Shown one piece after another: positions 1-64,000 of a stretch of 64,000 bases of DNA. This stretch comes from Squalus acanthias (Eukaryota). Both the position numbers and the translations under genes were made by a program. How positions within the stretch are numbered: position 1 is the first letter of the stretch; every line of letters starts with the position of its first letter. The DNA lies in contig CM059435.1 of assembly GCA_030390025.1 (NCBI GenBank), forward strand, positions 98,456,001-98,520,000, read 5' to 3'. A model generated the notes under the pieces. It did not search any database, was not told where the DNA came from, and saw only the letters and a list, made by a program, of their open reading frames with translations.

Positions 1-3000
1 GAAATTTGATCAATCAAAAGTTGTTTGATAGTTTCTTCGGGGCATTTGATCAAGTCGCTGTTATGGAAGTTGTAGAGTAAGTCATGACGCGGTATGGAAG
101 CAAAAGTTCACAAATGTTGCTCAAAACAATTTAGCTCATTATGAAAACAGCGTTAAATAGATTCTGACATTTGACGAGACAGATTGAAGTGATGTCACAG
201 CAACTGCACGTCATTCTGCCGTTACTGTGAAATATATACGCTAGGCGCAGGGCGTTAGCAACTTAAATAGCGTTGTTTTCGTAATTATTGAATACGTAAG
301 AGTTACAATCGGTGCCTTCGGCCGAAAGTCACGTGCAATTATCGACGCTGATTTTGTTTTTAAATCATTTTTTTTTCGGTTCATACGATCCTTTCCAAAA
401 CAGTGGGTAGTAGCGTTACGGTAACTTAAACAAAATAGACGGTCTGCTACTGCTAATGTTCATCGTCCCCTCAGGCGCTTGACTATCTAGGCTAATCTTT
501 ACTGGAGAATAGTTCTAAATAGGAGACGAAAGGAAATACGCCCACCACCTCGCCACCTTTTAAAATAGTTCATGTTTACTTCGCATTTATGTCAATATGT
601 AAATTTACAAGTATACACCAAATGCCTTTCTTTGAATTACTATTAATTTGAGTAAAATGTCTGCAATTCCATTCGTAGAGCCTATTACTCATTGGCAGCG
701 TGTCTGTAGTTCTCCGTTAAAAAAAATTCTTAGTCCTAGTGCTTAATATTGATCCAGGCAGAAAAGAGTTAAACTGGTTCATATTTTCTTAAACGCATAG
801 GATGATAAACGTACCCTACACGTTAGATACCCCATGATAAGCGAAGTTTTACTACTGTACTACCCAGTACTTCCAGCACGTGTAGTTATTTAGATTACCC
901 AGCAGGCGTTTAAAAATGCAATGCTTTAATTTACAAATGCAGTTCTAAGAATTACACCCCTGAATGCTTCCTTTCCCATTGGTCTTAAGCACCAATATTC
1001 AAATTTACTAGAACATAAATAAAATAATAGATTGGGCTCAGTTCGAGTTCCGTATTTTGATACGTTTGCCTTTGCCTTTGTTTTTAAAGTTTTTTAGGCT
1101 AATTGAAATAATTTATTAAGCAGCTAGCTAGGAGAACGTACATAAAGCCTTCGCAAGTTTTGAATATTAGCTCATCCGAAAAGGTTCCGTAAAGATTTAC
1201 AAAATAATAATTTCTGGAAATCAAACCTTTGTATAAATAATTTAAACCTTAGACGCAACAAAACAGTAAAATTACATTGAGGTCCAGTAATGTTTGATGG
1301 ATCTCTTGCGTGTATGGTTCATATGTGCTTCAAATATATGGTGTGATATACAAGACTTTATAATTCGAATTACATTGCTGATACAACAGGAACACAGCTT
1401 CCGCAACTAAAACGTTTCTATATTTAAAAAAAATAGAAAAGCATAATTCTGGAAGTCTGATAAATGCGTGGTCTTTTCCCTTCGAGTTACTGCTTTAACT
1501 AAATGTGCAATTGATACATTGTAGCATTTGTCTATGACGAAAGCAAATTGTACCCTTTTTGAGAACACAAACTCCTTTTTTGATATATTATAGTGAAAAA
1601 CTAATCAAATCGGCTGGTTTTCTAACGTGTTCCTCGGGGGATGATTAAATTACACCGATAACACCGTTTACAGTTGGAATACAGAACTGAAATAGCATTG
1701 GAATATAACTAATCGACTATCCATGATGTTAAGAGAACACAATATAGTAAACAATATGAATATTGCATTGGTGGTTGTTATCTACTATATTCAGATTTTA
1801 CGTCCGTTTTCAAACGCTCTCCCCCACTCCTCCCCCAATTCTGTCATTCTTCCTAATTATGTATTTCGGAGAAAACGAATTTTGAGACTTCACTTGAAGT
1901 AACCGAGTGTCTCACTCCACTTATGGCTCTTATCGTATCTTCAGAGGCAAATTCTTCAATAATTAAGAGCTTTCATCGAGAAGGTCGAAATGTACTCGAA
2001 GCAAATTTACTGCTGCTTGGAGTCAATCTGCCAGATATGGAAGATTACTTGCTCCTGACCAACCATTTATCCGCCATACTAACGAGTTATAAAACAAAAT
2101 CAGCTAACTGCAGGGTATGTACGCATGCATCAAGCCATATTTTTTGCTTTCCTATCTTACTTAAATCGAGATTAACTGAAATGTGCAAGTTGTTAATTCC
2201 GGGTAACGCAATTTCAGCAGAGAAAACCAAACCTGAATAAACTCAGTTTTACCAAATTAGGAACATTAAGAAATGTTATTGAGAAGTATGTTCAAAATGT
2301 AAAATATCACCAATAATCTCCATTGCCTATGTGTAAATGTTAGCTCACTTATGTTGAGTGAGTAGCAACCGAGTCACTGTGGCAGAATGTGTCCTGCTGA
2401 CTAAGTAGGTCTCCGTGCTTTGGTGAGGTGAGTGATTCATTAGACGTTGTGCTGTGGAGAGATTTGACTGGAACCACCCAATACATCACGGAAACAGATA
2501 AACGGTAAACGTCACCGAAAGGAGGCTTGGATTAAAAATCGCAAGCCGTTTATACGAATATTCGGTAAGAAATTCCCTTTACCTAATATATGCAAATAGA
2601 TTTCTCAAGCCTGGAACTACTTATTGCTTAAATATGCGATGAATGGCATAGTTCAATGCGTCCATCAATTTGATAAAGTGATGCGAGATGAGGATTGAAG
2701 GCTAAATATTTATATTTCAGTTGCGGAGTGAAAGAGTTAAAAGGAGATCAGAAACTTATGTAATTTCAAATCCATCGGCTTTGCGAACTTCCAGTCTGCT
2801 CAACTATTGCAAGAATTGTTGTACAAATTGAAGTAAAGGATTGTGCATTAAAAACAGATGTTACACTATCAACACATTAAACGAGCTACCACTGTAGAAA
2901 TTTGATTACAGTTACCAATATAGTTCAATCGAACTTTCTTACCAGTTTAAATACCACATTATTAGCATTTACGTTCAAATGATCATTCAGATTTTAGATC

Positions 3001-4029
3001 ACGGCGATCACTTTAGTAAGCGCTAAGTTATGTTTATTAAATTACTACACCGATACAATTAGTAAAACAGCTATTTGCAAAGTAAATATACCAAATACAA
3101 TTTCATTCTGTCTTTGGAGTAATAATATTACTGCACTTCATAAATAGAAGCAAGTTTTCCAGGCAAAATCGTTATAGCAAAACTCTAGTTAAAATGAAAT
3201 CAGGATGTTTTGTAGAAACGTTCCGCATTCCACGTTTTACATACCATATAGAGGGATGCATATTCCAAACATTCGAGATATTGGTTGAGATGAAGATTAT
3301 CGTAATAACATTTACGACGAGCTACAGATTGTTAGATTATATATGACTAAAACAAACGTGTGATATTTAAAAGCTGAAATGTCAGTCTACGCTCAAGGGG
3401 TTAAAAAGAACGCTTCAAACAATCCAGTCAGTTTAACATTTAGAAAACACTCCTTGCGCATTGTACCAACTCTGTCACCCGTGTCCACATTCATTAGTAC
3501 TATACTCTACCTCTACTCTTTAGAAATGAATGGAGTATTTTTTCAAAGCATTTTCTACATAATCATTGACATTTTCATCTAGAAATTATACGAGGCTTAT
3601 GGGGAATTATTTTATATTACATATTCTCAAACAGTACATCATTTTCGACAAACTTTTGGGTAGCACTTATTGCATGCAGTCCGTATTGAGATTCCGCCTT
3701 TTCAACTGGAACTACATATACTGAGTTGGCTGAGGATTCGTATTCAGTGAAATATTAGGTAGACAGAGAGTGTGGCTTCTGGGAACAATATTTTAGTAAG
3801 AAAAGTGCGGTGTGAATTGTGCAGAACGAGAGCACATTAATAAGTCTGTGATCTAAGTCGGAATTTAAGAACAATGATTTCAACTGTAATTGAACTTGAG
3901 ATACTCTATCAAACGGTTCGCCGCCACCCGCACCAGCACTGAAGCTCCCTCGTGGTCGAGGTTAATACTGAGGGGGTAAACTATATGGAACACTACTTGT
4001 TAAAAGTAGTGGTGTCACAGGACAACCGA

Positions 4030-4104
4030 CCAATCTTGTCTATTTCATTTTAATTTTGCGTTTGTCCAATGGGAAGTGCACATGGGCGGGAACTAGGGGA
4101 TTGG
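4030..4104 (+). promoter_or_regulatory. WNT16: Probable WNT16 proximal promoter: three CCAAT boxes and a GC box
   Basis: CCAAT at 4030 and 4066, ATTGG at 4100, GGGCGGG at 4084-4090; about 300 bp upstream of the WNT16 ATG. Confidence 0.55.
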
Positions 4105-4391
4105 CAGACTCGGGCAACACAACGCCGAATCGAATTCGTCCTTTCGCAAGGATTTGCTCCAAACGTTATCTCTCTGCGTGACTTTGTTGTTCCCCCATCT
4201 CTTTCAAACTCTGTCTCTCCAGCTCTCTGGGTCAGAATCCTGTTTTGTAAAACTCTCACAGGATCACAGCATGGATAGTGTGGCCATTCTAAAGGATAAT
4301 CCCCTTAAATTTGCAACAATCTGGGCCGATTTTCAATTACATTAACAACCGTGACACCTTCGCGTGGCAAAAGATAATAAATGATTCCGTC

Positions 4392-4486
4392 ATGGAGAGA
4401 GAGGCTTCTTTTGGATTATGTCGGTGTTGTGTTTTATTCGCGGTAATTCTAACAGTCTTTCCCTACTACTGTCAAGGAAATTGGAT
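4392..4486 (+). CDS. WNT16: WNT16 coding exon 1 (signal peptide)
   Basis: gtcATGG start; MEREASFGLCRCCVLFAVILTVFPYYCQGNW(M) resembles the WNT16 N-terminus (…LFPYGAQGNWMWLG); 95 nt; donor AT|GTAAGT. Confidence 0.93.
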
Positions 4487-4584
4487 GTAAGTAAATCTTA
4501 ATCATTGAAAGAGTTGGATTTCGTATTTATTTGTGATACACTGTTTATTTGGTAGTGATGTGCGTTTCTATATACTCACGACAG

Positions 4585-4811
4585 GTGGCTAGGATCCACA
4601 GCCAGTGGAGTTACGGAGAAGATGGGTTGTCTAGCTTTGCCACTTTCAAACAAACAGAAAGATCTGTGTAAAAGAAAACCCAATCTTTTGCCGACCATTA
4701 AAGAAGGAGCACGCATTGGTATCTACGAGTGCCAGAGTCAGTTTAAACACGAGAGGTGGAACTGCTCTATTACAAATGACTACTCTGTGTTTGGCTACGA
4801 GCTAACCAGTG
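4585..4811 (+). CDS. WNT16: WNT16 coding exon 2
   Basis: Acceptor ACAG|; [60 protein letters not shown]…FGYELTSG; donor G|GTAAGT; phase consistent with exons 1 and 3. Confidence 0.96.
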
Positions 4812-6620
4812 GTAAGTCAACAGTACAAATATATATTTTTAATACTGATCTCTAATCCAGGTGTAAAGACAATTCTAAGTAAAAAGCACGAAATCGTTGG
4901 TTCTGATAATTAAATGGAAATAGATAAACCAGGTAAAATAACATGGAACAAACTGTTTAATATGATTAATTATACAAAAGCAAAAAATATATATTTCTAA
5001 TTATCGTTTACATATCCCATACCATCGTTGTAATATAGAATACAGCAGCTGTTGAGTACTTCCATTAGTTTTAAACCAAAACTCTTGTCTTAATTGTATT
5101 TAACTGTACTCTTAGGGTAGTATATTAACTTGACTGCCTCATGAAACCGCAATAAGTAATTCTGTTTAGCGAACAGCTGCAATGGGCTGTTGTGCCGGTC
5201 ATTATGTAGCTTGATCAGAATGTCCCCATGTGGTTTCTGTTAACTTTCTCAACAAGCTTTTTAACCCTGATCAAGTGTCCGTATTGTGATACTAAACGTT
5301 TCAGAACATGAAAACAAAATGTTGTAAGGAAGCTGAAGGAAACAGTTCAAGGGGATTTTAAATGTAAATAAACGGGTACGTTACATACAGAAACGGAGTT
5401 TTTCAGCCAGATTGAAATACATGAAAACAGCATGTACAGTTTTAAGCCAAAACCTGCAGGCGTTCATAAGGCATTGATGGCACTTGTCTTTTTATAAATT
5501 CACGATGTCATTTATTTGCATAACGAATTTTATTTTCTGTAGGGTGCAATTGCCGAATTACTTATTTACTTTAAGTATAAACAGCCTTGATTTTAATAGA
5601 ACAATCAGTACATCTAATATTTTAAAATAAAGGTATTACGACACAAAATTATTACTTACAATTTACATAAAGTGTAATGAATTTAGCTTTTAATACAATA
5701 GAGAAACGTGTAAGGCATGTTCGGACAGATAACAAGCGGTGAAGTTCGTTAAAACTGTTTTGTAAGCTTACTAAGTTACACCCAAAAAAAACTGCCTTTC
5801 CTATCGTTCATAATCTCACTAAAGGCTGCATTTATGTGCGCGGTTCAGTGCGCAGCCCGCAGCTGGGGAAAGGGAATAATGAACATTCACGTGAAGTGTT
5901 TGATCCGTATCATTGTACAGCATTGTGTGAGCAGTTTGCACAGGAAGTAACCCGACCATATTTCAGGAAAAATGGAAATGAGGATCTGCAGGCTAGCCGA
6001 GGTCCTTAGTACCTGCCGCCCACTTGCTCTCAAAAATGTAAACCAGAACCATAAAGCAAGCCGATAAGAATTCATCATTTGTTAAATATTCAGACAGGAA
6101 AACACGGTAACCTACTCACCCAACACGTGTATATTGTAATGAGAGTCTTCGGTTCACTGACTGCGGTTCGCGGCTATGCGTGCTTGCTGAAGTGTTGGCA
6201 CTCGGCTCCAGACTGGCGCCGCAGAGCGCGGGAATGGACGGCCGACTCGTGCCAGTAAGATTGCTGTAGCAACTTGTAAAGTTTATTGTAGCAAAAATAT
6301 ACCAGCTTCTTTATTCGGGGGTGCATCGAAAAATAAAGCTTTTTTAACATTTCAAAGCTTATAGAGTGTCTTTTTTTTAAGTAAATGTTACATTTAATTC
6401 TAAGTATGGAGGATGTTATTTGTACATCGACAGCCTCCTGCAGTGTGCAAATGTTACAAGAAGCATGCGCGGGCCGTTTGCACCCTGTAAAACTCGCATG
6501 ACCCTGGTGATTCTGATGGTTTTGATATGTTTATTATTAGAGAGGCGCGGGTTGGTGGGAAGCTGCTCCCTCCCTGCAGTAACGGTGTGCACTCTCTTTC
6601 TCTGCCCCCCCGGTGTGCAG

Positions 6621-6916
6621 GTACTAAGGAGAGCGCCTTCATCCAGGCGCTGATGGCGGCGGGGCTCGTGCACTCGGTGACGCGCGCGTGCAGCGCGGGA
6701 AACCTCAGCGAGTGCTCGTGCGACGCCAGCCTGCGGAGCGGCGGCTCGGCCGGCGAGGGCTGGCACTGGGGCGGCTGCTCGGACGACATCCAGTACGGCG
6801 TGGCGCTCAGCAGGAAGTTCATCGACTCGGCGGACAAGCCCTCGGCCGGCGAGACCGGCGGGGAAAAAGAAGCGCGGGCAACCATGATCCTGCACAACCA
6901 CGAGGCCGGCCGGCAG
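6621..6916 (+). CDS. WNT16: WNT16 coding exon 3
   Basis: Acceptor TGCAG|; GTKESAFIQALMAAGLVHSVTRACSAGNLSECSCD…WHWGGCSDD…HNHEAGRQ; donor CAG|GTAGG. Confidence 0.96.
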
Positions 6917-7439
6917 GTAGGCTCTGACCTGCACTTACATGGCACCAGGGAAACTAATGCAGTAGATTTCCCATCTGTCAATAAAAGTGCGCAGGAATCA
7001 GGAACACCGTTGTTATCTGATGAAGGGCGCCATTTCCCAAAGTGTGCATATTTTCGCCCCTGTGTTCGTACCAGGAATTCACACCGCTGTGTTCTGCCCT
7101 CAAAGTCTCAGACATGAGATTGTTGAGCCACTTACTATAGAAGAGTAGGTCTGTTTGATTCCTCAAGGTTTTTTTTTTCCATCTTGGGATTATCTTCTCT
7201 TAGGTGGCCTGCAATCAAGGCTAAAGAGCCCCACCTCCCTTTTTATTATGGGGCACCCGCACCCATCTGATGCAAGTTAACCCAATCTGTGCGCCTGTCT
7301 CAGCTTGCTGTCTGCAATCGACCCTCAACCCAATCTTTCGGACTCTCAGACAGGAATATACCACTGATCCAGTGGTCACTCCTTCCAGCCTCGAGTAGCC
7401 CGCTGGCTGTCAACCCAATACTTAGAGACGGTATTCTGG

Positions 7440-7527
7440 TCTCCACTCGCCATGACTCTCTGGACTGGGGCTGGAACTCTTCGCCGTCCGACTCGGAGGC
7501 GGGAATGCTACCACTAAGTCAAAGGCT
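7440..7527 (-). mobile_element. tRNA-derived SINE head fragment in WNT16 intron 3
   Basis: Reverse complement (…CTTAGTGGTAGCATTCCCGCCTCCGAGTCGG…GTTCCAGCCCCAGTCCAGAG) resembles the heads of the SINE copies at 30785 and 44212. Confidence 0.55.
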
Positions 7528-8865
7528 TAATCCAAATTCATGCTACGGTTTGAATAATTTGAATGGGTTTATCGGACTCCCACGCCATCTGGATGCCATA
7601 TTTGTAACGCCGGGATGTTGCAGGCACCATTTAGAGTATTAGCAACGTGAGTTCTGTGAAAACTTTATTCCCACTGATATCTGCACGGCGTATTGTAAAG
7701 AATGTAGGGATATAGCACAAAACTGGTAGGGCTGAATGTGTTGAGACTATAATTTGCATTTCTCACTTCTCATCCCGGAAAACAGTGACAAGAATTCTAA
7801 CTGCTTCCGGGAAATTGATCTTATTAAGCACCACACGTTGAGAATATGCGCATTGATGAGCTTTTTACAATTATTACTTAATTATATCTACAATTCATTA
7901 CTCTCTTCACAGGTCTTCTGGATTTTTTTACTTCATTTAAATTTCAATCTGTAGTGAATGGTTACCAGATAATAGTTCAGAATCTTGCATGCTTATTTAT
8001 TTAATAAAAGGGGCGGTCTGCATTGTTCATACTTTACAATTGTAATAATCATAATTGGACCAACAATGATAAATATAAGCTGGAGTGTCCTGCTTAGGGT
8101 GTAGTTAGTGTCACTTTCGCACTGACCTAAGTGCCAGTGCCTCAATGCCAGTCTAGCTGGAGTGTCAGGTCCTGATCTGACTCCAGAGCACACTATGGAT
8201 ATATTCACACTGCAGTTGTACAAAGCGCCTTTGCTTAGCATTAATCCTGCAGTTATAATGTAAATTCAGCTGGAATCCCTATTCAGGGCCTAACTTGACA
8301 TTGGAGCCAAAAGGAGTGACATTTCCTGATGGGGTTTGGGGTCATTTCTGGTCTTGAAACCTGATTTACGCTCCACAAATTTAGCGTTGGTGGAAGGCTA
8401 AAAGGCTTTCCATTGCGATAAACTTGCATGTGAATGCACCTAAAGCCAAGTGAAGCCTCTAGAAGGCAATTTCGCAGCGCTTTGAGTTTGCATGGGGTAC
8501 ACTATAATCCTAGCTAAGTGCAAAGCCACATTTTACAATTTTATAAACATCACTTTTCAATGTTAGGAGGCATGAGGCTCCCCTCCCCCGCTCATGTTTA
8601 GAAAAATAACCACTCAGAGACGGAGATCTGAGCACATGTCAAAGAACACACAAGTGTTCTTTTGTGGCAGAGCAGTGAGGCACAGTCAGCGGTATAACTC
8701 CAATGACCCGCCTGTGCTTCGAGATCAGTAGCTGCGGGATAACCGCAGCTTGAAAATACAGAAAATATAAGTGCTTAGCTTTTCTGGTAGATTTAATTAA
8801 CTTGGTTCTTAAGCAGTTTTCTAAAGACTCTAGTGCTAACTGTATCTTTTTGGTGGCTCCTACAG

Positions 8866-9330
8866 GCAGTGTCCAAATTGATGTCAGTGAACTGCCGTTG
8901 TCACGGAGTGTCCGGCTCGTGTGCTGTGAAGACTTGTTGGAAGACCATGTCTTCCTTCGACAAAATCGGCCAATTCCTAAAAGAGAAATACGAGCACAGC
9001 GTCCAGATCCTGGACAGGTCGAAGAAAAAGGTTCGCCGCAAAGACAAGGAGCAGCGGAAAGTGCCAGTGAACAGGGAGGATCTGGTGCACATTAAAAAGT
9101 CGCCCAATTACTGCGTGGAGGATAAGAAGGTGGGGATCCACGGGACCCGGGGGCGGCAATGCAACCGCACCTCGCCGGCCGCCGACGGCTGCAACCTGCT
9201 GTGCTGCGGTCGGGGATACAACACGCACGTGGTCCGGCATGTGGAGCGCTGCGACTGCAAGTTTGTGTGGTGCTGTTACGTGCGCTGCCGGAGATGCGAG
9301 ACCATGACCGACGTGCACACCTGCAAGTAG
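8866..9330 (+). CDS. WNT16: WNT16 coding exon 4 (terminal)
   Basis: Acceptor TACAG|; [10 protein letters not shown] (acylation serine motif) and the Cys-rich C-terminus …[24 protein letters not shown]; spliced CDS 95+227+296+465 nt = 360 aa plus stop. Confidence 0.97.
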
Positions 9331-10461
9331 CTGCAAGACATCAGTAAAGAGTGCAAAGCCGAATAGACACAGAACAAGGCTAGCTCGGAGAAGCTTTGGG
9401 CCAAAGGAGCATATTATTAGAGTCAAGTGATCTTAGTAGTCTTAATGCGCAGTTGACGCAGAGTAAGCTTAATTGCAAAGAAAACAAATACGGATGGACA
9501 GGACATTCGGTTCAAAAGAAAATTTATGTCCAATATACTGCGATTTGTATCAATGAACTGAATCGAGCAAATATGGATGGTCAGAAGGACACGGTCATGT
9601 TGTTCAAAAAGACCATAACCACTGCTATTAAAATAATTCTAGGTGGTCCCTCAAACTACAGAATGTTATAAGCACCTCGACAAATATAAAAAGAGCAACA
9701 AGAAAAACTCAGGAACAGCAAGAATACTGAAATCTTATAGTAACAGCATTATAACAGAAAGAGTTTCAATAGTATAAAGTACTATACTAACATTCCAAAA
9801 TGAAAGTTTGAAAACTTTGTATTTTTATAGGGGTCAATAGCATAAACTAATGTTGTACTTTAAATTTGTTCTAGGATTTGACAAAAAAAACTGCAAAAAG
9901 CTTGCATTACCTGCAAGCCGTGGCATAATATTTACCTCTGGAGGATAAAATCTTCCAAATTACTGACCATTCACAGTTGGAAATGAAAACATGACTTTTA
10001 CTCAGTGAAGACACTGTATTTCAGTTGCATGGCAACTGTGTATCAAAAAATTATATTACTTACAAAGTAAAATAATTTAACTTACTATGTTGTGTTCTAA
10101 AAGAATGGCATTTCATACTTTTTGAAAATATATGTACAGAGAACTTTAGTTTTGGACGACAAACATACTAACAGCTTATATCTGTAAATATTGTTTAACT
10201 TATGCAAAATATGTATAAAAATGTCAGTCATAATCTCACTAAAATTTGTAGATTGTAATTAATCTTGTACTTATAGTACTTGCTCAATATGTATAAAGAA
10301 ATGCAGTAGTGAATTGATAGCATTTAAAACTGTCTATTTTTCCTTGCTGTTTTCTTGTGATGTTTTTCTGCAGATTACTGATACATTTCAGTATTAGAGT
10401 TTCAGTGATTCAGATACATAGATATCTTGCAGGAAATATTATCTTTTGAGAACTGGAAAAC

Positions 10462-10467
10462 AATAAA
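10462..10467 (+). other. WNT16: Candidate WNT16 polyadenylation signal
   Basis: AATAAA about 1.1 kb after the stop, followed by a T/GT-rich tract. Confidence 0.35.
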
Positions 10468-11794
10468 TATTATTTTGTTTTTGTTGAAACAAATACATTT
10501 ACTTTTAAAAGTTACCTTAAAAGAAATTAGGTTTGTGTGTAACATTTTACCTAACTTCTCTTAAAACTCTAGTTTTAGTGTGGAGTAGTGATTTGTGAAA
10601 AGTAGCAAGCTAGCGAAAAATACCACAAGTCCATTTTTTAAAAGAAGGAATTTTAGTTAAATCATGACCTTGGGGTTAAAAGTCTTGGCCTGTTTTATAC
10701 AGCTTGATGTAAAGATGAAAAATAACAAGCAAAATAATCCACTTGGAATCAAACAAAATTTGACATTTGTCTTGTCAGTGAATTAATTCTCAAACTGAAA
10801 ACTTCAGTAATGTTAGTACAACATATATATGACTTTCAGTTTGCATAATTAGTTCTTTGATTATGAGGTACTACCAGAATAACATTTCTAAGTCTGTACA
10901 ATGTCAGTGCACTAGAGTATAATAAATCTATACTACATATTGTATAGTAAATTAGCTAGAAAGTAATGGAAAAAAGTTTTTTTTTAAACTTGTACTGGAG
11001 ATCTTGCCATCTGCTTCTGTGCATTGTAGGTTGTAATTCATAGTTATGGATAGTGTATTTTGTCCTTGATCAAGTCGCTTCAGTCTTGCAACTATCCATT
11101 CAGTATCCTTGTAAAATGCCACAAAAAGGAAAATTTTAAACACTACTTTACAATATATTAAAAAAAGCACTTGTGGTAGAGTTGAAGATAATTTAATAGT
11201 GTTGTTTAGGTAACATCTTGCAAAGTTATTTTTCTTCTAATTTATGACATCATCTGAACACTTTAAAATGGAGCTTTAAAATTCATCCATTCTATATGTA
11301 AAATTGATTGGGAAATCCTTAAAAGCATTAAAAATAAATATTTGTAATATCCTTGTGTTGATTACAAAGTGTAATCTTTCAATGATTTAGTTCATTGGAT
11401 GTGGTACCTATCTGATTGTCAATAAGAAGTATTGTTAACTGTCCTTTTGAACCAGGAATGTCAAACTGGAATGATCCTAGAAGCATTCTCACCAAAATCA
11501 AAACAACATTTTCCCTTAAATCTACCAAAGTAGCAATTGATAACACATAAAGGCCACAGTGTTACAATTTCTCACAGATAAAGGGAGATGTATAGCAAAC
11601 AGGAAGAAATGCCACACACAGCTGAATGAGTATGTAACATCAGACTGAATTTTGATTTAAATATTTTGCAGATAATGGAACATCTGTTATAGATCTCTTG
11701 TAATAAACATTTTCCTGCATTCCAATAGATTTTTCTATTGGAGCTCAAGCTTTGCTAAAGCTAAACCCAGGTAAGAATTATGTTGATCTTGATG

Positions 11795-13145
11795 AGCTTG
11801 TAAATCTTCATTTAGAAAGCCGCAGATTAATCCAGGACAGTCAGCATGGATTTGTTAAGGGAAGGTCGTGTCTGACTAACTTGATTGAATTTTTTGAGGA
11901 GATAACAAGGAGGGTCGATGAGGGTAGTGCGTTTGATGTAGTCTATATGGATTTTAGCAAGGCTTTTGATAAGGTCCCGCATGGCAGACTGGTCACGAAA
12001 GTAAAAGCCCATAGGATCCAAGGCAAAGTGGCAAGTTGGATCCAAAATTGGCTCAGAGACAGGAATCAAAGGGTAATGGTCGAAGGGTGTTTTTGTGACT
12101 GGAAGGCTGTTTCCAGTGGGGTTCCGCAGGGCTCAGTACTGGGTCCTTTGCTTTTTGTGGTATATATCAATGATTTGGACTTGAATGTAAAAGTAAGAAA
12201 GAAAGACTTGCATTTATAGGAAGTATGATTAAGAAGTTTGCAGATGATACAAAAATTGGCCGTGTGGTTGATAATGAAGAAGAAAGCTGCAGAATGCAGG
12301 AAGATATCAATGGACTGGTCAGGTGGGCAGACCAGTGGCAAATGGAATTCAATCTGGAGAAGTGTGAGGTCATGCATTTGGGGAGGGCTAACAAGGAAAG
12401 GGAATACACTATAAATAGTAGGACACAGAAGTGCAGAAGATCAGAGAGATCTTGGAGTGCATGTCCACAGATCCCTGAAGGTAGCAGGACAGGTAGATAA
12501 GGTGGTTAAGAAGGCATATGGGATACTTGCCTTTATTAGCCAAGGCATAGAATATAAGAGCAGGGAGGTTATGCTTGAACTGTATAAAACACTAGTTAGG
12601 CCACAGCTAGAATACTGCGTGCAGTTCTGGTCACCACATTACAGGAAGGATGTGATTGCACTAGAGGGGGTGCAGAGGAGATTTACGAGGATGTTGCCTG
12701 GGCTGGGAAATTCTGGCTGTGAGGAAAGACTGGATAGGCTGGGGTTGTTTTCTTTGGAACAGAGGAGGCAGAGGGGAGACCTAATTGAGGTGTATAAAAT
12801 TACGAGGGGCCTAGATAGAGTGGATAGGAAGAACCTATTTCCCTTAGCAGAAGGGTCAATAATCAGGGGGCATAGATTTAAAGTAATTAGTCAGAAGTTT
12901 AGAGGGGATTTGAGGAGAAATTTTTTCACCCTGAGGGTGGTGGGGGTCTGGAACTCACTGCCTGAAAGGGTGGTAGAGGCAGAAACCCTCATCGAATTTA
13001 AAAAGTACTTGGATATGCACTTGAAGTGCCATAACCTACAAGGCTATGGACCAAGTGCTGGAAAGTGGGATTAGGGTGGATAGCTCTTTGTCGGCCGGCA
13101 CGGACAAGATGGGCCAAATGGCCTCCTTCTGTGCTGTAAATTTTT
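11795..13145 (+). mobile_element. 5'-truncated CR1-clade LINE (RT domain plus 3' UTR)
   Basis: ORF pieces SQHGFVKGRSCLTNLIEFF, DFSKAFDKVPH, GVPQGSVLGPLLF, KFADD, RPQLEYCVQFWSP, GYGPSAGKWD; frameshifted. Confidence 0.95.
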
Positions 13146-13559
13146 ATGATAAGATTTGATTGTATCATATAACATATCAAATACTAACTGCAAACTTTTT
13201 AAAAGACTATATGAAGTATTTGCTAAAAATAGTAAATATCTTGTGGGGGCTGAGGAGGAAAGATCTGTGATTGATCTATAAGCAGATGAATTCCACTGAC
13301 ACTAGTATTATAGAGCAGACAAGCTGCCCCACAACACTCCAGTGTCACTTCCTCTGAAATTCATAAATAATGGGGTTCATGGAGGAGCTTGATAAATAGG
13401 ATTATTTTGTTAAGGCGTGAACTCCAAAATACTAATTGCATGAGAGTTATGTGGAGGCAAGTGCACAGTATTTTTTCTATCCCTATGCTACAGTTACCTT
13501 TCATTATGAATAATAGTCTTTGTAATTTTAAGTTACTGCTTTACTAATTTTTCTAATTG

Positions 13560-13880
13560 TAGTTGCAGTGTTTACATTATGTACTATTGTATCAGTGAAG
13601 TTATTCTTCATCTGTTTTAAGTCTCCATCTGCTTTTCTCCCAAAACAGCACCAACTCTATCAAGTGTCTTGCGCAATATAAGTATTTCTGGTGCAAATTT
13701 GTTTCCTGATGACAATTTGTTTCTAGAGAGTTCAATTTGTAACACAGACGTTACCCAAATAGTAGATATAATAAACCAATATGTTCTTTTTTCAGTAATG
13801 TGTGATATGTCTCTCAACAGAGAATAATTCCATTCTAAAATTAAAGTACCACTAAAACATTTGTATAAAAGCAACCTAAA
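13560..13880 (-). mobile_element. Possible old Tx1/L1-clade LINE C-terminal remnant
   Basis: ORF 13617-13874 (YSLLRDISHITEKRTYWFIIS…ILRKTLDRVGAVLGEKQM) loosely resembles the Tx1-like ORF2 C-terminus as I recall it; not searched. Confidence 0.35.
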
Positions 13881-14639
13881 AATAAAAGAATAAAATTAAA
13901 GCAATTTTGACGTAAAAGTTAACAAAATATAGCAATACTGTTATTATTGCACTGATGGGTTCATTTTTATTTAATTTTTATATCATATAAAATATATACA
14001 CTTTAAGTAGTCCTTAGCTGTACATCTACCTCACTGAGGATTCTAATAGTCCCGTTAAACTGCTAGAAACTGATTAAATTGATGCACACAATTGACAGGT
14101 ATGTTCTGCAGATATTATACAGATCACACAAATAAGTAGACAGTTACCAAATGTACAAGAAATAAGAATCCGCAGTGAAAAATTGCATAACTGCAGAATC
14201 ACAAAAGCTATGATGATCACTCTCAAATTACAAAACTTCAGTTTTGTTTACTGAAAGGATGACTCCATGTAAATCATATTTGCAAATATGATTGGCCACT
14301 TACTATACAGCTTATATTTAACTCTTGCCTTGTGTTGTGGGTTCTGGTATTAAAAGTAAAATATCCTTTATGGAGATAGCTGTTTGCACAGATTGTTTGT
14401 GTTCCAATATGCTGAGCTGCAGAGTAGTTGAATGTGAATTTTTACCTCCCAATTACCCACTTGAGTTCACCATTACAGAGGTGATGAGTAAAGGTAAAGG
14501 TTGGGAGCTTCGTTTAATTCGTATAATTGGAGGGTGACTCACTTTGAGCCACTCTTCTGTACTATCTTGTAGCCAGTTAAAGAACTTCAGAGAGAGGCCA
14601 CTTGCCTGTTCACGCATCCACCAAATCGTGTATAGTACA

Positions 14640-16030
14640 GGAGGATATGATGTGGTATAGCTAAACTTTCAGAAACACTTTAATAAAGTTCTGACAGAAG
14701 GCTGCTACTTAAACTTAAAACAGATAGAATTTTAGCTAAAATCTGGGACTAGGTAGGAAATTGGATAAATGATACAAACCCAACAGGCACTTCTTGGTGA
14801 GAGTGAAGTTGAGGGGGGAGGGAGTACAGAGTGTCCCAGGGATCATTGATTCAAATGCTTTTGTTTCTAATTTACATTAACTACTTGGGCTGATTTTATA
14901 TTGGTGCTTATTTAATTAGGATTCCAAAAGATACATTCTTGATCCAATTCCTTGTGTTTGCATAACTAAATCTTATGTCCTTATTCCAGAGGCAGAACTG
15001 TAGACCCAGATTTTGTGGGTCTGTGATCCTGCAGCCAGAATAATGGACCAGATTTAATAGTGCATATGTAATTTTTTCAGAATCCAAACTAAGTACTACT
15101 GTAAAAGCATGGTTTGATTCAAAAACAGTGCAAATTGGTCAAATCACAGACAATGGCAATTTAGGAAGTGGGGACAATTGAAGCTGAGAAGGCAGCCACG
15201 GATCTACAAAATAAGTCAGACAAAATATGTAAGTGGGTAGTGGCAGATGAATTTAATATGAATACAAGTGTAAAGTATAGGAAGAAAATAATTGGGAAGA
15301 AAAATGGGCAGCATGCATAATAGGAAGATACATTCACATAATGAATGGTAAACAACTAAGGACAAAGGTTGTAGGAGATCTAGGGGTATCATTATGGAAC
15401 AACCATCCACAAAACAAATTGAATACTAAGCTATATAACCAACAGAGTACAAGTTGTTCAAGTTAGACCGCATCTTGTGTACTGTGAAAGTTCTAGCCAC
15501 CAAAACATAAGCGAGACATTGAAGCATTGCTAGTTATGAAGAAAAGAGCCACATAAAGAGTGATCATAAAATGGAACATCTTTCCAGGTAGGATACTGGA
15601 GTTTTTTTTTTAAATTAGGATAGCCACACAAAGAGTGAAGAAGTGACAAAGAATTGCCTACACTGTCCTACCTGGAAATCCATTCCATGTTTTCAAAATG
15701 ATCAGAGTTTTGTTAGAGAGATTAGGATAAGATTTTCCTCTGGTCGGGAGTCAATGATAAAGAATCCTCAAATTAAAATTGTTATGAAGAGAGGAAAGTG
15801 GGTAGGAGAAATTTATTTGCGCAGAGGGTTGTTGGAGCATGGGATGCTTTACCACAGTGGTTCGGGCAGAGTTTATTTTAAGGTAAACATGGTTTAAGAT
15901 TTGAAGCAGAAGATGTTACAGGGCTATGGAGAGAGAAAGGGACAATGGGATTAATTTTGGATTGCTCTAACAAGGAGCCTGCACAAACATGATGGGAATA
16001 AAAAAAAAATTCCCCCTGTTCTGTAAACAT
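14640..16030 (+). mobile_element. Heavily decayed CR1 LINE fragments
   Basis: Scattered CR1-like words (GTGTCCCAGGGATCA, AGTGGCAGATGAATTTAAT, CAGGGCTATGGAGAGAGAAAGGGACAATGGGATTA). Confidence 0.6.
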
Positions 16031-16149
16031 CTACTTTCTAAAACATGGAATGGATTTCCAGGTAGGATTATGTAGGCAACCTTTATGTGCAGAAATACAT
16101 TAGCATGTTTAAGAGTCTCTAAACCAAGCTACTGATAAATCCACACAGA

Positions 16150-17870
16150 CAGAGTTTCAGTTTGCTATGATCAGATCAGAGTGCACACTGTACAGACCTA
16201 AGTTCAGAAAGCTAAGGTGCAGGTTGGCAGTCAAGGCTTAGGAAAGCCCTAATGCACGGATACTGCTGCAGTTTAATCTGATAAAACCGTACAGCCTAGC
16301 AGCACAGAGCACTGGTAAGCTACCCAGCCAGAATGGCTCTACGTGTTGGTGCATTGGCATGCAGGGTTATCTAGAGATAAATGGGAAGAATTCCAAATCC
16401 CAGTGATGGGTCTATCTATCCAGGTTCCATTAATGAACTAGGCTGGATGGTTAATCGTCAACAGTGCCTTCGAGTTCTACAAAGCTGTTTGGTTCAGGTA
16501 TTAGGTTACCAGGTCTGCCTTGGAGGTTTGACCTAGTTCTGAATTTCCATTGCCAGGTCTGTAATTTAGAAGTCATCTTAACCCCAGAGAGACCCAATTT
16601 ACCTTCCCTCCAAAAAGGATTGTCATTAGTTGATTATTAGACAACTCAAGCATAGACAACAGGTACTAGGAGCTCCTCACAAGTGGCATGGTCAACAGTT
16701 CAACTTACCATAAAATGTGACTGCATTGCCACCATTCTCCTGATCACACTATTAACATACCCTATCAAACAATGATTCCAATAGTTGGAGGTGCAGAGCA
16801 TCAGCAGTATCTGTTTGTCTCTCTGCAACAAAATCATGGTAGACACCAAACCCTGGAGGTATGAGTGCATGTTCTTATATCCTGCCTCCAAATAACATCT
16901 TCCAACAGCTTTTATTGCAAGCCTCAGTTTTTCATCAACTATATAATGGGCAACTGCCTTAAGCATGGTGGAAGAACCAATGCAGGACAGCTTGCAACGT
17001 GTCATCCACTTTGATGCTCTTGATGTCCACATCCATTATCAAGTAGCAACCATACTCATCACAATCTACTTAATCTAGATCCTGATGTGAGAGGCTTTGG
17101 CAAGAAATGTGAATGCTGACTCCCTTACAGGGTGGTCAGAGTCAGCTGGTGTATATCAGAGTGCTCCATTACCCTTCAAATCCATCTCCCAGTTTGGTCT
17201 GGGATATTGCACCTATGCCAGAAGAAGCCCTTCCATTGCATGCCAAAATGTTTTGAACCATTAAGGAGAAATTTTATGGACACATGCTTTGGGTAGCACA
17301 AGCTTAACCTACGTTAAGACTGTCACTGAAGAACGAAAAAACAAAATGGCATTCACTAGTTCTCAGCATGTTTCCAAACAACTGCAACCAGGCGGAAGTT
17401 AGAATCCACAAGGATCCCCAGGTAACAGTATGAATGAACAATTAGGGCAGATGTTCTTTGTATCCTCCAGTAAAAACCTTTGAGATTCCCAATTAAACCA
17501 TGCAAAGCCATAATACCTCACTTGGGGGCGCCCATCACCTTATTCCATTGACGAAAGGTCATTGATCTGAAACGTTAACTCTGTTTCTCTCTCCACAGAT
17601 GCTGCCGGACCTGCTGAGTATTTCCAGCATTTTCTGTTTTTATTTCAGATTTCCAGCATCTGCAGTATTTTGCTTTTGTACCTTATTCCACTGGTTAGCC
17701 ATTGGTTCAAGATGGTGAATAGAGCACAACGGAGTCTTCCAACGACATAGTATCATCTGCGAAAGGAGTGCTGCAATTTTTTCAGAAATGTGTGGATCCA
17801 GCTGAACTTTATTTTACCATTTAATACATCATTGACGAAGACAGTGGACAGCTTTGCCTCACTTCTCTTT
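16150..17870 (-). mobile_element. Possible decayed DIRS/Ngaro-type (tyrosine recombinase) retrotransposon
   Basis: Minus-strand frames give, in order, an RT-like FVNDVL, an RNase H-like (R)ELV…SLNV…PKHVS, then SAFTFLAKA, TRSNLQGR and TAA…ALGLS, reminiscent of YR motifs; many stops. Confidence 0.4.
17548..17679 (+). mobile_element. Short Penelope-like repeat with hammerhead-like 5' end and 11-bp TSD
   Basis: Flanked by ACCTTATTCCA (17537-17547 and 17680-17690); begins TTGACGA-A-AGGTC-ATT-GATCT-GAA-ACGT-T. Confidence 0.75.
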
Positions 17871-18329
17871 CAAGAGATATAGGCTTTGTGAATGTCACCT
17901 GGTCTTACATGATTCTGAGTTGAAGTATAATGCAAGATTTGGCCATGTATTCCCATAACATCCAGCCTCTCCATGAGGACTGCAGGAGACACTAGGTCAA
18001 AAACATTACAAAAATCAATGTTGGGGAGGGGGAGGGGGGGGGGGGGGGGCAATTCTTAAGACAATGATATCACAAGATACCTCTGCAGTTGTTGGGCTCA
18101 CTGGAATCTTCCAAGGGTATGCATGCCTCAAATAGAATCCTAGTCCAGCCACAGGTCAGGTCCAAAGACAGTTGATGGTTTCTGACATTGTTCTCCTGCC
18201 TCCTGACTTACCATAGAATGTCCATGAATGCTGTCCTACTATTAACTAGGTGACACAGTGTGAAGTCCACTTTCTTCCATTGAACAGATTCACAATAGGA
18301 GATTAAAATGTCTTGTTAAACAATATATG

Positions 18330-18540
18330 TTGGCCAGGACACTAGGAGAAAGCCCTTACTCTTCAAATAGCACGATGGGATCTTTTACATACACCTGAGC
18401 AGGCAGAAGGAGCCTCGGTTTAAAGTCTCATTCAAAAAATGGCTCCTTCAACAAGGCAGCACTCTCTCAGTACATGCTCAAGCCCTGGAGTGGGTCTTGA
18501 ACCCATGACCTGCTGACTCAGAGGTGAGAGTGCTAGCAGA
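18330..18540 (-). mobile_element. Deu-domain (SacSINE1-like) tRNA-derived SINE, partial
   Basis: Reverse complement matches the SINE at 44212 (TAAAAGATCCCAT core, TTCAAG B-box region). Confidence 0.8.
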
Positions 18541-20444
18541 CACTACAAATTAGAGTACAGACACTCGAAATGCTAGCATCTTTTACATTGGTTAGCAACA
18601 AGTAAAATAATTAAAATAAAATGGGAAAGAGAGAATGTAAAAAAATATATATTTAAAATTGCTTTTAACTTTAGTTTAGTGGCAAGACGTTAACATGCTA
18701 CTTCTGACTTCTAAGTAGTTTTTTTCTGTAATCTTAAGATTTATTTCTGCATCACAGTGCATAAGCTGAAAACTTTTATAAAACTTACCAGCCAGGCAGC
18801 CTGAACTTTCTAGCACATTGAGGGCTAACACTGTGATCTGAGAAAAGGTCTGGTGCCATTTAGGTAATATAGCTCTGTTGTTTCTGTCAATAAAACAATC
18901 TAGTACTATGCACTAACACTTCAGGTGTAAGTTATGTTTGCTGACTCATACTGTCTTCCACAAGCTCATCTTTGAACATTCATGCAAGAATATTTCTTGA
19001 AGTAATTGCTATTTTCAAAACACAGAATTGATATAATAGGGTGACAAATTAAATAATATTTTCAGAATAATTTGCAACATTTCAATTGACAATTGCTTGA
19101 AAATGTCATTTTAATATATCATGGTATCAGTAAATATTTCATGTATGATTGAATAAGTGCATGACTGAATAAAGTGAATTTTTAATAAATTGTTGCAACA
19201 TTACATTATTTTTACCATAGGAAATTGTTATTCATACCCTTTGAAAATACAGTTCTGATGAAGATGAAAGGAGAAATCATCCTAATTTACAGAAACCTAA
19301 AAAGACATAAAATTTGGGCATTACAAGACCTAATAAATTATTTTATCAGTATACCAATATAAATTATAAAATGCTGGCATGATGCAAATATAAATTATGT
19401 CTCTATCCAAGGATTTACTTTAGAATGGTCGAAATTCAAGTTTTTCATTTGGACCCAAACAAAAATAAATTACATGTGTGTGACTTTTCAGTTATCATCT
19501 GCGGAATGCAACTGTCCTTTTATTCTTTTCACAAGATGTTAAAAAAATCCTTTTGCAATATAGTAAAATCCACTAACATAAATACGAAACATGCAAAATC
19601 CATATTTGTGCACATTTTAAAGCTCCCAAGTTCCTGTCTCACTGAGCCGAGACTGAAACAATGCAACACAATTGATGAGCTGATGCCCTCTAGTGATAAA
19701 TGAGCAGTTACATTCACATGGTTGCAGTGTAGGTCCCGGTTACTTTCTGCAATCTGTCAGAATTACAGACAGATGACAGAAATTCAGATTTCATTTATGA
19801 CTTTGTAGATCTCAGTTTGAAGACCACTGACATACATCTCTTAAATTCCTAGATGACTAACTAAGACGAGGGTGTCAACTTCTGGTTCCTGCTAAAGGTG
19901 CCCCAGACTCAGGATAAGAATTAACAATTTACTAGCTAAGTAATCTTGGGCAACTCCAAAGGTGGGACTAAGTAAAATAAAATGAAAACGTCAGCACTGT
20001 TAGTAATTCATCTAAATTGCCTACATATAGATAGGATCATTATTATAGTTCTCATTAACTATTGTGATATTCCCTGCAAAGTCTGTAAGTCATTATAAAT
20101 TCTGAATGTAGTTGAAAATTACAAAAAAATTATCTTTTTAAAGAAAGACATGGAATCCTTTTTAAAACTGAATTTCAGTAATCAATCATAATATGGTCAT
20201 TGCTTGTCTTTACTTATCAAAGCTGGTTAAGCACTGATATAAGGTCAAAATGTACACACATACTATCATACACTGCCCCCTAAAGGTTAAATATGGGAAA
20301 TATCCTCAATACATATACGTCACAGATTTAAATTTAACATTAATTTAACATTATTTTGAAATCTGCAAAAGTTCAAAAATCTTAAAAAGTAAACAATTAA
20401 TACTTAACATGTGTAAATACAAATGAACAAATATACTATAGTAA

Positions 20445-20785
20445 AGGGGAACTGATAGGGTAGATAGAAAGTATTTCTGCTCGTTGGGGAATCTAGGACT
20501 AGGGAACATAGCTTAAAAATTAGAGCCAGGCCTTTCAGGAGTGAAGTTAAGAAACACTTCTACATGCAAAGGGTAGAAACTTGGAACTCTCTTCCGCAAA
20601 CAGCAGTTGATGCTGGGTCAATTGTTAATTTTAAATCTGAGATGGATAGATTTCTGTTAACCAAAGGTATTAAGGGATATGGGGTAAAGGCGGCTTTATG
20701 GAGTTAGGGCACAGATCAGCCATGATCTCATTGAATGGCGGAACAGGCTTGAGGAGCTAAATGGCCTACTCCTGTTCCTATGTAA
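20445..20785 (+). mobile_element. CR1 LINE 3' end
   Basis: Same family as 29210-29600 (TTAGAGCCAGGCCTTTCAGGAGTGAA…AATGGCCTACTCCTGTTCCTATG tail). Confidence 0.9.
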
Positions 20786-21384
20786 CTCCAGCCTACCTAT
20801 GATTAATTGAATAAGCTAGTCCAGTGGGAAACAAGTGCTCACAAAGGGCCCTGTGCTGAAAAAAGTCAGGTTACAAGCCACAGGAGGACAACCAATATAA
20901 CAGATCTCCTGTAGAATTGCTAATAGTAATCTGGGATTATAAAGGTTTCTTTTCTAAGCACTTTCCTAGTGACAGTGTTAAACTCATGATCCCTCAGAGT
21001 GTACATCTGCAAATTTCAATGTTTATTAGCACTTGGCATCTTCTACCATTAACAGACTGCTATTTATGCTTCTCCACATATAGGGTTGCCAACTCTGGAT
21101 GGACATATTCAAGGTTTCATTACATGCCCTCCCACCTGCAACTGCCCTGCTCCCACATACCCGCCATTGGTCACCCACGCACAAGCATTATAGGATAATG
21201 AAATCTGACAGCACATGAAGATGCCAAATATTCTTCAAATATAGTTAAAGGATTAACTTTTCATGCGTATGCATACCTATATAATAAAATGCAAGTTCTT
21301 TCTTTCATATTTCAAATAAATGTAAAACATCCATACATACTCTGCTGCCTGTATCCTAACTTGCACAGTTTTGTTCACCCATCA

Positions 21385-21805
21385 ACCCTGTGTTCGCTGA
21401 CCTACATTGATTCCCAGTCCATCAACGTCTCGTTTTTAAAATTCTCATCCTCGTATTCAAATCTCTCCATGGCCTCTGCCCTCCTTATCTCTGTAAACTC
21501 CTCCAGCCATACAACCCTCCAAGAACTCTGTGTTCCTCCAGCCCTGGCCTCTTGTGCATCCCACGCTTCCTGTGCCCCACCATTGGCAGCCATGCCTTTG
21601 GCGACTAGGTACTAAGCTCTGGATTTCCTTCCTTAAACTCCTCCACCTCTCTCTCCTCCTTTAAGGCACTCGTTAAAACCTACCTCTTTGACTTATCTTT
21701 TAGTCACGTGTCCCAATATCTCCTTCTTCGGCTCAGTGTCAATTTTAGTCTGATTCAACTCTTGGGACATTTTACTACATTAAAGGTGCTACATAAATTC
21801 AAGCT
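21385..21805 (+). mobile_element. L2 LINE 3' fragment
   Basis: Matches the reverse complement of 44666-45110 (GCTGACCTACATTG…AAAACCTACCTCTTTGAC…TAAAGGTGCTA). Confidence 0.85.
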
Positions 21806-22169
21806 GTATATATATTAAGGTATGTCATTGGTGTGAAATGCATAGGGTTGAGAACTCTTCAGGATTATCCTTGAGTCTGCAGATTAATTTCCTGGACAGT
21901 AATACGAGCAACCCGGGAGAAAAATCATAGGGACATAGGGAAGATTGGGGGGGGGGGGGGGAAGGCAGTTTGACTGACAGTCAAGAATGATCTAATCAGG
22001 TAATGAACAGTCTGTTGGCTTTCCATTTGGCATTCGATGGCAGTATTCCGGCTGTTCTGAATTTTTAAAAAAATGCAGCATTTTTGGAAAAATCAATTAA
22101 TAGCTTTAAAAAAAACACACACACACACACCAGAGAGAAACTTGCATTAAACAGAAATACAGCATCCTG

Positions 22170-22510
22170 CCTGGGAGGGAGGGGAGGGGAAGGGAGAAGC
22201 ACAACGGAAATGAAAGGGGTGCGGTGAGCGGAAGTGACGCAGAGTGAATGGCCATTGGCCTGAGTGGGAATCGGGGAGCGAGCGGGTGAGTGACAGGCGC
22301 GGGGTTACCATGGTAACCGGCTGCGGCGGTGGTGGAGGTGGTGAGGACCGACCGGCCCGATCCGTGTTCAGGGCTGTCGGGCCTGTCTGAAGTCGGGCTG
22401 TGGTGTTGTCGTCAATTCCCCGCAATGATGGCTGCTCGCTTGGCCTGCGCTGGTGTTAATTGACCACAATAACAGCGCCGCCCCAGGTCTCCCCCTAAAA
22501 GAGGAAGTAA
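22170..22510 (+). promoter_or_regulatory. IRAK4: CpG-island promoter, most likely of IRAK4
   Basis: Local GC/CpG-rich island in non-repeat sequence; GGAAATGAAA (22206), CGGAAGTGACG (22229), GGTTACCATGGTAACC (22303), AAAGAGGAAGT (22498); donor-like CGG|GTGAGT at 22285/22286. Confidence 0.75.
22240..22285 (+). other. IRAK4: Probable non-coding first exon of IRAK4 (start approximate)
   Basis: Strong donor GTGAGT at 22286 just downstream of promoter motifs; human IRAK4 also has a non-coding first exon. Confidence 0.5.
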
Positions 22511-22711
22511 CCGAGGATCTTAAACATTGGGCAAACAATGATCAAAAAGAGTGATGCAGATCAAACTCATTTAAACAGGTGGTTGTTCTTCAGCACAGGC
22601 GACATGCAGGAGCAATTTTAATCTCAGGACGTGGTACAGATTGTACTCTTAAAAGTACTTCAGAGGCTTACATTATTTTGCAATCTTATGTAAAACTAGC
22701 TGGTCTGCAGT

Positions 22712-22842
22712 GCCAACAAAAGATGTAAAATACTGCAGATGCGGGAAATGTGGCACAAAAATAGAAAATGCTGGAAACATCTGTCAGCATCTGTGGAAAG
22801 AACAGATATCTTAACGTTTTGGGTCATTATTCTTGAACTGAA
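22712..22842 (-). mobile_element. Decayed copy of the Penelope-like repeat seen at 17548
   Basis: AAAATACTGCAGATGC…AGAAAATGCTGGAAA…CAGCATCTGTGGA…TTAACGTTT is the reverse complement of 17570-17679; the hammerhead core is eroded. Confidence 0.65.
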
Positions 22843-23449
22843 ATATAGAAGCAGACAAACCCAGAGAGGAATCGTGTACAATGATGATTATGTATCATCT
22901 CAGTCACGTAATTAACAGAAGCATTAAGACATCAAAAGAAACCAAGGGCGTGTGTAAATAGTTAATGAAGTGGGAGGCCTGTGGAAATGAAAGAAAATAA
23001 GAGAGACAGAAAACCTGGGGTCAGATATGAAATTAAAATAGGTCAGGAAATGAGGATATAGCTTACAATCTCTAGTGATGGGCACCATTTTTGTGCCTCT
23101 ATAGACAGAGAACACCTGCCCAAAATATTAAAATATCCTGGTTCCTTAGATTTAGGATGGGGTTAATGACCTGAAGAATCAGTGGGTGTAATTCTTGCCC
23201 CACTGCAGTGCTGGAAGCAGAATGGGAATCTGCCATTTTTGTGGCCGTGATTTATGAGGTAAGGGTTTAGATTTTTGGGACATTGGGTTGAGTTCTGGTA
23301 CAGGCAGAGGCTCTACAAACCGGACGGCATTTATCTGAACTGTACTATCAACAATATACAGTCAGAGAGGGAAAATAGAACAGTGGGGTGGATTTAAACT
23401 AGTGTGGCACGGGCAAAGACTTAAAAAAAAATCAGGAAGCAGACAGTAT

Positions 23450-24481
23450 GGCCGGAATTTTAATCTGGAGGTGGGTTGGGAGCAGGGGTGGGGGGCTAGA
23501 AAGCGGGCAGGAAACCTGGGAGAACGGGTTTCCCGCAGGCCCTGCCGAATTTAACGGCAGGGACTGATTAATATTTCAGAACTCTGTTTCCCACCCACAG
23601 TCAGCCAGATGGAGAGGCTGGCTGGCTGCGAGCGGGTAGGTGTGTGGCACTAGGCCGCAGAGAGGAGGGCGGGATCGGGGTGAATCGGGGCCGGAGGATG
23701 ATTGGGGATGTGGTCGGGGCTGGAGAAGGATCGGGTGGTGGTGGTGGTGAGGGGCCGGAGAACAAACGAGGCCCGAGGATTGGGGCCGGAGGAGTATTGG
23801 TGGGGGTGCCAGGGGTGGGGGAGGGGGGCGGTGGTCAGGAGCCGTAGGATGATTAGGGCTGTAGGAGAGGAAGCCGGAGGAGCATCAGGGGTGGTCGGGA
23901 GCCAGAGGGCCACCAAGGCCGGAGGAGCATCGGGGGGTGGTTACAGTTGGGGGCCGGAGGAGCATCGGGGCTGGAGGGGTGAGGCCTGGAAGGTGGTTGG
24001 AGGCCTCAGGGTGGGGGGGGTGGAAATTGAAAGCCTCAGTGGTGGGAAGTCGAGGCGAAATTGGTGGCCTCATGGGGGGAGATCGGAGGCCTTGGAGGGG
24101 TGTCCGACTGCGGGGGGGGGGGCGGGGTGCTGGTTGGTGAGGCAGGGATGCTGGATCCAGCAGGTAAGTGGAAAGGCATTTACCTCCTGGATCCAGCAGT
24201 CCTCGCCTTCCTTTAGCTGGCTGGTTCCCGAGGCCCGGGAAACCTGACCAGCCAGAGTTAAATTTGTAATGGTGGATCACCATGACGCACGCCAGCCTCA
24301 TTATAATATTTAAATGGCCAACCTGCCTCCTGGGAGTGGGTTGGCTGCTCGTCCCCCGCCCCCCCCCGTCCCGCCTCCGTTAAAACCAGAAGTGGGCAGA
24401 TTGGGGTCGGGATCCAGTTTTTTTTTAACTCTTTAACCTCCCACCCCAACCCACCAGTTTTTTGGCGTTAAAATTCTCCCC
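23450..24481. mobile_element. GC-rich non-autonomous DNA transposon (Harbinger-like MITE)
   Basis: Termini GGCCGGAATTTTAA…TTAAAATTCTCCCC form imperfect inverted repeats; G-rich low-complexity interior. Confidence 0.65.
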
Positions 24482-25114
24482 AATATATTTGAACCACATA
24501 GGGGTATGGTAAAAGTAAGGGACATGATTAAACCTGTGGATAAGGTTCATTCAGGTAAGGCAAATGGGGAAGAACATAGTTGTCGAGATCTTAGTCAGAG
24601 TGAGGCTACAGCTGGTGAAATGCAGAGACAAATTAGAGTGGTGTTTGAGCATGAATACAATTGTCATGAGGATTTTGATCGAGATGAAATTAACTGGGGA
24701 GGCCTATAGTGGGAGCAGGAGAACATAGATTTACTTCCTGAACATGGTCCTGCACTCCTTTTTCATCCAGATGGTTAAAGAAAGTTATTTCAGATGGTTA
24801 AGAAGCATACAAAGAGGAAGTGACTCTGGATCTGTTTTGTATAACAAACCAGAGACAATTGAACAAGGTAAGGTTCGGGAACATCTCAAAAATAGTGACC
24901 ATTACATAACTGAGTTTAGCAGCAGACTCACCATGCATATGCAGAGTAAATAAACACTGTTAAATTTAGAAGAACAGACTTTGGGAGATTGAGGAAGCAG
25001 TTAATGGAGCTGAACTGGAATAGGTTGTTGAAGGGACAACGCTTAGAAAAGATTACTTTTAAATGCAGAATGCAGCAGTTACAAAGTCAATTTCTATCAC
25101 TGAACAAGAAATAA

Positions 25115-25695
25115 GGGGGAACTTTAACTCTCCAGAATCGGCAGGAAAGGAGCGATGCAGCAGTTACAACGGAGTGGCTCCATTTTCCACTTCGTTCACG
25201 CCGATTCCTCATTTTAACGCCGCTGGTTTGGCGTCAGAGAAGGCTCTTGCCGGACGCTGGCAGGAACCTCATTAATAAATACAGCTCTGGGTCTCATCAC
25301 ATAACCTGCTCCAGAACGGAGTGCCTGTTGAGGCCACTATGCCAAAGCTGTTGGGCTAGCAAGGCGCACTAAGATAAGTTTAAAAAAGGCTTTCCTTAAT
25401 GGGGCCAGGAGGAGCAGGAAGGTCCAGGCCTCTGCTGCCCCCCCCCCCCCCCCCCCCTTCTCCTTCCCAGCTGTGAAACCCTCGCAACACCCCACTGCTC
25501 CAGGACTTACCTTTCTGCCGGCAGCCTCCGGCCACCCGATCTTTGTTCTCCACCCAGCCGACCAACTACCGCTTTCTGTCCGAAACAGGTGAGCAGCTGA
25601 CCGGCAGTTAAAATCTGCTGGGCTTCCAAAGCAGCCTCCTGCGCTGCATTGCCGTCTGCTCCTGCCAGCTTCCCGCTGGGAGTTAAAATCGGCCC
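25115..25695. mobile_element. GC-rich non-autonomous DNA transposon (Harbinger-like MITE)
   Basis: GGGGGAACTTTAACTCTCCAG…CTGGGAGTTAAAATCGGCCC inverted termini; internal GGGCCAGGAG…GCAGGA motif shared with the 27974 and 31300 elements. Confidence 0.7.
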
Positions 25696-27699
25696 TGCAG
25701 TACGACTAAGTGGAAACTATAGAGGCAACAACAGTGCAAAGAATAAGGTCAAAAAAGAAGTGTTTCTCAAATTTAGATTTTCAGGTTCAGGGGTAGACAG
25801 ATAGATAGGGTAGAGACTTACAAAACTGATTAGACTGTCAAAATTAGAGGTTAGGATTGCAGGGAACACACAAAGATTTTATGTTATATTGTGTAGTCAG
25901 AGAATAACTTGTATACATACACACTCCAACTGAATCAAAATAAATTCTTTAAGATCTGCATCCCTTTGCTTGATTATTGAGCTCTATGGCTTAGCCAATA
26001 TATGCTCTCCCATAGAGGACCAATCTGTCTAAGTTTAACTGAGGTCCAGCAGCTATATTTGTTTTCTGTACATACTTAAATTTGTCTGCTGTACCTCAAT
26101 AAACAGAAGTTTCAGAAACAAGTTGTTAACTGCATTTAATTGATGCTGTATGTGGCAAAAGCAAATGCAAACCTTTGTAGGGAAATAAAATGAATGCTCT
26201 AGAATACTGACTGCTTTTAGTTTTCCCTTTTACTACAATGACTAGAACACAAAGTATAGAGAGCAAAAAAAACGAAGTAAGAAACCAGGGCAGGGAGAAC
26301 ATTGACAGCACCAGAAGGAAGACAGATGGGACTTAGTCATGTGTACTCTCAAGGTTTCAAAACAAGACCAAGATTTCAAATGACACTTTTAAACTCAGTT
26401 TGTTTAGATCACAGTGGTAAGAAACTTTTAAATGTCAAAAACATTGCTCATTTTTGTTGCACATTAAAGGAATATTCTAGACTGTATATTAAAAACAAAA
26501 CTGAAATCAGCAGTAATTAAAAACAAATTTAACAAGACTCCCAATGAGACCAAGACTCTTAAAAATGAGTTAATCAAAAACTCTCTCTTCATCACTAAAA
26601 ATGACCTGTTGGGGTATGTGGGCAAGTAGGTTATTTCTAACTGAATTATTATGCTTTGGTGTTCTTGGGTAGGCACCTTTGATTCAATGTTGAATCCTAT
26701 TAGATCTTTCACATGCAGCTTGGAGTATTCTTTCAAGAAATTCAAATATACTTATTTGATTTGAAGGGAATATGGAATATGAACAGAAATTAAATTTGTC
26801 TTTTTATTTTAAATCCAGACCGGGAGCATGTATAATGCAGGCTGTGGAGAATAAGACCTCATTTCCAAAATAATTTAAAAATTCATATCAAGTATACTTT
26901 TAACCTTCTGCTTTTGAACATTGAGTTCTGGAGTGTAGAATACATATGATATCATTTCATTCAAAGAGCTATCTGCCTTAAGCATGAAATGTTCATATCC
27001 TTAAACCCCTGAAAGGCCAGACAACTTCAGAAAATCAATCACACATATTCCATGCTCTGGAACTCAATGGCTTCAATATACAATAGCAAATTACATTCAA
27101 AATGAATTTTAAAATCACTTTGAAATTTAGATCTCGCTCTGCACAACCTGCATTCCAAATGTCCCTATTGTCTATTTAAAATAAAGACTAATTTAATCTT
27201 GCTAATTATTTATATACGTTTCTTAACTGTGAATTTTAAAATGATCAATTATCTTCTTTTTCACAGACATTCTGTTAGATGGCTCTGTCCGACCATGTGA
27301 CTCTAAAAAAAAATCAAACACTAGGTAGAAACAATCTACATTACACATCTAACCAGAGACAAATGAAACAAATATCATCCATATAATATTCACAAGCACA
27401 CGCAACATTATAGCTTCCCCAGCTACAAAAGGTTTTTTCCACTCTCTGCAGGTGAGAAGTAATTAAATAAAATGATATTTTAAAAATCAATTTTTGCAAC
27501 ACCATTCAATGTTACATATTCAAGTTGTCTTTAACTTGGGAAGATGCAGTTATTGTACTCATCCCATAGATCGCTGCTGCTAACCTCTACAATTGGGAGA
27601 ACAATTACGAAGAGTACCATGGGACAATTGCATGAGCACAAAAAACTAGATTTTTCTTAAATTCACCTTGATCACAAAACTTGAATATCTTCATAGCGA

Positions 27700-27835
27700 A
27701 TGAACATAGGAACAGGAGTAAGCCATTCAGCCCCCCGAACCTGCTCCGCCATTCAATTAGATTATGGCTGATCTGTGCCTCAACTCCATTTACCCGCCTT
27801 AGGTCCATATCCCTAGATAGCCTTACTTAACAAGA
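27700..27835 (-). mobile_element. CR1 3' tail fragment
   Basis: GAACATAGGAACAGGAGTAAGCCATTCAGCCC…, the same family as 29210. Confidence 0.85.
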
Positions 27836-27973
27836 TCATTCCTTTCTTTTGTGCCTTCCTCTGTTTTCTATAACATCCTTGCCTTATTTCCTGATTTCCT
27901 TCTGTCTTTACTTTTCTTCCTCCTCCCTTTTCTGCCCAGCTCCCTTTATATTGCCTTTTCTCTCCACCCTTAA

Positions 27974-28430
27974 AGGCTCATTTTAACTGCAGGCCCAACT
28001 ATGACCCACATGTTTTCTGGCCTGCCAGCAAAAGCTGATGGCAGCAAGGATCCAGGCCCAGGTAAGTCCTTTTCAGACTTTTTTTTTAAGGTTCCCTAGT
28101 GGGCAAGGAGTGCTCCTTCTGGTCCCACAAGGATACCTCGGGCCTCCCCTGATCGTGGACTTGCCAATTGCCCCCACCCCACAGCCCCATCTCTACTTAC
28201 CTTGCCAGGGATCGTTACTGTGGGTCCCCGGCGGTGGCCTGACCCCCCCACACCCCCCAACCAATTTTGACTCCCACCCACCGGTGGTGACGTCATTCCG
28301 CTGACTTCGGGGCATGCAAATGAGGCCCGGGAGTTAAAATCACCCAGGCTTCACGCTCCAGGGGGCTGGACGGTTCACCACCCATTCTGGCCCCCACACC
28401 CCCATTTCCCACCCCAAGTTGAAATTGACC
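27974..28430. mobile_element. GC-rich Harbinger-like MITE
   Basis: AGGCTCATTTTAAC…GTTGAAATTGACCT termini; shared GGAGTGCTCCT…CCCACAAGGA core. Confidence 0.6.
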
Positions 28431-29209
28431 TTTTAATATATTTAAGATTGCAAAATAACGCTACCTTTCTCTCTATGAATATATGGTTTGTCGACATGAT
28501 TACTTATCTCACTGTCACATTTCAAGGCTAACGCTCAACTTTTTGTGTCAAACTTCAAAGAAAAGTATAAAGAAATAAAGGAACTTCACAGGAATGAAAA
28601 ATACCAGAGCCAGGATATCTGTAGTCCTTTAATTGACAGCTGTATGAGGTCACCTAATATTTATTGAACAGCATCCGGCTCTTAAGTGACCTGTATGAAC
28701 CCGTGTAGACTTAACAGCAATTAGACTTTGTATCCTTAAAATTACACACTTACACTTTAAATAGCATAATGTTCCTGATGTTATGAAACAATGTATCCTG
28801 TGATTTACCATGGTCAGTGCCACGAGAGATTTGCCATTACTACTTAACATATGAGCATCACAGTTTCAGTGTTACACTTGGCATAGACTAATGATATACA
28901 AATTCATTTACTCTAGGGAAATCTCTTGCAAATGTACAGAAAAACACTCCAGGAACAGAATGTACCAAAGCCACAGTGCCTCCAGCTCCTTAATTGATCT
29001 TCCCACAAGCAAAGCCAATTTTCTAATCTCCAGCTTCAATAACAATTAACTTCTAAGTGAACGTATCTAGTGCTAACTTAATAGAAGTGGTGATGTCAGG
29101 AAGCACTTCTTCACACAAAGGGTAGTGGAAATTTGGAGCTCTCTTCCATAAAAAGCTGTTGAGGCTAGGTCAATTGAACATTTCAAAACTGAGATTGTGG
29201 AACAGGCTC

Positions 29210-30625
29210 GAACAGGAGTAGGCCATTCAGCCCTTCGAGCCTGTTCCGCCATTCAATGAGATCATGGCTGATCTGCGACCTAACTCCATATACCCACCTT
29301 TGGCCCATATCCTTTAATACCTTTGGTTAACAAAAAGCTATCAATCTCAGATTGAAAATTAACAATTAATCTAGCATCAATTGCCGTTTGCGGAAGAGAG
29401 TTCCAAACTTCCACCACCCTTTGTGTGTAGAAGTGTTTCCTAATTTCACTCCTGAAAGGTCTGGCTCTAATTTTTAGACTATGCCCCCTAGTCCTAGAAT
29501 CCCCAACCAGCGGAAATAGTTTCTCTCTATCTACCCTATCTGTTCCCCTTAATATCTTGAAAACTTCGATCAGATCACCCCTTAGCCTTCTAAATTCTAG
29601 GAAATACAACCCTAATTTGTGTAATCTCTCCTCATAACTTAACCCTTGAGTCCGGGTATCATTCTGGTAAACCTATGCTGCACTCCCTCCAAGGCCAATA
29701 TATCCTTCCTAAGGTGTGCTGCCCAGAACTGCTCACAGTACTCCAGGTGTGGTCTAACCAGGATTTTGTATAGCTACAGCATAACTTCTACCCCCTTGTA
29801 TTCTAGTCCTCCAGATATAAAGGCCAGTATTCCATTAGCCTTTTTGATTATTTTCTGTACCTGTTCATGATATTTTAATGATCTATGTACCTGAACCCCC
29901 CAAGTCTCTTTGGACATCCACTGTTTTTAGCTTTTCACCATTTAGAAAGTACCCTGTTCTATCCTTTTTAGGTCCAAAGTGGATGACCTCACATTTGCTT
30001 ACATTGAAATTCATTTGCCAGTTTTGCCCATTCACTTAATCTATCAATATCCTTTTGTAATTTTATGCTTTCATCTACACTGCCTACAATGCTGCCTATC
30101 TTTGTGTCATCGGCAAATTTGGATATATGACTTTCTATGCCAGCATCTAAGTCGTTAATAAATATTGTGAATAGTTGAGGCCCCAAACCAGATCTCTGCG
30201 GGACACCACTAGTCACATCCTGCCAATTTGAGTACCAACCCATTATCCCTACTCTCTGTCTCCTGCCGCTCAGCCAATTTCATAACTAGGTCAATAATTT
30301 GCCTTCAATTCCGTGGGCTTCTATCTTAGATAACAGTCACTTATGAGGGACTTTATCTGATGCCTTCTGGAAGTCCATATAAATAACATCCATAGACATT
30401 CCTCTGTCTACTACTTTAGTCACCTCTTCAAAAAATTCAATCAGGTTTGTCAGGCATGACCTACCTTTCACAAATCCATGCTGGCTCTCTCTGATCAACT
30501 GAAAATTTTCAAGGTGTTCAGTCACCTTATCCTTAATTATAGACTCTAGCAATTTCCCGACAACAGATGTTAGGCTAACTGGTCTATAATTCCCTGGTTT
30601 CCCTCTCTCGCCATTCTTCAATAGC
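29210..30625 (-). mobile_element. 5'-truncated CR1 LINE nested in an oppositely oriented CR1 3' end (29090-29210 and 30625-30665)
   Basis: ORFs GNYRPVSLTSVVGKLLE…SQHGFVKGRSCLTNL, KFADD, RRLRGDLIEVFK; the host tail GGAACAGGCTCGA resumes as GCTTGAGGGGCCGAATGGCC after the insert. Confidence 0.93.
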
Positions 30626-30784
30626 TTGAGGGGCCGAATGGCCTACTTCTGTTCCTATGTTCCTAAGTTAGAATTTATAGCCTTACAGTGGCACAGATTC
30701 ACGTTAGCATCAGAATAATATATTGTGCATTGCATGGTGTAATCTTTTCCTTATAAAACATTGCATCATTTGAATTACCATGAT

Positions 30785-31238
30785 TAATGCTCAGTGGTAG
30801 CACTCTCGTCTGAGTCAAAAGTTTGTGGGTTTAAGTCCCACTCCAGAGACTTGAGCATAAAATCTAGGTTGACACTCCAGTGCAGTACTGAGGGGGTGAT
30901 GCACTGTCGGAGGTGCTGTCTTTCGGTTGAGAATTTAAACCGAGGCCCCCTCTGCCCTTTCAGGTGGACGTAAAAGATCCCATGGCACTATTTCGAAGAA
31001 GAGTAGGGGAGTTCTCCCCGGTGTCCTGGCTAACATTTATCCCTCAACCAACATCTAAAAATAGATTATCTGGTCATTATCACATTGCTGTTTGTGCAAG
31101 CTTGGTATGCACAATTTGGTTGCAGCATTTCCTACATTACAACAGTGACTATACTTGAAAAGTAGTTCATTGGCTGTAAAGCGCTTTGGGACATCCTGAG
31201 GTCAGAAAGGTGCTCTATAAATGCAAGTATTTCTTTCT
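30785..31238 (+). mobile_element. Deu-domain (SacSINE1-like) SINE, near full length
   Basis: tRNA-like head GCTCAGTGGTAGCAC…GGTTTAAGTCCC, core GTAAAAGATCCCATGGCACTATTTCGAAGAAGAG, tail CTATAAATGCAAGT. Confidence 0.88.
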
Positions 31239-31299
31239 AGTAATATAAAAACTATGTGCACACACACTGGTCTTCCCACCCTGGAGTTATGTCATTGGG

Positions 31300-31751
31300 G
31301 CATGAGCTGCTATTTTAACCAGAGGCCTGAGTGGGGGAGCAGTGATGCCAGAAACAGGAGCTAGGGCTAGAGGAGGCCCAGCAAGGTCATTTCTTTAAAA
31401 AAAAATGGTTTCCGTGTGGGCCAGGAGCAGGAGTGCTCCTCCGGGCCCTACAAGGAAACCTTGGGCCTCCCCTGGACTCTTTCCTCCCTCCCACCCCCGC
31501 CTGCGATTCCTTTCCTGGAATACTTACCTTGTGTCAAGGACCGTTCCCGTGGATCCCTGACAGCAGCCTCTTAGCACCTGATTTTAACCATTGGGCAGCT
31601 GCTTCCCGCCAACTTCCTGGCCTTTTTGATCGGCAAGTGGCATGTTGATGAGGCCTGGCCGTTAAAATCAGCTGAGCCTGCTTGCTGCTGCTGTCCGACG
31701 GGCATGGGGCAAGCTTTGCCGTCTTCCCGCCCTGGAGTTAAAATTGAGCCT
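31300..31751. mobile_element. GC-rich Harbinger-like MITE ending ~150 bp before the IRAK4 ATG
   Basis: ATTTTAACC…GGAGTTAAAATTGAGCC ends; core GGGCCAGGAGCAGGAGTGCTCCT…CCCTACAAGGA shared with 25115 and 27974. Confidence 0.6.
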
Positions 31752-31903
31752 GTTTTCTTCGCAAACATTTGATCTATCTCTCAAAATGGGTCCCATTTAC
31801 TCCTGACCCTCTGCCCCTTAATCCTGGTACTATTTGTATGTTTCTGTGTTTTTTCTAGTGAAACTAAATCATACTGTATTTATTTTCTAATAAATGAAGA
31901 AAG

Positions 31904-32064
31904 ATGAGTAAATCAATAACTGCAAAATCCTACATCCGCTCCTTGAACCATGGGCTCATCCGAGAACTGTCTGACTTGCTGGATCCACAAGACGGGTGGA
32001 AGAAACTAGCAGTAAATATAAAAAAGCCTACAGGAGAACCAAGATACAGCCAGTTACATATAAG
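31904..32064 (+). CDS. IRAK4: IRAK4 coding exon 1 (death domain, N-terminal part)
   Basis: MSKSITAKSYIRSLNHGLIRELSDLLDPQDGWKKLAVNIKKPTGEPRYSQLHIR; 161 nt; donor AG|GTAGG. Not in the supplied ORF track. Confidence 0.95.
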
Positions 32065-32482
32065 GTAGGCAAAATTCTTCAAGGGAGACAATTATTTGAA
32101 TGCTCAAAATGTAGCAATTTGCACCAGTGAAAAATTGGAGTAAGAATCCAGCTGTGAGAATTAGCATTTAATTGTCAACTCACTGTATCAGATGAGGAAC
32201 CTTCCTCTGGGGAAAGGAACAAAATCTTCTTTTTCCTCAGCAAGAAGGAGTAGACTACATTTTGTTTGCCATGTAGATTACTAATCAAACATTAATGCAG
32301 CATATTTTTTTTGTTTAAGGTTTGAAGTAAACATTTTTTTTTAAAGTACATTATCAGAATCACAGCAAGCCAGTTATGGTTTCAGCTATTGCTGAGGAAG
32401 AATTATGTCAATTGTCTATTGACTTATAACAAAGTGGTGAATCTTATATTAAACAGATTAATTTCATGTAACTTGTCTTAAG

Positions 32483-32628
32483 GAGAATTGAAGGAGTGAT
32501 TCGTATGGGAAAGAGCCCTACTACAGAACTCCTGTTTGACTGGGGAACAACCAATACCACAGTCCATGAGCTTGTGGAAATCCTGGCTCAAAATAATTTA
32601 TTAGCTGCAGCTAGGTTGTTGCTTCCAG
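32483..32628 (+). CDS. IRAK4: IRAK4 coding exon 2 (death domain, C-terminal part)
   Basis: RIEGVIRMGKSPTTELLFDWGTTNTTVHELVEILAQNNLLAAARLLLP; 146 nt; AG/GTAAG junctions. Confidence 0.95.
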
Positions 32629-35600
32629 GTAAGGAACTTTGTTAGTTTACTGTAGACTGGTGGAGTCAAAATTCTATGGTAAATGTATTTATGCTAAATG
32701 TTTTAGTCTGTCACTGCTTTGGAACATTCACATGTCCTTATCTGCAGCAGATCGTGCATCCTGGTCTTTGATTCTTCTTCTGAGTTATATTTAGCACAAT
32801 TATATTTTTAATCACTCTTTTAAAAATCAAATCATTACAAAGAATTATAATTAGCAATTTTTTGTTTGCTCCTTTTTGATTAAACTAGTGAATCTCCTGT
32901 GGCATTGTTCATGGTGAGTTAGACGAAACTTTGTTTTATGCTATGTAAAGAGCAGCATATTATCAGGGCCACTAATTTAAGGTGATTAAATAAGTCAAAT
33001 TGCATTTATTGTAGGAGGGTTAGTGATATTTCTGGGCTCAAATTCTATGATTATGTGGATATTTGCAGTGATCTCGATTACTGTTAAAAGTTTAACTATG
33101 TATTTTCATTGCTTACCTTTTTAAAGCACAGGATGCAGAGAAAGGCATTCGAGCTGTTTCGGGATTCAGATGGGCAGGACATAAGTTGTAAGAAACGTGT
33201 GTAGCAGTACTGGAAAGTTGAGGAGGCCTTGTAGTGTTTGAAGGATGGCCCAGGGGTTTGCGAGCAGGAGTCATGGGGTCTAAAGGAACTGGGAGGAGGT
33301 TGCAGAATGTGGCAGGGGTGCCATGGTGGTTGAGATCACTGGGAAGGGGAGTACCAGGGTTTGGTAGGTGTGGAGGAGAGGTGACCAGATATTGCCAGTC
33401 AGAAGCTGTGAGAGGAGTTAAAGAGCTGTCCCAGGGTGTAGGAACACTGGGAGGGGATGGTGAGTGTAGCTATATTGGGTGGTTGGACTTGGGCTGTGGT
33501 AGTGCTGGTATGTTGGCAGGGTGTTGCTGAGTGTGGGCATGTAATAGGTGTTATTAAGCATTTATTTTAAGTAGTACAGGTTTCCCCAGGCCCTTTCAAC
33601 AAATCACCCCCACCCTGCACATCACAACCTGCCCTTGAGGCACCACCTTACAGTGACAAAAGGTACATTTCTTTCCAGCTTAAAGGTCGTCAAGCACTTT
33701 TAAAATCTATTCACTGATTTTTAAGCATTTTAAGAACTTTAAGCCAGAATATAGTTTTTGTCACTGCAAGGAGGTGCCTTGGGACTCAAGGTCAAGTCAC
33801 GGTGCAGGAGAGCCATGAATATGGCTTTTGTCACTGCAGTGGGTGGGGGGCTGCGGATTGCCTTGAGACTTGGTTGGGTTGGGTCAGGGATGTACAGTCA
33901 CAGATGGAGCTTGGGGGAGACAGCAGCTATGAAAGGGGACAGGCAGCATTGGGCAGGCCTGACTTTAGGAGTTCTTGCACTATCTTATTGATGTGGATGT
34001 GAGGACTTGAAGGTAAGTAAGTAAAGGCACCTTGGAAACCAAGCTTGGAGGACTCAATCAGAGGTAAGTTTAATTATGACAGGAAAAAATGAGAGACATG
34101 CATGACAGAAATGGCATGATGGAAGAAAGTAATTAAGTGTTACTTGACAGAAAGCTATGCAAGATTGTTAAATATTAAAGATGGTGAAGTGAACTGATTG
34201 GGAAGAATTTATGTTAGGAGAGAAAACCATAATTAACTGCGGTTTCAATAATAGCATCAGTTCTACTATGTACACTACTTTACCTTCCACACACTGAGTT
34301 CAGAAACTCATCCACACCAAATAAATCTCTGTTACTTAAATAATTTAAAGAAATATTTTAAAAAACAGAAATGTGATTAAAAAGTTGTTGAAGTTATTAC
34401 ATTTTTGGTAACATTTGATCTTTAAAAGAGATAATGATGGTGCAAATTTCTTATTAGCTATTAAGGAACAGCATAAATAGCATCCCTCATCTCTCAAGTT
34501 ATCTTTCTGTCCTTTACTTTTATTAGATTTTTTGCCTACTTTACTTGGCTTCTCAACTTTCCTTAGTCTCCCACTATACCTCCTGGCTCAGCTGATTCCT
34601 GCTTCTACTCCATGACATGCAAAGTTGTTCATGCTCTCAGACTGAAAATTCAGCATTCCACACATTACAGAACCGTCACCTTGTATTGAGGTGGAACCAG
34701 ATTACATCTGCAGCCGTAAGTATGATTAGAGAGGAACATTTTTGTGCATTCATGGTTAGTGGACAGAAAATCTAACACATTATCTTCCATTGAAAGATAC
34801 CTCTTTAATTGAATGCACATAATATAAATGAGACACAGAGTGGTCTTGATGATTTACCAAAACCTGTATGTCTTGTGCTGATAGTAAATATTGAGCTTCA
34901 TCAGATATCCTATATGCATGTTACATGTCTAAGATCTACAATATAATGTTACACTTGGTGGTTTATGGGTCTTGTGTGCTGCTCTGAAGATTTTGTAGTG
35001 CTGCCACACAATCCCCAATCATACCTTGCTGACTTAGCCATCTGCTCCCAACAGTTACTCATTTTCTTCCTGATCATTTTGTGTTTTTTTCCAGTATGTT
35101 CTTCTTGTGCTTGCATCCATCATAGTTTAGGTTTGTCCCTTTCCCATTTTTGTCCCTCCTTTTCTTCCCAGTTCTCCTGCTCCCTACTGCTCTGATTTTA
35201 TGTGAAATAGCTCCTCCAACATAAATGATGGAATCCATAAACACATGATGAGCTTTTAGCAACATTGGTGCCTGACAGAAAGCAGAACCAATGCTACCAG
35301 CTCATCGAACTAATAGGACAGATCTTAAAAAGGGCAGTGTGGTAGATACTTATGAGAATTTATTACTTTGGCAATGAATTATGAAAAACAATCTACTCGC
35401 ACAAAGCTGCAATGTAATCAAGAAAACCTAATCAAGAAGGTTGAGTTGTTAAACTGAATAGTAACATTTAAGCTTTGAAATTATTTCAGGGTATGAATTA
35501 ACTCCACAGAGCAGTTTTAATTTTTGTATTGGCGACAGTAGCTCTTGTTGTATGTTATTGATGCATGATGCTCACACTAATGATTGTGATGTAATCCTGC

Positions 35601-37176
35601 AGCTGTATCAAGAAATAATCAACCATGGATTACTTAAAAAGCAGTAGTACTGTGCTTACGATCTGTTGTCTGCAATTGGTGTAATAATAAATGGTTTTAT
35701 ATCTATACAGTAGTAATGAATAAATCTGGAGGTATATTTTCACTTTTTTAATACTGGCATGAAGTCATAGAGCAGATAATAATCATTCTGGCTGTGCGAT
35801 TCATTGTTGAATTAAGTTATTTATGAGTCTGACATGACCCTGTCAATTTAATCTTAATCTCAGTTCAGGGGATTTTCAAAATAGTCACTAATCGCTGCTG
35901 ACAAAATGTGAGAAGCAGCTCACACGATCCAGTGGAAAGTATTAAAGTGCCATTCTTTGTTCCATTTAAAATGAATTAAAAATAGATTTAAAAACTAAAA
36001 AGGCACAGAATAGTGAATGTCTGTAGTATGACACATCATTCAGTTCATAATTCAGTAATGTTAATGGTGAAAAGATTTACCATGCCAAATACGTAATTGT
36101 TGACTGTCCTCTATTTGTGTGAATACTGTGAAATGAATATTTTTTAAATCATAAATTTTTGAGATAACATATTTGCATTTCAAATTTATTTTTGTAACAC
36201 TTTAATGGTGAAGTACTGAAGAATTTGAGAGTTTTTTGTATCATAATTGGATAAGCTATACATACGGAGTCAGTTTATTATAACCAGTCAATGTACTATT
36301 TGGAAATAGGATGGGAAAAATTATACTATATATAACTTTTTTGCAATAAGAATATATTTACGTTTTTGTGGGGCAATGTGATCAATGAAAATATTCTCAT
36401 CACGAATACTGTGGACCATTATCCAGCATATGGGTGGCAAAGCACATGGTGTGATTTTAAACTTTCATAAATAAGCATGCAAAATTTCCCTTGCGTGAAT
36501 ATAAACCGTTCTAAGGTATAGCTCAGTACAGGTTTATGTAAAACCATTTGTTTAATTTTTTGACATAATTAAGATGCATTAATTAATTATTAATTAAAGA
36601 ACATTTACACAATCACAATTAAGTCTAATTTATTAGTGGATCTGGCTACTGGTTGAAAATAATTATATATGTTAATTAGGATTTGGGAAGTGACTAGTTC
36701 TTCAATGATGTGGCCATCTTCAAAATACTATAAAGATAAAATTCAGGTTTGCAGAGGTTTTCTGTAACCTGAAAAGAAAATGATGTTCAGCATGTTCTAT
36801 AATGACATGACGTGCTGTAGTGTTTGCTGTTTTTAAAATCCCATCCTGATTAATCAGACATCATATACTTGAACCATTGTGCAAAACGAAACATGGTTTC
36901 CTACTGATGATGTCATGTGCCATCTCCTTTGTAATGTGAGTTGCAGAAGTGCAACCATCTTGGAAATTTTATTCCCCAACTTTTAGTTACAGTCTGAGTT
37001 CATGCCACCTGATACATTTTTATTGAAATAATAAAGCAATTATTTGCTGCTGATTTACACAGTCAGTATATCGCTGTTTCTAAAGAGGGTGATTTATATA
37101 ACATCAGAGAATGATATGACCTAACGATCATATTCCATGCTTTGTGTTGACTGTAATCTACGATTTAACTTAACAG

Positions 37177-37374
37177 ATGAAGTATCATTGGCTATGCCAT
37201 CCTGTTCATTAGCTGAAGGAACTGACACCCGTGACCCTGCTTGTAAGCCAATGATACAGGTCTCCAATAATGAACCTATCCACTACGATTCAGTCAGCAG
37301 CACTGAGAAGGAGACTGTCTTGCTGGTGAACAGTTCGAAACAGCAATGTCCAGCTTTTGATTCTTTAGAAACTA
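37177..37374 (+). CDS. IRAK4: IRAK4 coding exon 3 (poorly conserved linker)
   Basis: AACAG| acceptor, open 198-nt phase 1-1 exon DEVSLAMPSCSLAEGTD…FDSLET, donor |GTAAGT; joins the flanking exons in frame. Confidence 0.82.
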
Positions 37375-38353
37375 GTAAGTCAATTAAAACAATTTTTGCA
37401 GTAATATGTGTGTGCATGGTAAATGAATAATAATGTGGCTAAAGATTGCAAAGTCAAGATTAATTGTCCTGCCAAAGAATTTGCAGAACTTGTAATGGGG
37501 TACTGAATCCCAAGAGTTGGTAAGATTATTCATTTCAAAATGGGATGTGTAATAGTATTATTTTTATCTTTCATCAAATTCACAAGCTAGCAAAATTTTT
37601 GTCCATTACATACCTACAGATACTAAGTAATCTGTGTCATAGTCAATGACTTGTAAAATTTTCTTTTGTATGAAATCAGTAACAAAAATCACTATGCTCA
37701 TCTCAGGAGTATTTCACCAGTCAGACATTTACCCACCTAATGTGCTACTCCATCCTACTCATTACCTGAATCAGAAACTTTCTGGCTTATTTCCTATTGG
37801 GGAAATTTCTCATCTTTGGCTATCTCCCACGGCAACTCCTGGAGTTAGAAAGTCAGTTGTATGAATTTCCCAATCTTACAGGATCATGAAATCCTGTCAC
37901 AGCAGCCCTTGGCTGAACATCTGGCTGCAGAATCTGAGGTAGATACAAAGGAGGGGGGGGGGGGGGAGGAGAATCTGAGGCACAAAATCCTAGCACTGGT
38001 AACATCAGTGAGTAGAAGGGAGAATCCTTTGATGCAAGCATGGAGGAGGAGGGGAACTGAAGAATTGGGCAGAATGGGGAGGCAAACATTGGAAGCTAAG
38101 AAAGCTTCACATCCTAATAATTGCGCTTTAATTGTATAGCTGAGAGGAAGAATCACTGAAACTTGGATTTTGGAGTCTGCCTGAGCAGAAACAAATAGGC
38201 TTGGCTGGATAGGTGGGATGAGATGAGGTATCTGAGACAGACACTTAAGGGTGAAAGGTGAAATTAGAGGCAAAGATTGGGGGTAGGAATGAGAGATGGA
38301 CAAATTTGATAAAATTTCAGAGATGTTGGAGTAAATGGGTTTGTCGGAAGCAT

Positions 38354-40090
38354 GGGCTGCAATTTAACTTACCTCGGCGGGCGATGTCGGTGGTGGGTCC
38401 CGACCCCGCTGCTGGCTCCATCCCGCTCTGTCAAATGACTTTCCGTTGATAGGGCTTGTTAAGCCCACCCAGTGCGTTTCCCGGGCCAATTAGAGGAAGA
38501 GGGTCTGGTGACATCATTTCATGACACATCATCAGCTGGTTTCCTTAAAGGGACCATGTCCAACTTTACTTTGACATTTGTGCTGTCTGTGTTCTACAGC
38601 ATCGAAGTGCTGCAAACACTGACAATCACTGCACAGAGGTGCAGGGCTGTACCCAGGTTCTCCCATGACTCCCTCCATATGCTTATTGAGGGAATCACAG
38701 CACGCAGGGAGGTTCTCTTCCCTTCCGATGGGCGGAAGACACCTCCCCCAGAGACCAACACAGCCTGGTTGCACATTGCAGAGGAGGTCACAAGCAGGGA
38801 TGTCATCAGGAGGACCTGGGTGGAGTGGCACAAACCTTTCAATTATCTCATTAGATCACTAAACGTTAGCACAAAGCCACACTTGCCTTCATCTTGGTGT
38901 GCCTCTCATCACATCCCCATCACTCTGCCTTCCCTACCCTACCCCTGCACATCCTTACTCACACCAACTTACCATGCACCGCCACCTATCCCAATCTCTC
39001 GATCTACATGATCACATCCCCATATCACTAGCCACCCCTCACACTCGCCTTCATCCTAGTGCAGTCATACCAACTAACAACACACAAGGGTAGCCACTTG
39101 GGTGTTTTATCCAATGTTCATGTAAAGTTTCTGTTAATGTGCTGTCAAACATTGAAACCTTTATTTTCAACACTTTGCGTTCTTGGACAGATTTGTGTGC
39201 ACCTTTGGAAGCGGCTTAGTGAGTTGCAGTGAATGGTGAGACATAACGTTACCCCCCGCAATGGCGATGAGTGTGAAAGGAATAGCTTGGGCATTGTAGG
39301 GATGCTTTATGGTGTTGCTGTGGGGTGGTGCCAACCTGGCACATCTTGTGGCAGCCAGGGTGTACAGCATCATGGTAAGTAAATCTGGCCATGGTGAGGC
39401 CATCCCTGGCCGCAATGTGGTCGGGTGCTGATGCCCTGTGTGCTGTGCAGCATCAGGTGATTGTGGAGAAGGTTGGTGTTGTTGTTGGTGCTGCTGGTGT
39501 GCCTGGTGTTGGGGCTGATCGTGGTCGGATTCTGAGGACCAAGGTGAGACAGTATAAAGGGCACCCATGTTGATTGAATAGATGGCAGGTGAAGTACAGA
39601 TGACAGAGAAGCATTCTGTCAATGGTGAGAAAGTTCTTCCAAAGAGGTGATACTGGATGTAGAGTGGAAAGTCTGCAGAATCTGTGCTGGAAATGGACTG
39701 AGAAACAACTGAGGAAAGTGAGGATCCGTCAGGTGGGAGCTTTTACTGTACATTTGAAGTTGTCAAATAATCAGCTGGAGCAATGGCCACTGAACTCCCG
39801 CCTCAGGTTGACAGCCGTGGTCCCTGAACAGCATGGTTCCATGGCCGTGAACTTAATATGAAAAGGTAAGTTAAAAAAAGCCTGTTAATGATCTGTCAAC
39901 AAGGCAATAATTAGATTAATTGGGTTCCCCGCCGCATCCTGTCGGGTCTGCTCAGCGCTGACAGACCCGACATTGGGAAAGGCGCCTGGCGGCAGGTTGA
40001 CAGCGGGGTCCCGACCCACTGTCAAAAAAAAATACTTTCCCACCGGACCTGCCACTGATCCCGTCCGCTGACCCCCCAGAAAATTCCCCC
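38354..40090. mobile_element. Internally deleted PIF/Harbinger transposon retaining Myb/SANT-like coding sequence
   Basis: ORF 38472-39011 has PRFSHDSLHMLIEGITARREVLFP…AWLHIAEEV…RRTW (Myb/SANT-like); 3-bp CAT direct repeats at 38351-38353 and 40091-40093; 17/19 inverted repeat at 38393-38411 and 40001-40019. Confidence 0.78.
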
Positions 40091-40827
40091 CATGGTTTGT
40101 AACAGACCTCTGTATTACTTTCTTTCTATTCTTTATGAATGAGATAGTGAGTCTGTTTGAGAGAGATATTTCAATCTGGTTCAATTTACATCAGCCACTC
40201 TTCTAGTTGATAGTGGGAAGAGTAACATTCCTTTTTAACAAGTATGAAGATGACAAAATCCTATAATGGATCTCAATCCCATATGAGTTTACTATGCACC
40301 AGATATTCTTGTTCACCAATCATGTATTGTCTTTCACCATTAGTCTCTTGTGAATTAAAATGCCGATCAGTTTAAATCTATCATTAGAGAATCCTTCTGT
40401 CCAGCCCATGGACAATCATTTTGAAACAGTAATTACCACAGATAAATTATGGGTACTACTGCTGAAATTCTGGCAGCAACACAGACAAAAAGATAGTGTT
40501 TTGCAACAATATTTAATGGCTCCAAACTAAAGTCATTTGAAAAACCTATGTAAATATTTCTTCAATTTGTCTGTTTATATCTAAGTTCTCCAATTGTGTG
40601 TAAGCAGTCATGCTCTTTGAATACTAAGTTGACTATTAAAATTATCATCATATACTTATAATATACAAAGCCTGATAACCTGTGGAAAATTAAAATGTGG
40701 TGAAATGAAGATAAAAACAAGGTACAGGGAAACAAAAGGATTTATTGGACTAAATTAGATTTTTTTAAGTTGGTAATATTTTATCATTTTGTTACTTTAC
40801 TGACATGTTTTGAAATTTGTGTTTCAG

Positions 40828-40988
40828 ATCTTCAGAGTTTCAGCTATTATGAATTGATGCAGAAGACTGGTAATTTTGATGATCGTCCAGTATCAGCTGG
40901 TGGCAGTAAGATTGGTGAGGGAGGCTTTGGAGTTGTCTACAGAGGCTACATAAGTAACAGAATGGTGGCTGTGAAAAAATTGTCAGCA
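40828..40988 (+). CDS. IRAK4: IRAK4 coding exon 4 (kinase Gly-rich loop, VAVKK)
   Basis: [39 protein letters not shown]…VAVKKLSA; 161 nt; TTTCAG| and |GTGAGT. Confidence 0.96.
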
Positions 40989-41199
40989 GTGAGTACTAAT
41001 TTATAGTGCATCATTTAACTGCAGGCACCTTTTCTTTTCTGTCATTACACATTTTAAGTTTGTATAGTATTATCCTCAACCTGCAGGTGAGTTAGGTTTA
41101 TGGCTGATCATTAATTCAAGCCGAATAATTTGTTAATCGTGCAAGAAATGCAATTGTAATGCAGTTAGGCCTATCTTCTAATGATGAGAAGGTGCCAGC

Positions 41200-41620
41200 T
41201 TGCCTCAACTGGCAATACTCTTACCTCTGAGTCAAAGTCATGATTTCAAATCCCACTCCCGAATTTAAGTACATAATCTCGGCCAGCACTTGAGGGAGTG
41301 CTGCATTGTCAGAAATGCCATCTTTTGGCTGAGACAGAGAAAGTGGGTACAACCCTAAAATTAGAGCTAGGCCATTCAGGAGTGAAACTAGGAAGCACTT
41401 TTCCACACAAAGGGTAGTGAAAATGTGTAATTCTCTCCCCCAAAAAGCTGTTGATGCTGGGTCAAATTAAATTTTCAAGACTGAGGTCGCCAGATTTTTA
41501 TTAGGTAAGTGTATCAAGGGATATGGATCAAAGTTGGGTGAGTGGAGTTGAGGTACAGATCAGCCATGATATAATTGAATGGCAGAACAGGGTTCAGGGG
41601 CTGAATGGCCCTGTTCTATG
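41200..41620 (+). mobile_element. SINE head (41200-41335) abutting a CR1 3' end (41350-41620)
   Basis: Similarity to the SINE at 44212 and the CR1 tail at 20445. Confidence 0.75.
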
Positions 41621-42234
41621 CAAAGAACAGTAGGAAGTTCTCCATCGTTGCCAACTGGTCATGTTTCACTTGAGAAAATAGTGTTTCTGGGCTCTGTTCG
41701 ATTCGTTCACTGCGGGGATGGAAAATTCACTTCTTTTGGAGCTTATTAAAACATCCCATAGAGCATTACAAGTCACATCTTCTGCACGTGCAAAAGGGAG
41801 AAGATGCCATGTATTATGGGGTGCATTCATTGGTCCCTGTTCCTCCCCCAACGCCCTCCCCGCATGATCGGTGGTTGGAAATATTGCAAGTTGTACCTAT
41901 TTCTAGAGTAATATGGCCCTTTAACCTGAATTAACAGATTCTCAGACTAGGCAGTTAAGTGGGAAGTGCAGCAGTGCTCACAAGATGTAATTTAGCTAAC
42001 GCTGCGGATTACCAGACTGTAATATTCCTTCCTTTTCATTCCTGTTTTCAGAATCCTCTATTTATATACATTTAATTACTTGGCCACAAGGTGCACAACA
42101 TATAATTTACAGGACCAATTTTAAACTGTGAGGCTTGGATTGTCTGTTGAAATGTAGTGCTACAACAACACATGGAACTACAGTATCTGAATTCAGGCCA
42201 TCTTTGCTTTACTTTCTATTGCAATATTTGTAAA

Positions 42235-42415
42235 CAACGACAACAACTTGCATTTATATAGCGCCTTTAACGTAGTAAAACGACCCAAGACGCTTCACAA
42301 AATTCGACACACGAGCCACATAAGGAGATTTTAAGACAGGTGGTCAAAGAGGTTGGAAGAGAATTCCAGAGCTTAGGGCCTAGGCAGCTGAAGGCACAGC
42401 TGCCAATGGTGGAGC
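42235..42415 (-). mobile_element. L2 3' tail fragment
   Basis: AACAACAACTTGCATTTATATAGCGCCTTTAACGTAGTAAAA…GAATTCCAGAGCTTAGGGCCTAGG, as at 44666-44900. Confidence 0.85.
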
Positions 42416-43509
42416 ACAACCCTCATTTCAACATTGCTGGCAGCTGTGGGGGTACCTGGGAGAGGAGTGGCCATGTCCACTACTGCATGATCATCAAAAA
42501 TAAAAGTCGTGCAGTCAAGGAGACGGAAAAAAAGTCAGTAACTTTTGCACACAGTTTAACGGATAAATGACACATGGGGAGCAATGGCTTCAATGTCTCT
42601 TACTATGTACCCAGGCAACTACAGTAATTTACACTGGATTCATGACATTGAATTACAAAAAGAAAGCCTTATAAAAAGGCAGGCAGGCCCACCTTAAGAC
42701 AGATGGTAGCAGTCCTTATCAAAGGAAAACAAAAGTAAATTAACAATCTTTTGCCTTTGATTTCTAACAAATAATAATGGTGCTATGTCCCTTTGATGTT
42801 CAGGTTAATTAAAATGCTGGCATTAATATTGAAATTTATTAAATCCTAGTGGAGAGATTCAGTGCTGAAAATAAAAGTGAGTTTTAATTTAAAGATGAAA
42901 GCCTTCTGCCTAAGTAAAACGTTTGTAACAATGTATATAAACTCTCCTGGGTTATTTGATTCTAAACTTACCCAACCCATGGATTAACTTAATGTTTACA
43001 GAACAGAGTTTGTTCAGTGGCATTTTTCTCTTATCACAGCAAAGCATATTTTATTTTGCCTGTTTATTTGTTTCACCTCAGACCTACCCATTGTAGATTG
43101 TGTGTAGTTTTCTAATTTAACTAATTTAAGTCCCATGGCATTGCTCGTGCATCAAAAGACAGGACTCGGCACACATGTGAAAGGTGGTAAAGATGCACAG
43201 AATTTCAACAGCTGGGCAAAAAATCAAATGTGCAGGGCAAAGAGAAATCACAGCAAAAGAACAGGAAAAGAATCACAGTAGACTTCAAAATGCAAGAAAA
43301 TGCACCAAAAAAGTGTTTTTAAAAAACCTAAATTTCCAGAGGGGGGGTATGCCTCCCTAAAATATATATATATTTTTAACTATCAGAGCTCATTTTTGCT
43401 GTTCAAAAATTTCTAAATCCACAATGCCAGTGTTCTTCCATTTTGTGCATCATGTGCATTTCCAATAGGACCGGATGAAGGGAAGAAGGAAGGCTGACTG
43501 ACCAACTGA

Positions 43510-43800
43510 CTTACTTGCATTTATACATCACCTTTCACAACCTCAGGGCGAGTACTTTTGAAGTGTAGTCACTGTTGTAATGTAGGAAATGTGGCAGCCA
43601 ATTTGTGCACAGCAAGGTCCCACAAACAGCAATGTGATAATGACCAGATAATCTGTTTTCGTGATGTTGGTTAAGAGATAAATATTGCCAGGACACCGGA
43701 GATAACTCCCTGTTCTTCTTTGGCATAGTGGCATTGGATCTTTTATGTCCACCTGAGAGGGCAGATGGGGCCTCGGTTTAATGTCTCATCTGAAAGACGC
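43510..43800 (-). mobile_element. Deu-domain SINE, 3' part
   Basis: Reverse complement of the 30920-31238 segment. Confidence 0.85.
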
Positions 43801-44211
43801 AAAAGTAACATCATTATGTCCTTCACATTTTTTTCAGGCATTATGCTACTTTCTGATTTTGTGCGTATGAATTGGGTGTTGATGGTTGCTGAGTGGCCCT
43901 TGAACTTAAAAAGTTAAAGGAACAGCCAGTAACTTACAGCTGCAATCTAAATTTAGTTTCTTCTTTGGTGGATAAGTTTTTATTTAATTTTGTTTTCTTC
44001 AGCTCAATTGTGTGGCTCAACTTGGGATTAGTCATTGTTACTTGCACGGTGTCCCTTCACACAATGGCTGTCCCTGTGGGAATCCCTCATTATACGTGTT
44101 ACTTGGAGGAAGAGGATGAAAAGGAATGCATGGGTGCAAGGAAAGTCAACTTACATTACAGGAGGAGAGGTCCTTCCCATCATTACCCTTCTATCTTCAT
44201 CTATTGGTGTT

Positions 44212-44665
44212 AGCCTTGATTTAGCAGTAGCACTCTCACCTCGAGTCAGAAGGTTGTGGGTTCAAGTCCCACTCCAGAGACTTGAGCACAAAAATCTAGG
44301 CCGACACTCCAGTGCAGTGCTGAGGGAGTGTTGCACTGTCGGAAGTGCCGTCTTTCGGATGAGATTTTAAACCGAGGCCACGTCTGCCCTCAGGTGGATG
44401 TAAAAGATCCCATGCCACTATTTCAAAGAAGAGCAGAGGAGCTCCCCCGGGTGTCCTGGACAATATTTATCCCTGAACCAATGCCACTAAAAAAAACAGA
44501 TTATGTTTTATCTCATTGCCGTTTGTGAGACGTTGCTGTGCGCAAACTGGCTGCCATGATTCCTGCATTACACAGTGACTACACTTCAAAAGTACTTCAT
44601 TGGCTGTAAAGCACTTTGGGATGCCGAGGTCGTGAAAGGCGCTATAGAAATGCAAGTCTTTCTTT
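44212..44665 (+). mobile_element. Deu-domain (SacSINE1-like) SINE, full length
   Basis: Head with GGTTCAAGTCCC B-box, Deu-like core, tail GAAAGGCGCTATAGAAATGCAAGTCTTTCTTT. Confidence 0.9.
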
Positions 44666-46399
44666 AACAACAATTTGTATTTATATAGCACCTTTAACGT
44701 AGTAAAATGTCCCAAGGCACTGCACAGGAGTATTTTAAGACAAAAAATTTGACACGAGGCCACATAAGGATAAATTAGGGCAGGTGACCAAAAGCTTGGT
44801 CAAAGAGGTAGGTTTTAAGGAGCGTCTTAAAAGGAGGAAAGAGAGGTAGCGAGGCGGAGAGGTTTAGGCAGGGAATTCCAGAGCTTAGGGCCTAGGCAAC
44901 AGAAGGCACGGCCACCAAAGGTTGAGCGATTATAATCAGGGATGTTAAGAGGGCAGAATTGGAGGAGCGCAGATATCTCGGGGGGGTTGTGGGGCTGAAG
45001 GAGATTACAGAGATAGGAAGGGGCGAGGCCATGGAGGAATTTGAAAACAAGAATGAGAATTTTAAAAACGAGGCGTTGCTTAACCGGGAGCCAATGTAGG
45101 TCAGCAAACACAGGGGAGATGGGTGAACGAGGCTTGGTGCGAGTTAGGACACGGGCAGCCGAGTTTTGGATGGCCTCAAGTTTACGTAGGGTGGAATGTG
45201 GGAGGCCAGCCAGGAGTGCGTTGGAATAGTCAAGTCCAGAGGTAACAAAGGCATGGATGAGGGTTTCAGCAGCGGATGAGGTGAGGCAAGAGCGGAGACG
45301 GGTGATGTTACGGAGGTGGAAGTAGGCGGTCTTTGTTATGTTGCGGATATGTGGTCGGAAGCTCATTTCAGCGTCAAATATGACACCAAGGTTGCGAACA
45401 GTGTGGTTCAGCCTCAGACAGATGTTAGGGAGAGGGATGGAGTCAGTGGCTCGGGAACTAAGTTTGTGGCGGGGACCGAAAACAATGGCTTCGGTCTTCC
45501 CGATATTTAACTGGAGAAAATTTTTGCTCATCCAGAACTATATGTCGGACAAGCAGTCTGACAATTTAGACACCGTGGAGGGGTCGAGAGAAGAGGTAGT
45601 GAGGTAGAGCTGGGTGTCGTCAGCATACATGTGGAAACTGACTCTGTGTTTTCGGATGATGTCGCCAAGGGGCAACATGTAGATGAGAAATAGGAAGGGG
45701 CCAAGGATAGATCCTGGGGGACACCAGAGGTAACGATGTGGGAGCAGAAGAGAAGCCGTTGCAGGTGATTCTCTGGTTACGATTAGATAGATAAGAATGG
45801 AACCAGGCGAGTGCAGTCCCACCCAGCTGGACGACGGTGGAGAGGCTTTGGAGAAGGATGGAGTGGTCAACCGTGTCAAAGGCTGCAGACAAGTCAAGAA
45901 GAACGAGGAGGGATAGTTTACCTTTGTCACAGTCAGAAAGGATGTCATTTGTGACTTTGATGAGAGCCGTTTCGGTACTGTGGCAAGGGCGGAAACCTGA
46001 TTGGAGGGATTCAAACATGGAATTGCGGGAAAGATGGGCACAGATTTGGGGGGCGACAACACGTTCAAGGACTTGAGAGGAAAGGGAGGTTGGAGATGGG
46101 GCAGTAGTTTGCAAGGACAGAGATCAAGGGTTGTTTTTTTGAGAGGGGTGATGACAGCAGATTTGAGGGAGAGGGGGACAGTACCTGAGGAGAGAGAACC
46201 GTTAACAATATCAGCTAACATGGGAGCCAGAAAAGGAAGTTGGGTGGTCAGCAGTTTGGTGGGAATAGTGTTGAGGGAGCAGGAGGTGGGTCTCATGGAC
46301 AAGATGAGCGCAGAGAGGTCATGAGGGGAGATCGGAGAGAAACTGGAGAAAGATGTGAGTTCAGGGCTAGGGCAGGGGGGAACCTTAGAGGAAGTTTGG
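44666..46399 (-). mobile_element. L2-clade LINE, 5'-truncated, RT region plus 3' UTR
   Basis: QSGFRPCHSTETAL, LLDLSAAFDTVDH, HMYADDTQLY, FLQLNIGKTE, LHWLPVKQR; frameshifts. Confidence 0.95.
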
Positions 46400-46786
46400 C
46401 CCTCCTCGTCCTTCTTGACTTGTCTGCAGCCTTTGACACGGTTGACCATTCCATCCTTCTCCAACACCTCTCTCATAACTCTCAAATGATAATCCATCAC
46501 TTAGGAGAGCACAAGTGGTAAATCAAAAAATGTATTATCAAATGGTATAGGGGCACATAATTGTCAAATAACAGGCATGACTGAGTTATGCTGTTTATTG
46601 TAAAGGGCAGTTTAATTTTCTAACCAGCACTGTCCATTTGATACTATGTGCATTTTTCTTTTGCTTAGACATTCTTTGGGTTGTAGTATTTCTGAAAATC
46701 AGTGCTGGAACAGAGATGGCATGTACAATTCAAGCACTGATTATAAAACTCAGCATTTTAACTATTTTACTTTTTTTTTTATATAG

Positions 46787-46857
46787 GCACATCAGCAAAG
46801 TGTCAGTACTGAAGAGCTGAAACTTCAGTTCATTCAAGAAATTAAAACTTTGGCAAA
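46787..46857 (+). CDS. IRAK4: IRAK4 coding exon 5 (helix C)
   Basis: AHQQSVSTEELKLQFIQEIKTLAK; poly-T acceptor TATAG|, donor AA|GTATGT. Confidence 0.92.
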
Positions 46858-46960
46858 GTATGTATAGTTTTTAGAAATAGTTGCTAATGTTTAGCTTAAT
46901 CAACCATTCTGGATGTATACTGTTTAATCTAATGGTAACCGTAGTGCGATACATTTATAG

Positions 46961-47075
46961 ATGTCAGCATGAAAACCTGGTTGAGTTACTTGGTTTTTCC
47001 AATGATTGGGAACATCCCTGCCTGGTATATGCCTACATGCCTAATGGGTCATTGCTGGACAGATTAGCCTGCCTG
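46961..47075 (+). CDS. IRAK4: IRAK4 coding exon 6 (tyrosine gatekeeper)
   Basis: [38 protein letters not shown]; 115 nt. Confidence 0.96.
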
Positions 47076-47209
47076 GTAAGTACAATTGTGCTCTGTAAAA
47101 GTCAACATATGGTTATCTTTACTTAAGAAGCTTTTTTTTGTAAATAATAGAACACTCTACTATAATATTCACTTCAGCAATAAATTGGTTAATTCTGAAA
47201 CCTTTTCAG

Positions 47210-47319
47210 GATAGCACAGCTCCACTTTCTTGGAATACAAGATGCAGTATCGCTCAGGGTACAGCCAATGGCTTAAAATACTTGCATGAAAATAATCATA
47301 TCCATCGTGATGTTAAAAG
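47210..47319 (+). CDS. IRAK4: IRAK4 coding exon 7 (HRD catalytic loop)
   Basis: [37 protein letters not shown]; 110 nt. Confidence 0.96.
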
Positions 47320-48285
47320 GTAAAGAACACCTTGAATGTTTCTATTGTTTCCTTGCACTTTATATTTTGTATTCAGGATACTTACTTGTCATTTATATAA
47401 TGGTGTCTAAAAAAAAAACTACTAGTCAAACTGCTGAAGAAACTATTGGTTATTAGAACCTTCCCACCACAACAGACTCTTTCACTGATCTGGTTGAAGC
47501 TCCATTAAAAGTTGAGAAAAAAATCTGTTTTAACTAATATTCAATTATTAACAAATTTCCACCATTTGCAATTACTTTAGTCCTATTATAACACTACAGA
47601 GGTAGAGGTTGGTTAACCACACATAGAAAGTGGTTAGACATGTATAGGAATTTTAAGCAAAAAGATTGAGTAAAACAGCTATAACCTATTAAGAGATAAA
47701 GTTGGAAAAGGATGTTAGATCCAAATAAGTGAACCCCAACAGGGGTGATATACTAGATAGAGCATTAGAATAAAAACTAAAGAATCTAGGTTTAAATCAG
47801 TCTTTACTGACCTTCATACTCAGACTTCTTTCCAGATGATGAGTCTTGCCCGTCTTAATCGGTTATCTATGGTAGGGAAGGAAGTGTGGCTGGAAGTATT
47901 TTTTCCTATACCACTTGAGAATGTCTGTTGGCATCTGTGGAGGTGTCCTCCTCCATAAGGAGGATAGTGTGGATGCAAGAAGGGAAAAAAAGTTCAAGAA
48001 AATGAATGGTAAGAAATATTTTGCTGGTATCCTCAGGGTGTAATAAAGCTTTCTGTGGCTGTTCCCCTCCCCCCTCCCCCCCCACTTTATGCTATGTGTC
48101 ATTCCCTAGTCAAGAGCAGGAAAGCAACTTTCTCTCAGGTATACCGCTGTAGTACTCTAACAGATGCTGCGAGGTGCAGGAGAGGAAAGTGGCATAGCTC
48201 TACTGTTAATGTTTCCCTCACCGTGGAGAAGTCCTTAACATACACTGTGACTTCTGAGTTGAGCTTGTTACTCAGTGCTGTATTC

Positions 48286-49425
48286 GATCTTCCTGGCTGC
48301 AATGCTCCATCTCACCCTCAGTAAGCTCCCCGCTGGAGTAGAGCTAATCTACAGAACAAACGGGAAACCGTTCAACCTCAGTCGCCTCCAGTCCAGATCC
48401 AAGGTCGTCCCATCCTCTGTCATCGAATTACAGTATGCAGATGACACTTGCGTCTGCACACACTCTGAGGCCGAACTCCAAACCATCGTCAATACCTTCA
48501 CCGAAGCGTACGAGAGCATGGGCCTTACACTAAACATCCGTAAGACAAAGGTCCTCTACCAGCCTGCCCCCGCCACACAGTACTGCTCCCCGATTATCAA
48601 AATCCATGACGAGGCCTTGGACAACGTGGACCACTTTCCATACCTCAGGAGCCTACTGTCAACAAGGGCAGATGTCGATGACGAAGTCCAACACCGCCTT
48701 CAGTGTGCCAGTGCAGCCTTCGGTCACCTGAGGAAGAGAGTGTTTGAAGACCAGGACCTCAAACCCAGCACCAAACTCATGGTCTACAGAGCAGTAGTGA
48801 TACCCGCCCTCCTGTATGCTTCAGAGACATGGACCATGTACAGCAGGCACCTCAAAGCACTGGAGAGGTACCACCAATGCTGCCGCCGCAAGATCCTGCA
48901 AATCCATTGGCAGGATAGGTGCACCAACGTCAGTGTTCTCGCTCAGGCCAACATCCCCAGCATCGAAGCTTTGACCATGCTCGATCAGCTCCATTGGACG
49001 GGCCACATCGTCCGCATGCCCAATACGAGACTCCCAAAACAAGCGCTCTACTTGGAGCTCTGACATGCCAAGAGAGGCCCAGGAGGGCAGAGGAAACACT
49101 TCAAGGACACCCTCAAAGCCTCCTTGAAAAAGTGCAACATTCCCACTGACACCTGGGAATCCCTGGCCCAAGACCGCAGAAGTGGAGGAGAAGCATCCGG
49201 GAAGGCGCCGAACACCTGGAGTCTCTTCGCCAGGAGCAAGCAGAAGCCAAGCGGAAGGAGCGCACGTCAACCCAAGCACCCCACCCACCCGCCCCTTCAA
49301 CCACCATCTGCCCCACCTGTGACAGAGACTGTAGGTCCCGCATTGGACTCATCAGTCACCTGAGAACTTATTTTTAGTGTGGAAGCAAGTCATCTTCGGT
49401 TCCGAGGGACTGCCTAAGAGAGAAG
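48286..49425 (+). mobile_element. 5'-truncated RTE-clade LINE with 16-bp TSD
   Basis: QYADD, GLTLNIRKTKVLYQPAP, PALLYASETW, C-terminal CPTCDRDCRSRIGLISHLRT zinc finger; TSD ACTCAGTGCTGTATTC at 48270-48285 and 49426-49441. Confidence 0.93.
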
Positions 49426-50326
49426 ACTCAGTGCTGTATTCAGTAATGAAGTACATAGACTGAATTACAGTCACAAGTATATAAACTGTATTGGAAACCT
49501 TTGGGCCGGAACACCAGTGATCCCACTTGCTGCCATAATAATGGCAGAATGAGACTTTCTGTTTGCTGGTGAGGAAACTGCCTGACCCCATTAAATCTCC
49601 TTCAATTTGCATATTCTTAGCAGACACCCACAGCAGTACTGGCACAACTTGGGATAGGGATGCAAAATGCAATGCTGACCAGGCACTTGTGGGTGAAAAC
49701 AGCAGGTCTGACCAAAGACTTCAGTTCAAACTTGAAATTGGCTGATTTCATTAGGGCCAAATTTGCAGTCTAAGTATTTCAGACCATGAAACTGGCCTGG
49801 AACATACTTGTAGATCTCACTTCTGCTGCTGGTGGAACTGTACGTCTGCCTATTACATTGGGAGCACTGGAGGTGGGAATTCTGACAAATGACGTAATTC
49901 CACTGGTCCTGCCTTCTTTAATCACATCAGGCTGTAAAGGGGCGGATGCATCAGCAAGCTGTCCCTGGTCATACAGGAAATTCCATCATAAGTTCCAACA
50001 GGGTGGAGATCTGGCATAGCCTGCTGCCATTTCCATTGCTAAAGGGCTTTGCTCATCCCAGATGTGCCCCTACATCCACTGGCAAACACAGGGATTTTCA
50101 GGGCCTAAGTTTCCATTCTATATTTCTTTCTAAGGCAGAGTATTTAATATAGTACATTGAGCTCAATATGTGAAAGAGTGTATCATTTTATCTATTGTAA
50201 TATTTTTAGTTTTGAGCAACCCTAAGACAACTAGAAAGCATGTGTAATTGTCAAATCATTGAAACCTGTCTTTCTATATAGATTATAGCTCCTCAAAGAT
50301 TGTTCGCTGATCATTTTGTTTTTCAG

Positions 50327-50510
50327 TGCAAATATCTTGTTGGATGGTAAATGTGTTCCTAAGATTTCAGACTTTGGACTTACTCGTGCTTCATCACATT
50401 TAACACAGACAATGTTAACTGAGAAAATCGTAGGCACAACTGCATATATGGCCCCAGAGGCATTGCGTGGGGAAATTACTCCAAAGTCGGATGTTTTTAG
50501 CTTTGGCGTG
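50327..50510 (+). CDS. IRAK4: IRAK4 coding exon 8 (DFG to APE activation segment)
   Basis: [22 protein letters not shown]…[28 protein letters not shown]; 184 nt. Confidence 0.97.
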
Positions 50511-51811
50511 GTAAGTACTTGTGGTTATTTTCCCCGAGACCTGAATGAGTAAAATGTTCTCCAGTTTAGTGTCAGCAAAACTGTTGGATTGTATGTCTCA
50601 GAAAACTGAAGTTATAAATAAACTTCATACTTAGAAGAATGGATTATCCACCCAAAATCAGCACCATATTTTTGATTTTCCTGAGGGCTATTGGTGGGCT
50701 CCTGCTTCTTGGTGGGAATATCGCCAGAAGCCCGAGACAAATTCCTGATGACCCCTCAACCCAGGAAACTGGACTGGAGTCAGAGTCAGGATTGGGGGCA
50801 AAAGACCTGTCCCAAACCTTTCAGGGCAGGATCAGGAAAATCCAACACATTATCTGAATGTTGTTATTAATTTTAAATATTCACCTAATATTTGACCATT
50901 GGCATTTAAGGAGAAATGGAATTTTAGAGCCACGTTCAATATAAGTTTCAGAAAAAAACAACTAAACTGACTGTGACCGTGGTGCATTATCCCTCCTCAT
51001 CCTCTCTGCAGTCTTTAACACAATTGCCCACAACATCCTCTTCCAATGGCTCTCTTCTTTAACCCCTCCACCGCTCCATCTCTTGCTTTTACACCCTCAC
51101 TAAAATCTACCTCTTTGACCAAGTTTTTAGTCTCCTCTCCTCCTTTGGCTTGGCATCCATTTTGTTGCTTGCATCTGTGAAATGCATTGGTATGTTTTTC
51201 TACTTTAAAGACATCTCAAATGCAAGTTATTGTAAAGTCAAGTTGAAAGCCATAAAAATCATAACCTCAAGGTGAACAAATCCAAAGAATAAATATATAT
51301 GGGGAATTAACACCATACAAAAAATTAGTAACTGATAGTTCTGTTAATAAAGTACCCATTGTGAAAGTAGGAAAAAATACTATGATGTTCCATATGATTC
51401 ACATTTTCACAGCATTCACTGATTATTACCATTTGCTAAATGTAGTTTTACAGTAAAAGTTTGCACTATCCACAAATGACAATGCAAGTTTACATTACCC
51501 TTATTAAAATGGCAATTATAAATACCGCCGCATTAAGGAAGGTCCATCAGTGTGAAAAGATTAACACAAAAAGTCTAATTGTAGGGTATCAAATTATAAT
51601 TGCATACCTGTGACAAAACACATTTTTATGTTGGGTCCCTGTAGTCCTAAAGCTAGGGAGATTTGTTCCCATTGGATTTCCCTCTTTCCCCTCTCCATCC
51701 CCCAAAAAGTAATCTGGCAAAGAAGCAATATTTACAAATGTTGTAGTTTTAAAATATTCAGGATAACTTGTGAAAAATATGAATAACTGTGCATTTCTGC
51801 CTCTTGCACAG

Positions 51812-51874
51812 GTTTTACTAGAAATAATAACAGGACTTCCACCAGTTGATGAACATCGTGAACCACAACTATTG
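51812..51874 (+). CDS. IRAK4: IRAK4 coding exon 9
   Basis: VLLEIITGLPPVDEHREPQLL; 63 nt. Confidence 0.95.
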
Positions 51875-52264
51875 GTAATGCAACACTCTCATATTTCCAT
51901 TTGTATAACTAAATGGGCACCAATGCAACTTAATAGGGTTGATGTCTCGTGTTCCAGTGTGGGGAAAATTTAAAGTTCTGTCCCCTCTCCCCTTTGTTCT
52001 TTTCCATACATGCTAAGAAGTCAAATTCTGATGCACTGAAGTGATAGTATTGTGCAACAGTATAGTTGCAGAATTGTGTTAATTTAAGGATTTGAATATT
52101 TAAAGAAAACAAATTAACCGACCACTGTGTTGTGTTGGATTCAATCTGATAATCACTAACATTTAAGTGCATCAAATTTGATTTGTATACTGGGGAGGTT
52201 AACAGAATGCTGTTAAAAGAATTAAAAATGAGATCTGATTTTTACTTTATCTTTAATCCTAAAG

Positions 52265-52423
52265 CTTGATATCAAAGAAGAAATTGATGATGAAGAAATG
52301 ACAATTGAGGATTATGTTGATAAAAAGATGAAGGACTGGGACTCTGTGGCAACTGAGAAAATGTATTTAACTGCATGTCAGTGTTTGAATGAAAAGAAGA
52401 ATAAGAGGCCAGATATTAAAAAG
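52265..52423 (+). CDS. IRAK4: IRAK4 coding exon 10
   Basis: [26 protein letters not shown]…[14 protein letters not shown]; 159 nt. Confidence 0.95.
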
Positions 52424-52526
52424 GTTTGTAGCTTTGATATATCTATTCAGGTTAAAGGATGTATGACTATTTTAAATATTTATTTTCTTATTTTTAATGC
52501 AAAAATATTTTTACTGCTATTTACAG

Positions 52527-52568
52527 GTGTATGATTCATTACAAGAGACCTCGTCAATTGCTTCATGA
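52527..52568 (+). CDS. IRAK4: IRAK4 terminal coding exon
   Basis: TTACAG| then [13 protein letters not shown]; total 469 aa; AATAAA at 52721-52726. Confidence 0.85.
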
Positions 52569-53774
52569 TGAGATGAAGCCTGGACCCTCGGTTACTGGTC
52601 ACAACAAACGTGTTATTCAGTGCACAGAACAAACTTTGCACCTTGATACATCTACAGTATTCTTGAGTAAACTTTTGTGTGTGTTTATAGGTCCACATAT
52701 TCTTTGTACCATGTCTTCAGAATAAAAGTTCTCATGCACACCATCTACATCATGATCACCATCATGTGCATCAATGTTCTTCTTCCACTTTGGTTGTCTT
52801 TGTTATTTACAAATAGAAAGGAGAAAGCAAAGGTAGAAAAGAACCAATCATATTATGCGAAACCGTTTTCCCGAATGTCAATTTTCTTCACTAATCACAT
52901 TCCACCAAAAAAAAGTTGTACCCAATCACAACCAGCAAAAAAAATCTTGGGGATACAGCATGCAACACCCTCTTCAAGAGGAAACCTTTCGATAATATTG
53001 TTGCTTTAAGTGCTGTGAATTGAGATGAGTGAATGTGATTATCTGAACAAATATGTGACTCCATTTATGACATGCTGATGTCAAGACTTCTGGGGTTCCA
53101 TAAACGTCAGACTTGATTTCGGGAGCCAGCCCCACACCATGTTCTGTGCTCCGCATCTGGATTTAATTTTCTTTCAATCCAGAATCACCAGCCCCAGTAC
53201 CCACACATCCGAAGTTCAACCCAGCATGCGCCCTCATCCTAAACCTTGTGCTGGCCTCCATCTGGAGCTGCCACACCTAGTTTCACCAGATACAGACTAA
53301 CCTCACCTTCACCCTGCAAAGCTAACAATTAACTGCATTTCCAAAACCAGTTCAGAATCTATTCATGTGTCAGCATAAAGCTAGGAATGTAATTTAAATT
53401 ACAGACTCAAACTGGCTTCATTACCATATTCATAACTGCAAATGAGAAAAATGGTGAACTAGGGCCTATCCCAACCAGCAGCACTGTTTAATATATTTGA
53501 ACTTTTATATGGAAACCATTTTAGTCTTTATTCCATTTAATTTTAAATAGTTAAAAATGATGCACAGGGTGTTTTTCTAGTTTATTTTGCTAAACTAACT
53601 TATATACTGAGTGTATATACATGGCATATATACAAATATATCTTCTAAGTCCCTATTGAAATTCAATCTTGTGATTCAAACAAGAATGATTGACAGATTG
53701 TTAGGCAAGGGTATCATGGGATATGGAGCAAAGGCAGGTAAATGGAGTTGAGATATTGGTCTAATAGAATGATG

Positions 53775-53902
53775 ATGTGGAGATGCCGGTGTTGGACTGG
53801 GGTGGACAAATGTGAGAAGTCGCACAACACCAGGTTATAGTCCAACAGTTTTATTTGAAATCACAAGCTTTCGGAGCGCTGCTCCTTCGTCAGGTGAAGT
53901 CA
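53775..53902 (-). mobile_element. Short Penelope-like insert with 13-bp TSD
   Basis: Flanked by TAATAGAATGATG (53762-53774 and 53903-53915); carries a hammerhead motif near its 5' end. Confidence 0.8.
53861..53897 (-). ncRNA. Minimal type I hammerhead ribozyme motif
   Basis: UCAC-CUGACGA-A-GGAGC-AGC-GCUCC-GAA-AGCU-U-GUGA: conserved core, 5-bp stem II, palindromic AGCU in place of stem III, 4-bp stem I. Confidence 0.7.
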
Positions 53903-55431
53903 TAATAGAATGATGGAACGGGCTCGAGGGGCCGAACGGCCTACTCCTGTTCCTACGTTAATAAAATGTCTCTGTCAGCGCTTCCTTAAAATTTGATAAA
54001 GATATCCTGCAGCATTATAGGTAGACTAACTAGACCCCACTCAAAGGTATTAGTCAATAAGCTTCTGCCAATTCAGGTGCACAGTGGTGCTGTTACTCCT
54101 GTTCCTCCACCTCATGTCTGTGCAGGCCTCCTTGTACTGATGCTGGTGATCCTTTTCTTCAGTCTTGTACTTGCACTAATGCACCTTTTGGCCTAATATC
54201 TTTACTGCTTTTCAGCCTCCAGTTTAAGCATTTCTAACTAGTGCGCAGAAGCTTTATCCTCTGCTGTCAGGTGAGCCAATTCCATTTCTCTGTTTACATC
54301 TTTGAGACCAAGTATTAATTGTCACTACTTTTTGTTCCTAATGAATTACTTTAATTTAAACTTTACACATCCTGTTTGGTCTGCATGCAACATGTGTACC
54401 ACTTTAGTTACAATTTTGCAATGAATAGTTCAGTTTTGTGTTCACAGCAAAAATGCAGTTTTCACAAGTATATCCACATCTCTTATGAACTGAAGCTTTC
54501 ACCCTTGTGCATGACGTGAATGAGGCACTAACAATAGCCCTGTTATTGCATTATTTTGCACTGGAGACTATGTGGGCTCTTCTGTCCATTTCAAAGAGAG
54601 CAAATATCACAAACAGAACATATTACTTGGGCTAAAACCAAGTCAAATTTGTTTACAAACAAGATAATTACACAGAGGCAGAAGGAACACAGCAAGTTAG
54701 TAGTAAAATACTAAAACGGTTCCAAAAATCCTTGTGCTGCTCAATACAAATTTGTTGTTTCCATACTGTGATTAATACATCACTGAACTACCAAGCAGTG
54801 AAAACAAAATTGAGAGTCAGTGATCTTTACACATGATAAACCTATCCATTACACGAACTGATTTTATTTAATGCTCCTGTAAGACTGCCCACAAGACAAG
54901 TACACTGCGAGCACTGCAAAAATGTTAAAACTTGAGAATTTAAACAGTACTTTGGTAGCTTGCCTTCAGATTCCTAGTGCTGGAAAAGAACTGACTGTTC
55001 GGTCAGCTCTTTTCTAATATTAGAAATGTTTACAATTAGGCAAAACCCTGCTCTGTACATGCATAAACCCAGAGTTCTCCTGGACCAGAGTGGTGCATGC
55101 AGGCATTATACCTGCAACTGCCCACTTCCCAACTCTCCTGAAGGCACTGACTCTTGCTAGGTAAGGTTGCATAACATTGTTAGCAGTATAGCAGCTTACC
55201 CGAGAGAGAATTTTTTTGTGTGAAAGCCTAGACAGTGATTTAATATGTACATAGAAATTTGTTAGTGATTCGTTATGAGCTAGCTGTAATTTAGAATTTT
55301 CATTTTCCTCTAAAAAGGTTGCAGCACCAAGAGAGAAATGTGATTTTGACCAGTGAAATATTTATTTAATTTACATCATATTGGATATGAGACCGCACAT
55401 GTGCCAGATTGTTTGCAGTGCAAAGAGCAAC

Positions 55432-55950
55432 ACAGTTTTGGTCTCCTTACCGAAGGAAGGATATACTTGCCATAGAGGGAGTGCAACAAAGGTTCACCAG
55501 ACTGATTCCTGGGATGGGGGGATTGTCCAATGGAGGAGAGATTGAGTAGACTGGGCCTATATTCTCTAGAGTTTAGATGCATGAGAGGTGATCTCATTGA
55601 AACATACAAAATTCTTACAGGGCTCGAAAGGGTAGATGCAGGGAGGATGTTTCCCCTGGCTGGGGAGTCCAGAACCAGGGGGTCAGAGTCTCAGAACAAG
55701 GGGTTGGCCATTTAGGACTGAGATGAGGAGAAATTTCTTCACACAGTGGGTGGTGAATCTTTGGAATTCTCTACCCCAGAGGGCTGTGGAGGCTCAGTCG
55801 TTGAGTATATTCAAGAGAGATCGATAGATTATGGGGATAGTGCAGGAAAATGGAGTTGAGGTAGAAGAGCAGCCATGATCTTGTTGAATGGTGGAGCAGG
55901 TTCAATGGGCTGAATGGCCTACTCCTGCTCCTATTTCTTACGTTCTTATG
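55432..55950 (+). mobile_element. CR1 LINE 3' fragment
   Basis: EERLSRLGLYSLEFRCMRGDLIETYKIL…RRNFFTQWVVNLWNSLP, followed by the CR1 tail. Confidence 0.92.
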
Positions 55951-56904
55951 AGCTTATAAAGTCATAATGGTCCTGCATGCATGCTTTCATTTATTTTGTA
56001 ATATAAAACTGCGAAATATTGCTAGCTTTGGTTATCCAATTTGCATACATTAGTGTTTAATGTGCAAAATTCTATATGATTTACAAATCTTAAAATAAAA
56101 CAATTGCTACACAAGTAGTTTTTTTTCTTCAACTGTTATGAAACAGCATGGATAAGATCGAGGCTGCATTCAATAGAGCTAGAATTTAAGGTAAACAAAT
56201 GAACTGAGGTCTAATCAAAATGAAATTTTAACCCTTACCAATGCTAATCAAACACATGTAATTTCTATTTAGTCAGCCAGTGTAAGGGTTAACCACAACT
56301 CAAACAAGTAAGACTCTTATTTTCCAGCAAGAGAGGTTTCATTATATACTGCATGAGAATACAACATTGTGTGCTTGAAATCTGTAATCAGCAGGCAACT
56401 TATTGGAAAGAGAACTTTCTTATCTGGCTGGATGCTGCTTCAAAACTATGAGAATTGCACAACTGCCTTATAGAGAGGGTATACAACAATTTCCAGTAAC
56501 TATTGAGTAGTATCACATACTACTTAAAAAAAAAACCACACCTATTTTTTGATCCAGTGTACTTCAGCTGTAAAGCAGAGCAGTACAAATAATACAGCAC
56601 CAGTGGGAAAAACTTTCAGAAGAATGCTATTTACAAAATGAACATTATGGGGACTTGGTCCACATATTGGTTTAAGACCGAGGAGGTCCTTATTGCAGGT
56701 TATAAGGGATGATGATAGATTGAGCTGTCATCTGTTGGGAATGAGAATCCCACAAATTAGACAGAGGGCTGGGTTTCAACAGCCAGTCATGCTAGTCAGG
56801 AGGCAGAGGAAAGCAAACCCCAGACATGTAAATCAGAAAACCATAAAAAGTGACTTTGTGCTGTGTGAAGGCAGACATGAGCAGCTATTACATAGACTTG
56901 CATA

Positions 56905-57275
56905 GTACTTACAGCACAGAAACAGGCCATTTGGCCTAAACAGATCCAGGTCAACAGATCCATGTCAGTGTTTATGCTCCACACAAGCCTCCTCCCACCC
57001 TTCTTCATCTAACCCCATCAACATATCCTTCTATTCCTTTCTCCCTCGTGCTTATCTAGCTTCCCCTTAAATGCGTCTATGCTACTCGCCTCAACTACTC
57101 CTTGTGGTAGTGAGTTCCACGTTCTAACCACTCTGTGGGTAAAGAAGTTTCTCCTGAATTCCCTATTGGATTTATTAATGACTATCTTGTATTTATGGCC
57201 CCTAATTCTGGTCTCGCCCACGATGGAAACATCTTTACGTATACCCTATTAAACCCTTTCATAATCTTAAAGACC
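56905..57275 (-). mobile_element. CR1 LINE 3' fragment (different subfamily)
   Basis: RGHKYKI…RRNFFTHRVVRTWNSLP…DAFKGKLD. Confidence 0.88.
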
Positions 57276-57479
57276 ATCCAGTGACTGGGCTAGGATGTTC
57301 ACGGGAAAATTAAGTTAATTGAGTAGAGCAAACACAGCTCAAGTCCAGGAAAAGAGAATTAAAGAAGAATCTAGGGTGTTGAGGCACTCCAAGTTGAATA
57401 TACTCTTAATTGGAGAAATGGTATAATCCATAAACATCTTTCTCAAATTCTGAGATACCTTCGAATGATACAATGTGTG

Positions 57480-57872
57480 TCAGCCATGGCTCAGTCAGTA
57501 GCACTCTCGCCTGAGTCAGAAGGTTGTAGGTTCAAGTCTCATTCCAGTACACAATCCAGGCTGACACGTCAATGCAGTACTGAGGGTGTGCTGCACTGTC
57601 GAAGGTGTCATCTTTCGGATGAGATGTTAAACAGAGGCCACTCAGGTGGACATAAAAGATCCCATGACACTATTCGAAGAAGAGCAGGGGAGTTCTCCTC
57701 AGTGTCCTGGCCAATATTTATCCCTCAATCAACATCACTAAAAATAAATAAATTATCTGACTGCTGTTTGAGAGACCTTGCTGTGCGCAAATTAGCTGCC
57801 ACGTTTCCTACATTACAACAGTGACAACATTTCAAAAGTACTTCATTGGTTGTAAAGCGCTTTGGGACATCC
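57480..57872 (+). mobile_element. Deu-domain SINE
   Basis: CAGCCATGGCTCAG…GGTTCAAGTC head and the same core as 44212. Confidence 0.88.
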
Positions 57873-58513
57873 AGAGAAGCCAAACCTGGTACCAATTTGA
57901 ACAAAAATGCCTGCACTTCAAATTATCTTTCTCCTTGACTGAATTGCCTGATGCTATTTAGGTCTTTTAACTCTTAAGAAACTGAGCAGGGATGCATTAT
58001 TTGGGAAGGGTTGATTTGACAAGAAACTAACCACCTTGTCACATATTAATACTTACCACAGATTTAGAAATCAGAATGGTAGTAATTTCATATAACATTT
58101 AGAAACAAGACTGCCTTACTAGCAATATGTCAACATTACTATTTGATATACAGAAAATATTGGTAAAACAAACATCTGTGGATCAAATTAAAGTCAACCT
58201 TTTAAATTTGGGTTAATGATTAGGTGCCAGTGGCAGTGTTCTGAATGGAAAAATACACACAACACAATTTTTTTGAGATTCAGTCTTCTATTCTTACAGG
58301 AAAACTCTTTTCATTAAATATTACAATGATAACATTTGAATTTTAGAAGGCTGATATATAGAGGAATATTGCATACACTTGTTTAACCTAAAATTCAAGA
58401 AAATGAAATTTTGGGATTAGAATTATAGACTAGAGCTTTACATTATGTGTCTCAGTTACTGACCTAACAAGGAAACAAAAAAATGCATAGCAGGAATTTG
58501 CGAGATCAATATA

Positions 58514-58876
58514 CAGGAAACTCTTTATTAACCGGCACCCAAATATCTGGAAATCTCTCTGAACCGGCAAAATTCTTGAGTAGGTAACCGGGGTTTTCCT
58601 TCATCTCTCGTTTAAAATTAACTTTAAAAAAAAACCGAGGCGTTTGCCTTGTATCGGAGCGTGTAGATTGGGAGGGGAATGTGCAGCCCGGGTAGGCAGC
58701 GGACACGACAGATGGTCAGCTGGCGGTCCCCGGGGAGACGGAGCTCCGAATGCAGGCGCATGTCAATGTGTACGGGGCTCTCGTACGTTGGGAGATATAA
58801 CTCTCCATTATCCGGACTTTTTGATTAACCGGCACCACGCCGGTCCCGTCGGTGCCGGTTAATAAAGAGTTTCCTG
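58514..58876. mobile_element. Tc1/mariner (pogo/Tigger-like) MITE, 363 bp
   Basis: Perfect 26-bp TIRs CAGGAAACTCTTTATTAACCGGCACC / GGTGCCGGTTAATAAAGAGTTTCCTG with TA on both flanks; CpG-rich interior. Confidence 0.92.
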
Positions 58877-59770
58877 TATATTACAATGTAATTGGTTAAA
58901 GCTAAATTGTGATCTTTGACAGTCAAATTAACATGAAGGCATTGGTTCTTCACAAATGATTTGATGTGCAACAGGAAGAATTGGTATTCTTGTTATGTAA
59001 ATACATATAGAATTAATTTGTCATGTCAATTTCAACTCCAAGCCTATTGATCCCTGTAGTTGAGACTGATTTCGCAAGCCTCACTGTGTACCATTGAGAT
59101 ATGGTTTGAAGTTAATAGCATTTACTTTACTGCAGACATCAGCATCCAGCTACAGCAAGGAACCAAACTGGATTACCACCCACATGTGAACTGATGTGAA
59201 ATGCATGGTTGGGCAGTTGGGTTTCTGTACAATCCATACCACATGATTAAATCCAGTATAAAATATTTAAGAATTTTATTCGGATCTATTTAGTTTTATA
59301 TAGTTTGACAGTATTAAAGTTCCATTAAGTAAGAAAGTAGAGAAACTTGGCACAATTGTCAAAGTGAGATCCAGTTTGGTTTGCTCTAAATAAATGCAGA
59401 TTGCACCACTGACCAAAACAGAAAAAAGAGTGACAAAAACACCAAGAAAGCAAATCCAGTGTTAACTGTATGGTGCATCAATTCAAAAAGGTAACAAAGA
59501 GTAACAACTTTTATCCATTAACACAATAACAGCATCACTAGGGATGGAGAGAAGAAAAAGCGTTAATGCTGGAAATCTGAAAATGAAAGTACCAACAGCG
59601 CTAGAGTCTAACTCAACATTCCAGACTTTGTAAACAAAACAAGCAACACAAAAAAAGATTCGAGTCTGTTGTAAAACGACATGGAATGGCATCAGTATGT
59701 AAAATTAGTGTTAAATATCAAGCTTTTAAAAAATTGTTCGACAAAGCAAAACCTTGGAATGATTACAACT

Positions 59771-59938
59771 TTAATCAGTTTTGTCAGGTTCTGCTGGCCC
59801 CCGTATTAATCGTCTTATTCCCCTCTTGCCTGCAGGACCCTTCGGTTTGGCAAAGATCTGCCTGTGTGCATGCTGCTTTGGATGAACCTCCTCGTACAAG
59901 AAATCAGCGGTCAGCTCATTGCCATCATCAATTTCAAT
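59771..59938 (-). CDS. TWF1: Twinfilin-1 terminal exon (C-terminal tail)
   Basis: [48 protein letters not shown]…*; the [11 protein letters not shown] tail and IRAK4 adjacency favour TWF1 over TWF2. Confidence 0.95.
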
Positions 59939-60728
59939 CTGTAGAAAAGTGAACCAGTTTTTTTTTTTAAATACATAAAAACAAATGACAGATTCAAACA
60001 AATTTGAGGACAAGACGCATTTTCACCAAAGGAATGATATCAAGACTGCAACTCTATTTGCCGTAAGTGTAAAAGAGAGAAATATATAGGATATCAAAAC
60101 AGTTCAATTATTCAAATTTTACTACTACCACCAAGTAATAGACATCTTCACATATTTGCACAAATAGGACCCACAATGGGCTAGTATTAACTGGTCTTAC
60201 ACTCAGTAAAACTGCTAGTTTGTTTAGTGTTGGCATGCTCAGGAGGCGCTGGCTGTAAGGTTATTTAATAAAGTCATTAAATCTTGCACCAAGATGACCT
60301 TCAATTGGGCATATTGTTGAATTTATGAAAGACTGTGGCACCACTTTTCCAGGGTTAAACCTAAGCATGCAACAGAGATAAAAATGCTTGGAAATAAATC
60401 AGTAGCCTTTTCATGGTTAAGGCTTAGTGTCATGCTTTTGTGAGGAGTTTACGTTTTAGCAGCAAATAGCACAATGTCAAACATTATGAACAATGAATTT
60501 AGACAGCTTGCCATGCAGCTAAATGGACTGACTAACGGGAAAATGGACACCATCAATTTGCAGTATTATTAGGAGAAAATAAAATGGAGCTAGCAGCAAT
60601 ACTTGATACAGAGTGAGTTGGAAGAAGAATTGGGAGATTCTGTATTGTTTGTTTCTTGGTTGTCAAAGAATAACATGGAGATGAATAACTGGGACAAATA
60701 AGCTAAAGGAGTTTGAGAGAATATTTAC

Positions 60729-60850
60729 CTTTTTAGTTATTTCCAGAGCTATTTGTTTTTCCACCATATCAATCAAGGGACTCTTACAACTGGAGTATAA
60801 CATTCGCTCTCGAATACTACATGTGTAGCCAGGCATCGAGTATATAAACA
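60729..60850 (-). CDS. TWF1: Twinfilin-1 penultimate exon
   Basis: [41 protein letters not shown]; 122 nt. Confidence 0.96.
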
Positions 60851-61436
60851 CTGGAAGACAGATAAATATTTATGTTCAAAGAAACAATTTTTAACAATCA
60901 TCTTACTTAGAAAGGGATTAAAAAAGTAAACATTTTATATTCCCCTTCGCAAGAGAAAGCAACTAATTTTGTCTGCCAAAATTGGTTAATATTTGTTCAC
61001 AGAACAAGGACATCAATGCTTCCTGGTGTAATCCTCATCAGTAGTGGTAAAGGACTACTGGCCACCGCTTATATGGATATGGTGCTGCCGTTGATGAAAC
61101 ATGATAGAACTAGCCCTGACTCACACCTTGCGCTTCCTGTTGACTGATGATACAGTAATATTGACAGGAGCTCAGGAGAGGTCTGCACAAAAGCCAATAT
61201 GCTCTTCCTGCTAAAGGAAGTTCCAGTAAAGAAATCCAGGAAAGGGGGATTTTGGAGAGAAAGTTCATTTACAAAAAAAAAATCATCCTTAAAAAGTAAA
61301 TTTCTGTTGTTTATGTACTGCAGAAGGTTTTTATTATCTCATGGATTCAACAACAGGCATCTCAAGTTCAAACACACAATCACATGGCAAGCTTACAAGA
61401 TTGCAATGGAACCAATATTATGAAAGAAATCTATAC

Positions 61437-61587
61437 CTATAGACTCCAAGTAGTCTCCTTCATAAGAGTGCTTATAGAGGAAGAAATGATAACGAGCAGA
61501 ATCCTTTGGTACACGCTTTGGTAAGTCTCCTATCTCCGTATGGGTTGTATCTGCCAACTTTATAGTTTCTTGATTAAAGTCTATTTT
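61437..61587 (-). CDS. TWF1: Twinfilin-1 exon (second ADF-H domain)
   Basis: [50 protein letters not shown]; 151 nt. Not in the supplied ORF track. Confidence 0.95.
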
Positions 61588-61664
61588 CTGCCAACAGAAA
61601 TAGATGATACATTGAATTACTGATGATAAAAATAAAAGTGAAATGCACTCTGTGGTGAGAGAGG

Positions 61665-62760
61665 ATGGTCTTGTCTAACAAATTTACTGGAGTTCTTCGA
61701 GGAAATGACAGATCTTGTTGACAATATAAATTCTATGGATGTGATACATATTTGAATTGCAGCAAGGCTTTTGTTACCATGCCACACAAGCAATTAGTTA
61801 ACAAAGTAGGAAGGCATGGAATAGAAGGCATTCTTCAAAGGTGGACTTTAAATTGGCTAAGCCCTATAAAAAGGGTGTTTGCAAATGGAGCTGCATCTAC
61901 ATGGCAAGGGGTGCAACGGAGATCAGTGCTGCATCCACTGCTGTTTTAAGTGCATATCAATAATTTGTACATGAAGACAAGCAAAAGCTGTCTAACTTTG
62001 CAGATGACACCAAATTGAGGAAAGAGAACAGGCAAGCCAAATTCAAAGGGATCTGAAATAGGTTGGAAAAGCAGGCTGAAGTGTGGCAAATGGCATTTGG
62101 TGCAATGTAGCGCGACTAGGGAAGAGAAATAAATAGGAATATAAACAAACTGGCTCTACACTTTAGAACAAAACACAGAAGAGAGATCTGGAGGGTTTTA
62201 GTGTGGAAGCAAGTCATCCTCGGTTCCAAGGGACTGCCTAAGAAGAAGAGACTAATGGATAGCTCACTGAAACCAACAGTGCAGCAGAAGTAAGGAAACT
62301 AACCAGATCTTTGGGATGTATAACCACTGGGAGAGCACACAAATCCCAGGTGATAAATGAGTCCGTACAAGCCACTGGTACACCCGCACCTGGAGTAGTC
62401 TATAATTCTGGTCACTGCAATACAGCAAGGACATCCAGGCATTGGAGGCTGTGCAGAAAAGGGCAAGGAAACTGATGCATAGCTTAAGGTATCTGAGCTA
62501 TGCAAAGAGGTTGAAGAGCCTGGGATTGTTTATGCTGAAGGAAAAATTTCAGGAGAGATATTAAAAATATTTTAAGGGAATAGATAAAGTGAATCTAGAT
62601 AATATTTTTGAGATTGCCACACATTCCAGACATAGAGTGTGGTTATGTGTGGAATGGACTGCTCAAGTTGACAGAAGAGGCAGAAAGTGTAGAAAAACAT
62701 TTAGGGAGTATTGGGTAGATATCTGAAAATGTAGGCAATTGAGAGATTAGTTTTTGGGAC
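61665..62760 (+). mobile_element. Decayed CR1 LINE, with a ~55-bp RTE 3' tail inserted at 62196-62250
   Basis: TGTCTAACAAATTTACTGGAGTTCTTCGAG, TTTGCAGATGACACCAAA; insert TTTTAGTGTGGAAGCAAGTCATCCTCGGTTCC…GCCTAAGAAGAAG matches 49372-49425. Confidence 0.8.
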
Positions 62761-62824
62761 CCACCCGATGAGTTGCCGAGTCTTTTCTGGTTGTGCACTT
62801 TTCATTGAAGGAGGATGATGAGTT

Positions 62825-63360
62825 GATGACTTACATTTATATGGTGCCTTTAATGTAGAGAAAGTTCCAAGGAGCTTCCCAGAAGTTAAGAGAATAGACA
62901 TGAAGCCATGCAGAGAAAAACTAGGATGGGTGATCAAAAGCTTGTTTGAAGAGATAGGGTCGAGAAGTTTTTTAAAAGATGGAAAGTCAGTGGAGAAGCA
63001 GAGAATTTTAGGGGAGTGAGCTCCAGAGAATAGGGCGGAGGCTGCTGAAAATTCTTCCACCAATTGTGAGGTAATGCGAAGGGAGGAATGCACCAAAGGC
63101 TAGAGTCGGAGGAACACAGGGTGCAGGAAGGTAAATGTGGCTAGAAGAGGTTACATAGATAGGATTGGGCAAGGCCGTGGAAGCAGCTGAAAACAAGAAT
63201 GAAGATTTTTAATTTGATGTGTATGGGGACAGGAATCCAATGCGAGTCAGAAAGGATGGGGGAGATGGGTGAGCAGGACTTATTATGGGTCAGGATATGG
63301 GTGGCTGAGTTTTGGACAAGTTTATGGAGGGTGAAAGATCAGATGCCAGCAAGGACACCA
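62825..63360 (-). mobile_element. Old L2 3' fragment
   Basis: Colinear similarity with 44666-45220. Confidence 0.75.
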
Positions 63361-63632
63361 GAGTTAATTGGACACCAGATCAAGGACAGGATTATGCTTG
63401 GCTGCAATGCAGGACATAGCTGGATGCCCTGTTAACACCATCACCCAGACATTCACATGAATATTGGCCTATTGATGCAGATACCACAAGATTGGTAGAG
63501 CCCATGGAACTGTATCCCTACACAAGCTGTCTGCATAATTCACCAGTGCAACAAAACAACATTTTATCAATCCTTTAGAGAGCAGCAGTGCAGATGAAAA
63601 TTCTAACCAATCCATTTACCATTAATACTTAC

Positions 63633-63758
63633 AAGTTGTACGTAGCTAAGCTGTTTGTTCCGGAGTTTTTCCAGGGCTTGTATAGCATCTTCCTGTATAG
63701 GAAAGGCTACTCCCTGCAAAGTTGGTTGCTTAGTTTCTACATTGATTTCAGTTTTCCC
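63633..63758 (-). CDS. TWF1: Twinfilin-1 exon; upstream exons lie beyond the window
   Basis: [42 protein letters not shown]; 126 nt; GGCAG| and |GTAAGT. Confidence 0.95.
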
Positions 63759-64000
63759 CTGCCAAAAAACAAAGGCAAGAACTAGTTTCCCTATATGATA
63801 CATCATGGGTGTATATGTGCTGTTGTGAAATGATCTTTTTTTTTCCATTTTTAAAATTATAATAAAAAGGCTAAAATATCATGTCTTTTCATTCAGCACA
63901 ATTATTATAAATAATATATTTTACAGAATGGATGGCTGTCAATTAATTTCAAAGCTTATGGTTCTAAGATAGCTTTAGGTCATGAAGCAACAGCAGCAGA

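Follow-up and report, generated by a model that had tools for sequence, protein, structure and literature searches.

The window (the whole 64-kb stretch of shark DNA analysed here) carries on its minus strand a 128-bp insert that is almost certainly of Penelope origin. The insert is a copy of the hammerhead-bearing leader of a Penelope-like element, probably made by reverse transcriptase (RT) that initiated at the ATG, inside an RNA left uncleaved, and copied it through to its capped 5' end. Penelope-like elements are relatives of telomerase. The parts of this account that are demonstrated are the identity of the leader with that of an intact element, both boundaries, the target-site duplication (TSD), the spacing of a TATA box and an excess of G at the 5' junction. 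Neither the element nor its ribozyme or inverted layout is of a new kind. The family is young, having thousands of near-identical copies and an intact open reading frame (ORF), and as such it documents, across natural insertions, the points at which copying begins and ends. These points suggest that the main template is capped RNA that has not been cut, and a large share of the 'solo' hammerheads scattered through shark genomes would be explained as by-products and not as a regulatory class.

The insert, its hammerhead and its site

The hammerhead motif described in the initial annotation was confirmed on the minus strand at 53897-53861, and its parts are collected in Table 1, in which the insert is numbered from +1 at 53900. 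The motif shows the features of a minimal type I hammerhead, namely the core, an extra base after A9, G10.1-C11.1, a short stem I and the palindrome. A descriptor for minimal hammerheads matched once in the 64-kb window, at the insert, and in none of 20 shuffled windows, bearing out both the motif and its coordinates. An Rfam scan of the window did not match the hammerhead and gave five chance-level matches elsewhere. In RNAfold, stems I and II make up the minimum free energy structure of the insert hammerhead (-11.6 kcal/mol), with a z score of -1.19, so the fold energy by itself is not significant. When dimers were folded, the active dimer (-20.7 kcal/mol) was not the predicted best fold, the best alternative reaching -30.5 kcal/mol and two monomers 2 x -11.6 kcal/mol.

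Table 1. Positions of the insert, its parts, the interrupted repeat and the second-family fragments in the window
Feature	Position	Strand	Basis
Stem I, UCAC/GUGA	53897-53894 / 53864-53861 (+4..+7 / +37..+40)	-	sequence
Core CUGACGA	53893-53887 (+8..+14)	-	sequence
Extra A after core	53886	-	sequence
Stem II, GGAGC/GCUCC, 5 bp, 3-nt loop	53885-53873	-	sequence
GAA	53872-53870	-	sequence
Palindromic AGCU	53869-53866	-	sequence
U17, predicted cut directly after	53865 (+36)	-	sequence
Candidate minimal type I hammerhead	53861..53897	-	sequence, fold, descriptor with shuffle control
Leader of Penelope-like element, from +1 (putative transcription start) to +128 (A of ORF ATG)	53773..53900	-	leader alignment
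'Tail' between two putative RT start sites (~+92, ~+128)	53773..53809	-	inverted-arm ends
TSD copy on element 5' side, 13 bp	53903..53915	-	identical to 53762-53774
TSD copy on element 3' side; first 3 bases also fit element end	53762..53774	-	
TG between TSD and element; G where element has C, putative copy of RNA cap	53901..53902	-	
Older abundant repeat tail, interrupted ('CR1-like' in the initial annotation)	53653..53960, bounds approximate	+	empty-site alignment
Leader fragment of second Penelope-like family; lacks C3 (17548 has T) and 5' strand of stem I	17548..17679	+	
Decayed leader fragment of second family; no hammerhead core	22712..22835	-	75% to 17548 copy over 105 bp

As originally described, a perfect 13-bp duplication (53762-53774 and 53903-53915) encloses the 128 bp; three of its bases (CAT) are shared with the element's own end, so that its true length is 10-13 bp. 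When the empty site was rebuilt, 38 BLAST matches among the fetched loci spanned the junction, with 74-78% identity in the five of these that were printed. The insert therefore interrupts an abundant repeat, in agreement with the claim that it sits in a repeat tail, the name CR1 being the label given in that claim.

Kinase exons lie on the plus strand at 47144-50549 and cofilin/ADF exons on the minus strand at 60666-61674, in genes that we take to be IRAK4 and TWF1, respectively. The last TWF1-like coding exon ends at 59774 and the insert lies about 5.9 kb beyond it; the last exon of the kinase gene was looked for in the window and was not found, which leaves the position between the two 3' ends given in the initial annotation tentative. 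Judged by its sequence, the window copy lacks a promoter and is likely to be a dead end, and the hammerhead it carries along is predicted to act weakly unless a partner or the element's protein assists. There is no sign of a host role for this copy.

The parent element and a second family

A genome search with the insert returned near-identical copies, several of which share further sequence upstream and continue there into a long ORF, and in partial tandems the same 128 bp sits immediately 5' of the ATG. The insert is identical to the 5' leader of the intact copy L212 at 125 of 128 bases, which substantiates the proposal of a Penelope-type minimal type I hammerhead, and it is 99% identical to the 3' end of L031. 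L212 comprises an upstream pseudo-LTR, the leader, the ATG at +128, an 891-aa ORF, a 3' UTR, a second leader, an inverted arm and a duplication. Partial tandems that form pseudo-LTRs were seen in L164, L165, L172, L173, L174 and L176 among 19 loci examined, and also in L212-L216.

The single 891-aa ORF of L212 is open and matches RVT_1 (E 1.1e-8, above the cut-off). GIY-YIG motifs are readable in its translation (VVY..C...C..WYIG, R, H, H, E, N; CCHH); the protein had no Pfam GIY-YIG match or score, and nothing significant in a PDB sequence search. A C-terminal GIY-YIG domain with CCHH and R, H, E and N is the criterion given for EN+ Penelope elements in PMC8557442, and a CX2-5CxxC linker before the endonuclease is that for Neptune/Nematis (PMC8557442). 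The L212 linker reads C-x4-C-x2-C (CX4CxxC), and by the linker criteria of PMC8557442 the parent is, as read from its translation, a Neptune/Nematis-type Penelope-like element. Twelve proteins close to that of L212 were matched at 54-92% identity, ten of them bearing shark names from several sharks. An exact N-terminal ORF pattern matched its source only. In contigs from four runs guessed to be RNA, the summed depth of the leader is about a thousandfold that of the ORF, contig depth being no measure of expression, and in the same four runs loose contig ends cluster at the ATG in three organisms.

The initial annotation had pointed to an unrelated ribozyme family at 17548 and 22712. Neither window copy passes the hammerhead descriptor, both being incomplete, and the sequence around longer copies indicates that this family is instead the front end of a second Penelope-like element. 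The sequence upstream of the long copies matches the L212 protein in its RT and endonuclease regions (31% over 360 aa for L245, E 5e-40). This family is represented by 11,476 exact copies of a 35-mer. The two families still pair in stem I (UCAC/GUGA versus AGUU/AACU), in stem II (GGAGC/GCUCC versus AGGUC/GACCU) and in the palindrome (AAGCUU versus AACGUU). Covariation, which had been put forward as a check, is thus present in the stems and the palindrome between the two families, and the hammerhead fold is, on these pairings, conserved, with little within-family variation to compare. The 3' UTR of the first family also contains a decayed copy of the second-family leader (78% over 86 bp).

Boundaries of the copies and the putative capped start

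The 28-base tail has 8,016 exact copies in the genome, and a tail that continues into the ORF start has 1,058. Seven insertions were present in 19 random 10-kb regions (190 kb) of the ten largest contigs, a rough density of one per 27 kb, and six of the seven have an arm starting at -2 to +9. The boundary sample was anchored on the tail to avoid query bias, and consisted of the first 90 of the 8,016 places listed plus one neighbour; removal of three duplicated loci reduced these 91 matches to 88. The first 30 loci from the genome search with the insert were left out of the boundary statistics because the query biases them. The tail-anchored sample represents the first 34 Mb of one contig and requires an exact 28-mer, and consequently favours young copies.

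Of the 88 forward arms, 9 start beyond -300, 8 at -300 to -101, 8 at -100 to -51 and 4 at -50 to -11. Nearer the edge, 5 start at -10 to -1, 15 at +1 and 20 at +2 to +9, followed by 8 at +10 to +35, 4 at +36 to +38 and 7 at +39 to +100. Exactly 15 of the 49 arms that reach +1 stop there (p 7e-24), compared with per-base stop rates elsewhere of 0.26% downstream (+11 to +100, hammerhead included) and 0.45% upstream. Stops at -5 to +10 make up 39/69 arms, and 50/88 loci have an arm ending in that interval; because 20/88 arms start at +2 to +9, the edge is a cluster and not a single base. More than 10 bp upstream of +1 is reached by 29/88, and copy lengths grade continuously into the coding element. 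Simple non-inverted units starting at the edge, like the window copy, occur at only 8/88 loci, and there are also duplication-flanked units that span +1 to about +90. Duplications of at least 7 bp flank 69/88 copies, against 5% in mismatched pairs, with a mode of 12-13 bp and a variable length. It had been expected that abundant units of about 130 bp with duplications and non-random boundaries would recur, and the 8,016 tail copies and the 15/49 stops at +1 support this. Fixed boundaries had also been taken to mark a SINE and random ones Penelope fragments; the result is fixed boundaries and Penelope fragments together.

An adjacent inverted second arm is present at 65/88 loci. The SINE-like class of self-standing ribozyme units proposed in the initial annotation is not supported in view of these arms and the graded lengths, the units being pieces of a protein-coding element. 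In 62/65 cases the inverted arm ends at +86 to +101 (mode +92), leaving a one-sided tail of about 36 bp, which matches what the two internal RT start sites of the anole element would produce if the shark enzyme behaved alike (PMC11167929). The tail-less arm extends further upstream in 19/65 inverted loci and the tail-bearing arm in 24, and the two lie within 5 bp in 22. Simple fold-back of a tail-bearing cDNA as the sole source of inversion is ruled out by the 19/65 longer inverted arms. At the polymorphic base +52 the two arms agree in 45/49 cases, so the arms usually share a source, and two different source RNAs per insertion are ruled out as the rule. For head-to-head junctions, self-priming on antisense RNA has been proposed and the matter left open (PMC3846280). 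All three arm-length groups would fit a model in which both nicks prime on sense RNA and the two cDNA ends are then joined.

A TATATAT sequence lies 30 bp upstream of +1, which is an A in a pyrimidine initiator-like context. In a sister subfamily the TATA box and its spacing are kept and the intervening bases differ (6/6 loci). Arms starting at +1 and preceded by a base other than the C of the element number 3,994, and in the first 100 of these listed, counted by hand, the base at -1 is G in 61, T in 26 and A in 13; the listed rows are not all independent, and one palindrome is counted twice. After dropping 17 sister-subfamily or like rows and one point variant, G is found in 61/82 (p 6e-8 against 0.45). 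In most G rows the junction is an inverted one, at which the G could have come from the other arm, and at such junctions arms ending in G were chosen far oftener than arms ending in A or T. Fifteen loci were fetched for unclear junctions, five inverted and ten non-inverted; the ten +1 copies of the latter kind comprise six with G, one with A and three joined by microhomology to the element's first bases, giving p 0.08 for 6/10 and p 0.007 for 6/7 without the three microhomology junctions. In L229 both arms carry the extra G. A genomic variant with G at -1 was rejected as the source, there being no long copy with G among the first 100 listed.

An extra, non-genomic 5' G marks capped full-length LINE-1 insertions (PMC11702581), and from the TATA spacing and G excess we infer that +1 is a capped transcription start. 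The G at -1 in the window copy is a putative copy of the cap, with a point change in this single copy possible. The second family has a TATA-like TTAAAAA about 31 bp before its edge and hammerhead, with 10/29 arms starting at -4 to +5 and an edge spread over -2 to +3; its G excess is weaker (7/11 at +1 and 8/20 at +2, hand count). Against a capped start stand this weaker G in the second family, the small size of the clean non-inverted G set, and the TATA-less internal promoter described for Drosophila Penelope, in which transcription starts well upstream of the hammerhead (PMC2377424).

Starts at the predicted cleavage site were found in 246 arms, versus 71 at +33 and 107 at +41 (filters similar, not identical), and a similar two-base filter gave about 2,100 arms at +1, extrapolated from 53/100 rows listed. 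Cleavage-site starts are thus about tenfold rarer than +1 starts and 2.3-3.5x the two neighbouring controls, so some templates may be cut, and the excess may also come from stem I microhomology. On these counts cut templates would be a minor class at most. This agrees with the anole element PAc, which mainly used uncut RNA as its substrate and required protein for cleavage (PMC11167929), and with the low activity of minimal hammerheads described in PMC4209133.

Origin of the units and relation to known systems

In the mechanism that we favour, a TATA/initiator promoter in the pseudo-LTR would direct Pol II to begin transcribing at +1, with stem I following three bases later. The RT-endonuclease would nick both target strands 10-15 bp apart, with one nick priming at about +128 and the other often at about +92. 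On reaching the cap, the cDNA would gain a C, read as G at -1, and its end would be joined either to the target, as in the window copy, or to a second cDNA, producing arms placed head to head, with the tail on one side only. In vitro, the anole element has been shown to initiate internally at two sites and to use RNA that is uncleaved (PMC11167929). A more tentative possibility, which we think somewhat doubtful, is that the leader cDNA is an obligatory 'strong-stop' product as in LTR retroelements, primed in the 5' leader beside the ORF start about 128 nt from the cap. The cDNA would then have to jump to the leader copy at the RNA 3' end in order to copy the promoter and ORF, and failed jumps would leave leader-only stubs. 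Twin priming from both nicks would again give head-to-head arms and a one-sided tail, and would require neither an antisense template nor cutting by the ribozyme. Support for an obligatory strong-stop comes from the need of the PAc template for ORF-start sequence (PMC11167929), and from L212, in which the ORF follows the 5' leader only. As an alternative to the jump, long copies may be primed at the 3' leader.

Ordinary 5' truncation, which is general in Penelope-like elements (PMC8557442), could create an edge with no transcription start if RT stalled or recombined where the folded hammerhead begins on its 5' side and joining was helped by the self-complementary bases there. The 3-6 bp microhomologies from the stems that are used at many junctions, and the 20/88 arms that start at +2 to +9, are as such a process would leave them. 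However, the peak lies past the structure and at one base, and the stop rate inside the hammerhead (+11 to +100) is low, at 0.26% per base. Truncation also leaves unexplained both a G foreign to the element and a TATA box at -30 in two subfamilies, and we regard it as unlikely. Still less probable is that the edge is an RNA processing site, a splice acceptor or other cut. The second-family edge does resemble a splice acceptor too, with a pyrimidine run and CAG, and in Drosophila Penelope an intron ends at stem I (PMC4209133); yet there is no AG before +1 in the first family or its sister subfamily, no shared upstream exon in the first 100 junctions listed, and a processed 5' end would have no cap to explain the G.

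The fixed ends, duplications and high copy number would equally suit a SINE-like or retrozyme-like non-autonomous unit, transcribed and copied as 130 bp, as the initial annotation had it; retrozymes derive from Penelope pseudo-LTRs (bioRxiv 10.64898/2026.07.22.740005), and one junction recurs at four unrelated sites (L197, L198, L202, L205). In one of these four recurring junctions the long and short arms swap, though, which fits a repeated joining event. The unit itself has no TATA box, and the A box at +69 and B box at +104, each with one mismatch, are at chance level (45% of shuffles for either box, 5.7% for the pair); transcription from them would begin downstream of the ribozyme. No tRNA-, 5S- or 7SL-like match of the insert appeared in the Rfam scan. 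The ends do not fall at the cleavage site (4/88 arms start at +36 to +38), a short head-to-tail pair occurs at only 1/88 loci (L136), and short units are as near to the coding element as long ones, all of which makes an independent unit very improbable.

The proposed leader copying from a capped RNA can be compared with systems already described. Start-site-bounded or cap-marked Penelope copies and shark Penelope hammerheads were not found in the literature searched, which covered few subscription journals, and the accessible part of PMC6155905 holds nothing on sharks. The family or its boundary may already be present in Figs S2-S4 of PMC4209133, in Fig S2 of PMC11167929 or in the tables of bioRxiv 10.64898/2026.07.22.740005. 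The rebuilding of the pseudo-LTR and inverted end, and template cutting by the hammerhead, are called open questions in PMC2377424, PMC3846280 and PMC11167929.

The minimal hammerheads of animal Penelope elements (PMC4209133) resemble the insert in having a short stem I, one extra base ahead of stem II, G10.1-C11.1 and a palindromic 15-16 region. They are, as here, mostly single dispersed motifs, ascribed to truncated elements, and include opposite-strand pairs (PMC4209133). In the model of PMC4209133 the ribozyme defines the RNA ends, whereas the shark inserts keep a whole, uncut ribozyme; the accessible part of that article includes no shark family and does not analyse single-copy boundaries. 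Short sequences derived from pseudo-LTRs and bearing type I hammerheads, with dispersed monomers, are shared with non-LTR retrozymes, but these are defined by tandem hammerhead units, while the shark copies are single or head-to-head and run from the putative start site to the ATG (bioRxiv 10.64898/2026.07.22.740005). Pen2a_Av of Adineta vaga (PMC3846280) has, like the shark element, a TATATATA box and a TCACT initiator-like motif in the pseudo-LTR, and also an inverted copy, a 31-bp tail, a 9-bp duplication and a pseudo-LTR extending into the ORF start. It is a single copy whose junctions were read as antisense self-priming (PMC3846280), whereas in the shark family 19/65 inverted arms extend further upstream than simple fold-back allows.

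A further parallel in mechanism is PAc, a Poseidon element of Anolis carolinensis (PMC11167929), in which two internal RT starts 30-40 nt apart give a tail, as here. Cutting of both strands at AT-rich sites and uncleaved RNA as the template would be common to the two elements. The PAc hammerhead includes the ATG, and its RT begins 111-118 nt inside the ORF (PMC11167929), whereas in the shark element the ATG at +128 coincides with the main putative start. PAc is a Poseidon element and the shark element has a CX4CxxC linker; the accessible part of PMC11167929 does not deal with the 5' ends of genomic copies. The non-genomic G at the 5' junction, also serving as microhomology, is shared with full-length LINE-1 (PMC11702581). 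As L1 primes at its poly(A) tail, reaching the cap means full length (PMC11702581), whereas with internal priming in the shark element the product that reaches the cap would be a 128-bp non-coding stub.

Target sites, duplicated loci and a sister subfamily

Among the tail-anchored loci (L071-L160), many of the duplications resemble a small, recurring set of sites in the coding or tail parts of CR1-like sequence, and two of these loci, L095 and L096, share identical 12-bp duplications. The recurrence of so few sites, as read from the duplications, hints at a target preference. Insertions and flanks are identical among L129, L130 and L131, and again between L079 and L080, at distances of a few kb. 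These are either local duplications or assembly repeats, and the repeated insertions were left out of the counts.

Six loci (L182, L189, L196, L204, L207 and L210) form a sister subfamily whose leader is near-identical to that of the first family, the Penelope-like element with the 128-bp hammerhead leader, while its 3' UTR and promoter have diverged. The TATA box at -30/-31 is retained, and five of the six terminate at the +90 site.

Element sequence in other contexts and further features of the window

In the first family, as seen in the intact copy L212, the 3' UTR directly past the stop codon (about L212:1400-1570, minus strand) holds a leader of the second-family type with a decayed hammerhead, in which stem II pairing is kept and GAA and A9 are gone. 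It is a leader retained from an ancestor or else an insertion captured long ago. Pieces of the first-family C-terminal region are also contained in predicted shark isoforms (P0003, P0008, P0009, P0010 and P0012) of the host genes septin 5a, XRCC5, PPP1R12A-like, FSTL5 and NOXP20-like, reflecting either exonisation or annotation artefacts.

Other features of the window
Feature	Position	Strand	Observation	Assignment
Long hairpin	33637-33780		Weak Rfam miRNA match, far under gathering score	Probably small inverted-repeat element
Long hairpin	24129-24223		As for 33637-33780	Probably small inverted-repeat element
320-aa open frame	45541-46500	-	RT-like motifs (YADD); within kinase gene	LINE fragment

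Junctions and a possible further start site

One identical inverted-arm junction, in which an arm ending at +20 is followed by TG and then by +1, occurs at four unrelated sites with differing duplications (L197, L198, L202 and L205). In L030 and L064, an ORF-start piece fused to another piece of the element ends at one common base about 120 nt beyond the ATG. This base may mark a third site for starts or jumps. The distance is similar to that in PAc, the Poseidon element of Anolis carolinensis, where the RT start lies 111-118 nt into the ORF.
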